52,015 nt of DNA from a candidate division WWE3 bacterium (GTDB taxonomy: Bacteria; Patescibacteriota; 4484-211; GCA-002791395). The notes under the pieces were generated by a model, which worked only from the letters and a program-made list of their open reading frames with translations, searched no databases and was not told where the DNA came from. The position numbers and the translations under genes are program-made. Below, piece by piece: positions 1 through 52,015 of this stretch. How positions within the stretch are numbered: position 1 is the first letter of the stretch; each line of letters begins with the position of its first letter. The stretch spans positions 1 to 52,015 of the forward strand of contig JAGQKZ010000002.1 of the NCBI GenBank assembly GCA_020429745.1. The letters run 5' to 3'.

Positions 1-852
1 ATTATCTCCCGGGCCAGGAACCTCAACACACAAGCCGAAACGACACTCCAAATGCGTGTCTTGCGACGACGTAGGTTGTGGGATCTGCGTTGGCGTCGGT
101 GTCGTGCTCGGTCCCTCGCCACCAGTGTCGCGAAGGAAGAAGTACCAGATTGTACCGGCCAAGACACCCAGAAGAACGATCGTGAGCAAGACAAGTACGA
201 TAATTTTGACGTTGTTGTTTTGTCCGTTAGCTGGTGCTACGAGTGGCGATGACGGCGTTCCGGCGCCTGAATTTGGGCTTGCCGCCATAACCTCAGCAGC
301 CGGGGCCGTCTCTTCTACGTCGGTCTCCTGCGGGTACTCCATGCCAAACTCTGTAAGGACGTCGTCGGGATCTTCCATCTGCGAAGGTTGTTGCTCAGTT
401 ATGGGTGGTGTCGCGTCACTTACTTCGGGTGTTTCAGAGTCGGTCGCTGAGCTCATATCGGGCATAACCTCGTTGGCTGTCTGTTCTTGAGGAGTCGTCT
501 CATACGCCTCCGGACCGCTCAAGTCTTCGTTTGCTTCGTACGCCATCTCCTGAGGGGTGTCGTACGAGATAGCGTCGGGCATAGAATCGGCAGGCGATGA
601 GCCTTCCGTTGGAACCTCGGTCGATTCGCTGATATCAGAGGTCATGTTTTCAGACGACGGCGTGGCCTCGAATGATTCAGGCGTTGCGGAATCCGAAAAG
701 GTCTCTTCGGCAGGTGTCCCTTCGAGCGAGGTGGGCTCTTCGTATGAAACCTCGTTGGCCTCATAACCTCCACTAGCTGAGGGTTGTGGTGCGGTGTTAT
801 CGGTGAATTCTCCGACCTGTTCTTCAGGCAGATTCAAACTCTGATCGTCCAT
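1..852 (-). CDS. hypothetical acidic Glu/Pro/Thr/Ser-rich protein with one TM helix (N-terminal part; 3' end lies outside the window)
   Basis: Minus-strand frame is open from ATG at 852 (MDDQSLNLPEEQVGEF...) to the window edge. It is absent from the ORF track because no stop lies inside the window. Hand translation shows a hydrophobic segment IIVLVLLTIVLLGVLAGTIWYFF. The plus-strand ORFs 52-766 look like antisense shadows. Confidence 0.5.
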   Translation of the reverse strand, partial: MDDQSLNLPEEQVGEFTDNTAPQPSASGGYEANEVSYEEPTSLEGTPAEETFSDSATPESFEATPSSENMTSDISESTEVPTEGSSPADSMPDAISYDTPQEMAYEANEDLSGPEAYETTPQEQTANEVMPDMSSATDSETPEVSDATPPITEQQPSQMEDPDDVLTEFGMEYPQETDVEETAPAAEVMAASPNSGAGTPSSPLVAPANGQNNNVKIIVLVLLTIVLLGVLAGTIWYFFLRDTGGEGPSTTPTPTQIPQPTSSQDTHLECRFGLCVEVPGPGDN

Positions 853-928
853 GACTTTGCTATCAGTATGGCCTATTAAGCGCGGTCTTGTCAAGATAAA
901 CGTTTAGTGCTGGTGGTACAATGAGTCA

Positions 929-2758
929 ATGTTGATTAGTGATCAGATAAGAGAAATACTACTAAACAGTCTTGAGGGGATCTCGTCGTTGGAAGGCTTT
1001 AACGAAGACGATATTGAGGTGACGTTGCCGACTCAAGAAGGATTTGGCGATTACTCATCGAGCATACTTTTCAGTTTGGCAAAAGCTCGTGGACTAAACC
1101 TCCGCGATCTTGGTGAAGAGGTTATCGAAAAGATAAAGGCGTGGTTGTCGGAGCACGATGAATCGCCGATAAAAGACGTTGAGCTCGTAAACGGTGGTTT
1201 TTTAAACTTCTATCTATCGGACGAGGTGTTGACGAGAATTCTGCAAGAGTCGACAAACGAAGGTTTTGGTAAAAACGAGGTCCTGTTGGGCAAGACCTAC
1301 GTTGTTGAATACACAGACCCGAATCCGTTTAAGGTTTTTCACATCGGCCATCTCATGACAAATACAATCGGAGAGTCTCTTGCTCGGTTGTTTGCGGCCG
1401 GCGGTGCGGATGTTAAGCACGTAAACTATCAAGGCGATGTAGGAATGCATGTTGCGAAGTCAATCTGGGGACTCCTTGCCTTGTTTGAAGAGGAAGGGCT
1501 CGATATGAGAGGGCTTGCCGACAAACCACTCGCTGAGCGGCAGGAGTATCTTGGTCGTGCCTACGCCAAAGGGGCCAGCGCTTACAAAGAGGACGAGTCC
1601 GCTGCTGTGGCGATAAAGCGTATAAATATGTACTGTTACATCGCGGCGCAGGACTACCTTGTCGAAAGTGAGGATTGGCAGCCCCAAATAGATTATAAAG
1701 AGTTTGTTGACTTTAACGAGCAGGAGTACGGAAAGATAAAAGAGATTTATCGGCTGGGGCGAGAATGGAGCCTTGCTTACTTCGAGACGATTTATTCACG
1801 TCTCGGCACTAACTTTGACAACTACTATTTTGAGAGTAAGGCAGGTGAGTATGGTCTTAAACTTGTTCGCGAAAACGAAGAGAAGGGTATATTTACTCAA
1901 AGCGAAGGGGCGGTTATCTTCCGTGGAGAGGATTACGGCCTGCACACGCGTGTTTTTATTAACAAGTTAGGGCTTCCGGTTTATGAGGCAAAGGATCTGG
2001 GGTTAGCGTTACTGAAGTACGACGATTACAAGTACGATCGCTCGGTGATCGTTACCGCCAATGAGATAAACGACTATTTTGAGGTTGTGATAAAGGCGTT
2101 GTCGATGATTAATCCCGAATTAGCTGAAAAGACTACGCACGTCGGTCACGGTATGCTTAACTTCAAGGATGGAAAGATGTCGTCGCGCACCGGCAGGATC
2201 ATATCTGGAGAGGACCTGCTTGATCGGATAGAGGATAGCTTAAGGTCTGTAATGACGGACGATCGCGATCTGTCAGACAAAGAGCGTGACGATGTTTTGA
2301 CAAAGGTTTCTGTTGGAGCGTGGAAATACTCGGTCCTTAAGCAAAAGATCGGGCGGGATATTCCCTTTGATTTTAGCTCCTCGCTTTCATTGGAGGGGAG
2401 GTCCGGACCCTATCTCCAATACACTTATGCGCGTTGTAAAAGTGTATTGCGAAACACAGGCGATAAGACTGAAGCGGTTACCAGCACCTCGTTTGACGCA
2501 GAGGAGCGAAAGGTTCTACAGCTCTTAGAACGGTTCCCCGTTATCGTTCTGTCGGCGACCCAGCAACTCGCACCGCACACTGTGGCAACTTACCTGTATG
2601 ATCTTGCGCAAAGCTATAACTCTTTTTACAACACGCACCGAGTGTTAGTCGACGAAAAAGAGGTCAGGGACTTTCGTTTAACGCTTACCAAGGCGGTCGC
2701 TCAAACCATTAAAACCGGTCTGGGTCTACTAGGGATTGAAACCGTTGAAAAGATGTAG
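929..2758 (+). CDS. argS: arginine--tRNA ligase
   Basis: 609-aa ORF with class I HIGH signature (FHIGHLMTNTIGE) and a C-terminal anticodon-binding helical region (ATYLYDLAQSYNSFYN). TACAAT 917-922 lies 6 nt upstream of the ATG. Confidence 0.95.
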   Translation: MLISDQIREILLNSLEGISSLEGFNEDDIEVTLPTQEGFGDYSSSILFSLAKARGLNLRDLGEEVIEKIKAWLSEHDESPIKDVELVNGGFLNFYLSDEVLTRILQESTNEGFGKNEVLLGKTYVVEYTDPNPFKVFHIGHLMTNTIGESLARLFAAGGADVKHVNYQGDVGMHVAKSIWGLLALFEEEGLDMRGLADKPLAERQEYLGRAYAKGASAYKEDESAAVAIKRINMYCYIAAQDYLVESEDWQPQIDYKEFVDFNEQEYGKIKEIYRLGREWSLAYFETIYSRLGTNFDNYYFESKAGEYGLKLVRENEEKGIFTQSEGAVIFRGEDYGLHTRVFINKLGLPVYEAKDLGLALLKYDDYKYDRSVIVTANEINDYFEVVIKALSMINPELAEKTTHVGHGMLNFKDGKMSSRTGRIISGEDLLDRIEDSLRSVMTDDRDLSDKERDDVLTKVSVGAWKYSVLKQKIGRDIPFDFSSSLSLEGRSGPYLQYTYARCKSVLRNTGDKTEAVTSTSFDAEERKVLQLLERFPVIVLSATQQLAPHTVATYLYDLAQSYNSFYNTHRVLVDEKEVRDFRLTLTKAVAQTIKTGLGLLGIETVEKM

Positions 2759-2808
2759 CATTGACAGCTCCAGTTTCCCCGTGTTTGTGTGTGAGGTACA
2801 ATGTTACC

Positions 2809-4119
2809 ATGGCAAACAAGGAGTTGTTACAACCCTATCGAGGCACGAAGGACTACTATCCAAACGATTACAGCAGGCTTGATTACATATTCTCCGTCTG
2901 GCGCGAGGCTTGCATGGCCTTTGGTTACGAAGAGTACCTTGCCCCGCTAGTCGAAGATCGCGAACTTTATACACAGAAACACGCAAGCGGTGACGAGATC
3001 GCTAATCAACAGCTTTATTGGTTGACAGATCAGGGTGGGCGCGAGATTGCGATACGTCCGGAGATGACGCCTAGTGTTTCACGTATGGTCGGTGCCAGAT
3101 ATCAACAGCTCCAAAAACCGATTCGCTGGTTTTCGGTCGCTAACTTTATGCGCTACGAAAGGCCACAGAAAGGCAGAGTGCGGGAGTTCTTCCAGTTAAA
3201 CATCGACAACTTCGGTGATAGTTCGGTTCAAGTTGACGTCGAACTGATCGAGGTGGCGATCCATATTATGAGACTCTTTGGGGCATCGAGCAAGATGTTT
3301 GAGATACGTATTAACAATCGCAAATGGTTCTCGTATTGGTTGGAGCATGTTGTCGGCGTGACAGAGAACGAACAACAGGTGAGCCGCATAATCGATAATC
3401 TTGCAAAGAACACTGAGGAGGAAAACAGCCAGAAGCTCGGTGACGCTGGGCTTACACCTGAGCAGATTGACCTAGTGTTGCGATTACCACAACTTCAAAT
3501 TGATGATCTGGCTCAGTATTTAGACAAAAGTGAAGGAGCGGCGGAGCTTTACGCGCTAATGAAATCGTTAGAGGAAAAAGGGTACAAAGAGTTTATACGT
3601 TACGACGCCTCTCTGTTACGGGGCTTCGATTATTATACTGGAAACGTCTTCGAACAGTTCGATCTTCATCCTGACAATAACCGCAGCATGTTTGGTGGTG
3701 GTCGATACGACGACCTGGTGGAGCTTTATAGCGGGATCTCTGTGCCCGCAAACGGTTTCGCACCAGGTAACGTCACCACAGAGCTGTTTTTGGACAATTG
3801 GAACCTTTGGCCTGAGTTTGAGAACAACACCGACGTGTTGGTTACCGTCTTTAACGAAGAGCTGCGACACAAGTCTTGGGGGGTTGCTACCAGCTTACGG
3901 GACGCAGGCTTGTTCGTTCAACTTTATCTAAAGCAAGGGGAGGCGATAAAGGAACAGCTATCCTATGCAAACAAAAGCGGTATTCCGTTTGTTGTAATTC
4001 TTGGCCCTGAAGAGGACGAGAAAGGCCTTCTTGTCTGGAAGAACATGATAAGTGGCGAGCAGAGGGTTGTAAAACTAGAGGGTCTTTTAGAGGAGGTCAC
4101 AAATGGACACGCAGACTAA
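2809..4119 (+). CDS. hisS: histidine--tRNA ligase
   Basis: Class II HisRS motifs: RGTKDYYP, IRPEMTPSVSRM, RYERPQKGRVREFFQ, GGGRYDDL, plus a C-terminal anticodon-binding domain. Start moved to ATG 2809 (MANKELLQ), 6 nt after TACAAT 2797-2802. Confidence 0.93.
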   Translation: MANKELLQPYRGTKDYYPNDYSRLDYIFSVWREACMAFGYEEYLAPLVEDRELYTQKHASGDEIANQQLYWLTDQGGREIAIRPEMTPSVSRMVGARYQQLQKPIRWFSVANFMRYERPQKGRVREFFQLNIDNFGDSSVQVDVELIEVAIHIMRLFGASSKMFEIRINNRKWFSYWLEHVVGVTENEQQVSRIIDNLAKNTEEENSQKLGDAGLTPEQIDLVLRLPQLQIDDLAQYLDKSEGAAELYALMKSLEEKGYKEFIRYDASLLRGFDYYTGNVFEQFDLHPDNNRSMFGGGRYDDLVELYSGISVPANGFAPGNVTTELFLDNWNLWPEFENNTDVLVTVFNEELRHKSWGVATSLRDAGLFVQLYLKQGEAIKEQLSYANKSGIPFVVILGPEEDEKGLLVWKNMISGEQRVVKLEGLLEEVTNGHAD

Positions 4120-4453
4120 CAATCGTTCAAACCAGCAAAGAGTGCGTGGCTATGTAGTCGCAAGGCTTATGGAGGAGATGCGGGCTAGGCAGATTCCACC
4201 AACAGAGATCCAGCAGATGGCAAAAAAGTCTTTGGAGCTTACAGAGGGGATCGACGACGACGAAGGGTTGCTCGAAGCCTTGCAGGAGCTTTCTGGTAAA
4301 TACCCTCTATTGGAGGTCGCGTATTTGAAGGAACTTGCCTACGTCGACGATGTGAATCGTGCGCAGGTCGCTACGCAGGTGAGTGAGCTTTTACAGCAAG
4401 GTAAACTCGAAGAGGCTGGCTCCTTAGCCGCCTCACATACACATAAGGAATAA
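4103..4453 (+). CDS. hypothetical protein (helical, acidic)
   Basis: 116-aa ORF. GGAGGT lies 5 nt upstream of the ATG, and the ORF overlaps the hisS 3' end by 17 nt (operon-internal). No recognisable motif. Confidence 0.5.
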   Translation: MDTQTNNRSNQQRVRGYVVARLMEEMRARQIPPTEIQQMAKKSLELTEGIDDDEGLLEALQELSGKYPLLEVAYLKELAYVDDVNRAQVATQVSELLQQGKLEEAGSLAASHTHKE

Positions 4454-4454
4454 T

Positions 4455-6035
4455 ATGCCAGAAACACAAACGACAGAAACAGAACGACGAGTCGCAGGTG
4501 TTGAGACAATCGACAGCACTGAGGGCACGGGCGCTGCCGCAACCGAAGGTGAGGGGTGGAGCGAGGGGTGGACGAGTGATTGGGCGGGGAATGTTGAAGC
4601 TGTGTACGAACAGGGCGATTCGAGTGAAGTCTTGTCGGCAATGGCCGAAACCAACTGGTCGGTTGACAATACAAAACTCCCCGATGCAGAGATCGTTTAC
4701 GACGGCAGCTGGAGAACAGATGGTTCGAAGATGTCGCCGACTGGTAAACGAAACCTCGAAGGCGCGCGACAGATTTTAGAGCAACAAAATGTGGCAGAAG
4801 CGGCGACCGAATTAGCCCCGCAAGCAGAAAGCACCGAAGATCAAGAGTTAAGGAACAAGGCTACAGCTCTTGTCGAACAGAGGCAGTCTACGATTGAAGC
4901 CTTAAACTACGTTCGGGATAGGGAAAAAACCGGCAAAGGACGAGCCCAGATTAATGAGATGGGAAAGATCGTTCGGGATGGGGAGATGTCGAGTCTCGAC
5001 GCCCAGGCGGTCAGGGATGAGTTGCAGGTAGGGGTTGGTCTGGCCCAGAAAGATCTTTCTGAAGCAACCTCGAAGTTGCGGATTGCGATGGATGAGTTAA
5101 CCTCCCATACAACGGCGGCCAACGCTGAAAATCTTCAAGGCGGAAAACAGTTAACCGATGAACAGCGGGTAGACCAGCGGGAACAGTATCTAAAGCTTCG
5201 TACTGCGCAAGGAGAGGTAGACAAGGCGCGTGCTGCGGTTGTCGCGGCTGAGCAGAGGGTGGCGGATTTGAAAGAGCTTGCAGAGAATACGAATGGCTTA
5301 CTTGAGTTGCAGGAGCTGGCGAAGGACAATCCCGAGATGGTCGCTGAGATTGAGGCGGAGATGGTCGCTGAAGAAGGCGGTGAAACCGTAGACGATGGGG
5401 TTGAAGCAGCGAATGAAGGTGTTGGAGATGAAGAGAGGGAGCTTGTCGAAGAAGGAGACATTAACGCGTCAAGCAGTGAGGTTGAGCAGCCCGAAGAAAG
5501 CCAAGAGCTAGATCCGCTGTTTGAGATGGTTAGACACCTCGAGGACTTGTCAATCCCTGAGCTAGAGGCGGAGATCGAGCGAACCGAAAACTTTATTGAA
5601 TTAGGCCGGTTGTTTGTAGACACACTGGTTGACACCGCAGACACTCTTGGAGAACAGGCGGATGAGCTGTCCAGTCTTGGCGAGACTCTTAAAGATCTGG
5701 TACCCGCTGAAACGATGGAGAATATCCAAAGACGGGCCGAAGCACTGCGGGAAAAACAGCAAGAGATAGAGGCCCGCGTTGCCGTAGTCGAGAGTCTTAT
5801 ACTGGTCGCTGAGAAGTATAAAGAACAAGTGCAGGAGGTGCTTGCGGCAAAACAGGAGGAGAGAAAGATTAATGCACGTGCGGAAAGTTGGGTTGATTTT
5901 GCGGCAAGTATGTTTGGTTCGACCAACCAAGAGTCGCTCAGTAAACTTATGGAAGCTGTTAAGGCAAAACCGCCAAAGTCGTTTATCGAGGTGCTTTTTC
6001 TCGCCATGGGGCTACTCAAGCCGGGCAAGGAATAA
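4455..6035 (+). CDS. hypothetical acidic coiled-coil protein
   Basis: 526-aa ORF starting 2 nt after the previous stop. Very Glu/Ala/Leu/Gln-rich with heptad-like composition. No enzymatic motif recognised. Confidence 0.6.
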   Translation: MPETQTTETERRVAGVETIDSTEGTGAAATEGEGWSEGWTSDWAGNVEAVYEQGDSSEVLSAMAETNWSVDNTKLPDAEIVYDGSWRTDGSKMSPTGKRNLEGARQILEQQNVAEAATELAPQAESTEDQELRNKATALVEQRQSTIEALNYVRDREKTGKGRAQINEMGKIVRDGEMSSLDAQAVRDELQVGVGLAQKDLSEATSKLRIAMDELTSHTTAANAENLQGGKQLTDEQRVDQREQYLKLRTAQGEVDKARAAVVAAEQRVADLKELAENTNGLLELQELAKDNPEMVAEIEAEMVAEEGGETVDDGVEAANEGVGDEERELVEEGDINASSSEVEQPEESQELDPLFEMVRHLEDLSIPELEAEIERTENFIELGRLFVDTLVDTADTLGEQADELSSLGETLKDLVPAETMENIQRRAEALREKQQEIEARVAVVESLILVAEKYKEQVQEVLAAKQEERKINARAESWVDFAASMFGSTNQESLSKLMEAVKAKPPKSFIEVLFLAMGLLKPGKE

Positions 6036-6110
6036 GATTTATATCTTAAATCTAGGGGTTGACGCATATCCATATCCCGCTATAATTCACTACATACTAG
6101 ATATGTAGCC

Positions 6111-7373
6111 ATGGATTCGGCAAGCTTTATAGCAATTAACGGCGTAATCGGGATTATCGTTATCGTTTTAACCTGGGTTTTCCTGTTTTTCTCTCGTATT
6201 AAAGGCTCAAGACTGTGGACCATCACGGTAACGCCATTAGCAGCCATTATCGGCAGTGGTTTTTTAATCACTGCGCCACTCGCGTACCACGACTTTGCCG
6301 GTTGGGCGGTTCCATTAATTCTACTGCTTAACGTGTTTGCTCTCATTGTCGGTTCAGCCGTGCGCACAAATATTAAAGATTTCGATCCAACTCAAGAGAT
6401 GTACGAGCATAGCCGTTACAAATGGCTTGTTTGGCTGGAGAGAGGTTCGAATTGGGTACTTGGGGTCTGTTATGTAGTTGCGATTGCGTTTTACGTTTCT
6501 CTACTTTGCTATTTTGTGTTTGATCTGTTTGGAATAAAGGGCGAAGATGTAATATTTGACGGAATAAGCGCCCGTTTTGTGATGAACATAGCAACTACGG
6601 CAATTCTTGGCTTTATCGGGATCTTTGGCTATCTGCGCGGGTTGCATGAACTGGAAAAGATCGAGAAAACCGCGGTTAATTTGAAGATGGGGGTAATCGT
6701 CGGTTTAATTGTGGTTCTTATAGTCTACGCCATCGGCGTGTTGGCGGGCGTAGTACACGCAGACTACTCCATCAACTTCATCTCGTTGGGTTTTGACAAG
6801 ATTCAGATACTAGCAGGGCTTTTGCTCATCACGCAAGGCTTTGAGACGGTGAAGTTTATGGGAGACGACTATGCCGTAAAGGAACGGAATAAAGGTATGA
6901 TTCTTGCACAGGTGATAGCTCTTGTCGTATATGTTGTGTTTATTCCCCTGGCTGGACCACTCACGGCTGGTCTCGAAGTGGTCACAGAGACGGCGATCGC
7001 CGATGTTATGGCCCAGGTGGCTTTAGGGATGGGAATTATTCTGTCGTTGGCTGCGGTTTTTAGCCAGTCTGGAGCCGCTATTGCAGACACGATAGCGGGT
7101 GGCGGACTCGTTGAAGAGGAGAGCAAGAGATTATTGAACGAGCGTCAGGCCTATGTCCCCGTTATCATTGCTGCGATCGTATTGGTCTGGGCCTTCCCAG
7201 TCTTTAAGATCATAACGATAGCTTCAAGATTTTTTGCGCTCTACTATTTGGCACAGACGGTTATTGCAATGGTGGTGAGTATGAATAAGCGAAGTATTAT
7301 CAAGGCCTTCGTTTATTGTTTCTGTGCAATAATCCTCTTCGCTGTCGTTATCTTCGCAACCCCCGCTGCCTAA
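6111..7373 (+). CDS. polytopic integral membrane protein, unknown function
   Basis: 420-aa ORF with roughly 11-12 hydrophobic helices. TTGACG-N17-TATAAT (6058-6086) lies upstream, followed by a 5' UTR hairpin CTACATA/TATGTAG. Confidence 0.75.
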   Translation: MDSASFIAINGVIGIIVIVLTWVFLFFSRIKGSRLWTITVTPLAAIIGSGFLITAPLAYHDFAGWAVPLILLLNVFALIVGSAVRTNIKDFDPTQEMYEHSRYKWLVWLERGSNWVLGVCYVVAIAFYVSLLCYFVFDLFGIKGEDVIFDGISARFVMNIATTAILGFIGIFGYLRGLHELEKIEKTAVNLKMGVIVGLIVVLIVYAIGVLAGVVHADYSINFISLGFDKIQILAGLLLITQGFETVKFMGDDYAVKERNKGMILAQVIALVVYVVFIPLAGPLTAGLEVVTETAIADVMAQVALGMGIILSLAAVFSQSGAAIADTIAGGGLVEEESKRLLNERQAYVPVIIAAIVLVWAFPVFKIITIASRFFALYYLAQTVIAMVVSMNKRSIIKAFVYCFCAIILFAVVIFATPAA

Positions 7374-8194
7374 AGAGATGCGATTACGGCAAAGCGTGCT
7401 CCTTCGTCAACGCCCTTGTCTTTTTCATAGGTCGCTGAAAACAGATTACCCTTTTGGTGTTCTTCGTAAGTGTTCAGCCCCGACTCGCGAATATTTGTTA
7501 TGCCTAAATTCGTAAGTTCAGCCATAATTTTTTTGCCGAAGTGGATTTCAACAACTCCGTAACTTTCAACTAAGAAATCATTCCACGACGGTTCTTGAAG
7601 TGCTGATTCTAGGAGTTCATGACCACGTTTCTTAGTGTATTGTTGTCCATGGATATATGGGAATATGAAAGCGGATAGTTCGTATGCCGACACACGGTAA
7701 TTGTTCAGGATTGTTTTTATAGTTTTCGTCGTAATGTTTAAGTATGTTCCTTGGAAGCCTGAGTGAATGTAGGCAATGAAGGGTTTGTTATCGTTCCTGT
7801 CTTTGCCTGTTACAACTACGATCGCACAGTCTCCCACGGCCATAATGATGGGGATGGGTTGTTTGGTGATAATTCCGTCGGACTGAATCATGATTGTGCG
7901 CAGGCCGACTTCTTCCGAGATTATCTCGCCTTGGTTGTAGTGATAAAGTGGCAGGTTCTTGTCGGTTAATATTTGCACGTTGTCGTTGTACTCGCTACGC
8001 AGATAGATAAATTCTCTGCCTTTGTGGCCAATTTCGTCAAAAACCTTTGCATAATTTCCTGCGGCCCCGGGGTTGCTGATCAGGCTCATATTTCCCCAGT
8101 CCTTATTCCCAAAAGTGAAGGCGTTTTTTGCCCCGAGCTCAGTTAATTCTTGAAAACTGCCGACGTTTTTCGCGACACTCATTTCTGTCTGCAT
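7370..8194 (-). CDS. YfiH/PgeF (DUF152, laccase-domain) family protein
   Basis: Motifs resemble the family: MAVGDCAIVV (cf. ADC), YIHSGFQG (cf. HAGWRG), C-terminal NLFSATYEKD. Start set to ATG 8194, which lies 7 nt after TATAAT (rc of 8202-8207). The upstream part of the 342-aa ORF is not protein-like. Confidence 0.65.
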   Translation of the reverse strand: MQTEMSVAKNVGSFQELTELGAKNAFTFGNKDWGNMSLISNPGAAGNYAKVFDEIGHKGREFIYLRSEYNDNVQILTDKNLPLYHYNQGEIISEEVGLRTIMIQSDGIITKQPIPIIMAVGDCAIVVVTGKDRNDNKPFIAYIHSGFQGTYLNITTKTIKTILNNYRVSAYELSAFIFPYIHGQQYTKKRGHELLESALQEPSWNDFLVESYGVVEIHFGKKIMAELTNLGITNIRESGLNTYEEHQKGNLFSATYEKDKGVDEGARFAVIASL

Positions 8195-8262
8195 TAAGTT
8201 AATTATAACAACGAAAGATATCTGGATCCGCATTGGACCTATTACGGGTATAATTGCAACAT

Positions 8263-9333
8263 ATGGACGGAGCCTTAGGTAAACAATTTTTGTCTGACTA
8301 CATCGCACAAACGAATGAGTCCTATGCACTATTGCTAAATCGTGAGATTGAAAAGGCTCGTAAGGTTGGCGAAATTCCAGCGCAGATCTTGGAGGCATTC
8401 TCTAAAACGGCGCTTCGGGGAAAGCGAATTCGCGGCGCATTAATGCAACTGGGGTACGAGGCGGCGGGTGGAACCGATATCGCGTCGGTTCAGCACGCGT
8501 CCCTGAGTGTCGAGCTTTTACATGCAGGACTTTTAGTGCACGACGACATTATGGATCGCGACGATGTGCGGCGCGGATTGCCCAGTATGCACGTTCAGTT
8601 CGCCAAGGTCGGCAAGTCGTTGTCGGTTGTTGATCCGAAGCACTTCGGTTTGTCTCAAGCGATTAACATTGCTGATGCAGCGTATTACCTTTCTCTTGAG
8701 GTTCTAGTAAATAGTGATTTTTCTCCAGAAACACTGGTAAGTGCGCTTCGGGTTTATGCGGAACACGTTGTGAGAACGGCTTACGGTCAGGAGTTAGACG
8801 TAGCCAATATTGCAAGTCAGCGATTAACAGAACACGAGATCTTGTCGGTGGTTAAGTATAAAACGGCGGAGTATACGGGTGTGATGCCGTTTCTTATGGG
8901 CGCGGCCTTGGCCGGGCTTGAAGACGAGCGTCGCTTGGACATAATGCGTGAATACGCCTACAACTTCGGATGGGCGTTTCAGATTCAGGACGACGTTTTG
9001 GGATTATACGGCGATGAAGAATTAGGTAAGCCGATCGGTTCCGACATCCAGGAAGGTAAGAATACGCTGCTGATGCTTAAGTTATACGAGCTAGGCAGCG
9101 ACGATGATCGCGAGTTTATGGCGCAAACCTTAGGCAAGCAGGACCTGTCGGTTGCTGAGGTTGGGGAGATGCGTAAGCGCGTGAAAGATAGCGGTGCATA
9201 CCAAGTCGTTTACGATATGGCGGCAGGTTATGTCGGGAAAGGGCGGGAGCAGGTTATCCACATAACGCACGAAAAACGCGTGCAAAATATTCTGGAGAGT
9301 CTGATAATATACATGCTCGAGCGTGCGGTTTAG
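8263..9333 (+). CDS. polyprenyl diphosphate synthase (FPP/GGPP synthase family)
   Basis: First and second Asp-rich motifs are LVHDDIMDRDDVRRG and FQIQDDVLG. ATG 8263 lies 8 nt after TATAAT 8249-8254. Confidence 0.9.
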   Translation: MDGALGKQFLSDYIAQTNESYALLLNREIEKARKVGEIPAQILEAFSKTALRGKRIRGALMQLGYEAAGGTDIASVQHASLSVELLHAGLLVHDDIMDRDDVRRGLPSMHVQFAKVGKSLSVVDPKHFGLSQAINIADAAYYLSLEVLVNSDFSPETLVSALRVYAEHVVRTAYGQELDVANIASQRLTEHEILSVVKYKTAEYTGVMPFLMGAALAGLEDERRLDIMREYAYNFGWAFQIQDDVLGLYGDEELGKPIGSDIQEGKNTLLMLKLYELGSDDDREFMAQTLGKQDLSVAEVGEMRKRVKDSGAYQVVYDMAAGYVGKGREQVIHITHEKRVQNILESLIIYMLERAV

Positions 9334-9890
9334 GCGGGAACAGATTCGACTTCTCTCGTGAGCGTGTCGGCAAGCAAATTGAAAGGTTGGCCCCATTCTG
9401 AAGGTAGCTCACCGGATCCAATGGCGTTACCGACCTCGGATCGGAGTCCGGCGACCCGACCTTGGTCACCGGCCAGCGCTGCCGCCTTAACTTCGTTAAC
9501 AACTGCCGCGAATCTTTGGTTTGCAATAGCTAGTTCCTGTTGGCTAAATTCAGCCACGGTCCGAGGTTCTTGTCGTTTGTCGATGGTCGGTTCTTGGGCT
9601 AGTAGTTCTAGCGCATCACTGGAAGGCAAATCTGCGAGCTGTTCTGGCCGAAACTCCGCGGAGGAATCGCCTAACGATCTAGGTCTACCACTCGTATCGT
9701 CGGTCCACGCTTCTGAGGTTTTGTTAACGATAGCTTGGTTGTACTGTGCAAATTCATCTGTCTTTAGCCTTCCTTTGTCTCTTGCCGATATTGCTTGATT
9801 GCGCAGGTCGGCAACAGCTCCCGGCTTTTTCGCATTTGCAACAGCCGCTTGAAATTCGGCTAGCCCTGGTAATTCCGACTGGTTGGCCAT
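9330..9890 (-). CDS. hypothetical protein
   Basis: ATG 9890 (MANQSELPG...) lies 6 nt after TATAAT (rc of 9897-9902). Ala/Glu-rich with no motif recognised. Confidence 0.55.
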   Translation of the reverse strand: MANQSELPGLAEFQAAVANAKKPGAVADLRNQAISARDKGRLKTDEFAQYNQAIVNKTSEAWTDDTSGRPRSLGDSSAEFRPEQLADLPSSDALELLAQEPTIDKRQEPRTVAEFSQQELAIANQRFAAVVNEVKAAALAGDQGRVAGLRSEVGNAIGSGELPSEWGQPFNLLADTLTREVESVPA

Positions 9891-9911
9891 GTAGAAATTA
9901 TAGCAGACCAT

Positions 9912-10808
9912 TCATCCGCCGCTGCTCTTCGCCAGTTGGTTCTCTTCAATGGCGCTGATAAGTGAGCGATACAAGTCTTCATAGGAAGGATTCTTCTCGC
10001 TCCATCTGTCTGGGTTAACGAACTTGGGTGGTTCCATACCGCTATTCAACCTGCCCACGAGTAGTGGGTGGTTTTCGGGTGGCCAGGACGCGTTGTCTTT
10101 TGAAGGCAAAAACTCCGGCACGAATCCAATCAACCTCGAAGCGGGGTTCAGCGCCATCTGCGGAGCGTCTTCTTGGATCATAACTCCAGCAAGTTGATTG
10201 GCTAGATCCCGGCGATCGCCAACGAGTATCTTGCCTTCTCTATCTTCGTGTTCCGCAATCTGGTCTAAGTCATCGACCAAGCCAACAAAATAACACAGCC
10301 AGCTCTGCTCCTCGTCGTTGTGTAGGAGTGCAAGTGGGGCGAGGCTTTCTTCGTCAAGCACAAGTCCCGTTTCTTCGCGTGTTTCTCTTATCGCCGACTG
10401 GGCGATTGATTTGTCGAGATTAGCGTCAAACTTTCCACCCACGCCGTTTATTGTGTTGTCCAAGTGTTTTCCCTTACCTAAGTTTGAACGGATCAGCGCC
10501 ATCACCTGTCCTTTTTTGTCGATCAAAAAGACGATATTAAAAACGATGCGCGTGTCGCTTACGAGTTGCTCGTACTCGCTGGCGATCTGCGCTAACTCTT
10601 CTGGCGTGTATTGGGGCGTGTCGTTGCGGATTCCGGCGAGATAAAGCTCTTCGGCAGGAGATATCTGAGGGGGAATGCCTGCAAGGCGGCGAAGGTGGTC
10701 AAGCTCATGTCGGTCAAGGCGTAAGGTTTCGTCTTGTGCGCGTAATTTGTCGAACGCTGTTTCGGCTGGTCCGGGGTGCGTCGTCGGTTCTCCAGGCTTG
10801 TTACTCAC
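9912..10808 (-). CDS. Nudix-domain protein with N- and C-terminal extensions
   Basis: Nudix-box-like GVGGKFDANLDKSIAQSAIRETREETGL. GTG start 10808 lies 6 nt after TATTAT (rc of 10815-10820). Confidence 0.7.
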   Translation of the reverse strand: MSNKPGEPTTHPGPAETAFDKLRAQDETLRLDRHELDHLRRLAGIPPQISPAEELYLAGIRNDTPQYTPEELAQIASEYEQLVSDTRIVFNIVFLIDKKGQVMALIRSNLGKGKHLDNTINGVGGKFDANLDKSIAQSAIRETREETGLVLDEESLAPLALLHNDEEQSWLCYFVGLVDDLDQIAEHEDREGKILVGDRRDLANQLAGVMIQEDAPQMALNPASRLIGFVPEFLPSKDNASWPPENHPLLVGRLNSGMEPPKFVNPDRWSEKNPSYEDLYRSLISAIEENQLAKSSGG

Positions 10809-10894
10809 AGATCAATAATACCAAAAATGTAAGACCTTGTACTTGCGACCCCATAGAAACTGACGGGTGTGTCAGGAGTTGGTATAATCCAAAT

Positions 10895-12157
10895 ATGCAG
10901 CGCGAGCTCAAGTATCCGAAGTGGTACCACTATGACATCTACGAGAGTCTGAAGGGAAGAATATTCTCTAGTGAGTCGTTTTCAATCGCGGGATTGCCCG
11001 GCTCTGGGCGCACCGCAGCCCTGCGTGTTTTGTGCTTTAACAAAGGCATTCAGGCGGAACATTTCCCTAATCATAAAGTTCTTTTTGTCTTTAGCGATAC
11101 GCGCGGGCTTGGAAGCGTTGAAGAGCGTGATTACTATCGAATTCTTTATGACGACCTCCTTACGGCAATGGGTCTGCCGCCGGACACGAGCGGAAATGTC
11201 GATGCCTACCAAACTCTATCGAAACTGCGAGCAAGCCTTTCCAAAGCGGTTTCTGAATACGACAGGGTTGTTTTTGCGTGTAATCGATTCTTCGTTCTTG
11301 GCGGCGATCTAGCGCGCGTGCAGTTGCAGCTTTCGTTGTTACGCGACGCATTTAAGGATTCGGTTGTCTTTATAATTAGTTTGGAGCATCCTCAGCAAGA
11401 GGTTAATCAAGATACAGAAAAGGCCCTTCACCCGCTTGCGACGAGCACTTATTTCATGCCGCTTTTGTCCCACGACGAGATGGAGCGTTCTCTAAAGTTG
11501 TATCTGGGCTTTTATTCGCTTAATGCCCCTAAGGACCGCTTGGGTGTGATCGCCGAGCTTTCTGGTGGGCATCCCGGCCTTGCGAACCTGCTTCTTCGCT
11601 TGTTTGCCCGTTCGCCGGTCGCATCGAAAGCTTCGGTTGGGCAGTTGCTTCAGGAGCCAACGCTAGTAAACGAGCTAGAACGAATCACGAGGTATTTTAC
11701 AGACGAACAGCGTAGTCATTTGGTTCGGTTAGCGCAGGTTAGCGATGTGTCGGAGTTATGGCCTACTGTATCTGAGGATAGGGTATTAGTTGAAACCGGT
11801 TTGGTGAATAAAGAGGCTGGAGTAGCAATACCCTTGCTAAAGAGGTATCTCGTAGGGAGCGTGCACGTCCCGAATGCGAGGTTTGATATTAACGGCGGCA
11901 GGGTTTTTCTAGATTCTAAGGAGCTTGAGGGGTTGTCTTTAACGGAGTTTCGCATTATTGAGCATCTTGTTAGAAACACCGGCAAGATCGTAACGCGCGA
12001 TGAGTTGGCGGCGATAATCTCTCCAGATTCCGAAGGCGCCGGCGTGTCGAACGAGTCGATTGATCAGTACATTTCGCGGTTAAGAAAGAAAATATCGCTG
12101 ATTTCTGACGGTGAAATAATAAAAACGGTTTTTGGCCGAGGATATATGGTTGATTAG
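10895..12157 (+). CDS. degenerate P-loop NTPase (STAND-like) fused to a C-terminal OmpR/PhoB-type winged-helix DNA-binding domain
   Basis: Walker-A-like GLPGSGRT (Arg in place of Lys) and a GxP-like SGGHPGLANLL. C-terminus LTEFRIIEHLVRNTGKIVTRDELAAII...IDQYISRLRKKI...TVFGRGYMVD matches the trans_reg_C pattern. ATG 10895 lies 6 nt after TATAAT 10883-10888. Confidence 0.8.
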   Translation: MQRELKYPKWYHYDIYESLKGRIFSSESFSIAGLPGSGRTAALRVLCFNKGIQAEHFPNHKVLFVFSDTRGLGSVEERDYYRILYDDLLTAMGLPPDTSGNVDAYQTLSKLRASLSKAVSEYDRVVFACNRFFVLGGDLARVQLQLSLLRDAFKDSVVFIISLEHPQQEVNQDTEKALHPLATSTYFMPLLSHDEMERSLKLYLGFYSLNAPKDRLGVIAELSGGHPGLANLLLRLFARSPVASKASVGQLLQEPTLVNELERITRYFTDEQRSHLVRLAQVSDVSELWPTVSEDRVLVETGLVNKEAGVAIPLLKRYLVGSVHVPNARFDINGGRVFLDSKELEGLSLTEFRIIEHLVRNTGKIVTRDELAAIISPDSEGAGVSNESIDQYISRLRKKISLISDGEIIKTVFGRGYMVD

Positions 12158-12162
12158 GGGAA

Positions 12163-12195
12163 ACGGGTAGAGAACAGTCTCTACCCGTCTTGATT
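12163..12195. terminator. bidirectional stem-loop between convergent genes
   Basis: An 11-bp perfect stem ACGGGTAGAGA / TCTCTACCCGT (12163-12173, 12178-12188) with loop ACAG, followed by a T-containing tail. Confidence 0.65.
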
Positions 12196-12202
12196 GTGGT
12201 GC

Positions 12203-12433
12203 TTACGGTATGGCAGGGCCACCGGTTTGCGCCATCGGGATGACGAAGGCTCCTTCCGGTAGTTCTGCTTCTGTCCACTGGATTCTTCCGCCGAGGACGA
12301 CCCCGGTGATCCTAAACGTGCGGCCGTTAACCTCGATAAAGTTTCCCTCTTTGACGTCCCAAAGATACCTCAGGTCGGCTTCGAGAAGAATTTCGCGGGG
12401 AGAGCAGTAGACTTGCACTCGGTAGATCGTCAT
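12203..12433 (-). CDS. small hypothetical protein (76 aa), last gene of a 4-gene small-ORF operon
   Basis: The ATG overlaps the stop of the upstream ORF (ATGA at 12430-12433). GAGGCGG lies upstream. No known motif. Confidence 0.5.
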   Translation of the reverse strand: MTIYRVQVYCSPREILLEADLRYLWDVKEGNFIEVNGRTFRITGVVLGGRIQWTEAELPEGAFVIPMAQTGGPAIP

Positions 12434-12636
12434 TTCCGCCTCGCTTTCGCTGGGAGTAGCCAGATGCGCCGTGCAAGAACTTCACCGATATTGGAGAGCC
12501 ATCTTGCGTCGTCAACGTAATACTTCTGACCGCCCAGTGTAATGGGTTCGCCCCTGTCTGGGAGCACCTCACTGCGTGTAGATTCGAGGAAGCGTTCTTG
12601 AAGCGGAAATCCATACCAATACTGCAAGAGATACAT
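12430..12636 (-). CDS. small hypothetical protein (68 aa, basic C-terminus)
   Basis: Strong SD AAGGAGGA 5 nt upstream of ATG 12636. Translationally coupled to the next ORF. Confidence 0.55.
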   Translation of the reverse strand: MYLLQYWYGFPLQERFLESTRSEVLPDRGEPITLGGQKYYVDDARWLSNIGEVLARRIWLLPAKARRK

Positions 12637-12675
12637 CTTCTCCTCCTTGGATTGAGTAGTCTGTTGGGGGTGGGA

Positions 12676-12882
12676 TTACACCCGTACGACGGTTACGTGC
12701 CACATCTCTCGGTGGTCTTCCGGGGCTCCGAGTTGTCGATCGAACGCGCCGATCTTCACCACTTGCAGGGATGGGATCGTGTTCGGCAGGACCTCCCGCT
12801 CCTCGGGAAGGCGGTCGCAGCGATAGTAGCCCATCCATTCTCCCGATTGGGTGCGCATGTTGAGCATGTAGAGGGTTGTCAT
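12676..12882 (-). CDS. small hypothetical protein (68 aa)
   Basis: ATG 12882 overlaps the stop of the upstream ORF (ATGA). GGAGTG lies upstream. Confidence 0.5.
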   Translation of the reverse strand: MTTLYMLNMRTQSGEWMGYYRCDRLPEEREVLPNTIPSLQVVKIGAFDRQLGAPEDHREMWHVTVVRV

Positions 12883-13142
12883 GTGTGTTCACTCCATTCG
12901 CCAACGTGAGTCATAGAGATAATCTTTGTCCCGTAAGAGATCTCAGTCCTCTCCACCCGGGTCAACTGAATAGTTGTTACCCTTTCGCGGGAGACTTCGG
13001 TGATTCGGTAGATGTCACTCCATCGTCCGTTGGGGTAAAAGAAGGTTATGTAGGTACCGATCTGGATGTCGTCGTGCTCGTCGCCCCGGCAGTGCAAACG
13101 AATGTTCCCTGGCGGAACTTCAGATTGGACGTATATAACCAT
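12879..13142 (-). CDS. small hypothetical protein (87 aa), first gene of the small-ORF operon
   Basis: Start set to ATG 13142 (MVIYVQSE...), preceded by AAAGGAGG with 9-nt spacing. The longer 107-aa version has no ribosome-binding site. Confidence 0.55.
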   Translation of the reverse strand: MVIYVQSEVPPGNIRLHCRGDEHDDIQIGTYITFFYPNGRWSDIYRITEVSRERVTTIQLTRVERTEISYGTKIISMTHVGEWSEHT

Positions 13143-13322
13143 TGCCCGTGGCCTCCTTTCGTCATGATGTAACGCGTGAAACGTTAAGTTGTTTATGTGC
13201 AAATTAAACTTAACTTTATTCGGGTCTTATATCTTGATGTATCGCTTTTGATCTGATGACATGAGGTTAACGTTTATGTCAGGAATCTCCAGTCCATTTG
13301 GTAGGTGTATAATTCTTATGCT

Positions 13323-14549
13323 ATGTCCTCTGCTTTTGAAAACGCCGTGAATGTTGTCCGCCAGGCTGCAAAAATCGCCGATATCGACGAAGATGTAGTT
13401 GAACTCCTCTCGCGCCCGCAACGCATTGTAAGGGTCGCTGTTCCCGTTTATATGGACAGCGGAGAACTAAAGATCTTCGACGGATTTCGCGTGCAACACA
13501 ACAACTGGCGTGGTCCGTATAAGGGTGGAATTCGCTTCCACCAGGATGTCTCTGAAGATGAGGTTAAAGCGCTAGCAACATGGATGAGCATCAAGTGCGC
13601 GGTTGTTGATATTCCTCTTGGGGGCGGCAAGGGGGGCGTGATCGTCGATCCTAAGGGGTTGTCGCAAGCGGAACTCGAGAGATTAAGTCGGGCATACATT
13701 GCTGCGGTTGCGCCTGTTGTCGGTCCGCAAGTTGATATTCCAGCCCCAGACGTCAATACCACCGCGCAGATTATGGACTGGATGGCCGACGAGTACGCGA
13801 AAGTGACCGGGGATTGGCAACCGGGTGTCGTCACGGGCAAGTCGATTGATAAGGGCGGTTCCCAAGGGAGAAATAACGCTACGGCACAGGGTGGGGTCTA
13901 CGTGTTGCAGGAGTATTTTAAACAGAAAGGCGAAAGCTTGAGCGGAAAGACGATGGCGATTCAGGGGTTCGGCAACGCGGGGAGCGTATTCGCTAACCTC
14001 GCGCATGAGCTTGGCGCAAAGATCGTTGCCGTTTCTGACTCAAAAGGAGGGGTTTACTCAGCGTCTGGATTTAGCGTTGCTGCCTTGTCTGAGCACAAAA
14101 AAGAAACATCGAGCGTTGCTGGGTTTGAGGGTAGCTCAGCGATTAGTCAGGAGGCCTTGTTAGCTCTCGATGTCGACGTGTTGGTCCCCGCTGCTTTAGA
14201 AGGCGTGATTACAGACGCAAACGTAGAGAACGTCAAGGCGCGGGTTGTGCTAGAGCTCGCCAACGGGCCAACAACCCCTGAGGCGGATGTGGTGTTGTTT
14301 GAAAAGAACATCGGCGTTATTCCCGATGTGTTAGCCAACGCCGGAGGGGTAACGGTATCGTATTTTGAGTGGAAGCAAAATCTTGCCGATGAGAGTTGGT
14401 CCGAGGGGGAAGTCTTAAGCAAGTTGGAGCCAATAATGAAAGATGCTTTGTCGGAGGTGTTGTCGGTAGCACGCGAAAAAAACATTAATCTTCGCCAAGC
14501 GGCCTATGCGCTGGCTCTGCAAAGAATTAGCGCTGCACGTCCTTCTTAG
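13323..14549 (+). CDS. gdhA: NAD(P)-dependent glutamate dehydrogenase
   Basis: GPYKGGIRFH and PLGGGKGG signatures, plus a Rossmann GFGNAGS. ATG 13323 lies 9 nt after TATAAT 13308-13313. Confidence 0.93.
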   Translation: MSSAFENAVNVVRQAAKIADIDEDVVELLSRPQRIVRVAVPVYMDSGELKIFDGFRVQHNNWRGPYKGGIRFHQDVSEDEVKALATWMSIKCAVVDIPLGGGKGGVIVDPKGLSQAELERLSRAYIAAVAPVVGPQVDIPAPDVNTTAQIMDWMADEYAKVTGDWQPGVVTGKSIDKGGSQGRNNATAQGGVYVLQEYFKQKGESLSGKTMAIQGFGNAGSVFANLAHELGAKIVAVSDSKGGVYSASGFSVAALSEHKKETSSVAGFEGSSAISQEALLALDVDVLVPAALEGVITDANVENVKARVVLELANGPTTPEADVVLFEKNIGVIPDVLANAGGVTVSYFEWKQNLADESWSEGEVLSKLEPIMKDALSEVLSVAREKNINLRQAAYALALQRISAARPS

Positions 14550-14788
14550 TCGCCTTGTCGTTCTAAAAGAATCTCGGCCGTGTTTTTGTTTATGGCGTTT
14601 TCCGGGGTAACGCCGAACTCGGACAGGAACTCCCAAACTGCATCCGGATCGTCGGTTTCAAACTTTAATGTCTCCGATCTGTCGTCAAACATCTCGTCCA
14701 GCACGGTAAACTCATCCCGTTCGGTGCTTAGGCTGTATTGGGTCGCGCCTTGTTCGTACTCGACCCAAGGTTCGTAATTAAGCGCCAC
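14546..14788 (-). CDS. hypothetical acidic protein; possibly the C-terminal half of a frameshifted gene
   Basis: 80-aa ORF with GTG start. Its frame stays open upstream to about 14866 and overlaps the tail of the ORF 14728-15078. Confidence 0.45.
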   Translation of the reverse strand: MALNYEPWVEYEQGATQYSLSTERDEFTVLDEMFDDRSETLKFETDDPDAVWEFLSEFGVTPENAINKNTAEILLERQGD

Positions 14789-15078
14789 CAGCTTGTCCCA
14801 GCACTCCTGCTTTGTACCGGAATCACCTCGTCCCTGGTATCGTAACTGCCGTCTGGATTGGTTAGAACGTCAATCTTTTGCGCCTTCGACCTTCCGTCGG
14901 GGAAGGTCCTAAGTCGGACAACGGAATTTTTGGGATGGAAGTTTTTGATGTCCGTACCCACGGGCTTCCAAAATGAACCGGATAAGTTGTCTAGTTCCTT
15001 TGAGTCCTGGGCGATCTCCTTAATGCGTTGCAGGAGGTTGGGGCTTGAATTGACTCGAATCGTCGTGCCCTTTGCCAT
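14728..15078 (-). CDS. hypothetical protein; possibly the N-terminal half of a frameshifted gene
   Basis: ATG 15078 lies 6 nt after TATAAT (rc of 15085-15090). The last ~30 codons (SRSAGTSWWRLITNLGSSTNKARPNTA) look like out-of-frame sequence. Confidence 0.5.
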   Translation of the reverse strand: MAKGTTIRVNSSPNLLQRIKEIAQDSKELDNLSGSFWKPVGTDIKNFHPKNSVVRLRTFPDGRSKAQKIDVLTNPDGSYDTRDEVIPVQSRSAGTSWWRLITNLGSSTNKARPNTA

Positions 15079-15143
15079 ATATAAATTATAGCATTACAAG
15101 AGTCGGTGCGTTTATCACTCTTTATAAACAAAGTGGCACCAAG

Positions 15144-15173
15144 TTGACAGTAGCTTATAGTTTGTGGTATAAA
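15144..15173 (+). promoter_or_regulatory. sigma-70-type promoter of the HTH-CYTH gene (leaderless transcript predicted)
   Basis: TTGACA 15144-15149, an 18-nt spacer, TATAAA 15168-15173, then ATG at 15180. Confidence 0.6.
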
Positions 15174-15179
15174 CTCGGT

Positions 15180-15941
15180 ATGGCAGACGCACTGTATTCA
15201 CTTAAGGAGACGGCTGAAATCCTAAACGTTCATTGGCAAACCGTGCGTAGCTACATCAAAAACGGTTCACTAAAGGCTGTGAAGGTTGGGCGCGCGTATC
15301 GTATTCGTGAGAAGGACATCGATACACTGCTTGGAAAAAGGTCAAAAGAGCAAGATAAGGTCGAGATCGAGGTCCGATTTGTCACGAAAAATCGTCGGGC
15401 GATTGAGCAGAGACTTATTAAACTGGGCGCCAAGGTGACGCACCATTCACACATCATTGACCACTGGTTCTCTGACAAGACCGTGAAAAGTTTAACGGAG
15501 AAGGATGTTTTTTATGAGAGTGACGATGGTTATGGTCTGCGAATCCGTGAGCTAGATAACGGCTATACCGGCAAGATGTCAACGGTGATGGAGATTAAAA
15601 AACTGGCGGTTCCCGGCGACCACTCAACCTGCATCGAGCATGAGATTACGGTGCCTGACTACGAGCATGCAAAAAGATTTTTGGCCTTAATGGTGATGAA
15701 AGAGTTTGCTACCGTTGATAAGGATCGCGTCGTGTACGCTGTTGACGATTATAAAATTGCAATCGATACAATCAAGGACTATAAAACCGCCGTTGAAATA
15801 GAGATGATGACAGATGAAGACAAAAAGGTTATTATCCCGCAGCTATTAGATTTTGCTCAGAAACTAGGTCTCGATCCCAAAAAAGATCGCGTGGAAAAGA
15901 GTGTTACGTACGAGTTTATGGTTGAACGGTCTAGGTTTTGA
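15180..15941 (+). CDS. excisionase/MerR-type HTH fused to a CYTH (CyaB/ThTPase-like) domain
   Basis: N-terminus YSLKETAEILNVHWQTVRSYIKNGSLKAVKVGRAYRIREKDIDTLL matches the excisionase-family HTH pattern. It is followed by an EXEXK-type strand (KVEIEVRFV) and a ~190-aa CYTH-sized domain. Confidence 0.75.
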   Translation: MADALYSLKETAEILNVHWQTVRSYIKNGSLKAVKVGRAYRIREKDIDTLLGKRSKEQDKVEIEVRFVTKNRRAIEQRLIKLGAKVTHHSHIIDHWFSDKTVKSLTEKDVFYESDDGYGLRIRELDNGYTGKMSTVMEIKKLAVPGDHSTCIEHEITVPDYEHAKRFLALMVMKEFATVDKDRVVYAVDDYKIAIDTIKDYKTAVEIEMMTDEDKKVIIPQLLDFAQKLGLDPKKDRVEKSVTYEFMVERSRF

Positions 15942-15981
15942 TCTGATTTAACTATTCGTCTTGGCTGTATAATTTTTAAGT

Positions 15982-17139
15982 ATGTTAAGCGAGAGGTATT
16001 CCAAGCCAGAGGTTAGCAAGTTTACCCCGTATCAAAGCATTCGCCGTGTGGACGACGTGTTACGAGTCTTGAAAGATGTTCATGGAAGAGATGAAGAAAG
16101 AGCTGCCGTTACGTCTTATCTTCACGAGTCGCAACGGACATTAGCCGTTTTAGAGATGGAGGCTTCCGAATCGCCACTATCGATGGCTGAAATACATAAT
16201 CGTCTCTCAAAAATGTCGAAAGAAGATGCCTCTCGACTCTGGAATCAGACGGCACATATCATTAGCAAAACAACAGACGCCTTTGATGAGCTGTCGTCCC
16301 TGGGAATGCTATCGTTTGTGCAAGAAAAGGGCTACATGGACAACGGTAATGGCGATAAGTCAGAAGTACGGGTTCTTTGGGGGAGCGATGGTGAGGCATG
16401 GTACGACGAGGAAGAGAACGCGATCCATATGCCAGGTTCGCCACCAACCGAGGTGAACATGCTGATGAGTCTATGTGAAAACGGAACGCTCCCAGACGAT
16501 ATAGAGGAGTTGCGACGCCAGATGTTTGCCAAAGAGCAAGATGTTAATCTTGACAGTGTTGCGGATCGACTACGTCAGGCTTTAAATATCGGGGCAAGTC
16601 TGGCAACTGCAAGAGGGAGTCTCCCGGTTGCGATGTTTTTGCATGATCTGTCGTCAATGACGGAGATTTTACCTGGTAAGGTTGAAGGGGTCTTGTTCAA
16701 CGGTGGAGAACACAGGCTTGATGCGGCAGATGCCCACTATGCGGCAGCTACTGAAGACGATACCGATCTACAAGATTTGGTGGGCAACTCGAATGATCCG
16801 TTTGAGAGGGCGATTGAGGTTTTTAGTACGCTTCGAGCCTTGGGCGTAAGCGATCAAGACCTGCTAGGTGAGTATGACTTGGAAAGTATCTTCCGTTTTG
16901 ATGAAGGTACGCAATCGTTCCCCGACCTAGAGAAGGCTTTGCAGGAACGTATGCGTGAGCTTGAGATGGAGTGGACTGGAGATGATGCTGTTCTTGCACT
17001 CATGCAGTCACGTCAAGCAGAGAAAGCGTTACAGAGAATCTTAGCTCGTGAATTAGCGCTGCAAAGTGTGCTTTCTGAGATTGCTCCGGAGACCGGTTTC
17101 AGGTCGGAGATCGTTAGTAAAATTATCTCGCAAGACTAA
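15982..17139 (+). CDS. hypothetical acidic protein
   Basis: 385-aa ORF. ATG lies 8 nt after TATAAT 15968-15973. No motif recognised. Confidence 0.65.
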   Translation: MLSERYSKPEVSKFTPYQSIRRVDDVLRVLKDVHGRDEERAAVTSYLHESQRTLAVLEMEASESPLSMAEIHNRLSKMSKEDASRLWNQTAHIISKTTDAFDELSSLGMLSFVQEKGYMDNGNGDKSEVRVLWGSDGEAWYDEEENAIHMPGSPPTEVNMLMSLCENGTLPDDIEELRRQMFAKEQDVNLDSVADRLRQALNIGASLATARGSLPVAMFLHDLSSMTEILPGKVEGVLFNGGEHRLDAADAHYAAATEDDTDLQDLVGNSNDPFERAIEVFSTLRALGVSDQDLLGEYDLESIFRFDEGTQSFPDLEKALQERMRELEMEWTGDDAVLALMQSRQAEKALQRILARELALQSVLSEIAPETGFRSEIVSKIISQD

Positions 17140-17181
17140 CGTCGTCTATTCACCGCAACCGGTATCGCATATACTGTTTCT

Positions 17182-18474
17182 GTGATCTGCCGAAAAAAGA
17201 TACTTCTTGTTAATATATTTCTGTTCGCGCTTTTACTAGTGCGTGTTGTTAATGTAAATGCTGATGAGTTTTATGAGCGGGGTGGCGACAACAACGATGG
17301 CTACGGTTACCGAGGCGCCTTTAGCTACTGTGCTGTTGGGGGAGTCATGCCGTATGTCTATTCGTCGCTCCCCTCAAGTTGTACGCAAGACGGCTGCATA
17401 ACGTATAACGGTGATGACGTAGTCGGCTATACTACCGAAGCTATTCAAGCGTTTGATTATGATGGTTTGGTTGCATTAAGTAATGATTTTCGAGATATCT
17501 CAGTTCCACCAAATACCCCAATCGATTTCGTCTCGTTTATTCATAACGGGACAGGACACTCAGTACATATTGAGTCGGTACGCGCTAACCTTTCTGAATA
17601 TTATCGTACCGACAGCGTTACTTACGTTCATGATTCTGACTTGGGAAACTTTAATCGGTTAGGTGCGAATGCTTCAATATTGACCACGCCAATTCTTGCC
17701 GTAACGGATCTTGGTGGGGGAAGCTACGACTACAGTTATCGTGATTATGCCTCTTATCAGATTGAGCACTTAATAGACGTAGACTTAAATGATGGAGAGT
17801 ACGTTAACGAGGTTGCATATTCTTTCAACACAATCCAGCCGATGTTGTTGGTCGGTGATGAGTCGTCGGTAGAAGCGATTGCTGTTGGCAGCGAGGCGAC
17901 ACTGACGTATTCTATCGTCGTGCAAAACGTCTCTGCCTATGTCTTAGATGATATCGAGGTCACAGTTACAACGCCGTATAGTTCAAGCGTTAGTCTGGAC
18001 GACGGATCAACCTTTGTTGCCGGAGAAAAGAAGACATATGCATACGAGGTCGCCGGAGCATACGATCCCGACGATTCTGACGCTACGGCAATGATCGCAA
18101 TCACCGACCCCAACTCTCACACGGAAAGTGCGGGTATTGTAACGAACTTTATCGAACGCGATGACGTTGACGACGGGGACCCCGGTCATGTGTCTGCGCC
18201 AACTGGCTGGCTTTCGTGGCAGCCCACCGACCAGGTGCATACATGGTTGATGAATGAGGGGGAGCGTAGTAACAACGAGATCACGCTACTGCCGTACGTC
18301 GCATACGGCGAGGTTGCGGGTGTAATAACCGACAATACGCCCACTTCAACCCCAACCGCTACGCCAACGCCGATATCTGCAGTCTTGCCAACGACGGGTA
18401 ATGTTGGAGCTACCTTGTTTGTTGTTGGTTTGGTAATAGTTATTATGGGAATTGGCGTATTGCTAGTTCTGTAA
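17182..18474 (+). CDS. secreted surface protein with LPXTG-type sorting signal
   Basis: N-terminal signal/anchor (ILLVNIFLFALLLVRVVNVNA), a Pro/Thr linker TPTSTPTATPTP, LPTTG, then a hydrophobic tail. GTG 17182 lies 6 nt after TATACT 17170-17175. Confidence 0.8.
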   Translation: MICRKKILLVNIFLFALLLVRVVNVNADEFYERGGDNNDGYGYRGAFSYCAVGGVMPYVYSSLPSSCTQDGCITYNGDDVVGYTTEAIQAFDYDGLVALSNDFRDISVPPNTPIDFVSFIHNGTGHSVHIESVRANLSEYYRTDSVTYVHDSDLGNFNRLGANASILTTPILAVTDLGGGSYDYSYRDYASYQIEHLIDVDLNDGEYVNEVAYSFNTIQPMLLVGDESSVEAIAVGSEATLTYSIVVQNVSAYVLDDIEVTVTTPYSSSVSLDDGSTFVAGEKKTYAYEVAGAYDPDDSDATAMIAITDPNSHTESAGIVTNFIERDDVDDGDPGHVSAPTGWLSWQPTDQVHTWLMNEGERSNNEITLLPYVAYGEVAGVITDNTPTSTPTATPTPISAVLPTTGNVGATLFVVGLVIVIMGIGVLLVL

Positions 18475-18607
18475 TTCACTCCCGGTTGTCAATGCGTTGG
18501 ATTAGTAGGGGGGGGCATTATGGGTTCGCAACTTGTTGAAGCGGCGACAACGTGGTGTAGTGTCGGCGTACGTATGTGCAGAGTGCACATCGTCTTCCTG
18601 GCGGCTC

Positions 18608-19660
18608 TTACGGGGTGGTTTTGTTGTTTGTCATGAGTCGGTAGCCTTTACCCCTTACCGTCTCCAGCGCATACGTTGGTTTTAGTTTGGGTTTTAAGCG
18701 CGAGATAAGCTTGTAGATCTTCCAGAGCGAGAAGTTATCGTCCGACATCGCAATTAAACTAGCGATCTTGTCTACCGAGATGAGTTGGCCTTTGTTTGCC
18801 AGCAGATAATTAAAGAGAGTTTGTTCCTGTGGGGTGAGCGTGCGTTTTAAGTCTGTCTCTTGAATATTTGTTTGTTGCTTAAAGTACCGTTGCAGCAGCA
18901 TAGATCTTATCTTACCTTTGGTGTTAATGATGCGCAGTTGTTTAAGGTGCTCTTTGGATTCGTTCATGAGTAACGCATAAAGGATCTTCAATTCAAACAA
19001 TATTGCAGGATTTTGCATAAACCTATCGTAGTCTTCGGGCGAGAGGTTATTGTCGGTGATCTCGCTGCACACGTACTTAATAAGCCGAGCTACGCCACCT
19101 GTCAGGCGATAGATCTTCTTGTAGTACTTTTTTGCAATAGACCACCCGTAATAACTGCGATTGGCATCGATCATAATCTGCGTGTCGTCTTCGCTGAACG
19201 GGAGAATGTGGCATATCGACTGAAAAAACGGATGGGTTTTGGCAAAGTATCCTTCTGGGTTCGTGATTCCGGTATGGTTGGTAAGCGCAACTACCGTAAG
19301 ATTTGGGGATTGAAGCTGGATTGCGTGGAGTTTCTCAAGAAATGCGGCGCGACTCTTAAGCAAAAACAACTTGTTCATAATCAACAGCGTCTCCTCGTTG
19401 CTTTTAGGGAGAGAGTCTACGCTTTGTTTCCCTCCCATATCCCAAACAACGATCCTTGTCTTGATTGCCGACTGCAGATTGTTCATCAACATCTTTAAAA
19501 AGGTTTCGCGCCCGGCGCCCGGAACGCCCGATACCAAGATATTTTGGCGTTTTTTGACCTTGTCGATAGTTTGTGTCAACGGTTGTCCGTAGAGTTTGGT
19601 TGGTAGGTTGTCGTAGTAGTTTGTTTCTGGCATATAACTTGTCCAACTTATGTCCAACAA
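18608..19660 (-). CDS. degenerate P-loop NTPase fused to a C-terminal OmpR/PhoB-type winged helix (paralog of 10895-12157)
   Basis: Walker-A-like GVPGAGRE (Arg in place of Lys), TGGVARLIKY, and C-terminus LTPQEQTLFNYLLANKGQLISVDKIA...LISRLKPKLK...ETVRGKGYRL. Start is ambiguous: TTG 19660 or ATG 19633. Confidence 0.8.
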   Translation of the reverse strand: MLDISWTSYMPETNYYDNLPTKLYGQPLTQTIDKVKKRQNILVSGVPGAGRETFLKMLMNNLQSAIKTRIVVWDMGGKQSVDSLPKSNEETLLIMNKLFLLKSRAAFLEKLHAIQLQSPNLTVVALTNHTGITNPEGYFAKTHPFFQSICHILPFSEDDTQIMIDANRSYYGWSIAKKYYKKIYRLTGGVARLIKYVCSEITDNNLSPEDYDRFMQNPAILFELKILYALLMNESKEHLKQLRIINTKGKIRSMLLQRYFKQQTNIQETDLKRTLTPQEQTLFNYLLANKGQLISVDKIASLIAMSDDNFSLWKIYKLISRLKPKLKPTYALETVRGKGYRLMTNNKTTP

Positions 19661-19668
19661 CTGTCAGG
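19640..19668. promoter_or_regulatory. three direct repeats TGTC(C/A)A(A/G) with exact 11-nt phasing (candidate winged-helix operator)
   Basis: TGTCCAAC at 19640 and 19651, and TGTCAGG at 19662. They lie in the divergent region, or the first codons, of the wHTH gene. Confidence 0.4.
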
Positions 19669-19744
19669 TAAATATCTTGATTGCATTGTATAACAGCGGA
19701 TGTACAAGGTTAGGACTTTGTGAACATTAACAAGGAGAATATTT

Positions 19745-19939
19745 ATGTCGAACACTAGTTGCAAAACGGCCCCATGTGGGGCGAAGATCAATGTCGCGGG
19801 GCATGTAGACGAAGCTACTGCCTATCGGATGCACGTCATCGGTTGTCGGAAACCGGAGTGCATTGCTGTGCGGGACAACGTTGTAAACGGGCAACGCTCA
19901 CCGGGATGGTGGGAAGGATATCCGGAGCTGAGTTACTGA
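19745..19939 (+). CDS. small Cys-containing protein (two CX4C pairs)
   Basis: AAGGAG 19732-19737 lies 7 nt upstream of the ATG. Cys pairs are C6/C11 and C34/C39. Confidence 0.5.
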   Translation: MSNTSCKTAPCGAKINVAGHVDEATAYRMHVIGCRKPECIAVRDNVVNGQRSPGWWEGYPELSY

Positions 19940-19970
19940 TGCTTCTTGCAGACTAGAAAGGAGAGCGTAT

Positions 19971-20555
19971 GTGGACGAAATTCTTAGCGTAGCGGGGCCA
20001 GAGGTATTTACCAGAGTTATTGTGTGGCGCAAGGCGGGTCGAAGGGTCGAGGTGCTTGTTGCGCGTATGGACTCAGGCCGCTATACCTTTCTCGGTGGAC
20101 GCACTCGAGTTCGTCCGCAAGAAGGGCTTCTTGATGCTATGGTGCGTGAACTTGGTGAGGAGACTTTGGCTTCCCGTTATGAGTTGAAACGTTTTGAGGA
20201 ACAGCTGGCATGGGATAGCTGGTGGTTTGCGGTAGGGTGGAACCACCGGAGAATCTTAGCGTATGATGTTTATTTCATCACGCGTTGGGGAGCGAACTAC
20301 GGAGAGATGCCGCTGATTCGCTTGAATCCAAACGATGAAGATTACCGAATGGTAAATGCCGTTGAATGGGTGCCGATTGCATTGCTCACCAGGCCGAACT
20401 TGGTACAGTACCGCAATCAAGCGGCTGCGTTAAATCATGCCCGAAAGATGATACGTAATTGGGTTGATCCGATGTCTTTATACAAAGGAGGCTCCTTGTC
20501 CGAAGGGCAGTACTCTGACACCGAGATCGGTCCCAGGGTTGTTGCTTGGGTATAG
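19971..20555 (+). CDS. Nudix-like hydrolase (atypical box)
   Basis: QEGLLDAMVRELGEETL fits E-X7-RE-U-X-EE. GTG start is preceded by AAAGGAGAG. Confidence 0.65.
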   Translation: MDEILSVAGPEVFTRVIVWRKAGRRVEVLVARMDSGRYTFLGGRTRVRPQEGLLDAMVRELGEETLASRYELKRFEEQLAWDSWWFAVGWNHRRILAYDVYFITRWGANYGEMPLIRLNPNDEDYRMVNAVEWVPIALLTRPNLVQYRNQAAALNHARKMIRNWVDPMSLYKGGSLSEGQYSDTEIGPRVVAWV

Positions 20556-20556
20556 G

Positions 20557-20586
20557 ATCCGCCGTGTCTTAACCGATGCGGCGGAT
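20557..20586. terminator. stem-loop between convergent genes
   Basis: An 8-bp stem ATCCGCCG / CGGCGGAT (20557-20564, 20579-20586) with a 14-nt loop. Confidence 0.5.
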
Positions 20587-20590
20587 ATCG

Positions 20591-22894
20591 CTAGTCGTTT
20601 TTTGTGATGGGGAGAGTAAATGCAAACGTTGAGCCTTTGCCTTCCTCTGACTCAACCCAGATCCTTCCACCGTGGAGCTCGACGATGGAACGAGCGATAT
20701 AAAGCCCAAGACCGGTACCTTTCGAGCCTTGTTCTAAAACACCGGAAACTCTGAAGAACTTCTGGAACATGTGCGGAAGGGCGCTCTTAGGTATACCTTC
20801 TCCGGTGTCGATGACCTTCGTTGTCACGAATCCTTTGTCTTCGTCAGTATCGACGACTACGGTTACGCTACCTTCCTTCGTGTACTTAATGGCGTTTGAT
20901 ATCAGGTTGTTTAACACCTCTGTGATGCGCAGGGTGTCGACGTTCACGAGAGATGATGCACCGGATGGCTTTGCGTATTCTAACTTAAGGTTCTTCTCTT
21001 CTGCCTGTGTCCGGTTCTCATTCACGCTTTCAGACACAAGCGCGAGCCAATCCGTGGGTGTCGTCCTTAGTGCATACTCGCCGCGTTCGATGTGGGAAAC
21101 GGCCAGGAGATTTTCCATCAAGCCGTGTAATTGTTGTATCGATACCTCGATGCGGTTAATGTATGTTTTTTGATCTTCGCTCGTTGCCTTCCAGATTTCT
21201 TGCTTTAGCGTATCTAAATAGCCGCGGATTGACGTTAGTGGTGTGCGTAGCTCATGCGCTGCCATAGAAACGAAATCAAGCTGCATCTGCTTTAACTCGT
21301 ACTCCTCTGTGACGTTATGTAGCGTCATGATTACGGCGAGGTTGGCGTGTGAGCTCTCCGCGATCTTGGAGGAGGTGAGGTTTACGAATACTGAACCGTT
21401 GGGGGTGTACATCTTAACACCCTCTTTGGCGTAGACAACGCCTTCAAAAGTGTCTGTTCTTAAGGGACAGTAGTCCTCGGTCTTTACTATCTCGTTATTC
21501 TCGTCAAAAAACTGCACTATCGAGTTCACCGCAACACCTACGAGTTTTTTGGAGTCGATGCCCAGGAGTTTGGTTGCCGACTGATTGGCTACGACTATTC
21601 TCCGGTTTAGATCGACAGCGATTACGGCGTCGTTAACACCTGATAAGACAACGGAAAACTTGTTCCTTTCAGCAGCAGCGTTGTCTCTCTCCGAGGTCAG
21701 TTCTGTGTTTGCCTTGCTAAGCTGCGAGTCTTTTTGCCTAAGAGCTAGGGCATCTTCCTCCAGCTGCGTCTTTTGGCTCTCTAACTGGTCAATCTTACGC
21801 TCGATCTCGTCCATCATCTTGTTAAAAGAGTTGCCCAGATCTTCGACCTCATCCTTTGAGGTTATCGTTGCTCTCGTTGAATAATGTCCGCCTTCAAAAC
21901 TCTGTGTTGTCTCTTTAAGAATCGAGATTGAACGTGTGATGTTTTTCGTAATTAAAAATGCGGCTATCGACATGATGGCGAGGCCAAACAGTACGCTGAA
22001 GAAGACGATAAATAGAAACGAGCTAACGGGCTTTAACGCCTCCTCAGTAGTCTGTTCGACTATTACCGACCAACCAAGATCGTCTACGAGCACGCCACTT
22101 GCGATGACGACATGATTGTTTTCGTTTGTATACGTCTCGTTTTGAAGCCCGGTGGCTTCGCCTGTTCCTGTTAAAAGGTCTTTGACCACGCTTCTGTCGT
22201 TGACGAGGAAGGCTGCGCTGACAAGCTCGCCGTTTGGGTGAAATATTACCCTTCCGTCGCCATCAACTACATAGGCGATTCCGGTGGTGCCGGTCTTGAT
22301 CCCGCCTATAACATCCCAAAGTTGACGAGGGCTTACCTCCGCTCTTACTACGGCAATTACACTCCCTTTGCCTGTGTTCGCGATCACCGGTATGTACATG
22401 TCGAAGCGTAACTCTTGATCGCCGTCTGAGCCGTATAGCTTACTTGTTGTAGACAGGCCTTGTAGCGCGGTGTCTAACTCTTCGTTTGGTACAACGTAAT
22501 TAAGCTGTGAGGCGTCAGATTCTTCAAAACGACTGTAACGAAAGGTCTCTGAGTAATCCAAAGCAATGACACTTATCTTGTTTAGACTGGGGATCTTTTT
22601 AAACGACTCGATAACCCAAGCTTGAAACTCGTCGTGAGGAATGTTTAGCTTGCCGGTGTCTTCGTCGTAATACTCCGCTACACGATCAACGATAACTCTT
22701 GTCTGCAGGTCTGCCTCGTTATAAAAACTGGCGATCTGGCTTGCTCCTATCTTTGCCTTGTCGAGCAACGACTCTCCGATCTTAGCCTTAAGATTTGCCC
22801 CAACGTAGGAGAAAAACAGATATTGTGCCAACGCACTTAACGCTAAAATGACGAGGAAGCTTGCAGTAAGTTTAGTCCTGATACTAAGGCGCAT
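20591..22894 (-). CDS. sensor histidine kinase (TM, Cache-like, TM, HAMP, coiled coil, PAS, HisKA, HATPase)
   Basis: H-box AAHELRTPLTSI; N and G boxes NLISNAIKYT, DTGEGIP, GTGLGLYIA; two TM segments flank a ~270-aa extracytoplasmic domain. Confidence 0.93.
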   Translation of the reverse strand: MRLSIRTKLTASFLVILALSALAQYLFFSYVGANLKAKIGESLLDKAKIGASQIASFYNEADLQTRVIVDRVAEYYDEDTGKLNIPHDEFQAWVIESFKKIPSLNKISVIALDYSETFRYSRFEESDASQLNYVVPNEELDTALQGLSTTSKLYGSDGDQELRFDMYIPVIANTGKGSVIAVVRAEVSPRQLWDVIGGIKTGTTGIAYVVDGDGRVIFHPNGELVSAAFLVNDRSVVKDLLTGTGEATGLQNETYTNENNHVVIASGVLVDDLGWSVIVEQTTEEALKPVSSFLFIVFFSVLFGLAIMSIAAFLITKNITRSISILKETTQSFEGGHYSTRATITSKDEVEDLGNSFNKMMDEIERKIDQLESQKTQLEEDALALRQKDSQLSKANTELTSERDNAAAERNKFSVVLSGVNDAVIAVDLNRRIVVANQSATKLLGIDSKKLVGVAVNSIVQFFDENNEIVKTEDYCPLRTDTFEGVVYAKEGVKMYTPNGSVFVNLTSSKIAESSHANLAVIMTLHNVTEEYELKQMQLDFVSMAAHELRTPLTSIRGYLDTLKQEIWKATSEDQKTYINRIEVSIQQLHGLMENLLAVSHIERGEYALRTTPTDWLALVSESVNENRTQAEEKNLKLEYAKPSGASSLVNVDTLRITEVLNNLISNAIKYTKEGSVTVVVDTDEDKGFVTTKVIDTGEGIPKSALPHMFQKFFRVSGVLEQGSKGTGLGLYIARSIVELHGGRIWVESEEGKGSTFAFTLPITKND

Positions 22895-22897
22895 ATC

Positions 22898-23863
22898 TTA
22901 TTCTAACCATTTTTGCTGGAGAAAAACTAGGTACCCTTGTTTGCGTAACGCCTCCAGAGCGCTATTTAGTTGTCCTACCAGGTCTGATTCACCTTTTCGT
23001 ACAACAATTCCGTAATATTCAGATGTAAACGGGGCACTCGCAATCTTGAGCGTGGAATGTGCCTCCACGATACCCTTCGCGTTTGTGAGATCGGAAAAGA
23101 TGGCGTCCGCCTGGCCTGCGACGAGTGCCTCTGTAGCGTCCTCAAAGTTGTCGAAACTCTTCACAAGTTCGGTTGATGTGTATTTTAGTGCTTGAGTCTG
23201 GTTTGTTGTGCCTCCCTGAACGGCGATTATTTTTCCAGCCAGATCGTCTACCGATTCGATCGTTGTGTTTTGTTCTTGTGTGATTATTACCTGCCCAGCG
23301 TTAAGATACGCTGCGGTGAAGTCGTAAAGCTTCTGCCGCTGCTCGTTTATCGTTACTCCAGAGATAATTACGTCGATATCGCCACTGAGAAGCGCAGGGA
23401 AGAGATCGTCCCAGGCGATGTTGTTGAACTCGGCGGTAAGGCCTAAGTTTTCAGCGAGCTTATTCCCTAGGTCGATGTCGTAACCAACGAGGGTGCCTTC
23501 TTCATCAACCGACTCCATGGGGGGATAGGTTGCATCGGTACCGATTACGAGCGTTGTTGGTGTGCCGGATTTGCTGCTGGGCATGGGTGTGGGCGTTGCT
23601 GTGTTATTTTTCAGGAGATTAGGGAGGCTTACAATAGCGACAACGGCTATTACTAAAACGATCATGAGTATACTCCAGGGGATCAGCGGGAAATGATTAT
23701 TTACAGCGGTAGGTGCTCGTTTTTTCTCTTTTTGTTCGGTGTTCTGGGGCGTTGGAACATCGGCCATCTCGATTTTAAATATTGCACAAATGATTTTTGG
23801 ATGCAAGGTCTTTGCTAGGTAGTTAAAGAGGGTATGACGGAAAGTAGTTGCACCTTCCGTCAT
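22898..23863 (-). CDS. membrane-anchored family-3 solute-binding protein (amino-acid-binding type); candidate anti-sigma/co-sensor
   Basis: A ~57-aa N-terminal cytoplasmic segment, a TM helix WSILMIVLVIAVVAIVSLP, then SBP_bac_3-like sequence (LVIGTDATYPPME, GYDIDL, AWDDLFPALLSGDIDVIISGVTI). The ATG overlaps the sigma-factor stop (ATGA). Its stop lies 3 nt before the kinase ATG. Confidence 0.85.
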   Translation of the reverse strand: MTEGATTFRHTLFNYLAKTLHPKIICAIFKIEMADVPTPQNTEQKEKKRAPTAVNNHFPLIPWSILMIVLVIAVVAIVSLPNLLKNNTATPTPMPSSKSGTPTTLVIGTDATYPPMESVDEEGTLVGYDIDLGNKLAENLGLTAEFNNIAWDDLFPALLSGDIDVIISGVTINEQRQKLYDFTAAYLNAGQVIITQEQNTTIESVDDLAGKIIAVQGGTTNQTQALKYTSTELVKSFDNFEDATEALVAGQADAIFSDLTNAKGIVEAHSTLKIASAPFTSEYYGIVVRKGESDLVGQLNSALEALRKQGYLVFLQQKWLE

Positions 23864-24453
23864 TTCTTACTTCGCTTCTTGGGTTTGCCGTAACCTTGAA
23901 GCTCAAGGTCCTCGCCCAACGCGATCAATGTGCGGTGCAGTAGAGATTTGATCGCACCTTCGGTTCGTCCCATGATGTCGCCGATCTCGGCGTTCGTGAG
24001 CTCATCAATGAACTTGAGCAGGATTAGCTGCTGACGGTCTGGAGGTAGGCGCTGAATAGCATCAAGCAGCGCTTGGCGCTCGAGGTCGTCAACTAGGGAT
24101 TGATGTGGACCTTTCTTCCTTGACGGAAGGAAGGTCGTAACCCAGTCCGTTAACGGCAGAGTGCGCTCATTCTTACGCTTGCTGTCACGGTGGTAATTAG
24201 CCACCATATTGTGGGCGATGCGGTAGAGCCAGGCGGAGAAGGGGTATCCACGGTCTTCGTAACTTTGGATATGATCCAGAGCTTTGTGAAAGACCTTGGC
24301 GGTCAGGTCTTCCGCGTCCTGCTGGTTCCTAACACGGTAGAAGATATAGGTGTAGATCTTCTCGAGATACCTGTCGTAGAGAACGCCAAACGCTTCCGCG
24401 TCGGCCTTTGCTTGTCGGACGAGCGCTCGCTCATCTGGGTGGGGATCGGTCAT
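23860..24453 (-). CDS. ECF-type sigma-70 family RNA polymerase sigma factor
   Basis: Region 2 (PFSAWLYRIAHNMVANYHR) and region 4 (LPPDRQQLILLKFIDELTNAEIGDIMGRTEGAIKSLLHRT), with no region 3. SD AAAGGAGG lies upstream. Confidence 0.9.
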   Translation of the reverse strand: MTDPHPDERALVRQAKADAEAFGVLYDRYLEKIYTYIFYRVRNQQDAEDLTAKVFHKALDHIQSYEDRGYPFSAWLYRIAHNMVANYHRDSKRKNERTLPLTDWVTTFLPSRKKGPHQSLVDDLERQALLDAIQRLPPDRQQLILLKFIDELTNAEIGDIMGRTEGAIKSLLHRTLIALGEDLELQGYGKPKKRSKK

Positions 24454-24474
24454 CGATAGACCTCCTTTCTGGCC

Positions 24475-24741
24475 TCATGCGAAGCCTTGGTTGGGATCGT
24501 GTCGCGCAAGGGGATTGGGCGACTGAACCTCGACTAGGTACTGCAGGGTGTGCGGCCAGAGTCTAATCTCTCGTCCGTCGTGGGTGATGAACACGTGGGG
24601 CGGGGTTGTGGTCGGGTCCGATAGCTTGTCCTCCCCATCGTAACGCATGGTGTCGCCTTCTTTTAGACGACCTTGGTAGTCGCTACCTGGGAAGATATAT
24701 GCTGTAGCACGGATCCGGTAGTATCGGCCTAATTGAGGCAT
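24475..24741 (-). CDS. small hypothetical protein (88 aa) co-transcribed upstream of the ECF sigma factor
   Basis: Strong SD AGGAGGAGG 4 nt upstream of ATG 24741. A 21-nt gap separates it from the sigma gene. No motif recognised. Confidence 0.55.
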   Translation of the reverse strand: MPQLGRYYRIRATAYIFPGSDYQGRLKEGDTMRYDGEDKLSDPTTTPPHVFITHDGREIRLWPHTLQYLVEVQSPNPLARHDPNQGFA

Positions 24742-24799
24742 TGACCTCCTCCTGAATTGTTACGGTACGTTACGAGTATATCCTATCGGGCAAGGGGGG

Positions 24800-25561
24800 T
24801 TACGAACTGATAAGAGCGAGGTGTTGTTTTTTAATCCCTCGCCAGGCACGGGCGCGCGTTACGGTTGTTTTAATGGCCTTCTTTGGTGTGTCGTAACGCC
24901 TGAAGGTTGATTCAACGAGCATCTTTCGATCGGTGATGATGGCGCCATGTGCTGAAAGACGGCTGGAGAACTCGCTGTCGTCGATGCCTTCGGTACCTGA
25001 GGGGGAGGTGATGCTGTTATCGAATCCTCCGGCGGCAAGAAACGCAGTCTTTTTTATTCCAGCGTTCGCTGTCGTTATGGTCTGAAAACCCGCGTACACC
25101 TCTAAGATCTTGGTGATGAAGATATACCAACCCAGACGTGTAACTGCGGGGATTGGTCGGGGGGCGTCGGTCATGACGACGGGACCGGTGATTGCAACAA
25201 TGTGTGGACGCAGATTAAAGTGAGCGTGGATGTGTTCAATCCAGTCTTTTCGTGGCACTGAGTCGGCGTCTGTTGAGGCGATAATCTCGTTTGCCGCCGC
25301 ATTGAAACCGGTGTTTCGAGCAAGGGCGACGCCTTTTTGCGGAACATTGATTACGTTAAGCGTAACTCCGCGTTGACCGAAGGTGTTTTTAAGTGAGAGT
25401 GCCTTGTCGTAAGTCCGATCGGTACAGGCGTTTGCGACAACGATAACCTCGGACGGCAGGACCGTCTGGCTCGCAATGGAATCGAGACACGAAACGATGT
25501 TATCTTCTTCATTGTAAGCGGGAACAACGACTGTAATCGGTGCGTGTCTAACAGACTTCAT
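24800..25561 (-). CDS. family 2 glycosyltransferase
   Basis: VVVPAYNEEDNI and the TDADS (DXD) signatures. Confidence 0.9.
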   Translation of the reverse strand: MKSVRHAPITVVVPAYNEEDNIVSCLDSIASQTVLPSEVIVVANACTDRTYDKALSLKNTFGQRGVTLNVINVPQKGVALARNTGFNAAANEIIASTDADSVPRKDWIEHIHAHFNLRPHIVAITGPVVMTDAPRPIPAVTRLGWYIFITKILEVYAGFQTITTANAGIKKTAFLAAGGFDNSITSPSGTEGIDDSEFSSRLSAHGAIITDRKMLVESTFRRYDTPKKAIKTTVTRARAWRGIKKQHLALISS

Positions 25562-25570
25562 ACTCTAGCA

Positions 25571-26071
25571 TCATACCATTTCGGTGGTTCGACTTAATCC
25601 GTCTCTTATCATTATGACAACGCCAGTAATTACAACCGCTGCACCGACAATAAACGTCAGTCCCCCAAGGAAAGCGTCAGCGCTTAAGAGATGGAGTTTG
25701 CTTAATAGATATTCCCAGTCATGGATCGACCCTTCACCACCCAATAGCGGCAGGATTTTAGCTCTCGCGTCTGCGATATAATAGCTCAGGTTAATTGCAC
25801 TTAGCCCAAGCCAAATAAGGGCAAACCCCATCGCGTATCGGTCTCGCCTGCGATAAAAATACACGATGAAGGTTATTGGGACGGCAAGTTGCATGAGAGA
25901 TCCACCGAGTATGTAGATAAACTCTCCGCAGAAGGTGAGTAGCAGATGCCCTGCCTCATGGATAACCAGATGAAGGTTGTCGATCACAGTGTAATTAACG
26001 GCTCTTGTGATGTATAAAAGGCCAATGACGCCAGTGACTAAGGCGAACGCGATTTTTCCAACCTTCTGCAT
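25571..26071 (-). CDS. small polytopic membrane protein with an HExxH motif
   Basis: 166 aa with ~5 hydrophobic helices. HEAGH lies at the end of helix 1/2 (LVIHEAGHLLL). Confidence 0.7.
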   Translation of the reverse strand: MQKVGKIAFALVTGVIGLLYITRAVNYTVIDNLHLVIHEAGHLLLTFCGEFIYILGGSLMQLAVPITFIVYFYRRRDRYAMGFALIWLGLSAINLSYYIADARAKILPLLGGEGSIHDWEYLLSKLHLLSADAFLGGLTFIVGAAVVITGVVIMIRDGLSRTTEMV

Positions 26072-26080
26072 TATTTGGTT

Positions 26081-26461
26081 CTAAAGAAGCGTAACGATCT
26101 TTGCGACGATCTCTTTAAGAGGGGACTGGCTTTTTACAAAGTAATCGGTGGCGCCCATTAGCATTGCCCGCTGAATGTTTTCGGGTTGGTCAAGATTGGA
26201 GGCCACAATTACAGGCGTCTCTTTAAAGTCTTCTGATTCACGTAGCTCACGCAAGATCGCATACCCGTCTTTGACTGGCAGAAGTAGGTCGAGCACAATA
26301 AGATCAGGAACAAACTCGTTGGCCTTCTCGATCGCTTTTTCGCCGCTGTCGACGGACTCAACATTGTAGCCAAGCACGCCAAGTTTAGTGGCGAGCGCCA
26401 AAGACACGCTTGAATCGTCCTCGACAACCATGATCTTTTTGTGATTACTCTTTTCTGTCAT
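26081..26461 (-). CDS. single-domain response regulator (receiver only)
   Basis: CheY-like residues: VVEDD, LIVLDLLLP (phospho-Asp), VIVASN, YFVKS. There is no output domain. Confidence 0.92.
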   Translation of the reverse strand: MTEKSNHKKIMVVEDDSSVSLALATKLGVLGYNVESVDSGEKAIEKANEFVPDLIVLDLLLPVKDGYAILRELRESEDFKETPVIVASNLDQPENIQRAMLMGATDYFVKSQSPLKEIVAKIVTLL

Positions 26462-29444
26462 GTTCTTCGTTCTCGTCTTTTACGTTAGGCGGGTGCAACG
26501 GGAGTCTGATCCAGAACGTCGTACCTTTGTTCAGTATACTATCAAACCATATCTCTCCGCCAGAGGCGTCGATGATTGCTTTAACGAAATACAGTCCAAG
26601 CCCGGTGCCATCGGTTTCGTAGCGCACTACGTTGCTTGCCCGGTAAAATTTATTAAAAATCTGATCGCGTTCGTCGTTAGGGATTCCGTATCCGGTATCC
26701 CTAACCTCGATTAGGAAAGCCTCTTCGTTGTCGGGATCTCGTTCCACTAGGACGGTTATGGTTCCTTCCTCGGGTGTGTACTTGATGGCGTTTGTTACGA
26801 GATTGATAACCGATTGTCGTAGCAGCCGAGGATCGGCCATTACCTCGGTGAGGTCGGACGATACATTAATACCAAGATGTTGGCTCTTCTTGTTTGCCAT
26901 ACCTTCGATCTCTTTCTCTATCGTGCTAAATAAGTCGCCAAGATCGACCGGTTCAAGATGGATCTCGATCCGACCTGACTCGATACGAGAAACACTAAGC
27001 AGAGTATTGACCAGCACGAGCATACGTTCGTTTGAGTCGTTGATGTTATTGATAAACTGTTCCTGCTGCTTGGTTAATTTGCCTGCGTCGCCGTCTATCA
27101 ACATCTCTAAGTACCACTTAATCGCGCCGAGTGGGGTGCGCAGTTGATGAGAAACGAGCGATATAAACTCGCTTTTCATTCGGTCGATCTCTTTTACTTG
27201 GGTGACGTCGCGCTCAAGTGCAACAAAGTACACGACCTCGCCTTGGGCGTTAAGAATCGGATCAATGTGGAGATCCGCGATATATGTCTGCCCGTTTTTG
27301 CGTTTGTTTGTCAGCTCTCCGAAGAAATGAACCTTATCCTCTTTTATGGTATGCCACATATTTTGGTAGAACTCTTTTGGCATAAGTCCTCCCCAGAGTG
27401 TTCCGGCTTTTTTGCCAAGCGCCTCCCCGCGCGAGTAGCCGGTAAGCCGTTCCATAGCTTCGTTAGCGTATATGACAATACCATCCGCGTCGGAGATAAC
27501 GATCTGGTCAGATGTGTTTTCTACTGCAAGTCGAAACTTTTGCAGGTCGTCTGCGAGCTTTTCAGAGTGTATCTTTTCTTTTTGTACTTCCTCGAGCGCC
27601 TTAACTAGCGTTTGGTGCTGTTCTTCAAGATCGTCCTTTTGACTTCTTATCTCCTTGGTCTGTTGTGAAACCTTTAAGTCGATAAGCTCGTACGTCTCTT
27701 TGAGTGTTAATGTCATTCGATCGAAAGCGCGAGATAACTCTCCGATCTCATCTCGGGCTGTTGTTCCTACCTGGTAGTTAAAATTACCAGATTGTACAAC
27801 CTTGATACCCTTCTTCAACTCCTCGATCGGGCGGCTAATCTCCCGACTTATAAAGTAAGACACGGTGTAGAAGATCGCAACGGCAAGTACTGCAAGACCG
27901 AAAAGCACGCCCGTCTGTTGTGTTACCGGTGCGAGTGCTTCATTCTTGTCGATCTTTACCACCAACGCCCAATCTAGGATGTCAACGTGCCGCGTTACAA
28001 GAAAGACGTTTTTGCCTCTGTAGTCGACGGAATCAGTAAGCTGGAGAGGTGTATTATTCAGCGTTTGTATAACTGGTGCCGCAGTAGCGTTTCCGGGTAT
28101 CAATTGTGGTATAGGTGTGACGGAAGGAAACCGGGGTTTGTTTAGGAATACCGCGTTGCCTTCTTCGTCGAATGCTGACAGGAGAATCTCTCCTGTACTA
28201 CCGAGGCCAGCACGGTTTGAGATCGTTTGGGCTACAAACGAATCGTCAATCTCAGCAGCGAGAAAACCTAGGTTGGTGTCTTCATCTGTGATCTGGGTAA
28301 CAATAAGCGCAAAAAAGGTATTATCGGACTCCGCTGATCTGTAAAATCCCGAGAGGGCGGTGTCGTTGCTGTTTTTTGCACTCGTATATGACTGCTCAAG
28401 ATAGCGTCCGATCGTAGAAATATTCTCCATTGATTCGCCGGTCTTTTTATTTAGTAGATCGCTTACATTGCCGTCTGTGTCGATAAAGAAGAGGTTGTTA
28501 AATCCAATAGACCTCTTAAGGTTTAGGAAAAAGGTGTCTGTTATCTGGTCTGGATCTAGCGTCTTGCGAGGTGTTCTAGCGATATCTATGATCGTTGGAG
28601 TCAGAGCCAAGAGTTTTGTGTTTTGGATACGGTCTTGTATGTTGTCCTCGAGCTCTTTTGCCCTGTCGGCAGCGACGACACTAAGTCCCTCAATTGCTTC
28701 GGTTGTAAGTACGTGCCCCAAAAGCAGGCTAATACAGATACCTGCCGTTGTTATCACGACGATGAAGATTGAGATGAAGGTTACTGTAATGCGTGGTCTT
28801 ATCGAAATATTACGTGCGAATATCTTGCCTATAAGAGGTTCAGAAGAAGCTCCTGATATGTTGCGGTAAATCAGGGCGCCAATTGTAATAATAACGTACG
28901 AGATTCCTTTTATTATTAAACTTATAAGCGTGTTTACTGGAGAGACTGCGCCACCTACAGAGATGCCTACGAGAAACAATGCGAAAAAGATTATGCCGGG
29001 TCGGCGGGTCAGATAAAAGAGTACGAGGCAAAGCAGTAAGGCTACCGTTGTTAGTGGTATTGCAGCATGAGTTGTGAAATTAAGCCCTGCCACCTGAGGA
29101 AGGTTGCTCGTCCCGAAGGCAAAAACGACTAGCGCAGCAACAATAAAGAACGCAAAGTAACGCCATGTTACTTTAATACCGAAAATAACAAGCATCAACA
29201 GGTAGATTAACCCGATGATAATAATTGCTGTGATGGAATGGTTGGCCTTTAAAGAAAACTCAACGTTAACCCAGGAAAGCTGTTCGGCCATTTCTATTAC
29301 GCTGCCAATGATTCCTGTGGTGAACAACATTGCGAGCATAAGGACGAAACGGTTTTTGTTATGCCGATATATAGCAAACATCAACATTGCGAGTCCTGTA
29401 GTGAGGATAAGCATTGCGATGTGGGCGATTAGGGTTACATACAT
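26445..29444 (-). CDS. large sensor histidine kinase (multi-TM N-terminus, Cache-like, HAMP, PAS, HisKA, HATPase)
   Basis: H-box SHQLRTPLGAI, plus NLVTNAIKYT, RDTGYGIP and GTGLGLYFV. About 8 N-terminal TM helices. Overlaps the receiver gene by 17 nt. Confidence 0.93.
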   Translation of the reverse strand: MYVTLIAHIAMLILTTGLAMLMFAIYRHNKNRFVLMLAMLFTTGIIGSVIEMAEQLSWVNVEFSLKANHSITAIIIIGLIYLLMLVIFGIKVTWRYFAFFIVAALVVFAFGTSNLPQVAGLNFTTHAAIPLTTVALLLCLVLFYLTRRPGIIFFALFLVGISVGGAVSPVNTLISLIIKGISYVIITIGALIYRNISGASSEPLIGKIFARNISIRPRITVTFISIFIVVITTAGICISLLLGHVLTTEAIEGLSVVAADRAKELEDNIQDRIQNTKLLALTPTIIDIARTPRKTLDPDQITDTFFLNLKRSIGFNNLFFIDTDGNVSDLLNKKTGESMENISTIGRYLEQSYTSAKNSNDTALSGFYRSAESDNTFFALIVTQITDEDTNLGFLAAEIDDSFVAQTISNRAGLGSTGEILLSAFDEEGNAVFLNKPRFPSVTPIPQLIPGNATAAPVIQTLNNTPLQLTDSVDYRGKNVFLVTRHVDILDWALVVKIDKNEALAPVTQQTGVLFGLAVLAVAIFYTVSYFISREISRPIEELKKGIKVVQSGNFNYQVGTTARDEIGELSRAFDRMTLTLKETYELIDLKVSQQTKEIRSQKDDLEEQHQTLVKALEEVQKEKIHSEKLADDLQKFRLAVENTSDQIVISDADGIVIYANEAMERLTGYSRGEALGKKAGTLWGGLMPKEFYQNMWHTIKEDKVHFFGELTNKRKNGQTYIADLHIDPILNAQGEVVYFVALERDVTQVKEIDRMKSEFISLVSHQLRTPLGAIKWYLEMLIDGDAGKLTKQQEQFINNINDSNERMLVLVNTLLSVSRIESGRIEIHLEPVDLGDLFSTIEKEIEGMANKKSQHLGINVSSDLTEVMADPRLLRQSVINLVTNAIKYTPEEGTITVLVERDPDNEEAFLIEVRDTGYGIPNDERDQIFNKFYRASNVVRYETDGTGLGLYFVKAIIDASGGEIWFDSILNKGTTFWIRLPLHPPNVKDENEEHDRKE

Positions 29445-29534
29445 TTGGCAGCGTCTATTAATAAAAATATATAGGTGCAGGTTGGTTAATGCAAGAAACC
29501 ATTGCGTATTTTGCGACTGGAATATAATGCGTGT

Positions 29535-29852
29535 ATGAACAATTCGTTGGGAGCGATTGCAGGTGTTGCGTTTTTGGCCATCGTTGGCCTAGTGTTTGGG
29601 TATTACGTGTTGTACTTCACGCCGTATGCAAAGGCGCTAAGCGATTACGACGTGGCAGACGAAGAGTATCAACGACACCTGAAACAATGCTACGTGGAGC
29701 TACCTGTTGACGAAAACTGCATCGGATTGGATTGTAGTCGTGGCGTAGTAGCAGGGTGTGCTGATATAGAAAAACCTGTTGAACCCGAGTTGCCGATGCG
29801 TGACGTCGTCATGAAGATAGGTGAGTATCTCCACGTAAAGACTGTACGTTAA
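29535..29852 (+). CDS. small membrane-anchored hypothetical protein
   Basis: ATG 29535 lies 6 nt after TATAAT 29523-29528. N-terminal TM helix GAIAGVAFLAIVGLVFGYYVLYF. Confidence 0.6.
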   Translation: MNNSLGAIAGVAFLAIVGLVFGYYVLYFTPYAKALSDYDVADEEYQRHLKQCYVELPVDENCIGLDCSRGVVAGCADIEKPVEPELPMRDVVMKIGEYLHVKTVR

Positions 29853-29887
29853 ATGTGGTCTAAGCGTTCTGGACTAATCGTTGAGGC

Positions 29888-30310
29888 TTAGATGTCGGTT
29901 GTATCATGCTTAATTTTCAATAGTCGCGTGAAGTGGTAGATGGGTATGGTTATAAAACCAGAGGATAACAGTATCGCACCCCAGGCGATCTTACCGCCGG
30001 GAGATAACTCTTTATCTCTGCCTAGGTTGGCAAAGGCGTATACGTAGTTTGCGATCGAGACGACCGTCACGATAAGCTGGAGCACGAAAAGCCCAACCAC
30101 CATATAACTAAAGTATGAAGGGAGGATATAGTTAGCTTCCAGAGTAATAGGGTCGTAAGGTATTCCGATGAGGAGAAGATCTTTTAGCGTGTAGTAAAAG
30201 CTCGCGATGCCGACAATAAACCCAATGAGCGGGATCGTAACGAAGACGCTCCACATCCTGCTAGGTCTTAAGTAGTTGTCCATACCGTTATTGTAGCAAG
30301 GGGAACTCAC
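29888..30310 (-). CDS. small integral membrane protein (3-4 TM) coupled to the DUF4430 gene
   Basis: The GTG start overlaps the stop of the upstream gene by 1 nt (alternative ATG at 30283). Sequence is hydrophobic throughout. Confidence 0.65.
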   Translation of the reverse strand: MSSPCYNNGMDNYLRPSRMWSVFVTIPLIGFIVGIASFYYTLKDLLLIGIPYDPITLEANYILPSYFSYMVVGLFVLQLIVTVVSIANYVYAFANLGRDKELSPGGKIAWGAILLSSGFITIPIYHFTRLLKIKHDTTDI

Positions 30311-30702
30311 TACTCAAATCGCCATTCGATTCGATCGCCTTCATGCGTTATATACTCCGAAGCTCCGACGGTTGCCGCTGCACCGTTAACGTAAAACAGC
30401 CAGTACTTTCCTTCCATGCCGCCCGCTAGGTCATTTATCGAACTAACATATTGACCGAAACTCGAGTCCTCTATTACGACTGTGGGGTTTTGTGCTACAA
30501 GCTGGTTCAGTACCGACTCGCCTTCAATGGCTGTGTAACTGATGATTGTGTCGATAACCTCCTGCACCGTTGTTGGTGTCGGTGTGTCTGACTCTGCGTT
30601 CCTTGTGTCGCCGTTACCGTTTGATACATACGTGGCACCTGCAAGTATGATAGCGACTGCTAATAATAGAATAATTATCTTGTTATTTTTCATAGTACTC
30701 AC
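30310..30702 (-). CDS. secreted DUF4430 (transcobalamin-like beta domain) protein
   Basis: N-terminal anchor/signal, then EGESVLNQL...SSFGQYVSSINDL...GKYWLFYVNGAAATVGASEYITHEGDRIEWRF, which is typical of DUF4430. SD AGGGGGTG lies upstream. Confidence 0.78.
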   Translation of the reverse strand: MSTMKNNKIIILLLAVAIILAGATYVSNGNGDTRNAESDTPTPTTVQEVIDTIISYTAIEGESVLNQLVAQNPTVVIEDSSFGQYVSSINDLAGGMEGKYWLFYVNGAAATVGASEYITHEGDRIEWRFE

Positions 30703-30836
30703 CCCCTAACTCTGCTTTAAGTTTTAGCGAAAAGACTGCCAAAACGCGAGCAATGAGTACGTATTGCCGGGATCGGATTTTTACCGTTGCGCGTCAATGG
30801 CGGAATTCCACCGCTCTTCACCGACAAGACGTGATA
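30703..30836 (-). ncRNA. candidate cobalamin riboswitch in the 5' leader of the DUF4430 gene
   Basis: The minus-strand RNA contains GGUGAAGAGCGGUGGAAUUCCGCCAUUGACGCGCAACGGUAAAAAUCC (rc of 30781-30825 and flanks). From memory, this closely parallels the E. coli btuB core AGUGCGAAUCUGGAGCUGACGCGCAGCGGUAAGG. A TTGCAA-N17-TATAAA promoter lies at rc 30843-30871. I could not find a clear B12 box. Confidence 0.5.
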
Positions 30837-30899
30837 GGTTGATTTATAAGACATCGACCCTGATATTGCAAGTGGTCAAGTCTGCCCCACTAGAGGAGG

Positions 30900-33800
30900 T
30901 CAACTCGCCATAATTGAAAGCCTTGGGACCTTGATCCTTCTTTTTATTGTGTCGTACTTTTTTGATATCTTGATAGGCTCGCCTTCGTAGATCTTTCTAT
31001 AACCGCCGGCTGGGTCTTTAACCTCGACGTTGATCTTATATGTTCCTTCTTGGACCAAGAAAGAATATCTTCCGGTTTTGTCGGTAACCACTGGTGGGTA
31101 CTGCATCATCGGAACGTTAGGGTTTACTAGTCGAACTACGGCGTCACTTATTGCAGTCTTGTTATTTTTGACCACTCCCCAGGCGTGACGGGACTTAACT
31201 ATGATCTTCACACCGAGAACAACGATGAAGAAGCACAAAACGATGGTGTTGGGAATGCTTGATACGAGAAGGAACGCCACCACCGCCCAGAGCATTGAAG
31301 CGGCAAAAAGTATTCGCGCAATAGCGGGGATAACTCTTAGAATGGGTGAGTCGTGTCTTATACCTATGCGATCCTTCTCGGCCTGGTTCCAGTCGGCTTT
31401 TACCGGTTCCAGCGGGATGTTGTGGAGTATTGTCGAGTCCTTGCCGATGTAGATTCTTTGTCCTGTGTAGACATCAGAGTAAACAGGGTCGTTGTTAAGG
31501 TTATGGAACTTTTCGCTGCTTGGTGGGAAGTTATAGTTTGCCTTGTCTACTTTGATCGTGTAAGTTCCCGGTTTAACGAGGAACTGGTATCTGCCGAATA
31601 TGTCGGTCAGTGTCTGGGCCGTCTCACCGTTTTCGTCGACAAGGGTAACAAGAGCTGGGTCGAGAGGCTGTTTGGTGACGACATCGTATACAACACCCCA
31701 TGGTTTCCGCTTTTTGATGATTAGTCCGAGCAACAACCCTGGTAGATGCCAAATCGATGTAAATTGTATGGCAGCTGCAACGGGAGGAATGAGGCCGGCG
31801 GTGATTGGAGCGACAAAAGTTGCAGCGGCGACGGTAACAGCGGCAGTAGAGTTAGAAGACTCGTTCGCTAATGATCGGGCGACGATAACCGATTTGCTGC
31901 CAAGCTGGATCACAGCGGAGAGAATGTCTTTTGTAAGTTGTCTTAAATTTGCTGAGGTTTTTTCCAGAAACGAGTCGGTGCTCTTTGGCGCGACTGGGTC
32001 GGTCGGCTTGGGGCTTGGAGGCGTAGATGTATTTGACGAAGATTGTGGGGTTGGCGTTGTTGGAGAGCTTGGTTCTCGGGTCGGCGCTGGACTTATCGTC
32101 GGCTCAGGTGTTGGGGTAATCGTTGGAGGCAAGACCGCCTCTTCTGACAGTCCAACAACCAGGCTTAAAGTGTAGGTTTTTGCGTTACCTGCCAGATCGT
32201 AACCGATTAGTTTTATCTCGTATGTCCCTGGCGATAGAGTCTGCAAGATCTCCCACCGAGTTTTTGAACTGCTGTTTACGGATTTTTTGTTCGCGCCATC
32301 TACATACAGATCAACGGTAAGGTTCGTCTCGCCGGTCCCGATAAATCTGGGATTGGATCCGACGTAATAGTAAGTGGAAAAGCTATCGGAGTAGGCGATT
32401 GTCGTGATAGCGGTGAGTTCCATGTCTGGTCCTTTAGTGTCCAAGATTATTGTGTCGTTATACGACTTTGAGACGTTGCCGCTCCCGTCCTTGAATCTGG
32501 TGTAGACGGTCTTTTTGCCGTCTTTATTTGTTAACGTGTAACTTTGAACTGTTGCGAAACTGATCCAGTCAGCGCCATTAAAGCTTTCGTCTTCGCTAAG
32601 TTGCATCTGCGTAACGTCTTGCACGTCCATTGACTGCAGAGTTAGTGTAACCACGCGCGTATTTGTATAAGAATCGCCTCCATTAATAACAACACTCCCG
32701 GTTGGAGCATCTTGGTCAAGCGTGATATCGTCGTTCATCGTTGTTGATTCGTTACCGGCCTTGTCGAGTAGTCTTACGTAGACCGTCTGCTTGCCTTTTT
32801 CATTTAGCAAAGAAAATGTGTTTGAAGCCGTGTAGTCGTTCCAAGACGCCCCGGATAAATCGGGATTTAATGATGCCTTAATTTTGTCAACTCCGGAGAT
32901 ATCGTAAACATCGAAAGTGAGTGTTACATTAACCGATGGCGTGTATTCATTCCCATTGTTTATCATAAATGTACCGGTTGGTCCGTTACGGTCGAAGATA
33001 ATGCTCGCGGAGTACGTTGGTGATACATTCAACGCATTGTCACGGAACTTCACATAGAAGGTTTTAACCCCATCCGGGTCGGATAGGGCATAGGATTTCT
33101 CTGAAACGAACGACTCCCATACCGCACCTGCAAACGAGCTTTTGGTTGAGATCTTCATGTCTTCCACTCCCGAGAGTGAATCTAAAGCTGTCAGTTGCAA
33201 GGTAACGTTGGGATCAGCTGTTTGTATCTGTCCGTCATTTATCGCAATCCCTCCAACTGCGCTTACCGTATCGAGCGTGATTAAGTCGCTGGTTACGTTT
33301 GAGAGGTTGCCTGCATCGTCTTTTAGCTGTGCGTAAACCGTGTGGGATGTGTTTGTCGAACCAAGCGTAAAGGGTGCGGGGTCAAGATACGTCTGCCAGC
33401 TACTACCTGAAAACGATGCGTTCTCGCTGAGGCGCATCTGCAGGGTTGATGGCGACTCGTCTGTTGTTGTAAAGTCGATACTCACAAGGCGGGTGTTCGT
33501 GTATGTTGCATCCCCGCTTATTACAACCGATGTTTCTGGTGCTTGGTTGATCGTTAATACATAAGTGTCCGAGTTATTCGACGTTGAAGCTTCACCGGTT
33601 GAGGTTGTGGCAAGAACTGTTCCTGAGATGTCGCTCAAAGTCGTCGCTGAGTCTTGAACTACCGTCTCGATCGTTACCGTGCTCGGATTGGTTGCGTACG
33701 TCACCGACCAGTCAAGCACCGTTGGTGTCGTCCAGTTATCTCCACTTGTAAGCGTTGTCTGAAGGTTAATCGTGGAATATGTAGTCGTCGAGAGTGAGCT

Positions 33801-36455
33801 AAGATCGATCAGCCCTACGCCCGTTGTAATGCGATTAACGAAGCCCGAGATATCGCTATTGCTTGCGTCCTTTATCGTGTAGTAGATAGCGTCGCCGCTC
33901 GGGGTGCTGCTGTTGGTGAGCAGGTTGCCCCATTTGTAGAGGCTTCCGGAGAGGGCGATGGGATCGATTGGTGATGCCGTCTCAGATGTCGATGTAGTTG
34001 GGTAACCAAATTTACTCAACCCGTTGGTAAGGGTCGGTATATAAACGTGCCAGTTTGTGCCGTCAAAGCTGCTTGCTGGATCTCGGATGCCCCAGTGACC
34101 AAGAGGAGGATCGATAACGGTCCAGTTAACACCCTTGTCAAAAGACTCCCATATCAGCGTAGTGGTGATGATCTGCGAACCCCATGCACCGATCAGGTGT
34201 GTTTCGTCGGTGGGATCTATCGCCAATCCTAAGCTATCGTACATGTATGGAGACTCGCTTACCGCTGAGAACGTCCCCGGGTTACCCGAATTTTCTGAGC
34301 GATAGAGTCCTGAGTTGGCTGATTGAACGGCATAAACGAAGCTGGTGTTTGATGGGGCAACGTATATCCCCCTTATATCCGAAACGGGTGTGAGTACACT
34401 CGTCCAGTTCGCCCCGCCGTCGGTTGAACGGTAAACACCGTCGCTGTTAACCGGGACAAAGACGATATCCTCGTCGGTTGGGTCGATACCCATGTAATTT
34501 CGTACGTTGCTAACGTTGAAGGGGAAACTAACGGCGGTAATGCTCCAGGAGTCGCCGCCATCGTCAGACCGGTAGATTCCGTCGCCCCTGTTGGAGGCGT
34601 ACAAAACGTCAGGGTTAGAACGGCTTATGGTGATGCGATCGATCTGTAGATCGGGAAATCCGGCGTTTTTTTCGTTCCACGAATCACCACCGTCGGTTGA
34701 TTTATAAACTCCTTGGTCGTACGCCCTTAAGTAAACGGTTTCATCGTCCATCGGGTCGATGATTATTTCGCCTTTAAATGGTGCGTTTGGAAGGGTGGTA
34801 AAGGTATCCCCACCGTCGGTTGATTTAAGGAAGTTGTCGATACCGTTGTCGGAGGTAATGTAAACAACGTCAGAATCCTGTTGACTTACCGCTGCCGTTT
34901 CGGCGCCGTAACCTTTTAAGTCTGTCACGATACCGCTGAATGTGTCTGCGTAATCGGTGGATCTTAATATGGGAGTGGTGCCTCTTGTGTAGTAGTTTGT
35001 TGTGTAAACTACGCCGCTCACAGTAGGATCGGCTTTAAATAAAAGATGCGAGTAGACTGGACTCATTGTTGTAAGTGGGTAGTTGTTCCAGGTCGATCCT
35101 CCGTTTACGGTGTTGTAGATCCCGCCACCACCACCAGGAGTCCCGTATACAACACCCGCTGCAGTTGATTCCTGTTGCATGCGCCAGAAGCGCACCCCAG
35201 GAAGCGACAAGGTCCAGTTCTCGCCGTGATCGGTTGTTTTATAGATAGCGGTTACGCCATACATTGAGGCGTAGGCGGTGTCGGGATCCACCGCGTCGAA
35301 GGCTATGCCAAGACTTTGTGTAACCGGAAGACCGGTGTTGGTTGCGGCGTACCAGGTTGCTCCTGCGTTGTCGGAGAACATCACCCTGTTTGATGTCGTT
35401 TCGCTTGCGGCGATGGCGTAGTTTGGCGAATTTGGATGAAACTTGACCTCTCTATATGAGCTGTTTGAAACCGTGGAGAAACTAACACCGTAGTTTGTTG
35501 ATCTTTGTATGGTTCCATACGTGGCGATAAGCATAATGCTCGGATCGTCAGGTTTATGGACGATATCCCAAACGTAGCTGAAGGCTGATGTGGAGGATTT
35601 TGTCCAGGTGACCCCCAGGTTGTCGGTGTAATACACGGCATTGATGTTGGCAATGAAGATTCGTATTGGGGAGGTAGGTAGAATATGGGCTTCCATGATG
35701 TTCTTTTCTTCCACCGGAAAGTCATGGGTGATCTCCGTCCACGTGGCGCCAGTGTCGTAAGTGATAAAGATGTGATTGTTGCATCCCAGCACTAGATTTG
35801 TCGGATCGAGAGGATTTATATCCAGCGCGTAAACGTAACATCCAGGAAGTTGCTCCATACCGGTGTCGATTAGGCGTCGCTGTGACTTCAAACTGTTGTT
35901 TCCGGTGTCGACGAGTGTGTTAGTGTTTGTCTCGAACTCCGCGGTCGTGTCCTGTTCCCAGAAGTGAGCGGCTATATCCGAGGTGAAGGTGAGTAAAACA
36001 TCGGTGACGTTACAGTCCGTGCCTTCTAAGTCAGCAACCGGGGAGTAGGTCCAGGTCGATTGATCATCGTTTGAGTACGTGACCGTTATGCCAAGCGGGA
36101 GATTGTCTTCCGTCGAGCCGACAACGTAGCATGTGCCGTCGGGAATAGAGTGGACTCCGGTAGCGTTTTGTGCGTCCTGGTTACCAAGATTTAGAACATT
36201 TATCTCGTAACGGATCTTCTCTCCGATGTTCACCTCGTCCGACTTATTGTCCGAGGTTGCATCGCAGTCGCCGTCTGGTCCGCATGAAAAACCGCTAATC
36301 TCAGCGTTTACGTCCGCGTAGGTGGTATCGATCGCCGTTAAACCACCCTTGCGAGCGGTGTAAAAGCTTATGCCCATTAAAACAACCACACCGATCAATA
36401 CTGCGGTGAACGTAAGCAGCTTTATTTGGTATTTTTCCCACCGCGGGCGGGGCAT
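30900..36455 (-). CDS. giant (1851 aa) surface protein: BNR/Asp-box beta-propeller repeats, four tandem Ig-like repeats, Pro/Thr linker, multi-pass C-terminus with two transthyretin-like domains
   Basis: At least 10 Asp-box motifs (STDGGDTF, STDGGDSW, SDDGGDSW, STDGGANW, TTDHGENW, etc.) between residues ~233-785. Four ~93-aa repeats at residues 977-1345. PT-rich residues 1443-1490. Modules TM-KKRKPWGVV...GRYQFLVKPGTYTIKV and TM-KSRHAWGVV...GRYSFLVQEGTYKINV. Confidence 0.9.
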   Translation of the reverse strand: MPRPRWEKYQIKLLTFTAVLIGVVVLMGISFYTARKGGLTAIDTTYADVNAEISGFSCGPDGDCDATSDNKSDEVNIGEKIRYEINVLNLGNQDAQNATGVHSIPDGTCYVVGSTEDNLPLGITVTYSNDDQSTWTYSPVADLEGTDCNVTDVLLTFTSDIAAHFWEQDTTAEFETNTNTLVDTGNNSLKSQRRLIDTGMEQLPGCYVYALDINPLDPTNLVLGCNNHIFITYDTGATWTEITHDFPVEEKNIMEAHILPTSPIRIFIANINAVYYTDNLGVTWTKSSTSAFSYVWDIVHKPDDPSIMLIATYGTIQRSTNYGVSFSTVSNSSYREVKFHPNSPNYAIAASETTSNRVMFSDNAGATWYAATNTGLPVTQSLGIAFDAVDPDTAYASMYGVTAIYKTTDHGENWTLSLPGVRFWRMQQESTAAGVVYGTPGGGGGIYNTVNGGSTWNNYPLTTMSPVYSHLLFKADPTVSGVVYTTNYYTRGTTPILRSTDYADTFSGIVTDLKGYGAETAAVSQQDSDVVYITSDNGIDNFLKSTDGGDTFTTLPNAPFKGEIIIDPMDDETVYLRAYDQGVYKSTDGGDSWNEKNAGFPDLQIDRITISRSNPDVLYASNRGDGIYRSDDGGDSWSITAVSFPFNVSNVRNYMGIDPTDEDIVFVPVNSDGVYRSTDGGANWTSVLTPVSDIRGIYVAPSNTSFVYAVQSANSGLYRSENSGNPGTFSAVSESPYMYDSLGLAIDPTDETHLIGAWGSQIITTTLIWESFDKGVNWTVIDPPLGHWGIRDPASSFDGTNWHVYIPTLTNGLSKFGYPTTSTSETASPIDPIALSGSLYKWGNLLTNSSTPSGDAIYYTIKDASNSDISGFVNRITTGVGLIDLSSLSTTTYSTINLQTTLTSGDNWTTPTVLDWSVTYATNPSTVTIETVVQDSATTLSDISGTVLATTSTGEASTSNNSDTYVLTINQAPETSVVISGDATYTNTRLVSIDFTTTDESPSTLQMRLSENASFSGSSWQTYLDPAPFTLGSTNTSHTVYAQLKDDAGNLSNVTSDLITLDTVSAVGGIAINDGQIQTADPNVTLQLTALDSLSGVEDMKISTKSSFAGAVWESFVSEKSYALSDPDGVKTFYVKFRDNALNVSPTYSASIIFDRNGPTGTFMINNGNEYTPSVNVTLTFDVYDISGVDKIKASLNPDLSGASWNDYTASNTFSLLNEKGKQTVYVRLLDKAGNESTTMNDDITLDQDAPTGSVVINGGDSYTNTRVVTLTLQSMDVQDVTQMQLSEDESFNGADWISFATVQSYTLTNKDGKKTVYTRFKDGSGNVSKSYNDTIILDTKGPDMELTAITTIAYSDSFSTYYYVGSNPRFIGTGETNLTVDLYVDGANKKSVNSSSKTRWEILQTLSPGTYEIKLIGYDLAGNAKTYTLSLVVGLSEEAVLPPTITPTPEPTISPAPTREPSSPTTPTPQSSSNTSTPPSPKPTDPVAPKSTDSFLEKTSANLRQLTKDILSAVIQLGSKSVIVARSLANESSNSTAAVTVAAATFVAPITAGLIPPVAAAIQFTSIWHLPGLLLGLIIKKRKPWGVVYDVVTKQPLDPALVTLVDENGETAQTLTDIFGRYQFLVKPGTYTIKVDKANYNFPPSSEKFHNLNNDPVYSDVYTGQRIYIGKDSTILHNIPLEPVKADWNQAEKDRIGIRHDSPILRVIPAIARILFAASMLWAVVAFLLVSSIPNTIVLCFFIVVLGVKIIVKSRHAWGVVKNNKTAISDAVVRLVNPNVPMMQYPPVVTDKTGRYSFLVQEGTYKINVEVKDPAGGYRKIYEGEPIKISKKYDTIKRRIKVPRLSIMAS
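32421..33527 (-). repeat. four tandem ~93-codon Ig-like domain repeats inside the giant gene
   Basis: Repeats begin V(V)ISGDATYTNT, IAINDGQIQTAD, FMINNGNEYTPS and VVINGGDSYTNT. Each carries the pattern F.G..W......Y.L....G.KTVY.....D.AGN.S......I.LD. They are diverged at the DNA level. Confidence 0.8.
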
Positions 36456-36544
36456 CTTTACTAATTGTATCGTTTAGATTGTTATGTGTTAAGGCTTATT
36501 GAAGTCGTTAAATACTTGGAATACTCTTAGTATAAGTTAGGGAG

Positions 36545-37117
36545 ATGCTGAGATTTAAGTCGTTTATTAAAAGACACCGGTTGTTCGTAGTTTTGCTTTC
36601 CATCGTGCTGTTTTTTGTATTCCTGTTTGAGTTATTATCCTGGGTTTGTTTGCCGGGCTTTAAGAACAGAGTCTATACACAGCTGCCAACGTGTTACGAC
36701 CTTATTAAGTACAGTATATCGACTGAGGCCGCATTAAACTATGGCTGGGGTAGCAACCCTTCGGACCCGTCTGCGTCTGAGTTTGTTGACGTTGAAAATG
36801 TTTTGGCAAGCGGGAACGTATATTACATCGGTAGGAACGTTCTACATGCTAACGGTCGTGCATGTTATCCATACGTGTTCATTGCGGACGATATGCCGAC
36901 TATGGCGACGAGGTACGTAGAGGCGCACGAGGCATTTCATATCTTGGGTGTTAGATCCGAGACACAGGCTAACTACAAGGCGGCGTTGATAGAACCGCTA
37001 GGGATGGTCCAAGTGGTGTTTATTAGTGTTTTTGGTAATCTCAAGCTTGTGGATTTACCCTGTCGTCTGGGTGTTTCGTGGCTATTATTTAAGGCGTACT
37101 TCTTGTGGGGGTTGTAG
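36545..37117 (+). CDS. membrane-anchored hypothetical protein with an HExxH motif
   Basis: N-terminal TM helix LFVVLLSIVLFFVFLFELLSWV. HEAFH motif (VEAHEAFHILG). ATG lies 8 nt after TATAAG 36531-36536. Confidence 0.6.
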   Translation: MLRFKSFIKRHRLFVVLLSIVLFFVFLFELLSWVCLPGFKNRVYTQLPTCYDLIKYSISTEAALNYGWGSNPSDPSASEFVDVENVLASGNVYYIGRNVLHANGRACYPYVFIADDMPTMATRYVEAHEAFHILGVRSETQANYKAALIEPLGMVQVVFISVFGNLKLVDLPCRLGVSWLLFKAYFLWGL

Positions 37118-37121
37118 TTTG

Positions 37122-37161
37122 AAGGACAGCCTTAAGGGTTTAAGTACACCAGGCTGTCCTT
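37122..37161. terminator. stem-loop between convergent genes
   Basis: A 10-bp perfect stem AAGGACAGCC / GGCTGTCCTT (37122-37131, 37152-37161) with a 20-nt loop. Confidence 0.5.
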
Positions 37162-37163
37162 GT

Positions 37164-37367
37164 TTAATGGTGCGTTTTATTTCGGTGCTCTGCGTCCTCT
37201 CCCTTTGTCGCTTCGCGCCAGTGACGATAGCCGTCAGCGGTGCAATAGATTCTACCCGCGTCGCCTTTGTATCTTGGTGGTTCGTACTTCAAATTTGAGG
37301 TGACACTACTTGGGCACTGCGGGCACTGGTCGCCAACCTTAGCAGATGCGATCAACGTTCCAGCCAT
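37164..37367 (-). CDS. small hypothetical protein (67 aa, CPQC motif)
   Basis: SD GGGAGGT 7 nt upstream of ATG 37367. An extended -10 TGTTATACT lies ~45 nt upstream. Only three Cys residues. Confidence 0.45.
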   Translation of the reverse strand: MAGTLIASAKVGDQCPQCPSSVTSNLKYEPPRYKGDAGRIYCTADGYRHWREATKGEDAEHRNKTHH

Positions 37368-37443
37368 ACTAGTTACCTCCCTTGGTTAAGATTGCTCAAT
37401 TCGACCAGTTGCAGTATAACACTCGGATATAGGTTTTGTTTGA

Positions 37444-37935
37444 TCAGCCGAGGATCGGAAATCTTCGTACAATCTTTGTTGACGTCCACCACTTTCCCAA
37501 TCCCCAATATTCACCGGCACGGGAGACGTACAAGATAAGGAGGCATAGGATGTAGATGAGGTGTTCATCGACAAGGGGATTGTTGGCGGGAGGGAATCTC
37601 GAGAGGTAGATTAAGAGTATCAGTAATACACCGGATACGGTAGCGATCTGCATGCCAATACCAAGTGTTAACGCCGATCCAACGCCAAACATGCCGAGTA
37701 CAAAGAGGTAGTCGACGATCACCAGCCCGCTTAGCGACTTAAAGATATCGGCAAACACCCCGTTTGTACCGTATGTTAAAAAACCACCGGTTGGCGAGAC
37801 ACCAACGAGCCATGACTTATTCGGCGAGGTTGCAAAACCAAGCCCAAACATCTTGTCTAGAAACGTCCACAAAAAGATAAAGCCCAAGGTTATGCGTAGT
37901 ATGGCGAGCAGTCGCCAAGCGGATTGTTCGCTCAT
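37444..37935 (-). CDS. DoxX-family membrane protein
   Basis: LLAILRITLGFIFLWTFLDK and four TM helices, typical of DoxX. ATG lies 6 nt after TATACT (rc of 37942-37947). Confidence 0.78.
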   Translation of the reverse strand: MSEQSAWRLLAILRITLGFIFLWTFLDKMFGLGFATSPNKSWLVGVSPTGGFLTYGTNGVFADIFKSLSGLVIVDYLFVLGMFGVGSALTLGIGMQIATVSGVLLILLIYLSRFPPANNPLVDEHLIYILCLLILYVSRAGEYWGLGKWWTSTKIVRRFPILG

Positions 37936-37964
37936 GCGTTTAGTATATCAGTCGCAGCCTTTTT

Positions 37965-38837
37965 CTAGGTGACAGGTGTGGGTGAAGGTGGTTGTTGCGG
38001 CGGAACTAACTCGGGCCTGAATCGTAGTAATTTAATAAGCGACTTGAAGAACAGGTAACCGCCATAAATCACGGGACCCCACATTATGTAGTAGGTGGAG
38101 CCTGGGAGGAAAAGTAGAGTAACTAGTGTGATCAAAAATCCGGCAAAGATTGCCAGGGCACCGTTTCTCATGCCTTTGAACAACGCCTTGCGCCCGATCC
38201 CGTCCAGTGTGTAGGTGTCGCTTTGCTTCATATACAGGATCTGTGTTACGAGCAATAAGATTAACCCGACGATTAAACCGACTACGTAAAGTAAGAAGGT
38301 TGTCTGCGCGCTGCTGTAAAGGTCGTTAAGCTTCGGGTAGAGGTTGTTGTAGTAAAGGGCGTAACCTGCATCCAGCGAGTCTACTCCACTTGTTGCCAGG
38401 GCGTTGATCTTGGTGGCGTCGGTTTCGTTGGCAGCTAGACCAAGGGTAGTGATACCTTCAAGTATCTTGGCTGATGCATCTGCGGCGGTGTTGAAGATGT
38501 CGATCTCCTGGTCTGTTGCATCGGGGTAATTTAGTCCATCAAGATATAAACGGTTACTATCTTCGAAATAGTCCTTATTTTCGAGTAGGTACTTTACCGC
38601 CTGATCGAACTTTGATTCGTCCAGATACTGACCGGCTGTCTCTAAGATATTGAAGTCTTGTTCAACCCGAGCGATAAAGTTTTCCGCGTAGTCATCGATA
38701 CTTTGCGCTGAAATCAGAACTGGGGTAAAAAAGGCGTTAAGGAGAAGTAACGAAATAATGATAACCTTGATGTATCTCACTGCTATCTGAAGTTTACTAG
38801 TTTGATTGGGCCTATGCAACAGGACTGACAACGACAA
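37965..38837 (-). CDS. hypothetical membrane protein (N-terminal anchor, helical ectodomain, 3 C-terminal TM helices)
   Basis: 290-aa ORF. The start is uncertain (TTG at 38837). Pro-rich C-terminus. Confidence 0.6.
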   Translation of the reverse strand: MSLSVLLHRPNQTSKLQIAVRYIKVIIISLLLLNAFFTPVLISAQSIDDYAENFIARVEQDFNILETAGQYLDESKFDQAVKYLLENKDYFEDSNRLYLDGLNYPDATDQEIDIFNTAADASAKILEGITTLGLAANETDATKINALATSGVDSLDAGYALYYNNLYPKLNDLYSSAQTTFLLYVVGLIVGLILLLVTQILYMKQSDTYTLDGIGRKALFKGMRNGALAIFAGFLITLVTLLFLPGSTYYIMWGPVIYGGYLFFKSLIKLLRFRPELVPPQQPPSPTPVT

Positions 38838-38924
38838 GCCATTAGGCGCCAGGGATTTATTTATAACCCGACACTATGTCGCTAGCACAATTTTGTGTTC
38901 GTAGTGTTTTTACAATTGGGATAC

Positions 38925-39479
38925 CTATCCAGCCCAATTTGTAAGAACACCGTTTTCGCTAATTGGCGGGTTGTATTCTTTAAAAACAAGGTTATTGGCC
39001 GTCACGATATTGGAGAACTCCTTGTTGTAGCATTGGGGGCACAACCACTCGCCCGATACTGCGCCTGGATTGTTCGCGAGCGTATCTATTCCATAGTAAT
39101 CGCCAACCTCTACACTAAAGTACTGCCCACTCTTATTGCATCTACTGCACTTGGAGTTTGTGGCTAGCAGTTGTTTAACCTTTTCGATGTAGTCAGCCTC
39201 GAAGTTGTATTCTTTAAGTATGCTGACCACATAGAAGTGGTAGTATTCAACAGGTCCACTTCTCTTTTGAGCCTTTGTAAAAGGTTTGAGAACAAGCGCT
39301 TTGTGCGGATAGCTAACAATATACGATTCCGCTTTATGCAAAAAACACCCTTGGCAAAGAAAAAGTTGTTCTTTGGGGTGGGTAGCGAAGTCATGCGTAT
39401 TGATAAAAGTATAAATCTCCGACTTCGGCGTTTCGACGGCACAGATATCACACCTTTTAGTTTTGCTAAATAGTGACAT
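38925..39479 (-). CDS. zinc-ribbon protein with four CxxC pairs
   Basis: CDIC, CQGC, CSRC and CPQC pairs. ATG lies 6 nt after GATAAT (rc of 39486-39491). Confidence 0.7.
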   Translation of the reverse strand: MSLFSKTKRCDICAVETPKSEIYTFINTHDFATHPKEQLFLCQGCFLHKAESYIVSYPHKALVLKPFTKAQKRSGPVEYYHFYVVSILKEYNFEADYIEKVKQLLATNSKCSRCNKSGQYFSVEVGDYYGIDTLANNPGAVSGEWLCPQCYNKEFSNIVTANNLVFKEYNPPISENGVLTNWAG

Positions 39480-39778
39480 AGCGCCATTATCCGTTGGTGT
39501 AGGCTAACTTGCAAGTGGTATTACTGGTCTGACAAAATGAAAATATGGTAGTTTCGCGTACGCGAACTGAAGTTGCGACTGACTCTTCCAACACAAGAGA
39601 GGTTGTTGCCGTCCACGAGTTGCAGGAGAGTACCCGCGAGTTACCCAAGATCGGACTTGAGATAGAGGTTCCAGGGATTACCGACAGATGATGAAAGCGT
39701 CTATAGAGAAAGGGCTGTGGTTGAGCTATTTATATCAGGCATGCGGTACGCCCCCTCCGAAGAGTAGGCGGTCAAACG

Positions 39779-40342
39779 TTAGTCCAGTGGAAAGTAGTCA
39801 TTGAGGAAATCTTTGACCTTATTGTAAAGATCGTCCTCTTTAGCATTATTCACAATCTTTACGTCGTGCATGCCGATTACTGTATCGAGATGCTGAGCGA
39901 ACACATCGTAGTTGCCACTTTCGAACGATTCCTGTTCGAGAAAGGTTTTAAAGTTGAGTTTGTCCCTCGTTGAATCGCGATCCTTGATGCGTTTGTAACG
40001 ATTCTTTGCCGACGCAGTTACGTAGAGAATCACTCCGTGTGTTGCTTTGATGGCGCGAACCTCATCCGGATGGCGAAGTCCGCTGATGACCAGTCTTTCG
40101 TTATTATTTCGCAGCGCCTCCTTAACTAAAAATCGCGTGCCATGTTTTTTGCGAAGATCGATCCCTACCTTTTGCTGAAGCTTGCGGTCCCCCTCCGACC
40201 CATTAAGCTTTATCGTGTATTCTCTGACAATATTTCCGGTAGAGACATGTTTGAAGTTGTGTTCATTCTCGAGGTGTTTCGCGATTGTCCCTTTTCCTGC
40301 GCCGTTTTCTCCCACCAGGCCTATGATCATGCGTACGTTCAT
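39779..40342 (-). CDS. P-loop nucleotide/nucleoside kinase-like protein
   Basis: GLVGENGAGKGT Walker A at the N-terminus, ~185 aa, with size and layout of dNMP/adenylate/dephospho-CoA kinase-like proteins. ATG lies 6 nt after TATACT (rc of 40349-40354). Confidence 0.75.
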   Translation of the reverse strand: MNVRMIIGLVGENGAGKGTIAKHLENEHNFKHVSTGNIVREYTIKLNGSEGDRKLQQKVGIDLRKKHGTRFLVKEALRNNNERLVISGLRHPDEVRAIKATHGVILYVTASAKNRYKRIKDRDSTRDKLNFKTFLEQESFESGNYDVFAQHLDTVIGMHDVKIVNNAKEDDLYNKVKDFLNDYFPLD

Positions 40343-40414
40343 TGGGGGAGTATAGCAAAACAGTATCTGATATGTAAGAACCCGTGGTGATTCCTACAGG
40401 TGTATGATTGAATT

Positions 40415-40591
40415 ATGTCGCGGAAAACCTTGATCTTTATCTTTATGTTCACGTTTAGTAGTATCGGTGGATTTATTCCAATGATCTGGGGCGGATCTTT
40501 GCTCTCGTTGTCTGGGGTTCTGCTAAGTGGTGTAGGTGGATTGTTGGGGGTCTATATCGGCTACAAGCTTGGCAGTTACCTAGGGCTCTAA
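40415..40591 (+). CDS. 58-aa Gly-rich two-TM membrane peptide (below the ORF-track cutoff)
   Basis: Hand translation gives MSRKTLIFIFMFTFSSIGGFIPMIWGGSLLSLSGVLLSGVGGLLGVYIGYKLGSYLGL. ATG lies 6 nt after TATGAT 40403-40408, matching the leaderless pattern seen across this window. Confidence 0.5.
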   Translation: MSRKTLIFIFMFTFSSIGGFIPMIWGGSLLSLSGVLLSGVGGLLGVYIGYKLGSYLGL

Positions 40592-40597
40592 TATAAA

Positions 40598-40672
40598 TGG
40601 TGCCCTTGGCGGGAATCGAACCCACAGCGGTGGTTCCGGAAACCACTGTTTTATCCGTTAAACTACAAGGGC
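40598..40672 (-). tRNA. tRNA-Arg (anticodon CCG), CCA encoded
   Basis: The reverse complement folds as a cloverleaf: acceptor GCCCTTG/CAAGGGC, D stem GTTT/AAAC, anticodon stem GTGGT/ACCAC with loop TTCCGGA, T arm GTGGG-TTCGATT-CCCGC, and 3' ACCA. Confidence 0.9.
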
Positions 40673-40704
40673 GTAGTCATGAAGTATTATAATAGATAAC
40701 GCAT

Positions 40705-41238
40705 ATGTCCGGGCACAGCAAATGGCACAAGGTAAAGCATCAAAAAGCTGCCAAAGACCCAAAAAAGAGCAAGGCTTTTAGTCTGCACGCTAGGTTGATT
40801 CAGGTCGCTGTTAAGTCCGGCGGTCCTGATCCTGATATGAACCCGGCCTTGCGTAAGGCGATCGACGATGCCAAGGCGATTAATCTTCCCAAGGAGAATA
40901 TCCAGCGTGCGATAAATAAAGGTGCCGGCATCGGTAATGAAGGGGCGATGGAGACCTTTACACTTGAAGGTTACGGGCCCGGCGGTGTTGCGGTTATGCT
41001 TACGGTTACGACCGATAATCGCAATCGCACGGTGGCTGAGGTGCGTAAAGCGTTTAAAGATAGTGGTGGAAGTCTTGGAGAACCCGGAAGTGCCGCGTTT
41101 GTGTTTGGGTCAGATCCTGACAATCCTCAATATAAGACGCCGATCTCGGACGCACATCAACTGCAACAGTTCGAAGACCTGGTTGATGAGCTAGACAGCA
41201 ACGAGGACGTCGACGATCTAGTTCACAATCTGGGTTAG
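40705..41238 (+). CDS. YebC/PmpR-family protein, shortened form (177 aa)
   Basis: MSGHSKWHKVKHQKAAKD...NPALRKAIDDAK...LEGYGPGGVAVML...DNRNRTVAEVR is the canonical YebC N-terminus and core. About 60-70 residues of the usual C-terminal subdomain are missing. Confidence 0.88.
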   Translation: MSGHSKWHKVKHQKAAKDPKKSKAFSLHARLIQVAVKSGGPDPDMNPALRKAIDDAKAINLPKENIQRAINKGAGIGNEGAMETFTLEGYGPGGVAVMLTVTTDNRNRTVAEVRKAFKDSGGSLGEPGSAAFVFGSDPDNPQYKTPISDAHQLQQFEDLVDELDSNEDVDDLVHNLG

Positions 41239-41439
41239 CTCGTTATGAATGTGAAAAGTTATAATTATTGAAGGTTGAGATTGTTAGGATAGTTTAGATG
41301 GTTGTAAAGTTTCAAGGTATCTATACTTGTTACACTTCACTAGTCGCGCATCACACTTTCCCATTTCCCGATTACTAGTTACGCATTCCAAGTTCTTCAT
41401 CACTGATCACAGTTCACCCTTTTGTTATAAAATCAGGTT

Positions 41440-41667
41440 ATGCATATCGACGATATTTACGAGGAATACCCCGATAAGTGGGTGCTCGTTAGGGTTACAA
41501 AAGAGGATGAGATTGGTGAGGTTGTGGAAGGAGAGGTGCTTTTTGTAAGTGACGATCGAGATGAGATGTATAAGGCGATCGCGAATGTTGAAGGCGGGTC
41601 AACGGTTGCAACCTTATACACAGGCGAAATTCTTAGCGAAGGTCAGTCGTTTGCATTCAAGTCATGA
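41440..41667 (+). CDS. small protein (75 aa), DUF5678-like, coupled to the aspartic protease gene
   Basis: YPDKWVLVRV...GEVVEGEVLFVSDDRDEMYKAI resembles the small partner proteins found upstream of retropepsin-like genes. ATG lies 8 nt after TATAAA 41426-41431. Its stop overlaps the next ATG (ATGA). Confidence 0.6.
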   Translation: MHIDDIYEEYPDKWVLVRVTKEDEIGEVVEGEVLFVSDDRDEMYKAIANVEGGSTVATLYTGEILSEGQSFAFKS

Positions 41668-42062
41668 CAGAACAGGCGATCTTAAAAACGTTCGACCCAA
41701 GGGCCGGAATTATCCTGGTTACTGCTACAATCACGAGTCATATCGAGATGAAAGCACGACTCGTCTTTGATACTGGGGCAACGTACTGTATGTTGCCGTG
41801 GTGGCTGATTAATAACCTGCAGATAAAGATTAACCCCAAAAACGTTACGCAAACCACAACGGCTAGCTCAGTCGAGACGTCACCGATTGTGAAACTCCCG
41901 GCTTTGGAGGTTTTAAATGAAAAGGTGGAGAACGTGACGTGTTTGGTGCGTGACCTTCCGCCGATGAGCAACGTCGACGGACTATTGGGACTAAGCTTCT
42001 TAAAATACTTTAATGTTAATATCAATTTTGAGGAAGGTGAGCTCTCCTTGGATCGATATTAG
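41664..42062 (+). CDS. retropepsin-like clan AA aspartic protease
   Basis: Catalytic LVFDTGATYCMLP (D-T-G) and GLLGLSFLKYF motifs. The 132-aa length matches single-lobe retropepsins that act as dimers. Confidence 0.8.
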   Translation: MTEQAILKTFDPRAGIILVTATITSHIEMKARLVFDTGATYCMLPWWLINNLQIKINPKNVTQTTTASSVETSPIVKLPALEVLNEKVENVTCLVRDLPPMSNVDGLLGLSFLKYFNVNINFEEGELSLDRY

Positions 42063-42076
42063 GTCGCTTGGTTTTA

Positions 42077-42105
42077 TTTGACACAGACATCACAAAGCTG
42101 TATAT
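42077..42105 (+). promoter_or_regulatory. promoter-like element of leader unit 1
   Basis: TTGACA 42077-42082, a 17-nt spacer, then TATATT 42100-42105. Confidence 0.5.
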
Positions 42106-42116
42106 TCCTTGACACA

Positions 42117-42188
42117 ATGCAAGGATTAACCTCACCTAACGCAGTGTCGTTTACGTCCCGCTATTTGGCGGGCTGCGCTGTTTTGTAA
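42117..42188 (+). CDS. 23-codon leader ORF 1 (MQGLTSPNAVSFTSRYLAGCAVL)
   Basis: ATG lies 11 nt after the -10 box. The ORF spans hairpin A (42157-42172) and stops at 42186-42188. Its geometry is identical to the ORF at 42825-42896. Confidence 0.35.
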   Translation: MQGLTSPNAVSFTSRYLAGCAVL

Positions 42189-42213
42189 ACCCTAGCTTTT
42201 ACAGGACCCAACA

Positions 42214-42236
42214 ACCCGCTAAACGGCGGGTTTTTT
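42214..42236 (+). terminator. intrinsic terminator of leader unit 1
   Basis: ACCCGCT-AAAC-GGCGGGT stem-loop followed by T6. Confidence 0.75.
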
Positions 42237-42377
42237 AGTTTTGGATTTTGCTAGTACAAAACGAGCACATTCACAAAGGTCTAATTCAAGTAGACAGGGT
42301 GTTAAACCCTAAACCCCAAAGATCGTGCACCTCTTGCACGAGAGATTTGTGTTTGCGAGAAACGAAAGGAGTAACCA

Positions 42378-42734
42378 ATGTTTCTCAACGTTCGACCCGA
42401 AGACGGTCTGGCGGTGGAGCTCGTTGCTGCGATGGGAGCTAGAATGATAGATCCCGGGCGGTACGAGCTGGATGGCGGCGGTGATCACGAGATCGCCGTT
42501 GTGTCGTTCACACAAGGCGCTATGCCGAAAGGAGTACTGCATCCAAGGAACAAGCCTACGCACTACCGCATCCTAAGGCGTAAGGGACCGCTGGATAGTC
42601 ACGTCAGTCCTCAGCTTCAGGGTGAAGTTGTCCTCGTGCTCAACCGAGATCAGGCCGAGTGGTTACTTGGGCAGGTGAAAAATATCCGCGGGCAGATCAG
42701 GATCGGCCAGACGGGAAAGATGTATACCCGTTAG
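42378..42734 (+). CDS. hypothetical protein (118 aa)
   Basis: SD AAAGGAG 6 nt upstream of the ATG. No motif recognised. A 5' UTR hairpin TCGTGCA/TGCACGA lies at about 42323-42341. Confidence 0.55.
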   Translation: MFLNVRPEDGLAVELVAAMGARMIDPGRYELDGGGDHEIAVVSFTQGAMPKGVLHPRNKPTHYRILRRKGPLDSHVSPQLQGEVVLVLNRDQAEWLLGQVKNIRGQIRIGQTGKMYTR

Positions 42735-42749
42735 TCTGGGACAAGGTGA

Positions 42750-42777
42750 GAGGGGAGGAGTTCATTCTCCTTCCCTC
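42750..42777 (+). terminator. stem-loop after the 118-aa ORF (no U tract)
   Basis: An 11-bp stem GAGGGGAGGAG / CTCCTTCCCTC (one G-U pair) with loop TTCATT. Confidence 0.4.
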
Positions 42778-42786
42778 AATTGGTAG

Positions 42787-42815
42787 TTGACATACTATCG
42801 GATGGGTGCTATTTT
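42787..42815 (+). promoter_or_regulatory. promoter-like element of leader unit 2
   Basis: TTGACA 42787-42792, a 17-nt spacer ending in TGC, then TATTTT 42810-42815. Confidence 0.45.
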
Positions 42816-42824
42816 TATTTCACA

Positions 42825-42896
42825 ATGTTGAATGTAAATCTAAATTACTGGCATCGCTATACAACCCTCCAAACGGCGGGCGTTAGTGCTGTGTAG
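42825..42896 (+). CDS. 23-codon leader ORF 2 (MLNVNLNYWHRYTTLQTAGVSAV)
   Basis: ATG lies 9 nt after the -10 box. The ORF spans hairpin A (42865-42880) and stops at 42894-42896. Confidence 0.35.
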   Translation: MLNVNLNYWHRYTTLQTAGVSAV

Positions 42897-42923
42897 TAAT
42901 AAGATTATTCACATAAACTGGTA

Positions 42924-42947
42924 ACCCGCCAAACGGCGGGTTTTTTT
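42924..42947 (+). terminator. intrinsic terminator of leader unit 2
   Basis: ACCCGCC-AAAC-GGCGGGT perfect 7-bp stem followed by T7. Confidence 0.75.
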
Positions 42948-43055
42948 ATGGCACATTAATAAACTGTTACTTACAGGAGAAGGCGCTTAATTACTTTCTC
43001 CAGGCTATCCATGTCAACGAATACAAGTTAACTAGTTGCTAAAAGGAGGCAAGCT

Positions 43056-44387
43056 ATGTATCACTCATTTGGAGACGCTGGCGATCAGCCATGGAAAAGA
43101 GGGTCAAGTGATGTTAGGGGTTCTGGTCAGCTTCGTGCTATTGCAACACCGAGGATCCATTGGAGTATAGACGCGCTGCAAAGTACCGAGCGGGCGATGG
43201 TCTCCTCCTTGCTTGAAAAAGTCAGGGGGGCAGGAGTTAATACTCACGGGGCAGCCGTTGCTGAGAGTTGTATCCTCCCGATAACGCAACAAAACCCCGG
43301 AACATACATAGTTGAATACGGTAGTAGTTCGGCTGTGGCGTGGGTACGCGAGGATATCGCCTTATTGAGGGCAGTCTCTATGTTGCCACGAGCAGTGGGG
43401 GTAGTTACTCTAGCTAAAGGAGGGCTCTCCCTCGCTGATTCTTTAACCGACACTCAAGCATCTTTTGGGCTGCTTGATGGGGCGGGAGACCTTAGGTCTC
43501 TTTTTACTACCGAACAGCTGTATCGACCTGCCGGGCAGGTTCCATTACCAAGGTGGTCTGATTTCCGGTCAATGTATCGGTCATTTGGCTTTTCTGCCTC
43601 GATGGAAATAATTAAGGCCTGCTTTGATGTAACTGCTGCTAGAAGCTGGTTCGACTTTGTTGGAGTGTATCGCTATGTGACGGGTCAGTTTGTGCGGTCT
43701 CTACTTGCAATCCCGAACGAATGGCGGGTTGTCAGCGGGGAGGATCTGTTTCTTTCGGCAGATGAGATAGCACAAGCGACTGTGACTGATTTTGCGAAGA
43801 CGGTGAGAGATGCTGCGCGTATCGCCTCATGGCAGAGAGCTCCCCGCGTACTCAACTTCCCATGCCAGAACAATGTGAGCCCTTGCGATCATTGGCACTA
43901 CATCAATGCTCGTGGACGGCAAGTCGGGTATAGTCCCGGACATGGTGCAGATGTTCCAAAAAAGTGTCGTGTCAGATCACCACAACAGACAACTGTCGGT
44001 CAGGCGATAACCTATGGCGCCGGGCTGTCTGGCATGGCACTCTACTATGCTATGGGTGTTCTTGGTAACTTGAGTGACCATGTGATCCTTGCAAGGGACT
44101 ACTCGAAGGGACAGGTATACCGTGTTCTTGAATCGTTTCTTCGTGATAAATCAAACCGCTTGCATGTGATTCCATATGGTGCTACATACCTTTATGCAAG
44201 AGGGTCTGATCCAGCAAAGAGTCTAGACTCGCTCGTTTTACTGGAAGTGCTTCTACGCTCTGGTAAGCCCGCAGATATTGTTCGTCAGATATTTGCAGGA
44301 TTTCCGGTTCCTTACAAGTCGCCTCACGAGGTATTTGTAGAGCTTGATTTGGATGGCACAGTAACAGTTTCACATCGGGAGGTGTGA
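43056..44387 (+). CDS. hypothetical protein (443 aa) with a C-terminal Rossmann-like GxGxxG signature
   Basis: SD AAAAGGAGG lies upstream. AITYGAGLSG (residues ~317-326), then HVILARD about 20 residues later, suggests a beta-alpha-beta dinucleotide/SAM-binding unit. The rest is unrecognisable. Confidence 0.7.
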   Translation: MYHSFGDAGDQPWKRGSSDVRGSGQLRAIATPRIHWSIDALQSTERAMVSSLLEKVRGAGVNTHGAAVAESCILPITQQNPGTYIVEYGSSSAVAWVREDIALLRAVSMLPRAVGVVTLAKGGLSLADSLTDTQASFGLLDGAGDLRSLFTTEQLYRPAGQVPLPRWSDFRSMYRSFGFSASMEIIKACFDVTAARSWFDFVGVYRYVTGQFVRSLLAIPNEWRVVSGEDLFLSADEIAQATVTDFAKTVRDAARIASWQRAPRVLNFPCQNNVSPCDHWHYINARGRQVGYSPGHGADVPKKCRVRSPQQTTVGQAITYGAGLSGMALYYAMGVLGNLSDHVILARDYSKGQVYRVLESFLRDKSNRLHVIPYGATYLYARGSDPAKSLDSLVLLEVLLRSGKPADIVRQIFAGFPVPYKSPHEVFVELDLDGTVTVSHREV

Positions 44388-44394
44388 AAAAAGA

Positions 44395-45192
44395 ATGGAG
44401 CTGAGTGCTGGAATATATTGTTTTTACAACGGTTATTCACACGCACCCAGCTCCGTCTTCATAACTATGAATAAAGAAGATAAAAATAAAACTAAATATA
44501 TTTTGGGGATTACGGCACACCCAGACGATCACATATCGTTCGCTGGGACTGTGATAAAGCTGGGCAAAATGGGTTACTCGTATGCCGAAATCGTATTGTC
44601 TGACGCTGAAGAGTCAGGTATGGTTAAAGGTGGTCAACGGCTTGTTCGTGTTGACAAAAGAGAACATCTCGACGTCAGGTGGAATACAGAGTTTGCCGAA
44701 GCCGCCCGTATTTTAAACATTAAGTCGCTGTACCGCTTGGGGTTGCCCAATATCGGTATTGAGTACTCGAAAAATACGGCGCTAACAATCATGCAAATAG
44801 TGCGAAGTGTCCGGCCGGAGATTGCATTTGTCCACCACCCAAGTGACTATATGAGCGATCATATTCAAGCAGCGTACGTTAGCTTGGAAGCAATTAAACT
44901 AGCAGCGTATTCATTCCGTTTAGATCTGGGTAATAACTGGAGAACGCCTGTGGTGTTACATTTTGAGGGTGTGAATCCAATTGACGCTCAGGTGTTGGTT
45001 GATATCTCTGCCGAGTTTGAAGAAAAACTAAAAGTACTTCACGCTTATGGATCACAATTTGGTGATAGGTCATTCCAATTGACCGAAGGTGCCGCAAAGT
45101 ATAGGGGGTACGCAAGGCGAACAGCCTTAGCAGAGGCTTTCGAGATCCCGAAGAACTATCCGATGTGGGAGATTGGAGGTGCACTGAAATGA
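44395..45192 (+). CDS. PIG-L/LmbE-family N-acetylglucosaminyl deacetylase
   Basis: LGITAHPDDHISFAG (AHPDD metal motif) and HHPSDYMSDH. SD GGGAGGTG lies before ATG 44395 (alternative ATG at 44467). Confidence 0.85.
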   Translation: MELSAGIYCFYNGYSHAPSSVFITMNKEDKNKTKYILGITAHPDDHISFAGTVIKLGKMGYSYAEIVLSDAEESGMVKGGQRLVRVDKREHLDVRWNTEFAEAARILNIKSLYRLGLPNIGIEYSKNTALTIMQIVRSVRPEIAFVHHPSDYMSDHIQAAYVSLEAIKLAAYSFRLDLGNNWRTPVVLHFEGVNPIDAQVLVDISAEFEEKLKVLHAYGSQFGDRSFQLTEGAAKYRGYARRTALAEAFEIPKNYPMWEIGGALK

Positions 45193-46277
45193 ATATTTTA
45201 TTCGCCCATGACTACCCACCTATTGAAGGTGGCGGTCTTGAGGTAAACACCTTTGCAGTAGCGTCTGAGTTAACTGCTAGGGGGAACGCGGTGACGATCA
45301 TTACATCAAGGAGAAGCTCTGAGACATTCATGGGTGGTGTCCCAGCTGAACAGAACGGGGTTCAGATTAGAATCGTTAAAGACCTTCAGGAAGTTGCTGG
45401 TTATGTGCAGGCCGCAGATGTTATTTGTCCGCAAATGACGTTTTCTCTTCGAGACTGCGGGATTGAAGCGATCCGCCAAGCGTTGGCGATGGGCAAGGTG
45501 GTCATTGTTTCACAACACACGGCAACCAATCATATTCCCTACTCAAACTTACAACGGTTGTCTCTTTCACAGCGCAATGTCAGGCTTGAAGAGTATCGAG
45601 ACTTACTCAATAACGAAGGGGTAGCGGTAGTGGCTCCATCAATAATGCTCGCGGATGATTTAACCAGTTTTGGGGTTGTCAAGGATATCACCATAATCCC
45701 GATCGGGATCGAGCAGCCAAATACAGAAAAGTCTGACAAAAAGTATGATCTGGTAACAGTAGGAGAGGTTTCATACTTGAAAGGCCTCAACTATCTCTGC
45801 GATTCGATTCGGCTATTAAAAAATGAGGGAATGGTCGTGACGGCAGCTGTAGCGGGAGGTGGGTCGGAGTTTGAACTGGTGAAGGCGCTCGCATCAAGCC
45901 TCGAAATTGCAGATCAAATTGATTTTCTAGGCTATATACCGCATAAACGTGTAAATAACGTGCTGGCACAGTCAAGGGTTATGGTACACCCTTCACTATC
46001 TGAGGTCATGCCGCTTGTTATCATTGAAGCTATGCTTATGAACGTGCCTGTCGTCGCGAGCAATGTTGGGTTTTGTGGCTCGTTGTTGAAACAATCCGGG
46101 GGTGGGGTAGTGTTTGAACGTGGTGATGTGGCGGGTCTTGCTGCAAGTATTAAGATATTCCTTAGTAACGAGAGGCTATGTACTGCGATGGGGCAGTCCG
46201 GTAAAGTTTATTGTAAAGAGAGGTACACGATCGATGTTCAAGTGGATCGATTGGTAAAAATGATCGAATCGCGCTAA
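45189..46277 (+). CDS. family 4 (GT-B) glycosyltransferase
   Basis: MNILFAHDYPPIEGGGLE N-terminus and C-terminal EX7E region HPSLSEVMPLVIIEAM. The ATG overlaps the deacetylase stop (ATGA). Confidence 0.9.
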   Translation: MNILFAHDYPPIEGGGLEVNTFAVASELTARGNAVTIITSRRSSETFMGGVPAEQNGVQIRIVKDLQEVAGYVQAADVICPQMTFSLRDCGIEAIRQALAMGKVVIVSQHTATNHIPYSNLQRLSLSQRNVRLEEYRDLLNNEGVAVVAPSIMLADDLTSFGVVKDITIIPIGIEQPNTEKSDKKYDLVTVGEVSYLKGLNYLCDSIRLLKNEGMVVTAAVAGGGSEFELVKALASSLEIADQIDFLGYIPHKRVNNVLAQSRVMVHPSLSEVMPLVIIEAMLMNVPVVASNVGFCGSLLKQSGGGVVFERGDVAGLAASIKIFLSNERLCTAMGQSGKVYCKERYTIDVQVDRLVKMIESR

Positions 46278-46353
46278 ACGGAGTCATCTTGAGTTCGGAA
46301 CATACTTCGACCGCACATACAGGGCAATTAGGTCAATTCGAAGTTTGAACAGT

Positions 46354-47709
46354 CTAGAACGGTAAGATGCTTACGATCTTGTAGGCGAAACCGTTTGCCG
46401 CTTTGTTTATAGCGTTGAGCAAAACGCTTTTTGTCGAGCGCCAGTGGTCTAACTTAGCACCAAGCGTGAGTGAGCTGACGTATGCTTGAACGTCGTCTTC
46501 CGATCGATTAGCGTACTTTGCGTAGTCGACAAGGAATCGATTGGTAGCATTGACGATTCTTTGCGGATCGCCAGTTTTAAACGCAATCTCGTACTCACCG
46601 AAGAAGTCCGACATCGACGTAAGTGTGGAAGAGAGACTTTCAGACAAACCTTCCGACCCTTCCGGCTTTGGGAGTTTTGCAAACTGAGCCTGGTAAGTGC
46701 TTAACTCGTCACTGATCTCGCCGATTGTTTTTACAAATATGTCAAGGTCGTTTGTCTCAAATGCCTGATCTAAAGCCACTGTCATGTCGTCAAGGCGTTT
46801 GGTTATTACAATAGAAAACTCCTCGAAACCGACCACAACGTCTACATCGTCGACAAACTCTCGTCCGGCGGCAGAAGCAGCTTTGATTTTTGCCAACAAG
46901 TCCTCATTTATCGTCGAAGTTGCCGCCATACCCTCGATCTTTTCGACAGCCTCCTGTTTTTCAATAGCAAGATCGGAATATGATTTGGCGGTGTAGACCA
47001 GCTGAGATTGTGCCTCGACCTCAGCATCGTAAGCTAGGGTGTTAGATCCTGCCACGTCGCCGAACTGTCCAGCAGATTCATCGCCCACCATATTTTTCGA
47101 GTCTATGTTAGCAGTAAATGCTAGTCGTTGTGCCTGCTCCTGTATGGTGCCGATCTGTCTCTCCTCCTGCACATCTTGGTAGTAGTTGACCATGTTATTG
47201 ACGTGTTTCAGCGTGTCTGAAAAAACCTGCTCGGCCTCGTTTAAACTCAGCTCAGTTGAGTCGGCGATGCCGACAACGTCTTTCGTGGGAACAACGGCTA
47301 CGAAGTAGACAACGATCAATAGAGCGGCAATAACTGTTGTAACGCTAAGTCCGGCTAATACCATGCGCATCGTCTTACCGTCAGAGGGCATTTGGTCAGT
47401 GTCTGTTGGTATGCGGAGTCTGTTGTCGAGACTTAGACTATTAGGCACGGCTGGGGCTTGTTGAGTTGAGATCTTTGGCTGTGGTGTAGGCGTGTCTCCA
47501 AGTGCAGCAGCGCTACTTAGTGCAGATACGTTGGGTGATGGCTTTGCTTTTTGAGTGTTTACCTGATTTGGTGATTTGGGTGTGATGACGGTTTCAGGGT
47601 GTGCGGTCTCTTTCTGTGGAACGACCGAACTTATGAACTTGCCTGAGCACGCTGCGCACATTAAGTTATTAACCTTCTCAGTTTCTTTACCGCAGCTAAT
47701 GCACTTCAT
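46354..47709 (-). CDS. hypothetical membrane-anchored protein with an N-terminal zinc ribbon
   Basis: CISCGKETEKVNNLMCAAC, a Pro/Thr/Ser-rich linker, a TM helix (LAGLSVTTVIAALLIVVYFVAVV), and a ~300-aa helical ectodomain. Confidence 0.7.
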   Translation of the reverse strand: MKCISCGKETEKVNNLMCAACSGKFISSVVPQKETAHPETVITPKSPNQVNTQKAKPSPNVSALSSAAALGDTPTPQPKISTQQAPAVPNSLSLDNRLRIPTDTDQMPSDGKTMRMVLAGLSVTTVIAALLIVVYFVAVVPTKDVVGIADSTELSLNEAEQVFSDTLKHVNNMVNYYQDVQEERQIGTIQEQAQRLAFTANIDSKNMVGDESAGQFGDVAGSNTLAYDAEVEAQSQLVYTAKSYSDLAIEKQEAVEKIEGMAATSTINEDLLAKIKAASAAGREFVDDVDVVVGFEEFSIVITKRLDDMTVALDQAFETNDLDIFVKTIGEISDELSTYQAQFAKLPKPEGSEGLSESLSSTLTSMSDFFGEYEIAFKTGDPQRIVNATNRFLVDYAKYANRSEDDVQAYVSSLTLGAKLDHWRSTKSVLLNAINKAANGFAYKIVSILPF

Positions 47710-47742
47710 GACAGTATGGTAATTATTGTATGGTATGTGTGA

Positions 47743-48966
47743 TCACTTAAGCAAGGTACAGGCTTTTTTTAGTGCCGATAGAAATGCATCGACCTCAGAG
47801 ACCGTATTGTAGATGCCGAAACTTATGCGCAAGGTGGAGTTTGTTTTTAATACTTGGGTATGAAGGGGGATTGCGCAGTGGTTGCCGGCACGGACCATAA
47901 TACCGTCTTCGTCGAGTAGCGTCGCAAGATCAAACGCATCGATACCATCAACGTTTAGACTGACAACGCCAAGGTTTTGGTCACCCGGTGAACTATAAAT
48001 CTTTAGACCGGGGATATTTGTACTTTCAAGTCCGTCGAGTAAATATCGACGTAACCCTTGTTCGTGTTCCATGATCTTGTCTATTCCTAATGTTTGAACG
48101 AACTTAACTGCCGTTGCTAGACCAACGACTCCGGCGACGTTTGGTGTGCCCACCTCAAAGCGATGTGGTACTTTGTTGAGGGTAAAACTCGTCCAGGTTA
48201 CGTCTTCAACCGTCCCGCCGCCACTGTGTGGGGATCCGAGACTGCCGAGAACGTTTTTTTTACCGTAAAGAACGCCTATCCCCTGTGGTCCGTAGAGTTT
48301 GTGTGCTGAGAAGGCGAGGAGGTCACATCCCAGGTCTTTTACGTCCGCGGGGATATGTCCAACCGATTGTGCCGCGTCAACGAGGCAAATTGCCGATGGG
48401 TGATGTTTTTTCACCGTTGCAATAAACTCCTTTACGGGATTGATCGTCCCTAAAACGTTTGAAGAATGGGGGAGCGCGAAGATACGGATCTGATTTTCAC
48501 TGACTATCTTTTCCAGCGCCGTTTGGTCGAGGGCGTAATCTGATGTCAGCGGAACGTATCTGACCGTTAACGCCTTCTCTTTTGCCAGCGCCAGCCAGGG
48601 AGTTAGGTTGCTGTGGTGGTCTATTTGGGTTAGAAGAATAACATCTCCGGTTCGGTAGTCGAGTTTGCTTAACATCTCTGCCGTCAGATTAATTCCGTCG
48701 GTTGTGTTCTTGGTAAAGATAACCTCATTGACGTCGGCGTTAATAAAACCCGCAACAACTTGTCGCGCCGCCTCGTAGCGAGCGGTGGCATCGCGTGTCA
48801 GGCTATGATTCCCACGCCCGACGTTGCCCTCATAAAGTTTGTAATGCTCGCTAATCGCATCGATCACGGATTGTGGGAGCTGCGTCGTGGCGGCATTGTC
48901 GAGATATATCAACTGATCGTTTGCTTCCAAATAAGGGAACTGCGACCGTATCTCTTTAATGTTCAT
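47743..48966 (-). CDS. sufS: SufS/CsdA-type cysteine desulfurase (class V aminotransferase)
   Basis: PLP lysine in FSAHKLYGPQGIG. Active-site loop RAGNHCA. Starts 5 nt after the def stop. Confidence 0.9.
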   Translation of the reverse strand: MNIKEIRSQFPYLEANDQLIYLDNAATTQLPQSVIDAISEHYKLYEGNVGRGNHSLTRDATARYEAARQVVAGFINADVNEVIFTKNTTDGINLTAEMLSKLDYRTGDVILLTQIDHHSNLTPWLALAKEKALTVRYVPLTSDYALDQTALEKIVSENQIRIFALPHSSNVLGTINPVKEFIATVKKHHPSAICLVDAAQSVGHIPADVKDLGCDLLAFSAHKLYGPQGIGVLYGKKNVLGSLGSPHSGGGTVEDVTWTSFTLNKVPHRFEVGTPNVAGVVGLATAVKFVQTLGIDKIMEHEQGLRRYLLDGLESTNIPGLKIYSSPGDQNLGVVSLNVDGIDAFDLATLLDEDGIMVRAGNHCAIPLHTQVLKTNSTLRISFGIYNTVSEVDAFLSALKKACTLLK

Positions 48967-48971
48967 CCCGC

Positions 48972-49532
48972 TTACCCGACCGGGTCCCTCTCTTCAGGCT
49001 CCTCCGAAAGCATCTTCTCCAGCTGTTGGGTGTCCAAAAGCTCAGATTCGAGCTTGTCGATAAATAGTACGCCGTTTAAATGATCGAGTTCGTGTTGAAT
49101 AAGCCGGGCGTAAAAGTCTTTGGCATTCACCTTGAATTTGTCGCCACGTAGGTTTTGCGCCTCCACAACGATATCTGTTGCGCGACGCACCTTGCCCCAT
49201 TGATCTGGGGTCCCTTCTGGCCCGTTAAAGCTAAGACATCCTTCCCAGTCGAGGTCGGTTTCTTTTGAAAAACTCGTTATTTTAGGGTTAACAAAATACT
49301 GCTTCAAGAACTCCCCTTCACGTACCTCGAGGTTGATAATAAAGATACGATGTAGCACTCCGACCTGATTTGCAGATAAACCTGCAGCAAGAGGCCCGTA
49401 AGATTCAAGCGTTTCCATCATATTGTTGGCAAACTGTGCAAAGTCGTTACTCGCTAACACGTCCTCGTCCACCTCTTCCGCCAATTGGCGCAATACTGGG
49501 GTTGGGTATTGGACGATTGTTAGTACCGACAT
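48972..49532 (-). CDS. def: peptide deformylase
   Basis: Motifs GLSANQVG, EGCLSF and HELDHLNG. Start set to ATG 49532 (MSVLTIVQYP), 6 nt after TATAAT (rc of 49539-49544). Confidence 0.92.
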   Translation of the reverse strand: MSVLTIVQYPTPVLRQLAEEVDEDVLASNDFAQFANNMMETLESYGPLAAGLSANQVGVLHRIFIINLEVREGEFLKQYFVNPKITSFSKETDLDWEGCLSFNGPEGTPDQWGKVRRATDIVVEAQNLRGDKFKVNAKDFYARLIQHELDHLNGVLFIDKLESELLDTQQLEKMLSEEPEERDPVG

Positions 49533-49572
49533 AGCGACATTATACAACGGTCTGACATGGTAATATTGCCTC

Positions 49573-50187
49573 ATGTCTGCGTTATCCGGCAAGGAAATCG
49601 AAAAAGTCATACATGTCTTCAGGGAAAACTTCCAACCGATTCCCCTTGATGTCTATGTGAAACCCTACGAGGTTCTTGTTTCGACCATGCTGTCGGCGAG
49701 AACAAAAGACGAAACGACGTTGGCGGCATGCGAAAGGTTGTTTGCGGTAGCTGCTGACTTTAAGGCCTTGTCGGAGCTTAATGTCGAAGAGGTGGAGGAA
49801 TTAATTTTTCCGGTTGGTTTTTACAAGACGAAGGCCAAGCATCTCATGTCAATGTCCAAAATTGTTCTTAGTCGGTACGGTGGCGAAGTTCCAAAAACCC
49901 AGGGTGAGTTAATTGCGTTGCCGGGTGTTGGTGTCAAAACCGCGAATCTCGTAGTGCAACGCTTAGGCTATGCTACGGCCATTGCTGTCGATACGCATGT
50001 GCACAAGATCAGTAATCTGTTGGGCTGGGTGAATACAAAAACCCCAGGAGAGACGGAGCGCGCGTTAGTTGATGTTTTGCCTAAAAAATATTGGCACGAG
50101 ATTAACTCGCTCTTTGTAAGTGTCGGCCAACAGCATCGCAATAAGAAGGATCTGGTGTCGTTCTTAAAGTCTGAGCGGTTACTTTAG
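49573..50187 (+). CDS. endonuclease III-like HhH-GPD DNA glycosylase lacking the Fe-S cluster loop
   Basis: HhH motif LPGVGVKTANLV with Lys, plus the catalytic Asp in AVDTHVHK. There are no C-terminal Cys residues. ATG lies 6 nt after TAATAT 49561-49566. Confidence 0.85.
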   Translation: MSALSGKEIEKVIHVFRENFQPIPLDVYVKPYEVLVSTMLSARTKDETTLAACERLFAVAADFKALSELNVEEVEELIFPVGFYKTKAKHLMSMSKIVLSRYGGEVPKTQGELIALPGVGVKTANLVVQRLGYATAIAVDTHVHKISNLLGWVNTKTPGETERALVDVLPKKYWHEINSLFVSVGQQHRNKKDLVSFLKSERLL

Positions 50188-50188
50188 T

Positions 50189-51634
50189 CTAGAGAAGCGT
50201 TATGTTGCCAGTTTGCAGATTTAAGATCTTGTGTGCGCCGACTTGTTCTACAAAATAACGATCGTGAGATACGAGAAGGATCGCACCCTTAAACTCTCTT
50301 AACGCCTGTTCCACAGCCTCTTTTGTCCAAATATCCAAATGGTTTGTCGGTTCATCCAGGATCAATAAGTTGTATTCGTTTTGGGTAAATATTCCAAGCG
50401 ACAAGCGTGCTCTTTCACCTGGGCTAAGCGCGGCCAGCGCTCGCGATAGGTACTCTCTATCGAAAGAAAGACCCGACAAAAAACCAAATATCTTGCTGTA
50501 GGGCAGGGAGGTCGTCTTAGCAACAAACTCTTCGACCGTTGATTCAAGCGGTAGATGCGCCTGGTTCTGCTCAAAATAGCCGTAGTTTACATTAACCCCG
50601 ATCCCGGCCTTGCCACTTGTCGGCTTTAAGTTTTGTGTAATAATCTGCAGCAACGTTGTCTTTCCGGTTCCGTTTGGGCCATAGATCCAGATTCTTTCAT
50701 GGCCTACTAGCTCAAAATTTAAATCAGCAAAGATTGTATTATCACCAAATTTTTGCGTGAGATTTTCAATGGTAATCATCTTCTTGTGACGGTGAATGGA
50801 ACCATCAAAGGATATGCCATCAATCTCATATGGTTGGTACTTTTCGATCTCGTTTTTCAGTACCTCGCGGTCCATACGTTTTTTTGCAGCACGGACGCGT
50901 TTTCCGCGAGACTTTCCGTCTTTGACCTTGCGTGCATTCTCGAGTAAAACCTCAAGCTGTTTGCGTTTGCGCTCCTGGGATCTGAACTCGATCTCGCGGC
51001 GATGTAGCAATGTCTGTTTCTGTGCTTTGTAGTCAGAGTAATTACCCGCAAAGACGCTCAATCGTTTCTCGTCTATCTCAAAGATCTTGTTAACAACGTT
51101 GTCCAAGAAGCGCCTGTCGTGTGAGATCATAAGTACCGTTCCTTCAAAGCTTTTGATAAACCTCTCAAACCAGACGATTCCTTCGATGTCCAGATGATTC
51201 GTCGGCTCGTCCAATAAGATTAGTGTTGGGTTTATCGAGAGTGTTTGTGCGAGTGCAAACTTCATCTTCTGTCCTTCGCTTAACGTAACCATCTTCTGTG
51301 TACCGTCATAGTTGCTTAAACCCAGTCGCGTCAAAATCGCTTCTATCCGGTGTTTTGGAGTTGTTTCGTTGACAAGGTCTGTCACGTACTGTGCGGCGGT
51401 TATGTTATCACTAAACTCGATCAGCTGGGGGAGATAGCCAACCTGTTCGCCTTCATTTTGTATAAGGCCGCCATCACGCTCGACGTTGCCCAGGAGTATG
51501 TTTAGCAACGTTGATTTGCCACAGCCGTTCGGCCCGATGAGCGCACACTTATCGCCGTTACTTAAAACAAAGCTTACGTCTTTAAGAAGCGTCTCGCCAC
51601 GGACTGATTTACTGATGTTTTTCGCTACAATCAT
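50189..51634 (-). CDS. ABC-F family ATPase (two ABC cassettes, no TM domain)
   Basis: Cassette 1: GPNGCGKST / LSEGQ / LLDEPTNHLD. Cassette 2: GPNGTGKTT / LSPGE / LILDEPTNHLD. A basic inter-domain linker (RREIEFRSQERKRKQLE) joins them. Confidence 0.92.
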   Translation of the reverse strand: MIVAKNISKSVRGETLLKDVSFVLSNGDKCALIGPNGCGKSTLLNILLGNVERDGGLIQNEGEQVGYLPQLIEFSDNITAAQYVTDLVNETTPKHRIEAILTRLGLSNYDGTQKMVTLSEGQKMKFALAQTLSINPTLILLDEPTNHLDIEGIVWFERFIKSFEGTVLMISHDRRFLDNVVNKIFEIDEKRLSVFAGNYSDYKAQKQTLLHRREIEFRSQERKRKQLEVLLENARKVKDGKSRGKRVRAAKKRMDREVLKNEIEKYQPYEIDGISFDGSIHRHKKMITIENLTQKFGDNTIFADLNFELVGHERIWIYGPNGTGKTTLLQIITQNLKPTSGKAGIGVNVNYGYFEQNQAHLPLESTVEEFVAKTTSLPYSKIFGFLSGLSFDREYLSRALAALSPGERARLSLGIFTQNEYNLLILDEPTNHLDIWTKEAVEQALREFKGAILLVSHDRYFVEQVGAHKILNLQTGNITLL

Positions 51635-51824
51635 GATGAAAATATGGTAGCGAGGCTATTATATAGTAAAGAAAGGCTTAGCGCCGGCAATCTTTTAAAA
51701 ACCAAGCACCCCACTTGGCTCGGTAATATTAACTTAAGACGTGCCTAACGTGACTTAAACGAAGATGTGCCGGCAAGAATATTATATATCAGATGTGTAA
51801 GATGTCAATCCTGTAGCATGGTTC

Positions 51825-52015
51825 TTACGTGTCGAGTATGATCGTTACCGGTCCGTTGTTAACGCTTGAAATCTCCATGTAGGCGCCGAATACTCCGGTT
51901 GCTACCTTTAGGCCAGATGTTTGCACCTTGTCTGCAAAGTGGTTGAATAGTACTTCTGCCTCGGCTGGTGTCCGGGCATTTAAAAACGAAGGGCGTCTTT
52001 GTGATGTGTCGGCAA
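51825..52015 (-). CDS. dtd: D-aminoacyl-tRNA deacylase, C-terminal part (5' end outside the window)
   Basis: Hand translation gives ...RRPSFLNARTPAEAEVLFNHFADKV...GVFGAYMEISSVNNGPVTIILDT*. It carries the RPSF and NDGPVT-type C-terminal signatures of Dtd. Confidence 0.8.
   Translation of the reverse strand, partial: ADTSQRRPSFLNARTPAEAEVLFNHFADKVQTSGLKVATGVFGAYMEISSVNNGPVTIILDT

Follow-up and report, generated by a model that had tools for sequence, protein, structure and literature searches.

The window analysed here, a 52,015-nt stretch of DNA from a candidate division WWE3 bacterium, contains two short units of the same build, each consisting of a promoter, a 23-codon ORF and two hairpins, the second of which is an intrinsic terminator. 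One lies upstream of a gene for a 118-aa orphan protein and the other upstream of a three-gene operon, and the question is what such a promoter, soon followed by a terminator, does for these genes. The first-pass annotation had read the units as candidate ribosome-mediated 1:2/2:3/3:4 attenuators, one preceding the 118-aa gene and the other the 43056–46277 operon. The comparative evidence described below, namely the recurrence of the unit in relatives, the diverged copy L010, the L065 leader, the exchange of the unit for a T-box in a sister lineage and the short distances between U-tract and gene, favours this proposal. We put the probability at roughly two in three that the two units control transcription by ribosome-mediated, leader-peptide attenuation of the trp/phe-leader type, acting on leaderless mRNA.

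Promoters, leader ORFs and alternative hairpins

The promoter of unit 1 (42078–42106; forward strand, as for all features below) has TTGACA at 42078–42083, a 17-nt spacer and the −10 box TATATT at 42101–42106, an 11/12 match; the same elements had been recognised before, with coordinates (42077–42105) that were 1 nt off. The promoter of unit 2 (42787–42815) has TTGACA at 42787–42792, a 17-nt spacer and a TG-extended TATTTT at 42810–42815, a 10/12 match. Both strands of the whole window hold only about nine promoter matches of at least 10/12, and these two are among them. From promoter geometry only, transcription is predicted to start at about 42112–42114 in unit 1 and 42821–42823 in unit 2.

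The leader ORFs of 23 codons lie at 42117–42188 in unit 1 (ATG at 42117, stop at 42186–42188, encoding MQGLTSPNAVSFTSRYLAGCAVL) and at 42825–42896 in unit 2 (ATG at 42825, stop at 42894–42896, encoding MLNVNLNYWHRYTTLQTAGVSAV). The ATG is located 9–10 nt past the −10 box (10 nt in unit 1) and no Shine-Dalgarno sequence precedes either leader ORF, so that leaderless mRNA translation would be required. In both units, the GGCGGG arm of the first hairpin occupies ORF nucleotides 51–56 and the stop codon nucleotides 70–72.

Hairpin A, with both of its arms inside the leader ORF, is CCCGCT-ATTT-GGCGGG at 42157–42172 in unit 1 and CCCTCC-AAAC-GGCGGG, with one C/U mismatch, at 42865–42880 in unit 2. 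Direct reading and pattern scans reproduced these positions, the two ORFs and the unit 2 promoter as first annotated. The terminator (hairpin B) of unit 1 (42213–42236) is AACCCGCT-AAAC-GGCGGGTT (42213–42232) followed by T6, and that of unit 2 (42923–42947) is AACCCGCC-AAAC-GGCGGGTT (42923–42942) followed by T7, both with 8-bp stems. Its arms are the same as those of hairpin A, A being weak and B strong in both units. The 3′ arm of hairpin A in unit 1 (42167–42172) thus doubles as the 5′ half of an antiterminator, as an alternative partner of the 5′ terminator arm at 42213–42220; in unit 2 the corresponding arm lies at 42875–42880. A spacing of 41–43 nt, originally counted from the stop codon, holds as the distance between hairpins A and B; from the stop codon it is 25–27 nt. 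The AAAC loop of the terminator is conserved, for which the attenuator model gives no reason.

This arrangement stands out from its surroundings. The two terminators are the best two terminator-like sites within the 10 kb scanned, and no other terminator in the 52-kb window has its 3′ arm duplicated 20–75 nt upstream. An ATG ORF ending 0–25 nt past the 3′ arm of hairpin A arises in 1–4% of dinucleotide shuffles per unit (~1% for unit 1), and the units fold more stably than shuffles, with z-scores of −3.1 and −4.5.

According to the proposed mechanism, transcription from the strong sigma-70-type promoter would start 3–5 nt 5′ of the AUG, and a ribosome would load on the 5′ end of the mRNA and translate the 23-codon ORF. 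Segment 1 (the 5′ arm of hairpin A, ORF nt 41–46) and segment 2 (GGCGGG, nt 51–56) lie inside the ORF, and ~40 nt further downstream CCCGCY as segment 3 and GGCGGG with the U-tract as segment 4 make up the terminator. A ribosome translating to the stop, 13 nt past segment 2, would cover segment 2, so that the 3:4 terminator forms and an RNA of ~120–125 nt is released; if translation did not occur, the 1:2 hairpin, or a nested 1:4 plus 2:3 helix, would lead to termination too. A ribosome stalled at aromatic/His codons (Tyr-Trp-His-Arg-Tyr in unit 2) would cover segment 1 and leave segment 2 free to pair with the emerging segment 3, and with no terminator formed, read-through would reach the 118-aa gene (unit 1) or the operon (unit 2).

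The pairing of A3′ with B5′ had been claimed to exclude the terminator; in the computed pairings the two are mutually exclusive, and A3′:B5′ is stronger than hairpin A in every unit. For unit 1 the energies of A5′:A3′, A3′:B5′ and B5′:B3′ are about −9.7 to −12.7, −13.3 and −13.9 kcal/mol, and for unit 2 about −6.9 to −8.4, −14.2 and −16.2 kcal/mol. Across the ten units examined, A3′:B5′ (−12 to −18 kcal/mol) always exceeds hairpin A (−7 to −13 kcal/mol) and is comparable in strength to the terminator (−12 to −17 kcal/mol). When transcripts ending just 5′ of the B3′ arm were folded, the minimum free energy (MFE) structure was the A3′:B5′ antiterminator in 8/10 units, unit 1 included, and in unit 2 and L020 the antiterminator lay 1–3 kcal/mol above it (3 kcal/mol in unit 2). 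Equilibrium folding thus mostly prefers the antiterminator even without a ribosome, and the attenuator model therefore requires a kinetic argument, in which the hairpins would compete as they emerge. A simulation in which the ribosome masks the RNA favoured the antiterminator for any stall within codons 1–13; this fits the model and is not discriminating, because the same outcome throughout these codons does not single out the aromatic ones.

Comparison with Rfam agrees with the earlier view that the units belong to no recognised leader or riboswitch family. At the gathering threshold no model matched anywhere in the whole window or in seven related loci, and at E values up to 10 the unit region gave only sub-threshold leader-like matches caused by the terminator, the best being Trp_leader (RF00513) with 24.3 bits for unit 2 and 18.5 bits for unit 1 against a threshold of 41. 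The T-box model (RF00230) had no match in the window. The units are a family without an Rfam model, and the attenuator kind itself is already known.

Instead of a translating ribosome, an RNA-binding protein or small ligand might operate the switch between terminator and antiterminator, the ORF being irrelevant. A sequence-specific binder could explain the strict conservation of the arms and of the AAAC loop, and the ORF does lack a Shine-Dalgarno sequence. However, outside the arms there is no conserved aptamer-like structure or sequence and no Rfam match, the units have no linked gene that is a candidate for such a binder, and the start, length and stop position of the ORF are conserved, so that we hold a switch of this kind to be quite improbable.

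Related units and their leader codons

Further copies of the unit were found in WWE3-like contigs (L001/L143, L011, L017, L020 and two in L012), and in L012 the two units flank a divergent homologue of the 118-aa protein, exactly as in the window. The distance from the −35 box to the ATG is 36–40 nt in 8/10 units, the ATG lies 7–11 nt past the −10 box across the family, the ORF is present in nine of ten members including both window units, and the stop codon falls 13–22 nt past the A3′ arm in all ten. In L011, the ORF has an in-frame TAA at codon 3. The two L012 units (L012a and L012b) have the nucleotides GGCGGGTGCCTTTTGCGTAT in common but in different frames, with the stop at an equal distance in both.

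The search for related genomes with compensatory changes, which the first-pass annotation had proposed, thus yielded related units, but RNAalifold counted 0 compensatory pairs among eight close copies because the arms are invariant among them. The covariation consequently rests on the single diverged copy L010, located 5′ of an orthologous 436-aa gene, in which three segments changed in concert (A3′ GGGAGG, B5′ CCCTCCC, B3′ GGAGGG). The same leaderless architecture is also found in a Roizmanbacteria contig (L065), where the leader encodes MSKKPFHRFYFYFYF..., including FYFYFYF, and the U-tract directly adjoins a DAHP synthase gene. The distance from U-tract to gene is 0 nt in L065, 17 nt in L011, 25 nt in L012b and 40 nt in L017, and read-through would be needed to express genes so placed.

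The full architecture, comprising promoter, ATG spacing, ORF length, weak A and strong B hairpins and stop distance, recurs in at least seven independent contexts from two CPR classes. This recurrence is hard to reconcile with the units having no regulatory role, as two short spurious transcription units or as terminators duplicated by cassette insertion into tandem hairpins with identical arms. Tandem identical terminator hairpins do follow a gene in Collierbacteria (L053), and the island flanked by the protease gene and sufS is variable; nevertheless, we consider an absence of regulation very improbable.

Other searches delimited the family. A strict DNA pattern gave 0 matches in genomes, and a scan of viral contigs brought up unrelated terminators and coding ends but no member of the family. 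A generic pattern (an arm, 35–65 nt, and the same arm in a terminator) also retrieves many textbook proteobacterial Ile, His, Trp and Leu leaders. Two AT-rich gammaproteobacterial leaders (L095 and L112, with '..HH..QAG..') resemble the units at first sight but were not accepted into the family, because their promoter is distant and their 5′ UTR long. Membership of the unit in the upstream pair of a 75-aa gene and an aspartic-protease gene was likewise rejected, as most homologous pairs (L018, L139–L153) have no unit downstream. The units are patchily distributed and cassette-like in appearance.

The leader codons of the family are strongly biased in composition. Of the 96 codons at the 12 positions 5′ of the A3′ arm in WWE3-type units, 36 specify Phe, Trp, Tyr or His, compared with 10% in the proteins of the window, and these aromatic/His codons cluster directly 5′ of hairpin A. 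The candidate control codons form a cluster of different aromatic codons, just one of them for Trp, with no homopolymeric run, and one Trp codon is present in seven of the eight WWE3-type units. In unit 2 the putative control codons Tyr-Trp-His-Arg-Tyr are codons 8–12 (42846–42860), 5–19 nt 5′ of segment 1. The exception is unit 1, whose leader ORF contains no Trp codon and only Phe12 (42150–42152) and Tyr16 (42162–42164), which makes it the weaker case. The earlier claim that RNA geometry rather than the peptide is under selection therefore holds for the geometry but not for the codons, since the enrichment of Tyr, Trp, Phe and His across the family suggests that codon content is selected as well, as expected of control codons. 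The units probably report the supply of tryptophan/aromatic tRNA; most likely the signal would be a shortage of charged tRNA-Trp, and possibly of aromatic/His tRNAs in general.

The same leaders could be genes for functional peptides of 23–27 aa, for example a signal, or a precursor that the neighbouring glycosyltransferase and deacetylase would modify, with a leaky terminator setting the peptide:enzyme ratio as in many RiPP operons. An aromatic core and an '...AGV.AV'-like tail are common to the peptides, and glycosyltransferases (GT4, GT2) follow several units. But the 'AG' of the tail is a mere product of GCGGG in the hairpin arm, the nucleotides past the A3′ arm stay the same in L012b although the frame in which the tail is read differs, and the aromatic positions shuffle with no fixed motif. 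In addition, the ORF of L011 stops prematurely, a unit of this design with an obvious Phe/Tyr run stands before DAHP synthase in L065, and the targets are unrelated (e.g., the 118-aa orphan and an AstE/AspA-type hydrolase). We therefore think it unlikely that the peptides themselves are the functional products.

A similar judgement applies to standalone genes for trans-acting small RNAs of ~120–125 nt, for which the gene-proximal position would be incidental, or to attenuator-derived sRNAs like rnTrpL of Sinorhizobium. Each unit has its own promoter and terminator, both very strong, so that the short RNA should be abundant; the patchy, cassette-like distribution and the folds more stable than shuffles would suit such genes, and trans functions of attenuator RNAs are documented (PMC6614838). 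This reading does not account for an ATG ORF whose length and stop position stay constant although the sequences diverge greatly, even after a frame change, for genes that start 0–25 nt past the U-tract in L065, L011 and L012b, or for a T-box at the same place in a sister lineage, and it seems to us a doubtful one. The attenuators might have a trans role as a second function.

Downstream genes and the T-box of a sister lineage

The presumed read-through target of unit 1 is the 118-aa orphan gene (42378–42734), which has its own Shine-Dalgarno sequence AAAGGAG. The presumed target of unit 2 is the operon at 43056–46277, encoding a 443-aa protein of a rare family (43056–44387), a PIG-L/BshB-like deacetylase (44395–45192) and a GT4 glycosyltransferase (45165–46277). 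The view that neither has a convincing promoter of its own fits a scan that found no promoter-like site in the 141-nt (unit 1) or 108-nt (unit 2) spacer, where a non-consensus promoter could hide.

Except for a near-identical copy, no homologue of the 118-aa protein was found among 5.8 billion proteins. The family of the 443-aa protein is represented 33 times in a set of 1.84 billion clustered proteins. The protein carries a Cys cluster and a DYSKG motif and has no match in Pfam, NCBIfam, PDB sequences or PADLOC; with its AF2 model (pLDDT 69), Foldseek gave only insignificant class-I aaRS-like matches. In GTDB genomes, a search for close relatives with the 443-aa protein found no locus, and a profile found a single one that is the same as L004; a profile of six sequences diverged too much to be useful.

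A unit precedes this same three-gene operon in L001, L020 and L010 as well. In a sister lineage (L004–L009/L138), the orthologous operon is instead preceded by a T-box (RF00230, 46.5 bits, E 3.4e-9, below the Rfam gathering threshold of 93) with a canonical UGGCACC bulge, and is followed by trpS (TIGR00233, 211 bits, above the cutoff), with no second T-box in between. The T-box thus appears, from sequence comparison, to stand in place of the unit. No trpS is present in the window.

The loop of the first T-box hairpin is GAA-UGG-A, and the specifier may be Trp, a reading of an atypical, short stem I. Consistent with this reading, the UGGC of the bulge fits G73 of the tRNA-Trp gene at the same locus. 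Gly and Ala tRNAs lack a G73 discriminator base. A canonical stem-I specifier GGC or GCC was rejected, since these tRNAs do not have the G73 demanded by the UGGC bulge. The regulated genes are putatively sugar-modifying and not for amino-acid biosynthesis, and their only tie to Trp is an indirect one, through the T-box and trpS around the orthologous operon of the L004 lineage.

Relation to known attenuators and meaning for CPR bacteria

The window units resemble the classical proteobacterial leaders (trpL, pheL, hisL and ilv/leu/thr; RF00513 and relatives) in that a short ORF overlaps segments 1 and 2, the 1:2, 2:3 and 3:4 helices are mutually exclusive with segments 2 and 4 alike, candidate control codons lie directly 5′ of segment 1, and an intrinsic terminator precedes the regulated genes. 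Unlike those leaders, the window units have no Shine-Dalgarno sequence and an ORF 3–5 nt from the predicted 5′ end, the ORF extends across the family 13–22 nt past segment 2, and the candidate control codons form a mixed Tyr/Trp/His/Phe cluster with one Trp instead of a run. None of the targets is a biosynthetic gene, the host belongs to the CPR, and the Rfam models score 24.3 against 41 bits.

Leaderless sensory ORFs are known from Actinobacteria, where the ilvBNC leader of Corynebacterium is a leaderless leader peptide/sensory sORF (PMC11857589, PMC10272879). As proposed for the window units, a leaderless ORF serves as sensor, codon-specific stalling remodels the downstream RNA, and several operons can share one signal (a 'ribulon'), whereas the two systems have neither phylum nor amino acid nor targets in common. 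The mycobacterial poly-Cys leaderless sORFs are also sensory, their elements reportedly unmasking a ribosome-binding site and so controlling translation (bioRxiv 10.1101/834739), whereas the output of the window units is a canonical intrinsic terminator. The T-box (RF00230) takes the same position in the L004 lineage and follows the same logic, terminator read-through when the tRNA is uncharged, but binds the tRNA directly where the window units would use a translating ribosome. In Sinorhizobium meliloti, the RNA and leader peptide released from the Trp attenuator (rnTrpL/peTrpL) have extra functions (PMC6614838, PMC7298713), and an abundant RNA of ~120 nt is similarly the predicted product of termination in the window units.

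We tentatively suggest, as a speculative extension, that the attenuators (window, L001, L020 and L010) and the Trp-type T-box/trpS of L004 might form a tRNA-Trp-responsive regulon in WWE3-like CPR. Its core would be the module of the 443-aa protein, the BshB/MshB-like deacetylase and the BshA/MshA-like GT4 glycosyltransferase, a new Trp-linked pathway switched on by stalling on leaderless sensory ORFs. If so, the pathway could make, for example, an amino-acid–sugar conjugate, or it could answer Trp starvation by scavenging or by modification of the surface, in organisms presumed to be host-dependent and without amino-acid biosynthesis. The independent T-box/trpS link provides a testable functional lead, tryptophan, for the very rare 443-aa orphan family.

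To our knowledge, almost nothing is known of gene regulation in Patescibacteria/CPR, and a full-text literature search found no paper that pairs attenuation or T-box terms with CPR or Patescibacteria. As compact natural promoter-switch modules, the units are potential expression tools in CPR genetics. If the attenuator reading is correct, ultrasmall host-dependent bacteria would sense the supply of charged tRNA through ribosome stalling on leaderless mini-ORFs, and would respond to this signal by turning on accessory cassettes of glyco-enzymes, not biosynthetic genes.

Twin units and their downstream genes

The gene order in the window is tRNA-Arg, a short YebC gene, a 75-aa gene with a clan-AA aspartic protease gene (41440-42062), unit 1, a 118-aa orphan (42378-42734), unit 2, an operon (43056-46277) encoding a 443-aa unknown protein, a PIG-L/BshB-like deacetylase and a GT4 glycosyltransferase, and finally a 451-aa unknown gene on the opposite strand and SufS. 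For the closest protein relatives and the syntenic contigs, the annotations name candidate division WWE3 or other Patescibacteria, which makes a WWE3-like CPR bacterium the most likely host. The first-pass annotation's description of both units was confirmed on the sequence, with minor corrections to the coordinates. Unit 1 (+ strand) reads as a TTGACA -35 box (42078-42083), a 17-nt spacer, a TATATT -10 box (42101-42106), a leader ORF from ATG at 42117 to TAA at 42186-42188 with hairpin A inside it (CCCGCT-ATTT-GGCGGG, 42157-42172), and a terminator (AACCCGCT-AAAC-GGCGGGTT, 42213-42232) followed by T6. Unit 2 (+ strand) likewise has TTGACA (42787-42792), a 17-nt spacer, TATTTT preceded by TG (42810-42815), a leader ORF from ATG at 42825 to TAG at 42894-42896, hairpin A (CCCTCC-AAAC-GGCGGG, 42865-42880) and a terminator (AACCCGCC-AAAC-GGCGGGTT, 42923-42942) followed by T7. 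The GGCGGG arm occupies ORF nt 51-56 and the stop codon nt 70-72 in both copies, which align with 74% column identity, mostly in the promoter, CACAATG, GGCGGGC and the terminator; the AAAC terminator loop is conserved.

The twin-unit pattern exceeds chance expectation. When the 10 kb around the units was scanned with consensus patterns, they provided the top + strand promoters and the top two terminators, and promoter sites with at least 10/12 matches number ~9 in the whole 52-kb window, both strands counted. Only at units 1 and 2 does a terminator in the window have its own 3' arm copied 20-75 nt upstream. Both units fold more stably than shuffled sequences (z-scores -3.1 and -4.5), and for each unit only 1-4% of shuffles produce a leader-like ORF. 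No promoter was detected in the window spacers behind the terminators (141 and 108 nt), in agreement with the earlier remark that the downstream genes lack a convincing promoter of their own; one may be hidden there.

Five units (window 42264-42271 and 42950-42957; L001 ~5891-5898; also L012a, L143 and L017) share the motif RGCACWTT at 3-35 nt past the U-tract of the terminator, with A-rich sequence (..AAAAAtACTG) after it, which suggests a conserved module reaching past the terminator. A hairpin of 11 bp that lacks a U-tract (GAGAGGGGAGGAG-TTCA-TTCTCCTTCCCTC, 42746-42777) lies directly 3' of the 118-aa gene, and an analogous one follows the 118-aa homologue in L012.

Related units and alternative pairings

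Further copies came from DNA-pattern scans and from contigs on which the 443-aa protein has a homologue. L001, L002, L003 and L143 contain a single unit between the protease gene and a 442-aa operon. L012 contains two, on either side of a 118-aa homologue in an arrangement identical to that of the window, with a GT2 gene 25 nt downstream of the second. In L011 the protease gene is followed by a unit and, 17 nt past the U-tract, by an AstE/AspA-type hydrolase gene; the L017 unit lies in a different context. In L020 (WWE3 GW2011_GWB1_41_6) a unit precedes a distant 443-aa homologue (HHalign 93%), PIG-L and GT4, and a more distant unit in L010, with leader peptide MWFCFYHMNRPSSGGIAFI, lies upstream of the orthologous 436-aa gene. 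In L065, a Roizmanbacteria MAG, promoter-to-ATG spacing is as in the other units, the leader encodes MSKKPFHRFYFYFYFTASGGVESYV, and the terminator U-tract adjoins the start codon of DAHP synthase (Pfam DAHP_synth_1, 36.7 bits), making this unit a textbook candidate for a Phe/Tyr attenuator. The arm-repeat pattern also retrieves many classical proteobacterial leaders (MKIIKGIIIIIRR before leuA; MNRIIISKGIIIIRQQQAG; ..HHVHHHH..; ..CTWRNWFWRS..); therefore, a terminator 3' arm copied 35-65 nt upstream within a mini-ORF is, on this evidence, a hallmark of true attenuators.

Two tandem identical-arm hairpins (CCCGCC-TTAC-GGCGGG) follow a gene end in L053 (Collierbacteria, reverse strand ~4190-4275), so duplicated identical terminator hairpins exist outside leader contexts in CPR.

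The geometry is shared among the ten units compared. In 8/10 the -35 box and the ATG are 36-40 nt apart, and the ATG lies 7-11 nt past the -10 box with no Shine-Dalgarno sequence before the leader ORFs; because this spacing leaves an inferred 5' UTR of only ~0-5 nt, we predict that the ORFs must be translated as leaderless mRNAs. They span 19-27 codons, and the stop codon lies 13-22 nt beyond the A3' arm in all ten. The two units of L012 have the nucleotides GGCGGGTGCCTTTTGCGTAT in common but read them in different frames with the stop at the usual distance, which argues that ORF length and RNA, rather than the peptide tail, would matter there. The compensatory pairs that the first-pass annotation proposed to look for did not appear among the eight close copies, because their arms are invariant. 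In L010, A3' (GGGAGG) and both terminator arms (CCCTCCC and GGAGGG) differ, and three segments have therefore changed in concert.

Hairpin A (segments 1:2) is a weak stem in every unit (-5 to -10 kcal/mol) and in most of them contains a mismatch; the terminator (3:4), at -9 to -15 kcal/mol, is strong. The A3':B5' antiterminator duplex (2:3; -12 to -18) is more stable than A5':A3' (-7 to -13) in 10/10 units and comparable to B5':B3' (-12 to -17). In RNA ending just 5' of the B3' arm, it is the minimum-free-energy (MFE) structure in 8/10; in unit 2 and L020 it lies 1-3 kcal/mol above an alternative fold involving the ORF's 5' half, a structure that a ribosome would open up. Taken with the recurring anatomy and a T-box exchange in a sister lineage, these alternative pairings support the earlier reading of the units as ribosome-mediated attenuators, to which we assign a probability of roughly two in three.

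By default, transcription would terminate: a ribosome at the stop codon would cover segment 2, and without a ribosome either 1:2 or a nested 1:4 + 2:3 helix would form, the latter being the full-length MFE structure in unit 1 and others. Both routes would place a GC stem directly before the U-tract. Under induction, stalling of the ribosome on the aromatic/Trp codons would hide segment 1 and leave segment 2 to form 2:3, and the polymerase would read through. A ribosome-masking simulation gave the antiterminator with the ribosome stalled anywhere up to codon 13, and segment 2 was masked at codons 15-23. This agrees with the modelled mechanism without singling out aromatic codons, because 2:3 beats 1:2 at equilibrium anyway; given this equilibrium preference, we infer a kinetic role for hairpin A.

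Leader codons and the sensed signal

The first-pass annotation had taken the dissimilarity of the two peptides as a sign of selection on RNA geometry. The dissimilarity holds for the pair in the window, but across the family the codons before A3' are strongly enriched in Phe, Trp, Tyr and His: 36/96 in the 12 codons before the arm versus 10% in the window's own proteins (P ~6e-13, a nominal value uncorrected for the shared ancestry of the copies). Of the eight WWE3-type units, seven have exactly one Trp codon. Because the placement of the aromatic residues varies from copy to copy (YWHRY, YWHYYF, WYWHYY, FWPRYCMF, FRWFYRH, YWY, WFCFYH), the residues are predicted to act as control codons, not as a peptide motif.

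In the sister lineage (L004-L009 and L138; WWE3 CG_4_9_14_3_um_filter_41_6), no leader-ORF unit precedes the orthologous 398aa/PIG-L/GT4 operon, and its place is taken by an RF00230 T-box (46.5 bits, E 3.4e-9; L004 5655-5950, also in L005-L009 and L138). Its score is below Rfam gathering because stem I is short, and it may represent an unusual CPR form of T-box that Rfam cut-offs overlook. It has a canonical antiterminator with the bulge UGGCACC, a long terminator with U7 after it, and GAA-UGG-A as the first hairpin loop. In a T-box, the variable bulge base has to be complementary to the discriminator base of the tRNA; here the bulge is UGGC and the tRNA-Trp gene at the same locus has G73, which, to our knowledge, occurs among Tyr, Phe, His and Trp tRNAs only in bacterial tRNA-Trp. 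A trpS gene (TIGR00233, 211 bits vs cutoff 177) lies 3' of the operon, with no second T-box between them. The sister-lineage operon thus most likely responds to uncharged tRNA, with tRNA-Trp as the favoured prediction. In the window, L001, L020 and L010, the orthologous operon lies behind a mini-ORF whose aromatic cluster includes one Trp codon. This exchange, a T-box in one lineage for a Trp-codon mini-ORF in four others, is the strongest argument for the units as putative amino-acid (tRNA-charging) sensors, with Trp as prime candidate. Unit 1 has no Trp codon and few aromatic codons, the L011 leader has TAA at codon 3, and the presumed target genes are not biosynthetic. A Trp/aromatic signal is a plausible prediction, which we hold at slightly less than even odds.

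Known systems, variable island and the 443-aa family

No Rfam family matches the units at gathering (best, Trp_leader, 24 bits vs threshold 41), consistent with the earlier statement that they belong to no known leader or riboswitch family. Since the proposed mechanism is functionally that of trp/phe leaders, the units fall outside all Rfam leader families, and we found no literature joining attenuation or T-boxes with CPR/Patescibacteria, we regard them as a new family with a known attenuator mechanism. What is unusual is the predicted leaderless translation, the mixed aromatic cluster with one Trp, the cassette-like non-biosynthetic targets and the T-box interchange. Among Actinobacteria, leaderless leader ORFs are known from Corynebacterium ilvBNC (PMC11857589, PMC10272879) and from the mycobacterial Cys sORFs (bioRxiv 10.1101/834739).

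Another site in the window (51808-51697, - strand) has a perfect 12/12 promoter (TTGACA-16-TATAAT) and, ~75 nt after it, a terminator-like hairpin (CCAAG...CTTGG + T5), upstream of a gene of ABC-F type that encodes two ABC domains (51634-50189, - strand). ABC-F-type genes are often under ribosome-dependent attenuation. The site has no ATG-started leader ORF, no Rfam match and no significant fold.

The interval between the protease gene and sufS (window 42063-47709) is a variable island, empty in L018, L140, L144 and L151 and filled with attenuator-headed cassettes in the window; near-identical leaders (L001 vs L012a/L143) are attached to different downstream genes. The pair of the 75-aa and protease genes is kept beside YebC and SufS in many WWE3-like contigs, and the protease matches the PADLOC candidate defence family PDC-M08B (31 bits). 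YebC/PmpR (40705-41238) has 177 aa against a 245-residue model; since it has 178-188 aa in all related contigs, this is a short form specific to the lineage and not a truncation.

The layout of the 443-aa protein (43056-44387) with BshB-like and BshA-like neighbours recalls low-molecular-weight thiol pathways. An invariant Cys cluster characterizes its family, together with the motifs GAGLSG and ARDYSKG. No fold could be assigned to the protein (AF2 model pLDDT 69; class-I aaRS-like Foldseek matches insignificant), and 1.84 billion clustered proteins include just 33 representatives of this extremely rare family; the Trp link is therefore a usable functional lead for it.

Follow-up and report, generated by a model that had tools for sequence, protein, structure and literature searches.

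Within the window, that is, the whole stretch of 52,015 nucleotides analysed here, positions 43056-46277 hold three packed genes, each led by a Shine-Dalgarno (SD) sequence, behind a leader composed of a promoter, a 23-codon open reading frame (ORF) and a terminator. The host is an ultra-small sludge bacterium, and this type of operon is rare. The features of the locus are as follows:

42078..42239, + strand: leader unit 1, with a promoter-like TTGACA-17-TATATT, a 23-codon ORF and a terminator, upstream of the 118-aa ORF
42378..42734, + strand: 118-aa ORF, SD-led, GC 0.563
42787..42949, + strand: leader unit 2, with a promoter-like TTGACA-17-TATTTT at 42787-42815, an ORF and a terminator
43043-43049, + strand: SD AAGGAGG, 6 nt upstream of ATG 43056 of the 443-aa gene
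43056..44387, + strand: 443-aa putative ligase of predicted BshC fold, class-I-aaRS-like, from a sequence-orphan family
44378-44384: SD GGAGGTG, 10 nt upstream of ATG 44395 of the PIG-L gene
44395..45192, + strand: PIG-L/LmbE-family zinc deacetylase, 265 aa (PF02585 at 1.4e-15, above cut-off)
45175-45181: SD GGAGGTG, 7 nt upstream of ATG 45189 of the GT4 gene
45189..46277, + strand: GT4 (GT-B, retaining) glycosyltransferase (PF00534 at 2.4e-34, PF13439 at 7e-10)

The 7-nt spacer (44388-44394) between the 443-aa and PIG-L genes, and the ATGA at 45189-45192 in which the PIG-L stop codon overlaps the GT4 start codon, bear out the tight packing described in the initial annotation. Through this ATGA, the GT4 gene is predicted to be translationally coupled to the PIG-L gene, and it also has a GGAGGTG of its own. 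SD-like motifs precede all four cassette genes (the 118-aa ORF included) versus 3 of the 35 other large ORFs in the window, so that the earlier remark that strong SD sites are unusual here also holds. The three genes stand in identical order in a related genome (G001/L002 and L040), indicating that their order in the window is not due to chance. Genes for SufS and Def are encoded near the cassette. The longest GT4 ORF starts at GTG 45165; the ATG at 45189 gives MNILFAHDYPP, which matches the N-terminus of the homolog. An alternative PIG-L start lies at ATG 44467 (M25): the homolog does not conserve the first 24 residues, and the Pfam domain starts only at residue 39.

Leader units and the 118-aa ORF

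Known leader-peptide attenuators are of the trpL, pheL and hisL type, and TnaC and SpeFL are nascent-peptide sensors. The window has all the elements of a leader-peptide attenuator: a promoter, a short ORF overlapped by an alternative pairing, and an intrinsic terminator. In leader unit 2, the 23-codon ORF (42825-42896, MLNVNLNYWHRYTTLQTAGVSAV) is followed by a terminator hairpin at 42923-42942; AACCCGCC-AAAC-GGCGGGTT with its T run spans 42923-42949, in agreement with the terminator-containing leader noted previously. A copy of the 3' arm of the terminator, GGCGGG, lies within the ORF at 42875-42880 and possibly serves as an antiterminator strand. The same layout is repeated upstream of the homologous gene at six loci (G003, G004, G011, G299, G088 and L041), and the leader ORFs of distant loci have an aromatic/His/Arg patch in common (YWHRY, RWFHRYF, MWKHPR, KWHFRG and NYHRLF). 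We propose that this short-ORF terminator/antiterminator leader, with its layout conserved at homologous loci, would gate expression of the cassette, and the leader peptide may be a sensor, either of tRNA charging or of the nascent-peptide type. The conserved leader suggests attenuation or arrest-peptide control in these genomes of mostly leaderless mRNAs.

Leader unit 1 has a 23-codon ORF of its own (42117-42188, MQGLTSPNAVSFTSRYLAGCAVL) and is tentatively included in the cassette. Its terminator hairpin spans 42213-42232, with a T run behind it. Downstream of this unit, the 118-aa ORF matched L009:7687-7845 from residue 1 to residue 1 in a tblastn search (38% identity over 53 aa, E 0.001), and was the sole match among the 597 ORFs of the window to an HMM of the N-termini of group 2 of the ligase family (E 0.0025). 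The similarity is weak, but specific to the domain that extends the N-terminus of the distant group-2 relatives, and the 118-aa ORF may be a free-standing copy of it.

Sequence family and predicted fold of the 443-aa protein

By sequence, the 443-aa protein lies outside any family, as had been stated: it gave no match in Pfam at E up to 0.1, in NCBIfam or among PDB sequences. BshC is represented by TIGR03998 and, in Pfam, by PF10079 plus PF24850; the 17 aligned family members gave no Pfam match at E up to 10, PF10079 included, and TIGR03998 did not match the 443-aa gene, reaching just 14.8 bits in its own genome, in another gene. About 18 relatives were found among 1.84 billion representative proteins; this rare, sequence-orphan family is so far confined to Patescibacteria-type genomes and occurs in split, fused and zinc-knuckle forms. 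Conservation spans the full length, and the N-terminus MY.xF/Y is common to P0002, P0004 and P0008, indicating that the 443-aa ORF is a real gene. Residues E99, G321, G326, Y330, G337, G352, P373, G375, P419 and G434 are invariant in both family groups; a Cys/His knuckle (C270, C277, H281 and C304) occurs in group 1 only.

The protein was modelled with AlphaFold (pLDDT 88.1, pTM 0.90), and the model was compared with 48,161 PDB representatives using VIA-align. The top match by a wide margin was BshC (4wbd; Z 16.1, with 348 aligned residues at rmsd 5.2 between model positions 9-437 and chain positions 8-539), followed by class I LysRS (1irx; Z 12.7), with every other match at 7.9 or below; Foldseek also ranked 4wbd first (E 8e-6, probability 1.0). 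Similarity to class I aaRS catalytic domains spanned Z 6-12.7; MshC (3c8z), at Z 6.1, did not stand out from other class I aaRS, and the HUP nucleotidyltransferases PPAT, NMNAT and ATP sulfurylase appeared at Z 5-6.6. A relative from G154 (470 aa, 21% identical), modelled separately (pLDDT 85.5), gave the same ranking (BshC Z 15.4, LysRS-I 10.7, rest <8). The fold check proposed with the initial annotation thus returned a confident enzyme model, nearest to BshC and then to class I aaRS, MshC among them. Fold similarity by itself does not establish ligase function.

Like PDB 4WBD, the predicted model shows connecting peptides inserted into a core of the Rossmann type. Its longest helix does not exceed 19 residues (DSSP), indicating that the C-terminal alpha-helical coiled-coil dimerisation domain of BshC is absent from the model; the protein has 443 residues against 540 in the BshC chain, of which about 190 are unaligned. 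Neither HxGH nor KMSKS was found in the family alignment, and no anticodon-binding domain was recognisable in the 443-aa protein. Judging from the order of secondary structure, the HIGH and KMSKS positions probably carry YGSSxxxAWVRED and RDYSKG. The motif GAGLSG (residues 321-326, with G321 and G326 invariant in the family) lies at nt 44016-44033, where it had been reported, but its reading as a dinucleotide or SAM Rossmann signature is not supported: by its secondary-structure position in the model, it would belong to the latter half of a nucleotide-binding fold of the aaRS type. It would lie just ahead of the strand leading to the invariant D-Y-S-K-G loop, at the KMSKS place of class I aaRS, and with this placement ATP or ADP would be the likelier ligand.

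Partner enzymes and gene neighbourhoods

The deacetylase carries the PIG-L motifs AHPDD (residues 41-45) and SDH (154-156), the latter aligning with the PDH of HPDH in 2ixd. The NCBIfam PIG-L matches were just the four thiol-pathway models, among which BshB1 (TIGR04001) was the top match for the window's deacetylase and all nine orthologs, at 75-109 bits and always below cut-off. The window protein scored 83.4 bits against the equivalog cut-off of 182.5, and 20.8 bits with the MshB model (cut-off 224.35); by these scores and its PF02585 match, it is a PIG-L member and not a BshB1 equivalog. Its best PDB sequence match was the B. cereus LmbE-related protein 2ixd, and it was equally close to archaeal diacetylchitobiose deacetylases. 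In the GT4, an E-x7-E motif is visible at SEVMPLVIIEAM. Its best NCBIfam score was with the exopolysaccharide model EpsE (83 bits), BshA (TIGR03999) ranking fourth with 63.8 bits over the C-terminal half only (cut-off 273.7) and MshA reaching 52.2 bits against 462.5, so it is likewise a GT4 member, with both Pfam domains present, and not a BshA equivalog. B. anthracis BshA (2jjm, 3mbo) tied for its best PDB match, and BshA was the top NCBIfam match for the cluster GT4s of G299 and G154. The earlier view of the pair as a core of the MshA/MshB or BshA/BshB type is therefore supported by the deacetylase, with its sub-cut-off best match to BshB1; for the window's GT4 the matches are mixed.

Among 401 sampled Patescibacteria genomes, ten carried an orthologous PIG-L (E <1e-30), and the ligase-family gene directly adjoined it in eight of these; in a ninth the match was weak, and one genome had none. 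The pairing spans several families of the phylum, and ligase homologs adjoin PIG-L genes at every locus with readable context, which answers positively the co-occurrence check proposed initially. A GT4 takes the third place in G000, G001, G299 and G154; an APH-fold kinase is found there in G003, G088, G011, G004 and G154, the last of which has both. Half of the relatives have a kinase in place of the GT4, so the route to the substrate may not be the same in all of them. The abundance of GT4 and PIG-L genes and the compactness of CPR genomes would fit three functionally unrelated neighbours; however, we consider this highly improbable, given that the pairing recurs in 8-9 of the ten genomes from several families, that the junctions are tight (one apparently translationally coupled, the other a 7-nt gap), and that the genes have a common leader and an SD usage mostly missing elsewhere in the window (3 of 35).

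The kinases are also relevant to a possible role in amino-sugar salvage, in which the PIG-L protein would deacetylate a scavenged GlcNAc compound, the BshC-fold protein would be an activating enzyme of the HUP nucleotidyltransferase type and, in relatives, the APH-fold kinase would provide the phosphorylated substrate. Kinases beside five relatives, the equal closeness of the deacetylase to archaeal chitobiose deacetylases and BshB in the PDB sequence search, and the presence of PPAT, NMNAT and ATP sulfurylase in the fold list are consistent with such a role. However, BshC and class I aaRS (Z 16 and 12.7) stand far above the simple nucleotidyltransferases (Z <7), the window cassette has a GT4 and no kinase, and the kinases matched no specific NCBIfam sugar-kinase model; salvage is therefore improbable.

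The main rival is cell-envelope tailoring, in which the deacetylase and the BshC-fold ligase would act on a lipid- or nucleotide-linked envelope precursor, such as the GlcNAc of peptidoglycan, a teichoic-acid-like polymer or a glycolipid, and the freed amine would be aminoacylated, yielding a surface glycoconjugate rather than a soluble metabolite. In G004, a member of the family that also includes the window's genome, the trio of relative, PIG-L and kinase sits inside the dcw cluster (FtsI, MurA-like, FemAB, [trio], 208-aa ORF, MraY, FtsW, MurG, FtsQ); the G154 cluster is flanked by YfhO, GT2 and PMT_2 (GT-C) genes, a PMT_2 gene lies near PIG-L in G039, and EpsE is the best-scoring model of the window GT4. 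B. subtilis bshC presumably also adjoins the dcw cluster, and if so this context does not exclude a soluble product. In addition, no membrane segment or signal peptide was found on inspection of the three protein sequences, the context is not conserved (SufS/Def in the window, KsgA/TrpRS in G001, RlmN/TGT in G299), and leader-peptide attenuators are more typical of metabolic operons. We therefore regard envelope tailoring as unlikely, if still worth serious consideration.

If the three proteins were highly divergent BshA, BshB and BshC orthologs that make true bacillithiol (Cys-GlcN-malate), this would agree with the gene triad, with BshC as the best fold match of both the window protein and the G154 relative, with BshB1 as the best NCBIfam match of the deacetylase, with B. 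anthracis BshA among the best PDB matches of the GT4, and with a DinB_2 protein encoded in G000, whose superfamily includes bacillithiol transferases. However, the equivalog cut-offs are missed widely (83 versus 182.5, 64 versus 273.7, and zero match for BshC), and the model, having no helix longer than 19 residues, has no BshC coiled-coil domain. In the five cassette-bearing genomes (G000 being 82% complete, so that such genes may have been missed there), bacilliredoxin (PF06491) and YtxJ (TIGR04019) were not found, and YpdA/Bdr (TIGR04018) gave only sub-cut-off TrxR-like matches (<=72 bits versus 340); canonical BshC was found in none of the 401 Patescibacteria genomes. Between lineages the GT4 partners share just 23% identity or give way to a kinase, and the published survey of bacillithiol genes lists other phyla and does not name candidate phyla, so that Patescibacteria are not among its bacillithiol-type lineages (PMC6282198). 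Authentic bacillithiol synthesis is therefore very unlikely. A separate canonical CysRS is kept in all five cassette genomes tested.

Proposed pathway and comparison with known systems

We consider it probable that the operon, under the control of its leader, encodes an amino-sugar pathway of three steps, most likely with an N-aminoacyl-glucosaminide as its product. Its logic would be that of bacillithiol and mycothiol synthesis, which provides other bacteria with protective thiols. By their families, the GT4 would transfer a HexNAc (GlcNAc from UDP-GlcNAc being the likeliest) to an acceptor hydroxyl, and the PIG-L zinc deacetylase, in which the signature motifs are present, would strip the N-acetyl group and free the 2-amine. 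The 443-aa protein would then acylate this amine with an activated amino acid, for which cysteine is the precedent. Its Rossmann-type nucleotide-binding fold with inserted peptides, nearest to BshC and then to class I aaRS, and its linkage to PIG-L support the earlier suggestion of a ligase acting on the exposed amine. It does not amount to either canonical pathway, bsh or msh.

Both known pathways that combine a GT4, a PIG-L protein and an aaRS-like ligase yield Cys-GlcN-X thiols, and BshC is the putative cysteine-adding enzyme of bacillithiol synthesis, a reaction that has never been reconstituted (PMC5790435). It is conceivable, though doubtful, that some Patescibacteria make a novel low-molecular-weight thiol or other aminoacyl-glucosaminide via sequence-orphan BshC-fold ligases, switched by the conserved leader peptide with its aromatic/His/Arg patch. 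With the last bacillithiol step still biochemically unsolved, a family of the same fold and different sequence, linked to the same deacetylase, would be an independent system in which to seek the activated substrate, and this family, being small and having split, fused and zinc-knuckle forms, could offer a route to BshC chemistry. The CPR/Patescibacteria are thought to be minimal in biosynthesis; a regulated and dedicated amino-sugar ligase cassette, if true, would mean that some of them spend resources on a special metabolite or on decorating their surface.

The cassette resembles the bacillithiol pathway (BshA GT4, BshB1/B2 PIG-L and BshC) in having the same three enzyme classes, with the ligase-like gene linked to the deacetylase and GT4 genes, and in that both the 443-aa protein and its distant relative match no structure better than B. 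subtilis BshC (PDB 4WBD; Z 16.1 and 15.4). Unlike BshC, the 443-aa protein has no detectable sequence homology in Pfam or to TIGR03998, is about 100 residues shorter with no long coiled-coil helices in its model, and belongs to a family whose group 1 has the additional Cys/His knuckle. Unlike the bacillithiol system, the GT4 and PIG-L proteins score far under the BshA and BshB cut-offs, neither bacilliredoxin nor YtxJ was found in the five cassette-bearing genomes, where YpdA matches stayed below cut-off, a leader-peptide attenuator precedes the cassette, and the host genomes are of the Patescibacteria type (BshC in 0 of 401).

Mycothiol synthesis (MshA, MshB, MshC and MshD) likewise uses a GT4, a PIG-L deacetylase and a ligase of class I aaRS fold, which in the cassette is the predicted fold, and MshC adds an amino acid to the GlcN amine, the reaction proposed here. 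However, MshC is a clear CysRS paralog, which the cassette ligase matches at just Z 6.1-6.9; the MshA and MshB models give 52 and 21 bits, both far under cut-off, and the operon has no GNAT (MshD) gene. Class I LysRS (PDB 1IRX), the second-best fold (Z 12.7 and 10.7), has a similar Rossmann-type core with inserted peptides, and conserved glycine-rich and D-Y-S-K-G loops appear to occupy the ATP-motif places of class I aaRS, as read from the secondary-structure order; unlike class I aaRS, the family has no HIGH/KMSKS signature or recognisable anticodon-binding domain.

As in the trpL, pheL and hisL attenuators, TnaC and SpeFL, the leader combines a promoter with a short ORF and a terminator. 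The 5' arm of this terminator has an alternative pairing partner, a second copy of the 3' arm located within the ORF or shortly behind it. Unlike trpL, pheL and hisL, the leader shows no run of one regulatory codon, the ORFs of distant loci having the aromatic/His/Arg patch in common instead, and, unlike the known attenuators of amino-acid synthesis, it would control a sugar-modifying operon.

Operon structure and translation signals

The host is a CPR/Patescibacteria bacterium. Its genome (G000; 0.97 Mb in 86 contigs, 82% complete, with the window as contig 21) falls in a class of only 13 species genomes, and the public labels of its relatives are 'Candidatus Saccharibacteria' and 'WWE3'. The sequencing runs containing this DNA are activated-sludge metagenomes from four studies, and no RNA runs containing the sequence were listed. 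The cassette consists of a gene for a 443-aa protein, a PIG-L deacetylase gene and a GT4 glycosyltransferase gene, with a 118-aa ORF as a tentative fourth member.

Features of the cassette and its surroundings in the window (the 443-aa, PIG-L and GT4 ORFs are from an ORF scan; SD, Shine-Dalgarno sequence)
42378-42734, 118-aa ORF, SD-led, behind leader unit 1 and between the leader units
42787-42815, promoter-like hexamers of leader unit 2
42825-42896, 23-codon ORF of leader unit 2
42923-42942, terminator of leader unit 2, then a T run
43043-43049, AAGGAGG, strong SD of the 443-aa gene
43056-44387, plus strand, 443-aa ORF
44378-44384, GGAGGTG, strong SD of the PIG-L gene
44395-45192, plus strand, PIG-L deacetylase ORF, 265 aa
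45175-45181, GGAGGTG, strong SD of the GT4 gene
45189-46277, plus strand, GT4 ORF from its conserved start ATG 45189
46354-47709, minus strand, convergent, 451-aa protein without a family
47743-48966, minus strand, convergent, SufS-type class-V aminotransferase (cysteine desulfurase), just downstream of the GT4-type cassette

The ORFs bear out the three-gene layout of the initial annotation, with a spacing of 7 nt between the 443-aa and PIG-L genes and an ATGA overlap (45189-45192) at the PIG-L/GT4 junction. Its remark that SD use is unusual in this window also held when all 39 large ORFs were scanned: an SD-like motif was found for seven, four of which are cassette genes (4/4, including the 118-aa ORF at 42378, versus 3/35 of the others). 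Many of the 35 non-cassette ORFs start directly behind a TATAAT-like box, suggesting that many of these genes have leaderless mRNAs. Given this concentration of SD-like motifs, the translation initiation mode of the cassette differs from that of its host genome, as it does for relatives at other loci. For the PIG-L gene, the upstream start candidate at 44395 comes with the SD and the 7-nt spacing. ATG 44467 (M25) is just as possible a start, since the homolog shows no conservation of the first 24 residues, and it agrees better with the conserved N-terminus of PIG-L homologs.

The 443-aa protein and its partners

The 443-aa protein had no match in Pfam or NCBIfam. A sequence profile search of the PDB likewise found none (lowest E 0.5), and nothing useful came from the ESM Atlas (its own model had a pTM of 0.15, and all matches were below 0.9). 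It is nevertheless a real, if rare, protein: a word-index search of 5.8 billion proteins returned four relatives (a second, with a wider family alignment, added none), an alignment-based locus search returned one genome locus and two metagenome loci, and an exhaustive HMMER scan of 1.84 billion representatives returned 18 relatives, of which nine align over most of the length and the rest were first detected via the C-terminal third only. Across 401 genomes of the phylum (sampled genomes are denoted by G-numbers and loci by L-numbers), the family HMM gave full-length matches in G000 and G001 only and C-terminal matches in G003, G088 and G154.

The homologs share an N-terminal MY.xF/Y and the conserved blocks YGSSxxVAWVRED, R.LNFPCQ..C..WH, KKCR, GAGLSG..IY, LARDYSKG.V, P.G and DSLV..E...R. 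Close relatives (group 1) carry a Cys/His knuckle (C270/C277/H281/C304) that begins at the C-terminal end of strand 264-269. The distant relatives (group 2; 470-505 aa) are homologous to group 1 across the whole body in the alignment, with the blocks YGTTD.ANVFELL, G.WLGGA.IY, LVKDS.AG.VH and DASIDPWVFLELL.R; in these proteins the knuckle is missing, and an additional N-terminal domain of ~100 residues is present. E99, G321, G326, Y330, G337, G352, P373, G375, P419 and G434 are invariant in both groups. The knuckle is a probable zinc site, more likely structural than substrate-binding; the homolog P0011, the weakest and only a partial HMMER match in group 1, has a CxxC version of it, and its body aligns with group 1.

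An AlphaFold2 model built from an 11-sequence alignment was confident (pLDDT 88.1, pTM 0.90). Foldseek against the PDB placed Bacillus subtilis BshC (4wbd), from bacillithiol synthesis, first (E 8e-6, probability 1.0), followed by class I ArgRS and LysRS. In VIA-align against 48,161 representatives, BshC was again best (Z 16.1, 348 residues aligned almost end to end, rmsd 5.2), ahead of class I LysRS (12.7) and all others (<=7.9; MshC, from mycothiol synthesis, 6.1). As a chance-level best match lies at about Z 7-8 according to the VIA-align guidance, the match of the modelled fold to BshC is well clear of chance. A separately modelled relative from G154 (21% identity to the window's protein, pLDDT 85.5) also had BshC as its best match (Z 15.4; LysRS-I 10.7, others <8); in Foldseek, BshC ranked sixth for this model, within a group of matches of similar E-values.

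The order of secondary-structure elements in the model places three loops where class I aminoacyl-tRNA synthetases carry their motifs: YGSS..AWVRED follows the first strand and would correspond to HIGH; GAGLSG precedes helix 326-336 and would take the place of the ribose-binding glycine motif; RDYSKG follows strand 342-347 and would take that of KMSKS. This placement leads us to expect that the reaction depends on a nucleotide, ATP or ADP. GAGLSG had initially been taken for a GxGxxG motif of dinucleotide or SAM binding; that assignment (NAD, FAD or SAM) was rejected because the order of elements in the model puts GAGLSG at the synthetase-type glycine motif.

Co-occurrence of 443-aa homologs with PIG-L genes, a check proposed in the initial annotation, was confirmed. 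Using the window's PIG-L as the query, orthologs at E <1e-30 were found in 10 of the 401 genomes, and in eight of these (G000, G001, G003, G088, G154, G299, G011 and G004) a family member detected with a two-group HMM lies directly beside PIG-L (436 aa in G299, 614 aa in G011 and 610 aa in G004). G196 gave a weak match to this HMM, and no family member was found with it in G039, which carries a PIG-L ortholog. The third gene encodes a GT4 in G000, G001 and G299 and an APH-fold kinase in G003, G088, G011 and G004, and both are present in the G154 cluster. Because the third gene varies, the conserved core is the BshC-fold protein plus the deacetylase.

The wider genome context also varies. A convergent SufS-type cysteine desulfurase gene lies downstream of both the window cassette and the kinase-type cassette of G003 (L009:10969-12195, minus strand), which could reflect inherited synteny or a link to cysteine/sulfur metabolism. 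The same chromosomal slot holds different cassette variants, the GT4 type in the window and the kinase type in G003. The convergent 451-aa protein combines a zinc-ribbon-like CxxC...CxxC start at its N-terminus with a Pro/Ser/Thr linker of low complexity, a single predicted membrane helix and a large domain at its C-terminus; it is missing at the syntenic locus of G003.

The deacetylase contains a PIG-L domain (1.4e-15) with AHPDD at residues 41-45 and SDH at 154-156, the latter aligned with PDH of HPDH in 2ixd. BshB1 is its top NCBIfam model (83 bits; cut-off 182.5) and that of all nine PIG-L orthologs (75-109 bits), a rank read among the only PIG-L models matching in NCBIfam, four thiol-pathway ones. 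In a sequence search of the PDB, it matched BshB-type proteins and archaeal diacetylchitobiose deacetylases equally well (~1e-10). The glycosyltransferase, of generic GT4 type, shows an E-x7-E motif. Among NCBIfam models it scores highest with EpsE (83 bits), and BshA comes fourth (64 bits); in the PDB, PglA and B. anthracis BshA are its joint best matches. BshA is, weakly, the top NCBIfam model for the cluster GT4s of G299 and G154. The cluster GT4s share only 23-41% identity, and no orthologs were found in the kinase-type genomes with the window GT4 as the query. Judged by these scores, both enzymes fall outside the Bsh and Msh equivalogs.

Leader units and the 118-aa ORF

The layout of leader unit 2 recurs before the homologous gene in G003, G004, G011, G299, G088 and at locus L041: a promoter, a short ORF, a terminator, a spacer of ~100 nt and a strong SD. 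A copy of the terminator 3' arm, which could form an antiterminator, lies within or just after the short ORF in G000, G003, G004, G011 and L041. A few codons ahead of this segment, the short ORFs have in common an aromatic/His/Arg patch: NYWHRY in G000, RWFHRYF in G299, MWKHPR in G003, KWHFRG in G088, NYHRLF in G011, WFCFYHQNR in L041 and HHAYRWLRF in G154. The ORFs compared, which we picked by hand, include window 42825-42896, L009:7396-7524, L026:4312-4389, L041:3024-3122 and, on the minus strand, those upstream of L007 position 9618, L027 position 9496 and L008 position 10221; seven of eight contain Trp and all eight contain His. Conservation of the patch at the peptide level among distant loci suggests, as a lead, that the leader peptide is part of the cassette and acts as a nascent-peptide or tRNA-charging sensor.

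In G001, the closest genome among those sharing the three-gene operon, the cassette lies between KsgA and TrpRS, and the tryptophanyl-tRNA synthetase gene (L002:4850-5698) follows the GT4, a neighbour that draws attention given the Trp-containing leader ORFs.

At 0.563, the GC content of the 118-aa ORF far exceeds the window mean (0.482). By tblastn, the ORF resembles the N-terminal extension of the G003 group-2 protein start to start (38% over 53 residues, E 0.001), and it was the sole match among 597 window ORFs to an HMM of group-2 N-termini (E 0.0025). The resemblance is weak but specific, and the ORF may be a free-standing, split-off copy of the domain fused in group 2.

Proposed pathway and known thiol pathways

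The known pathways with a triad of GT4, PIG-L and an aminoacyl-tRNA synthetase-like ligase are those of bacillithiol and mycothiol (review PMC5790435). With the 443-aa fold, the operon structure, the conserved deacetylase linkage and the catalytic motifs of PIG-L and GT4 demonstrated here, the enzyme families and these two precedents point to a three-step scheme: GT4 would transfer GlcNAc onto an acceptor, PIG-L would free the amine, and the BshC-fold enzyme would acylate it with an activated amino acid. The BshC fold and the deacetylase linkage support the original reading of a GT4/PIG-L core with the 443-aa protein as ligase, and by analogy we hold this general mechanism to be somewhat probable. 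Cysteine as the amino acid added would follow the known pathways; a thiol product seems rather unlikely, if well within reach.

The main rival is a cell-envelope target of the cassette, kept alive by two contexts. The G154 cassette lies among YfhO, GT2 and GT-C genes. In G004, a genome of the same taxonomic family as the host (L025, G004:C2:91000-104000), the trio of 610-aa relative, PIG-L and APH kinase, with a 208-aa orphan, interrupts the dcw cluster, with FemAB on one side and MraY on the other (FtsI, MurA-like, FemAB, trio, 208-aa ORF, MraY, FtsW, MurG, FtsQ). B. subtilis bshC (yllA) probably adjoins mraZ, a point on which a literature search found nothing.

Several results call for caution about the GT4, PIG-L and acylation scheme. 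Neither the window's own genome nor any of the 401 Patescibacteria genomes searched yielded a canonical BshC. In the five cassette-bearing genomes searched, bacilliredoxin and YtxJ were absent and YpdA had no match above cut-off; all five retain a normal CysRS. Only G000 gave a DinB_2 match above cut-off (38.8 bits, G000:C44:5633-6082), with none in G001, G003 or G299; bacillithiol and mycothiol transferases belong to the DinB_2 superfamily. According to a published survey (PMC6282198), BSH genes occur in Firmicutes, Deinococcus-Thermus, Chlorobi, Bacteroidetes, Acidobacteria and one Chlamydia, and our literature search, which paired bacillithiol with Patescibacteria and with Saccharibacteria, turned up no report of a pathway of this kind in Patescibacteria. 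The operon has the same working logic as bacillithiol and mycothiol synthesis, yet tests of membership placed it in neither pathway; what is new is the coupling of a BshB-like deacetylase to a BshC-fold ligase family that is an orphan in sequence, under a conserved leader.
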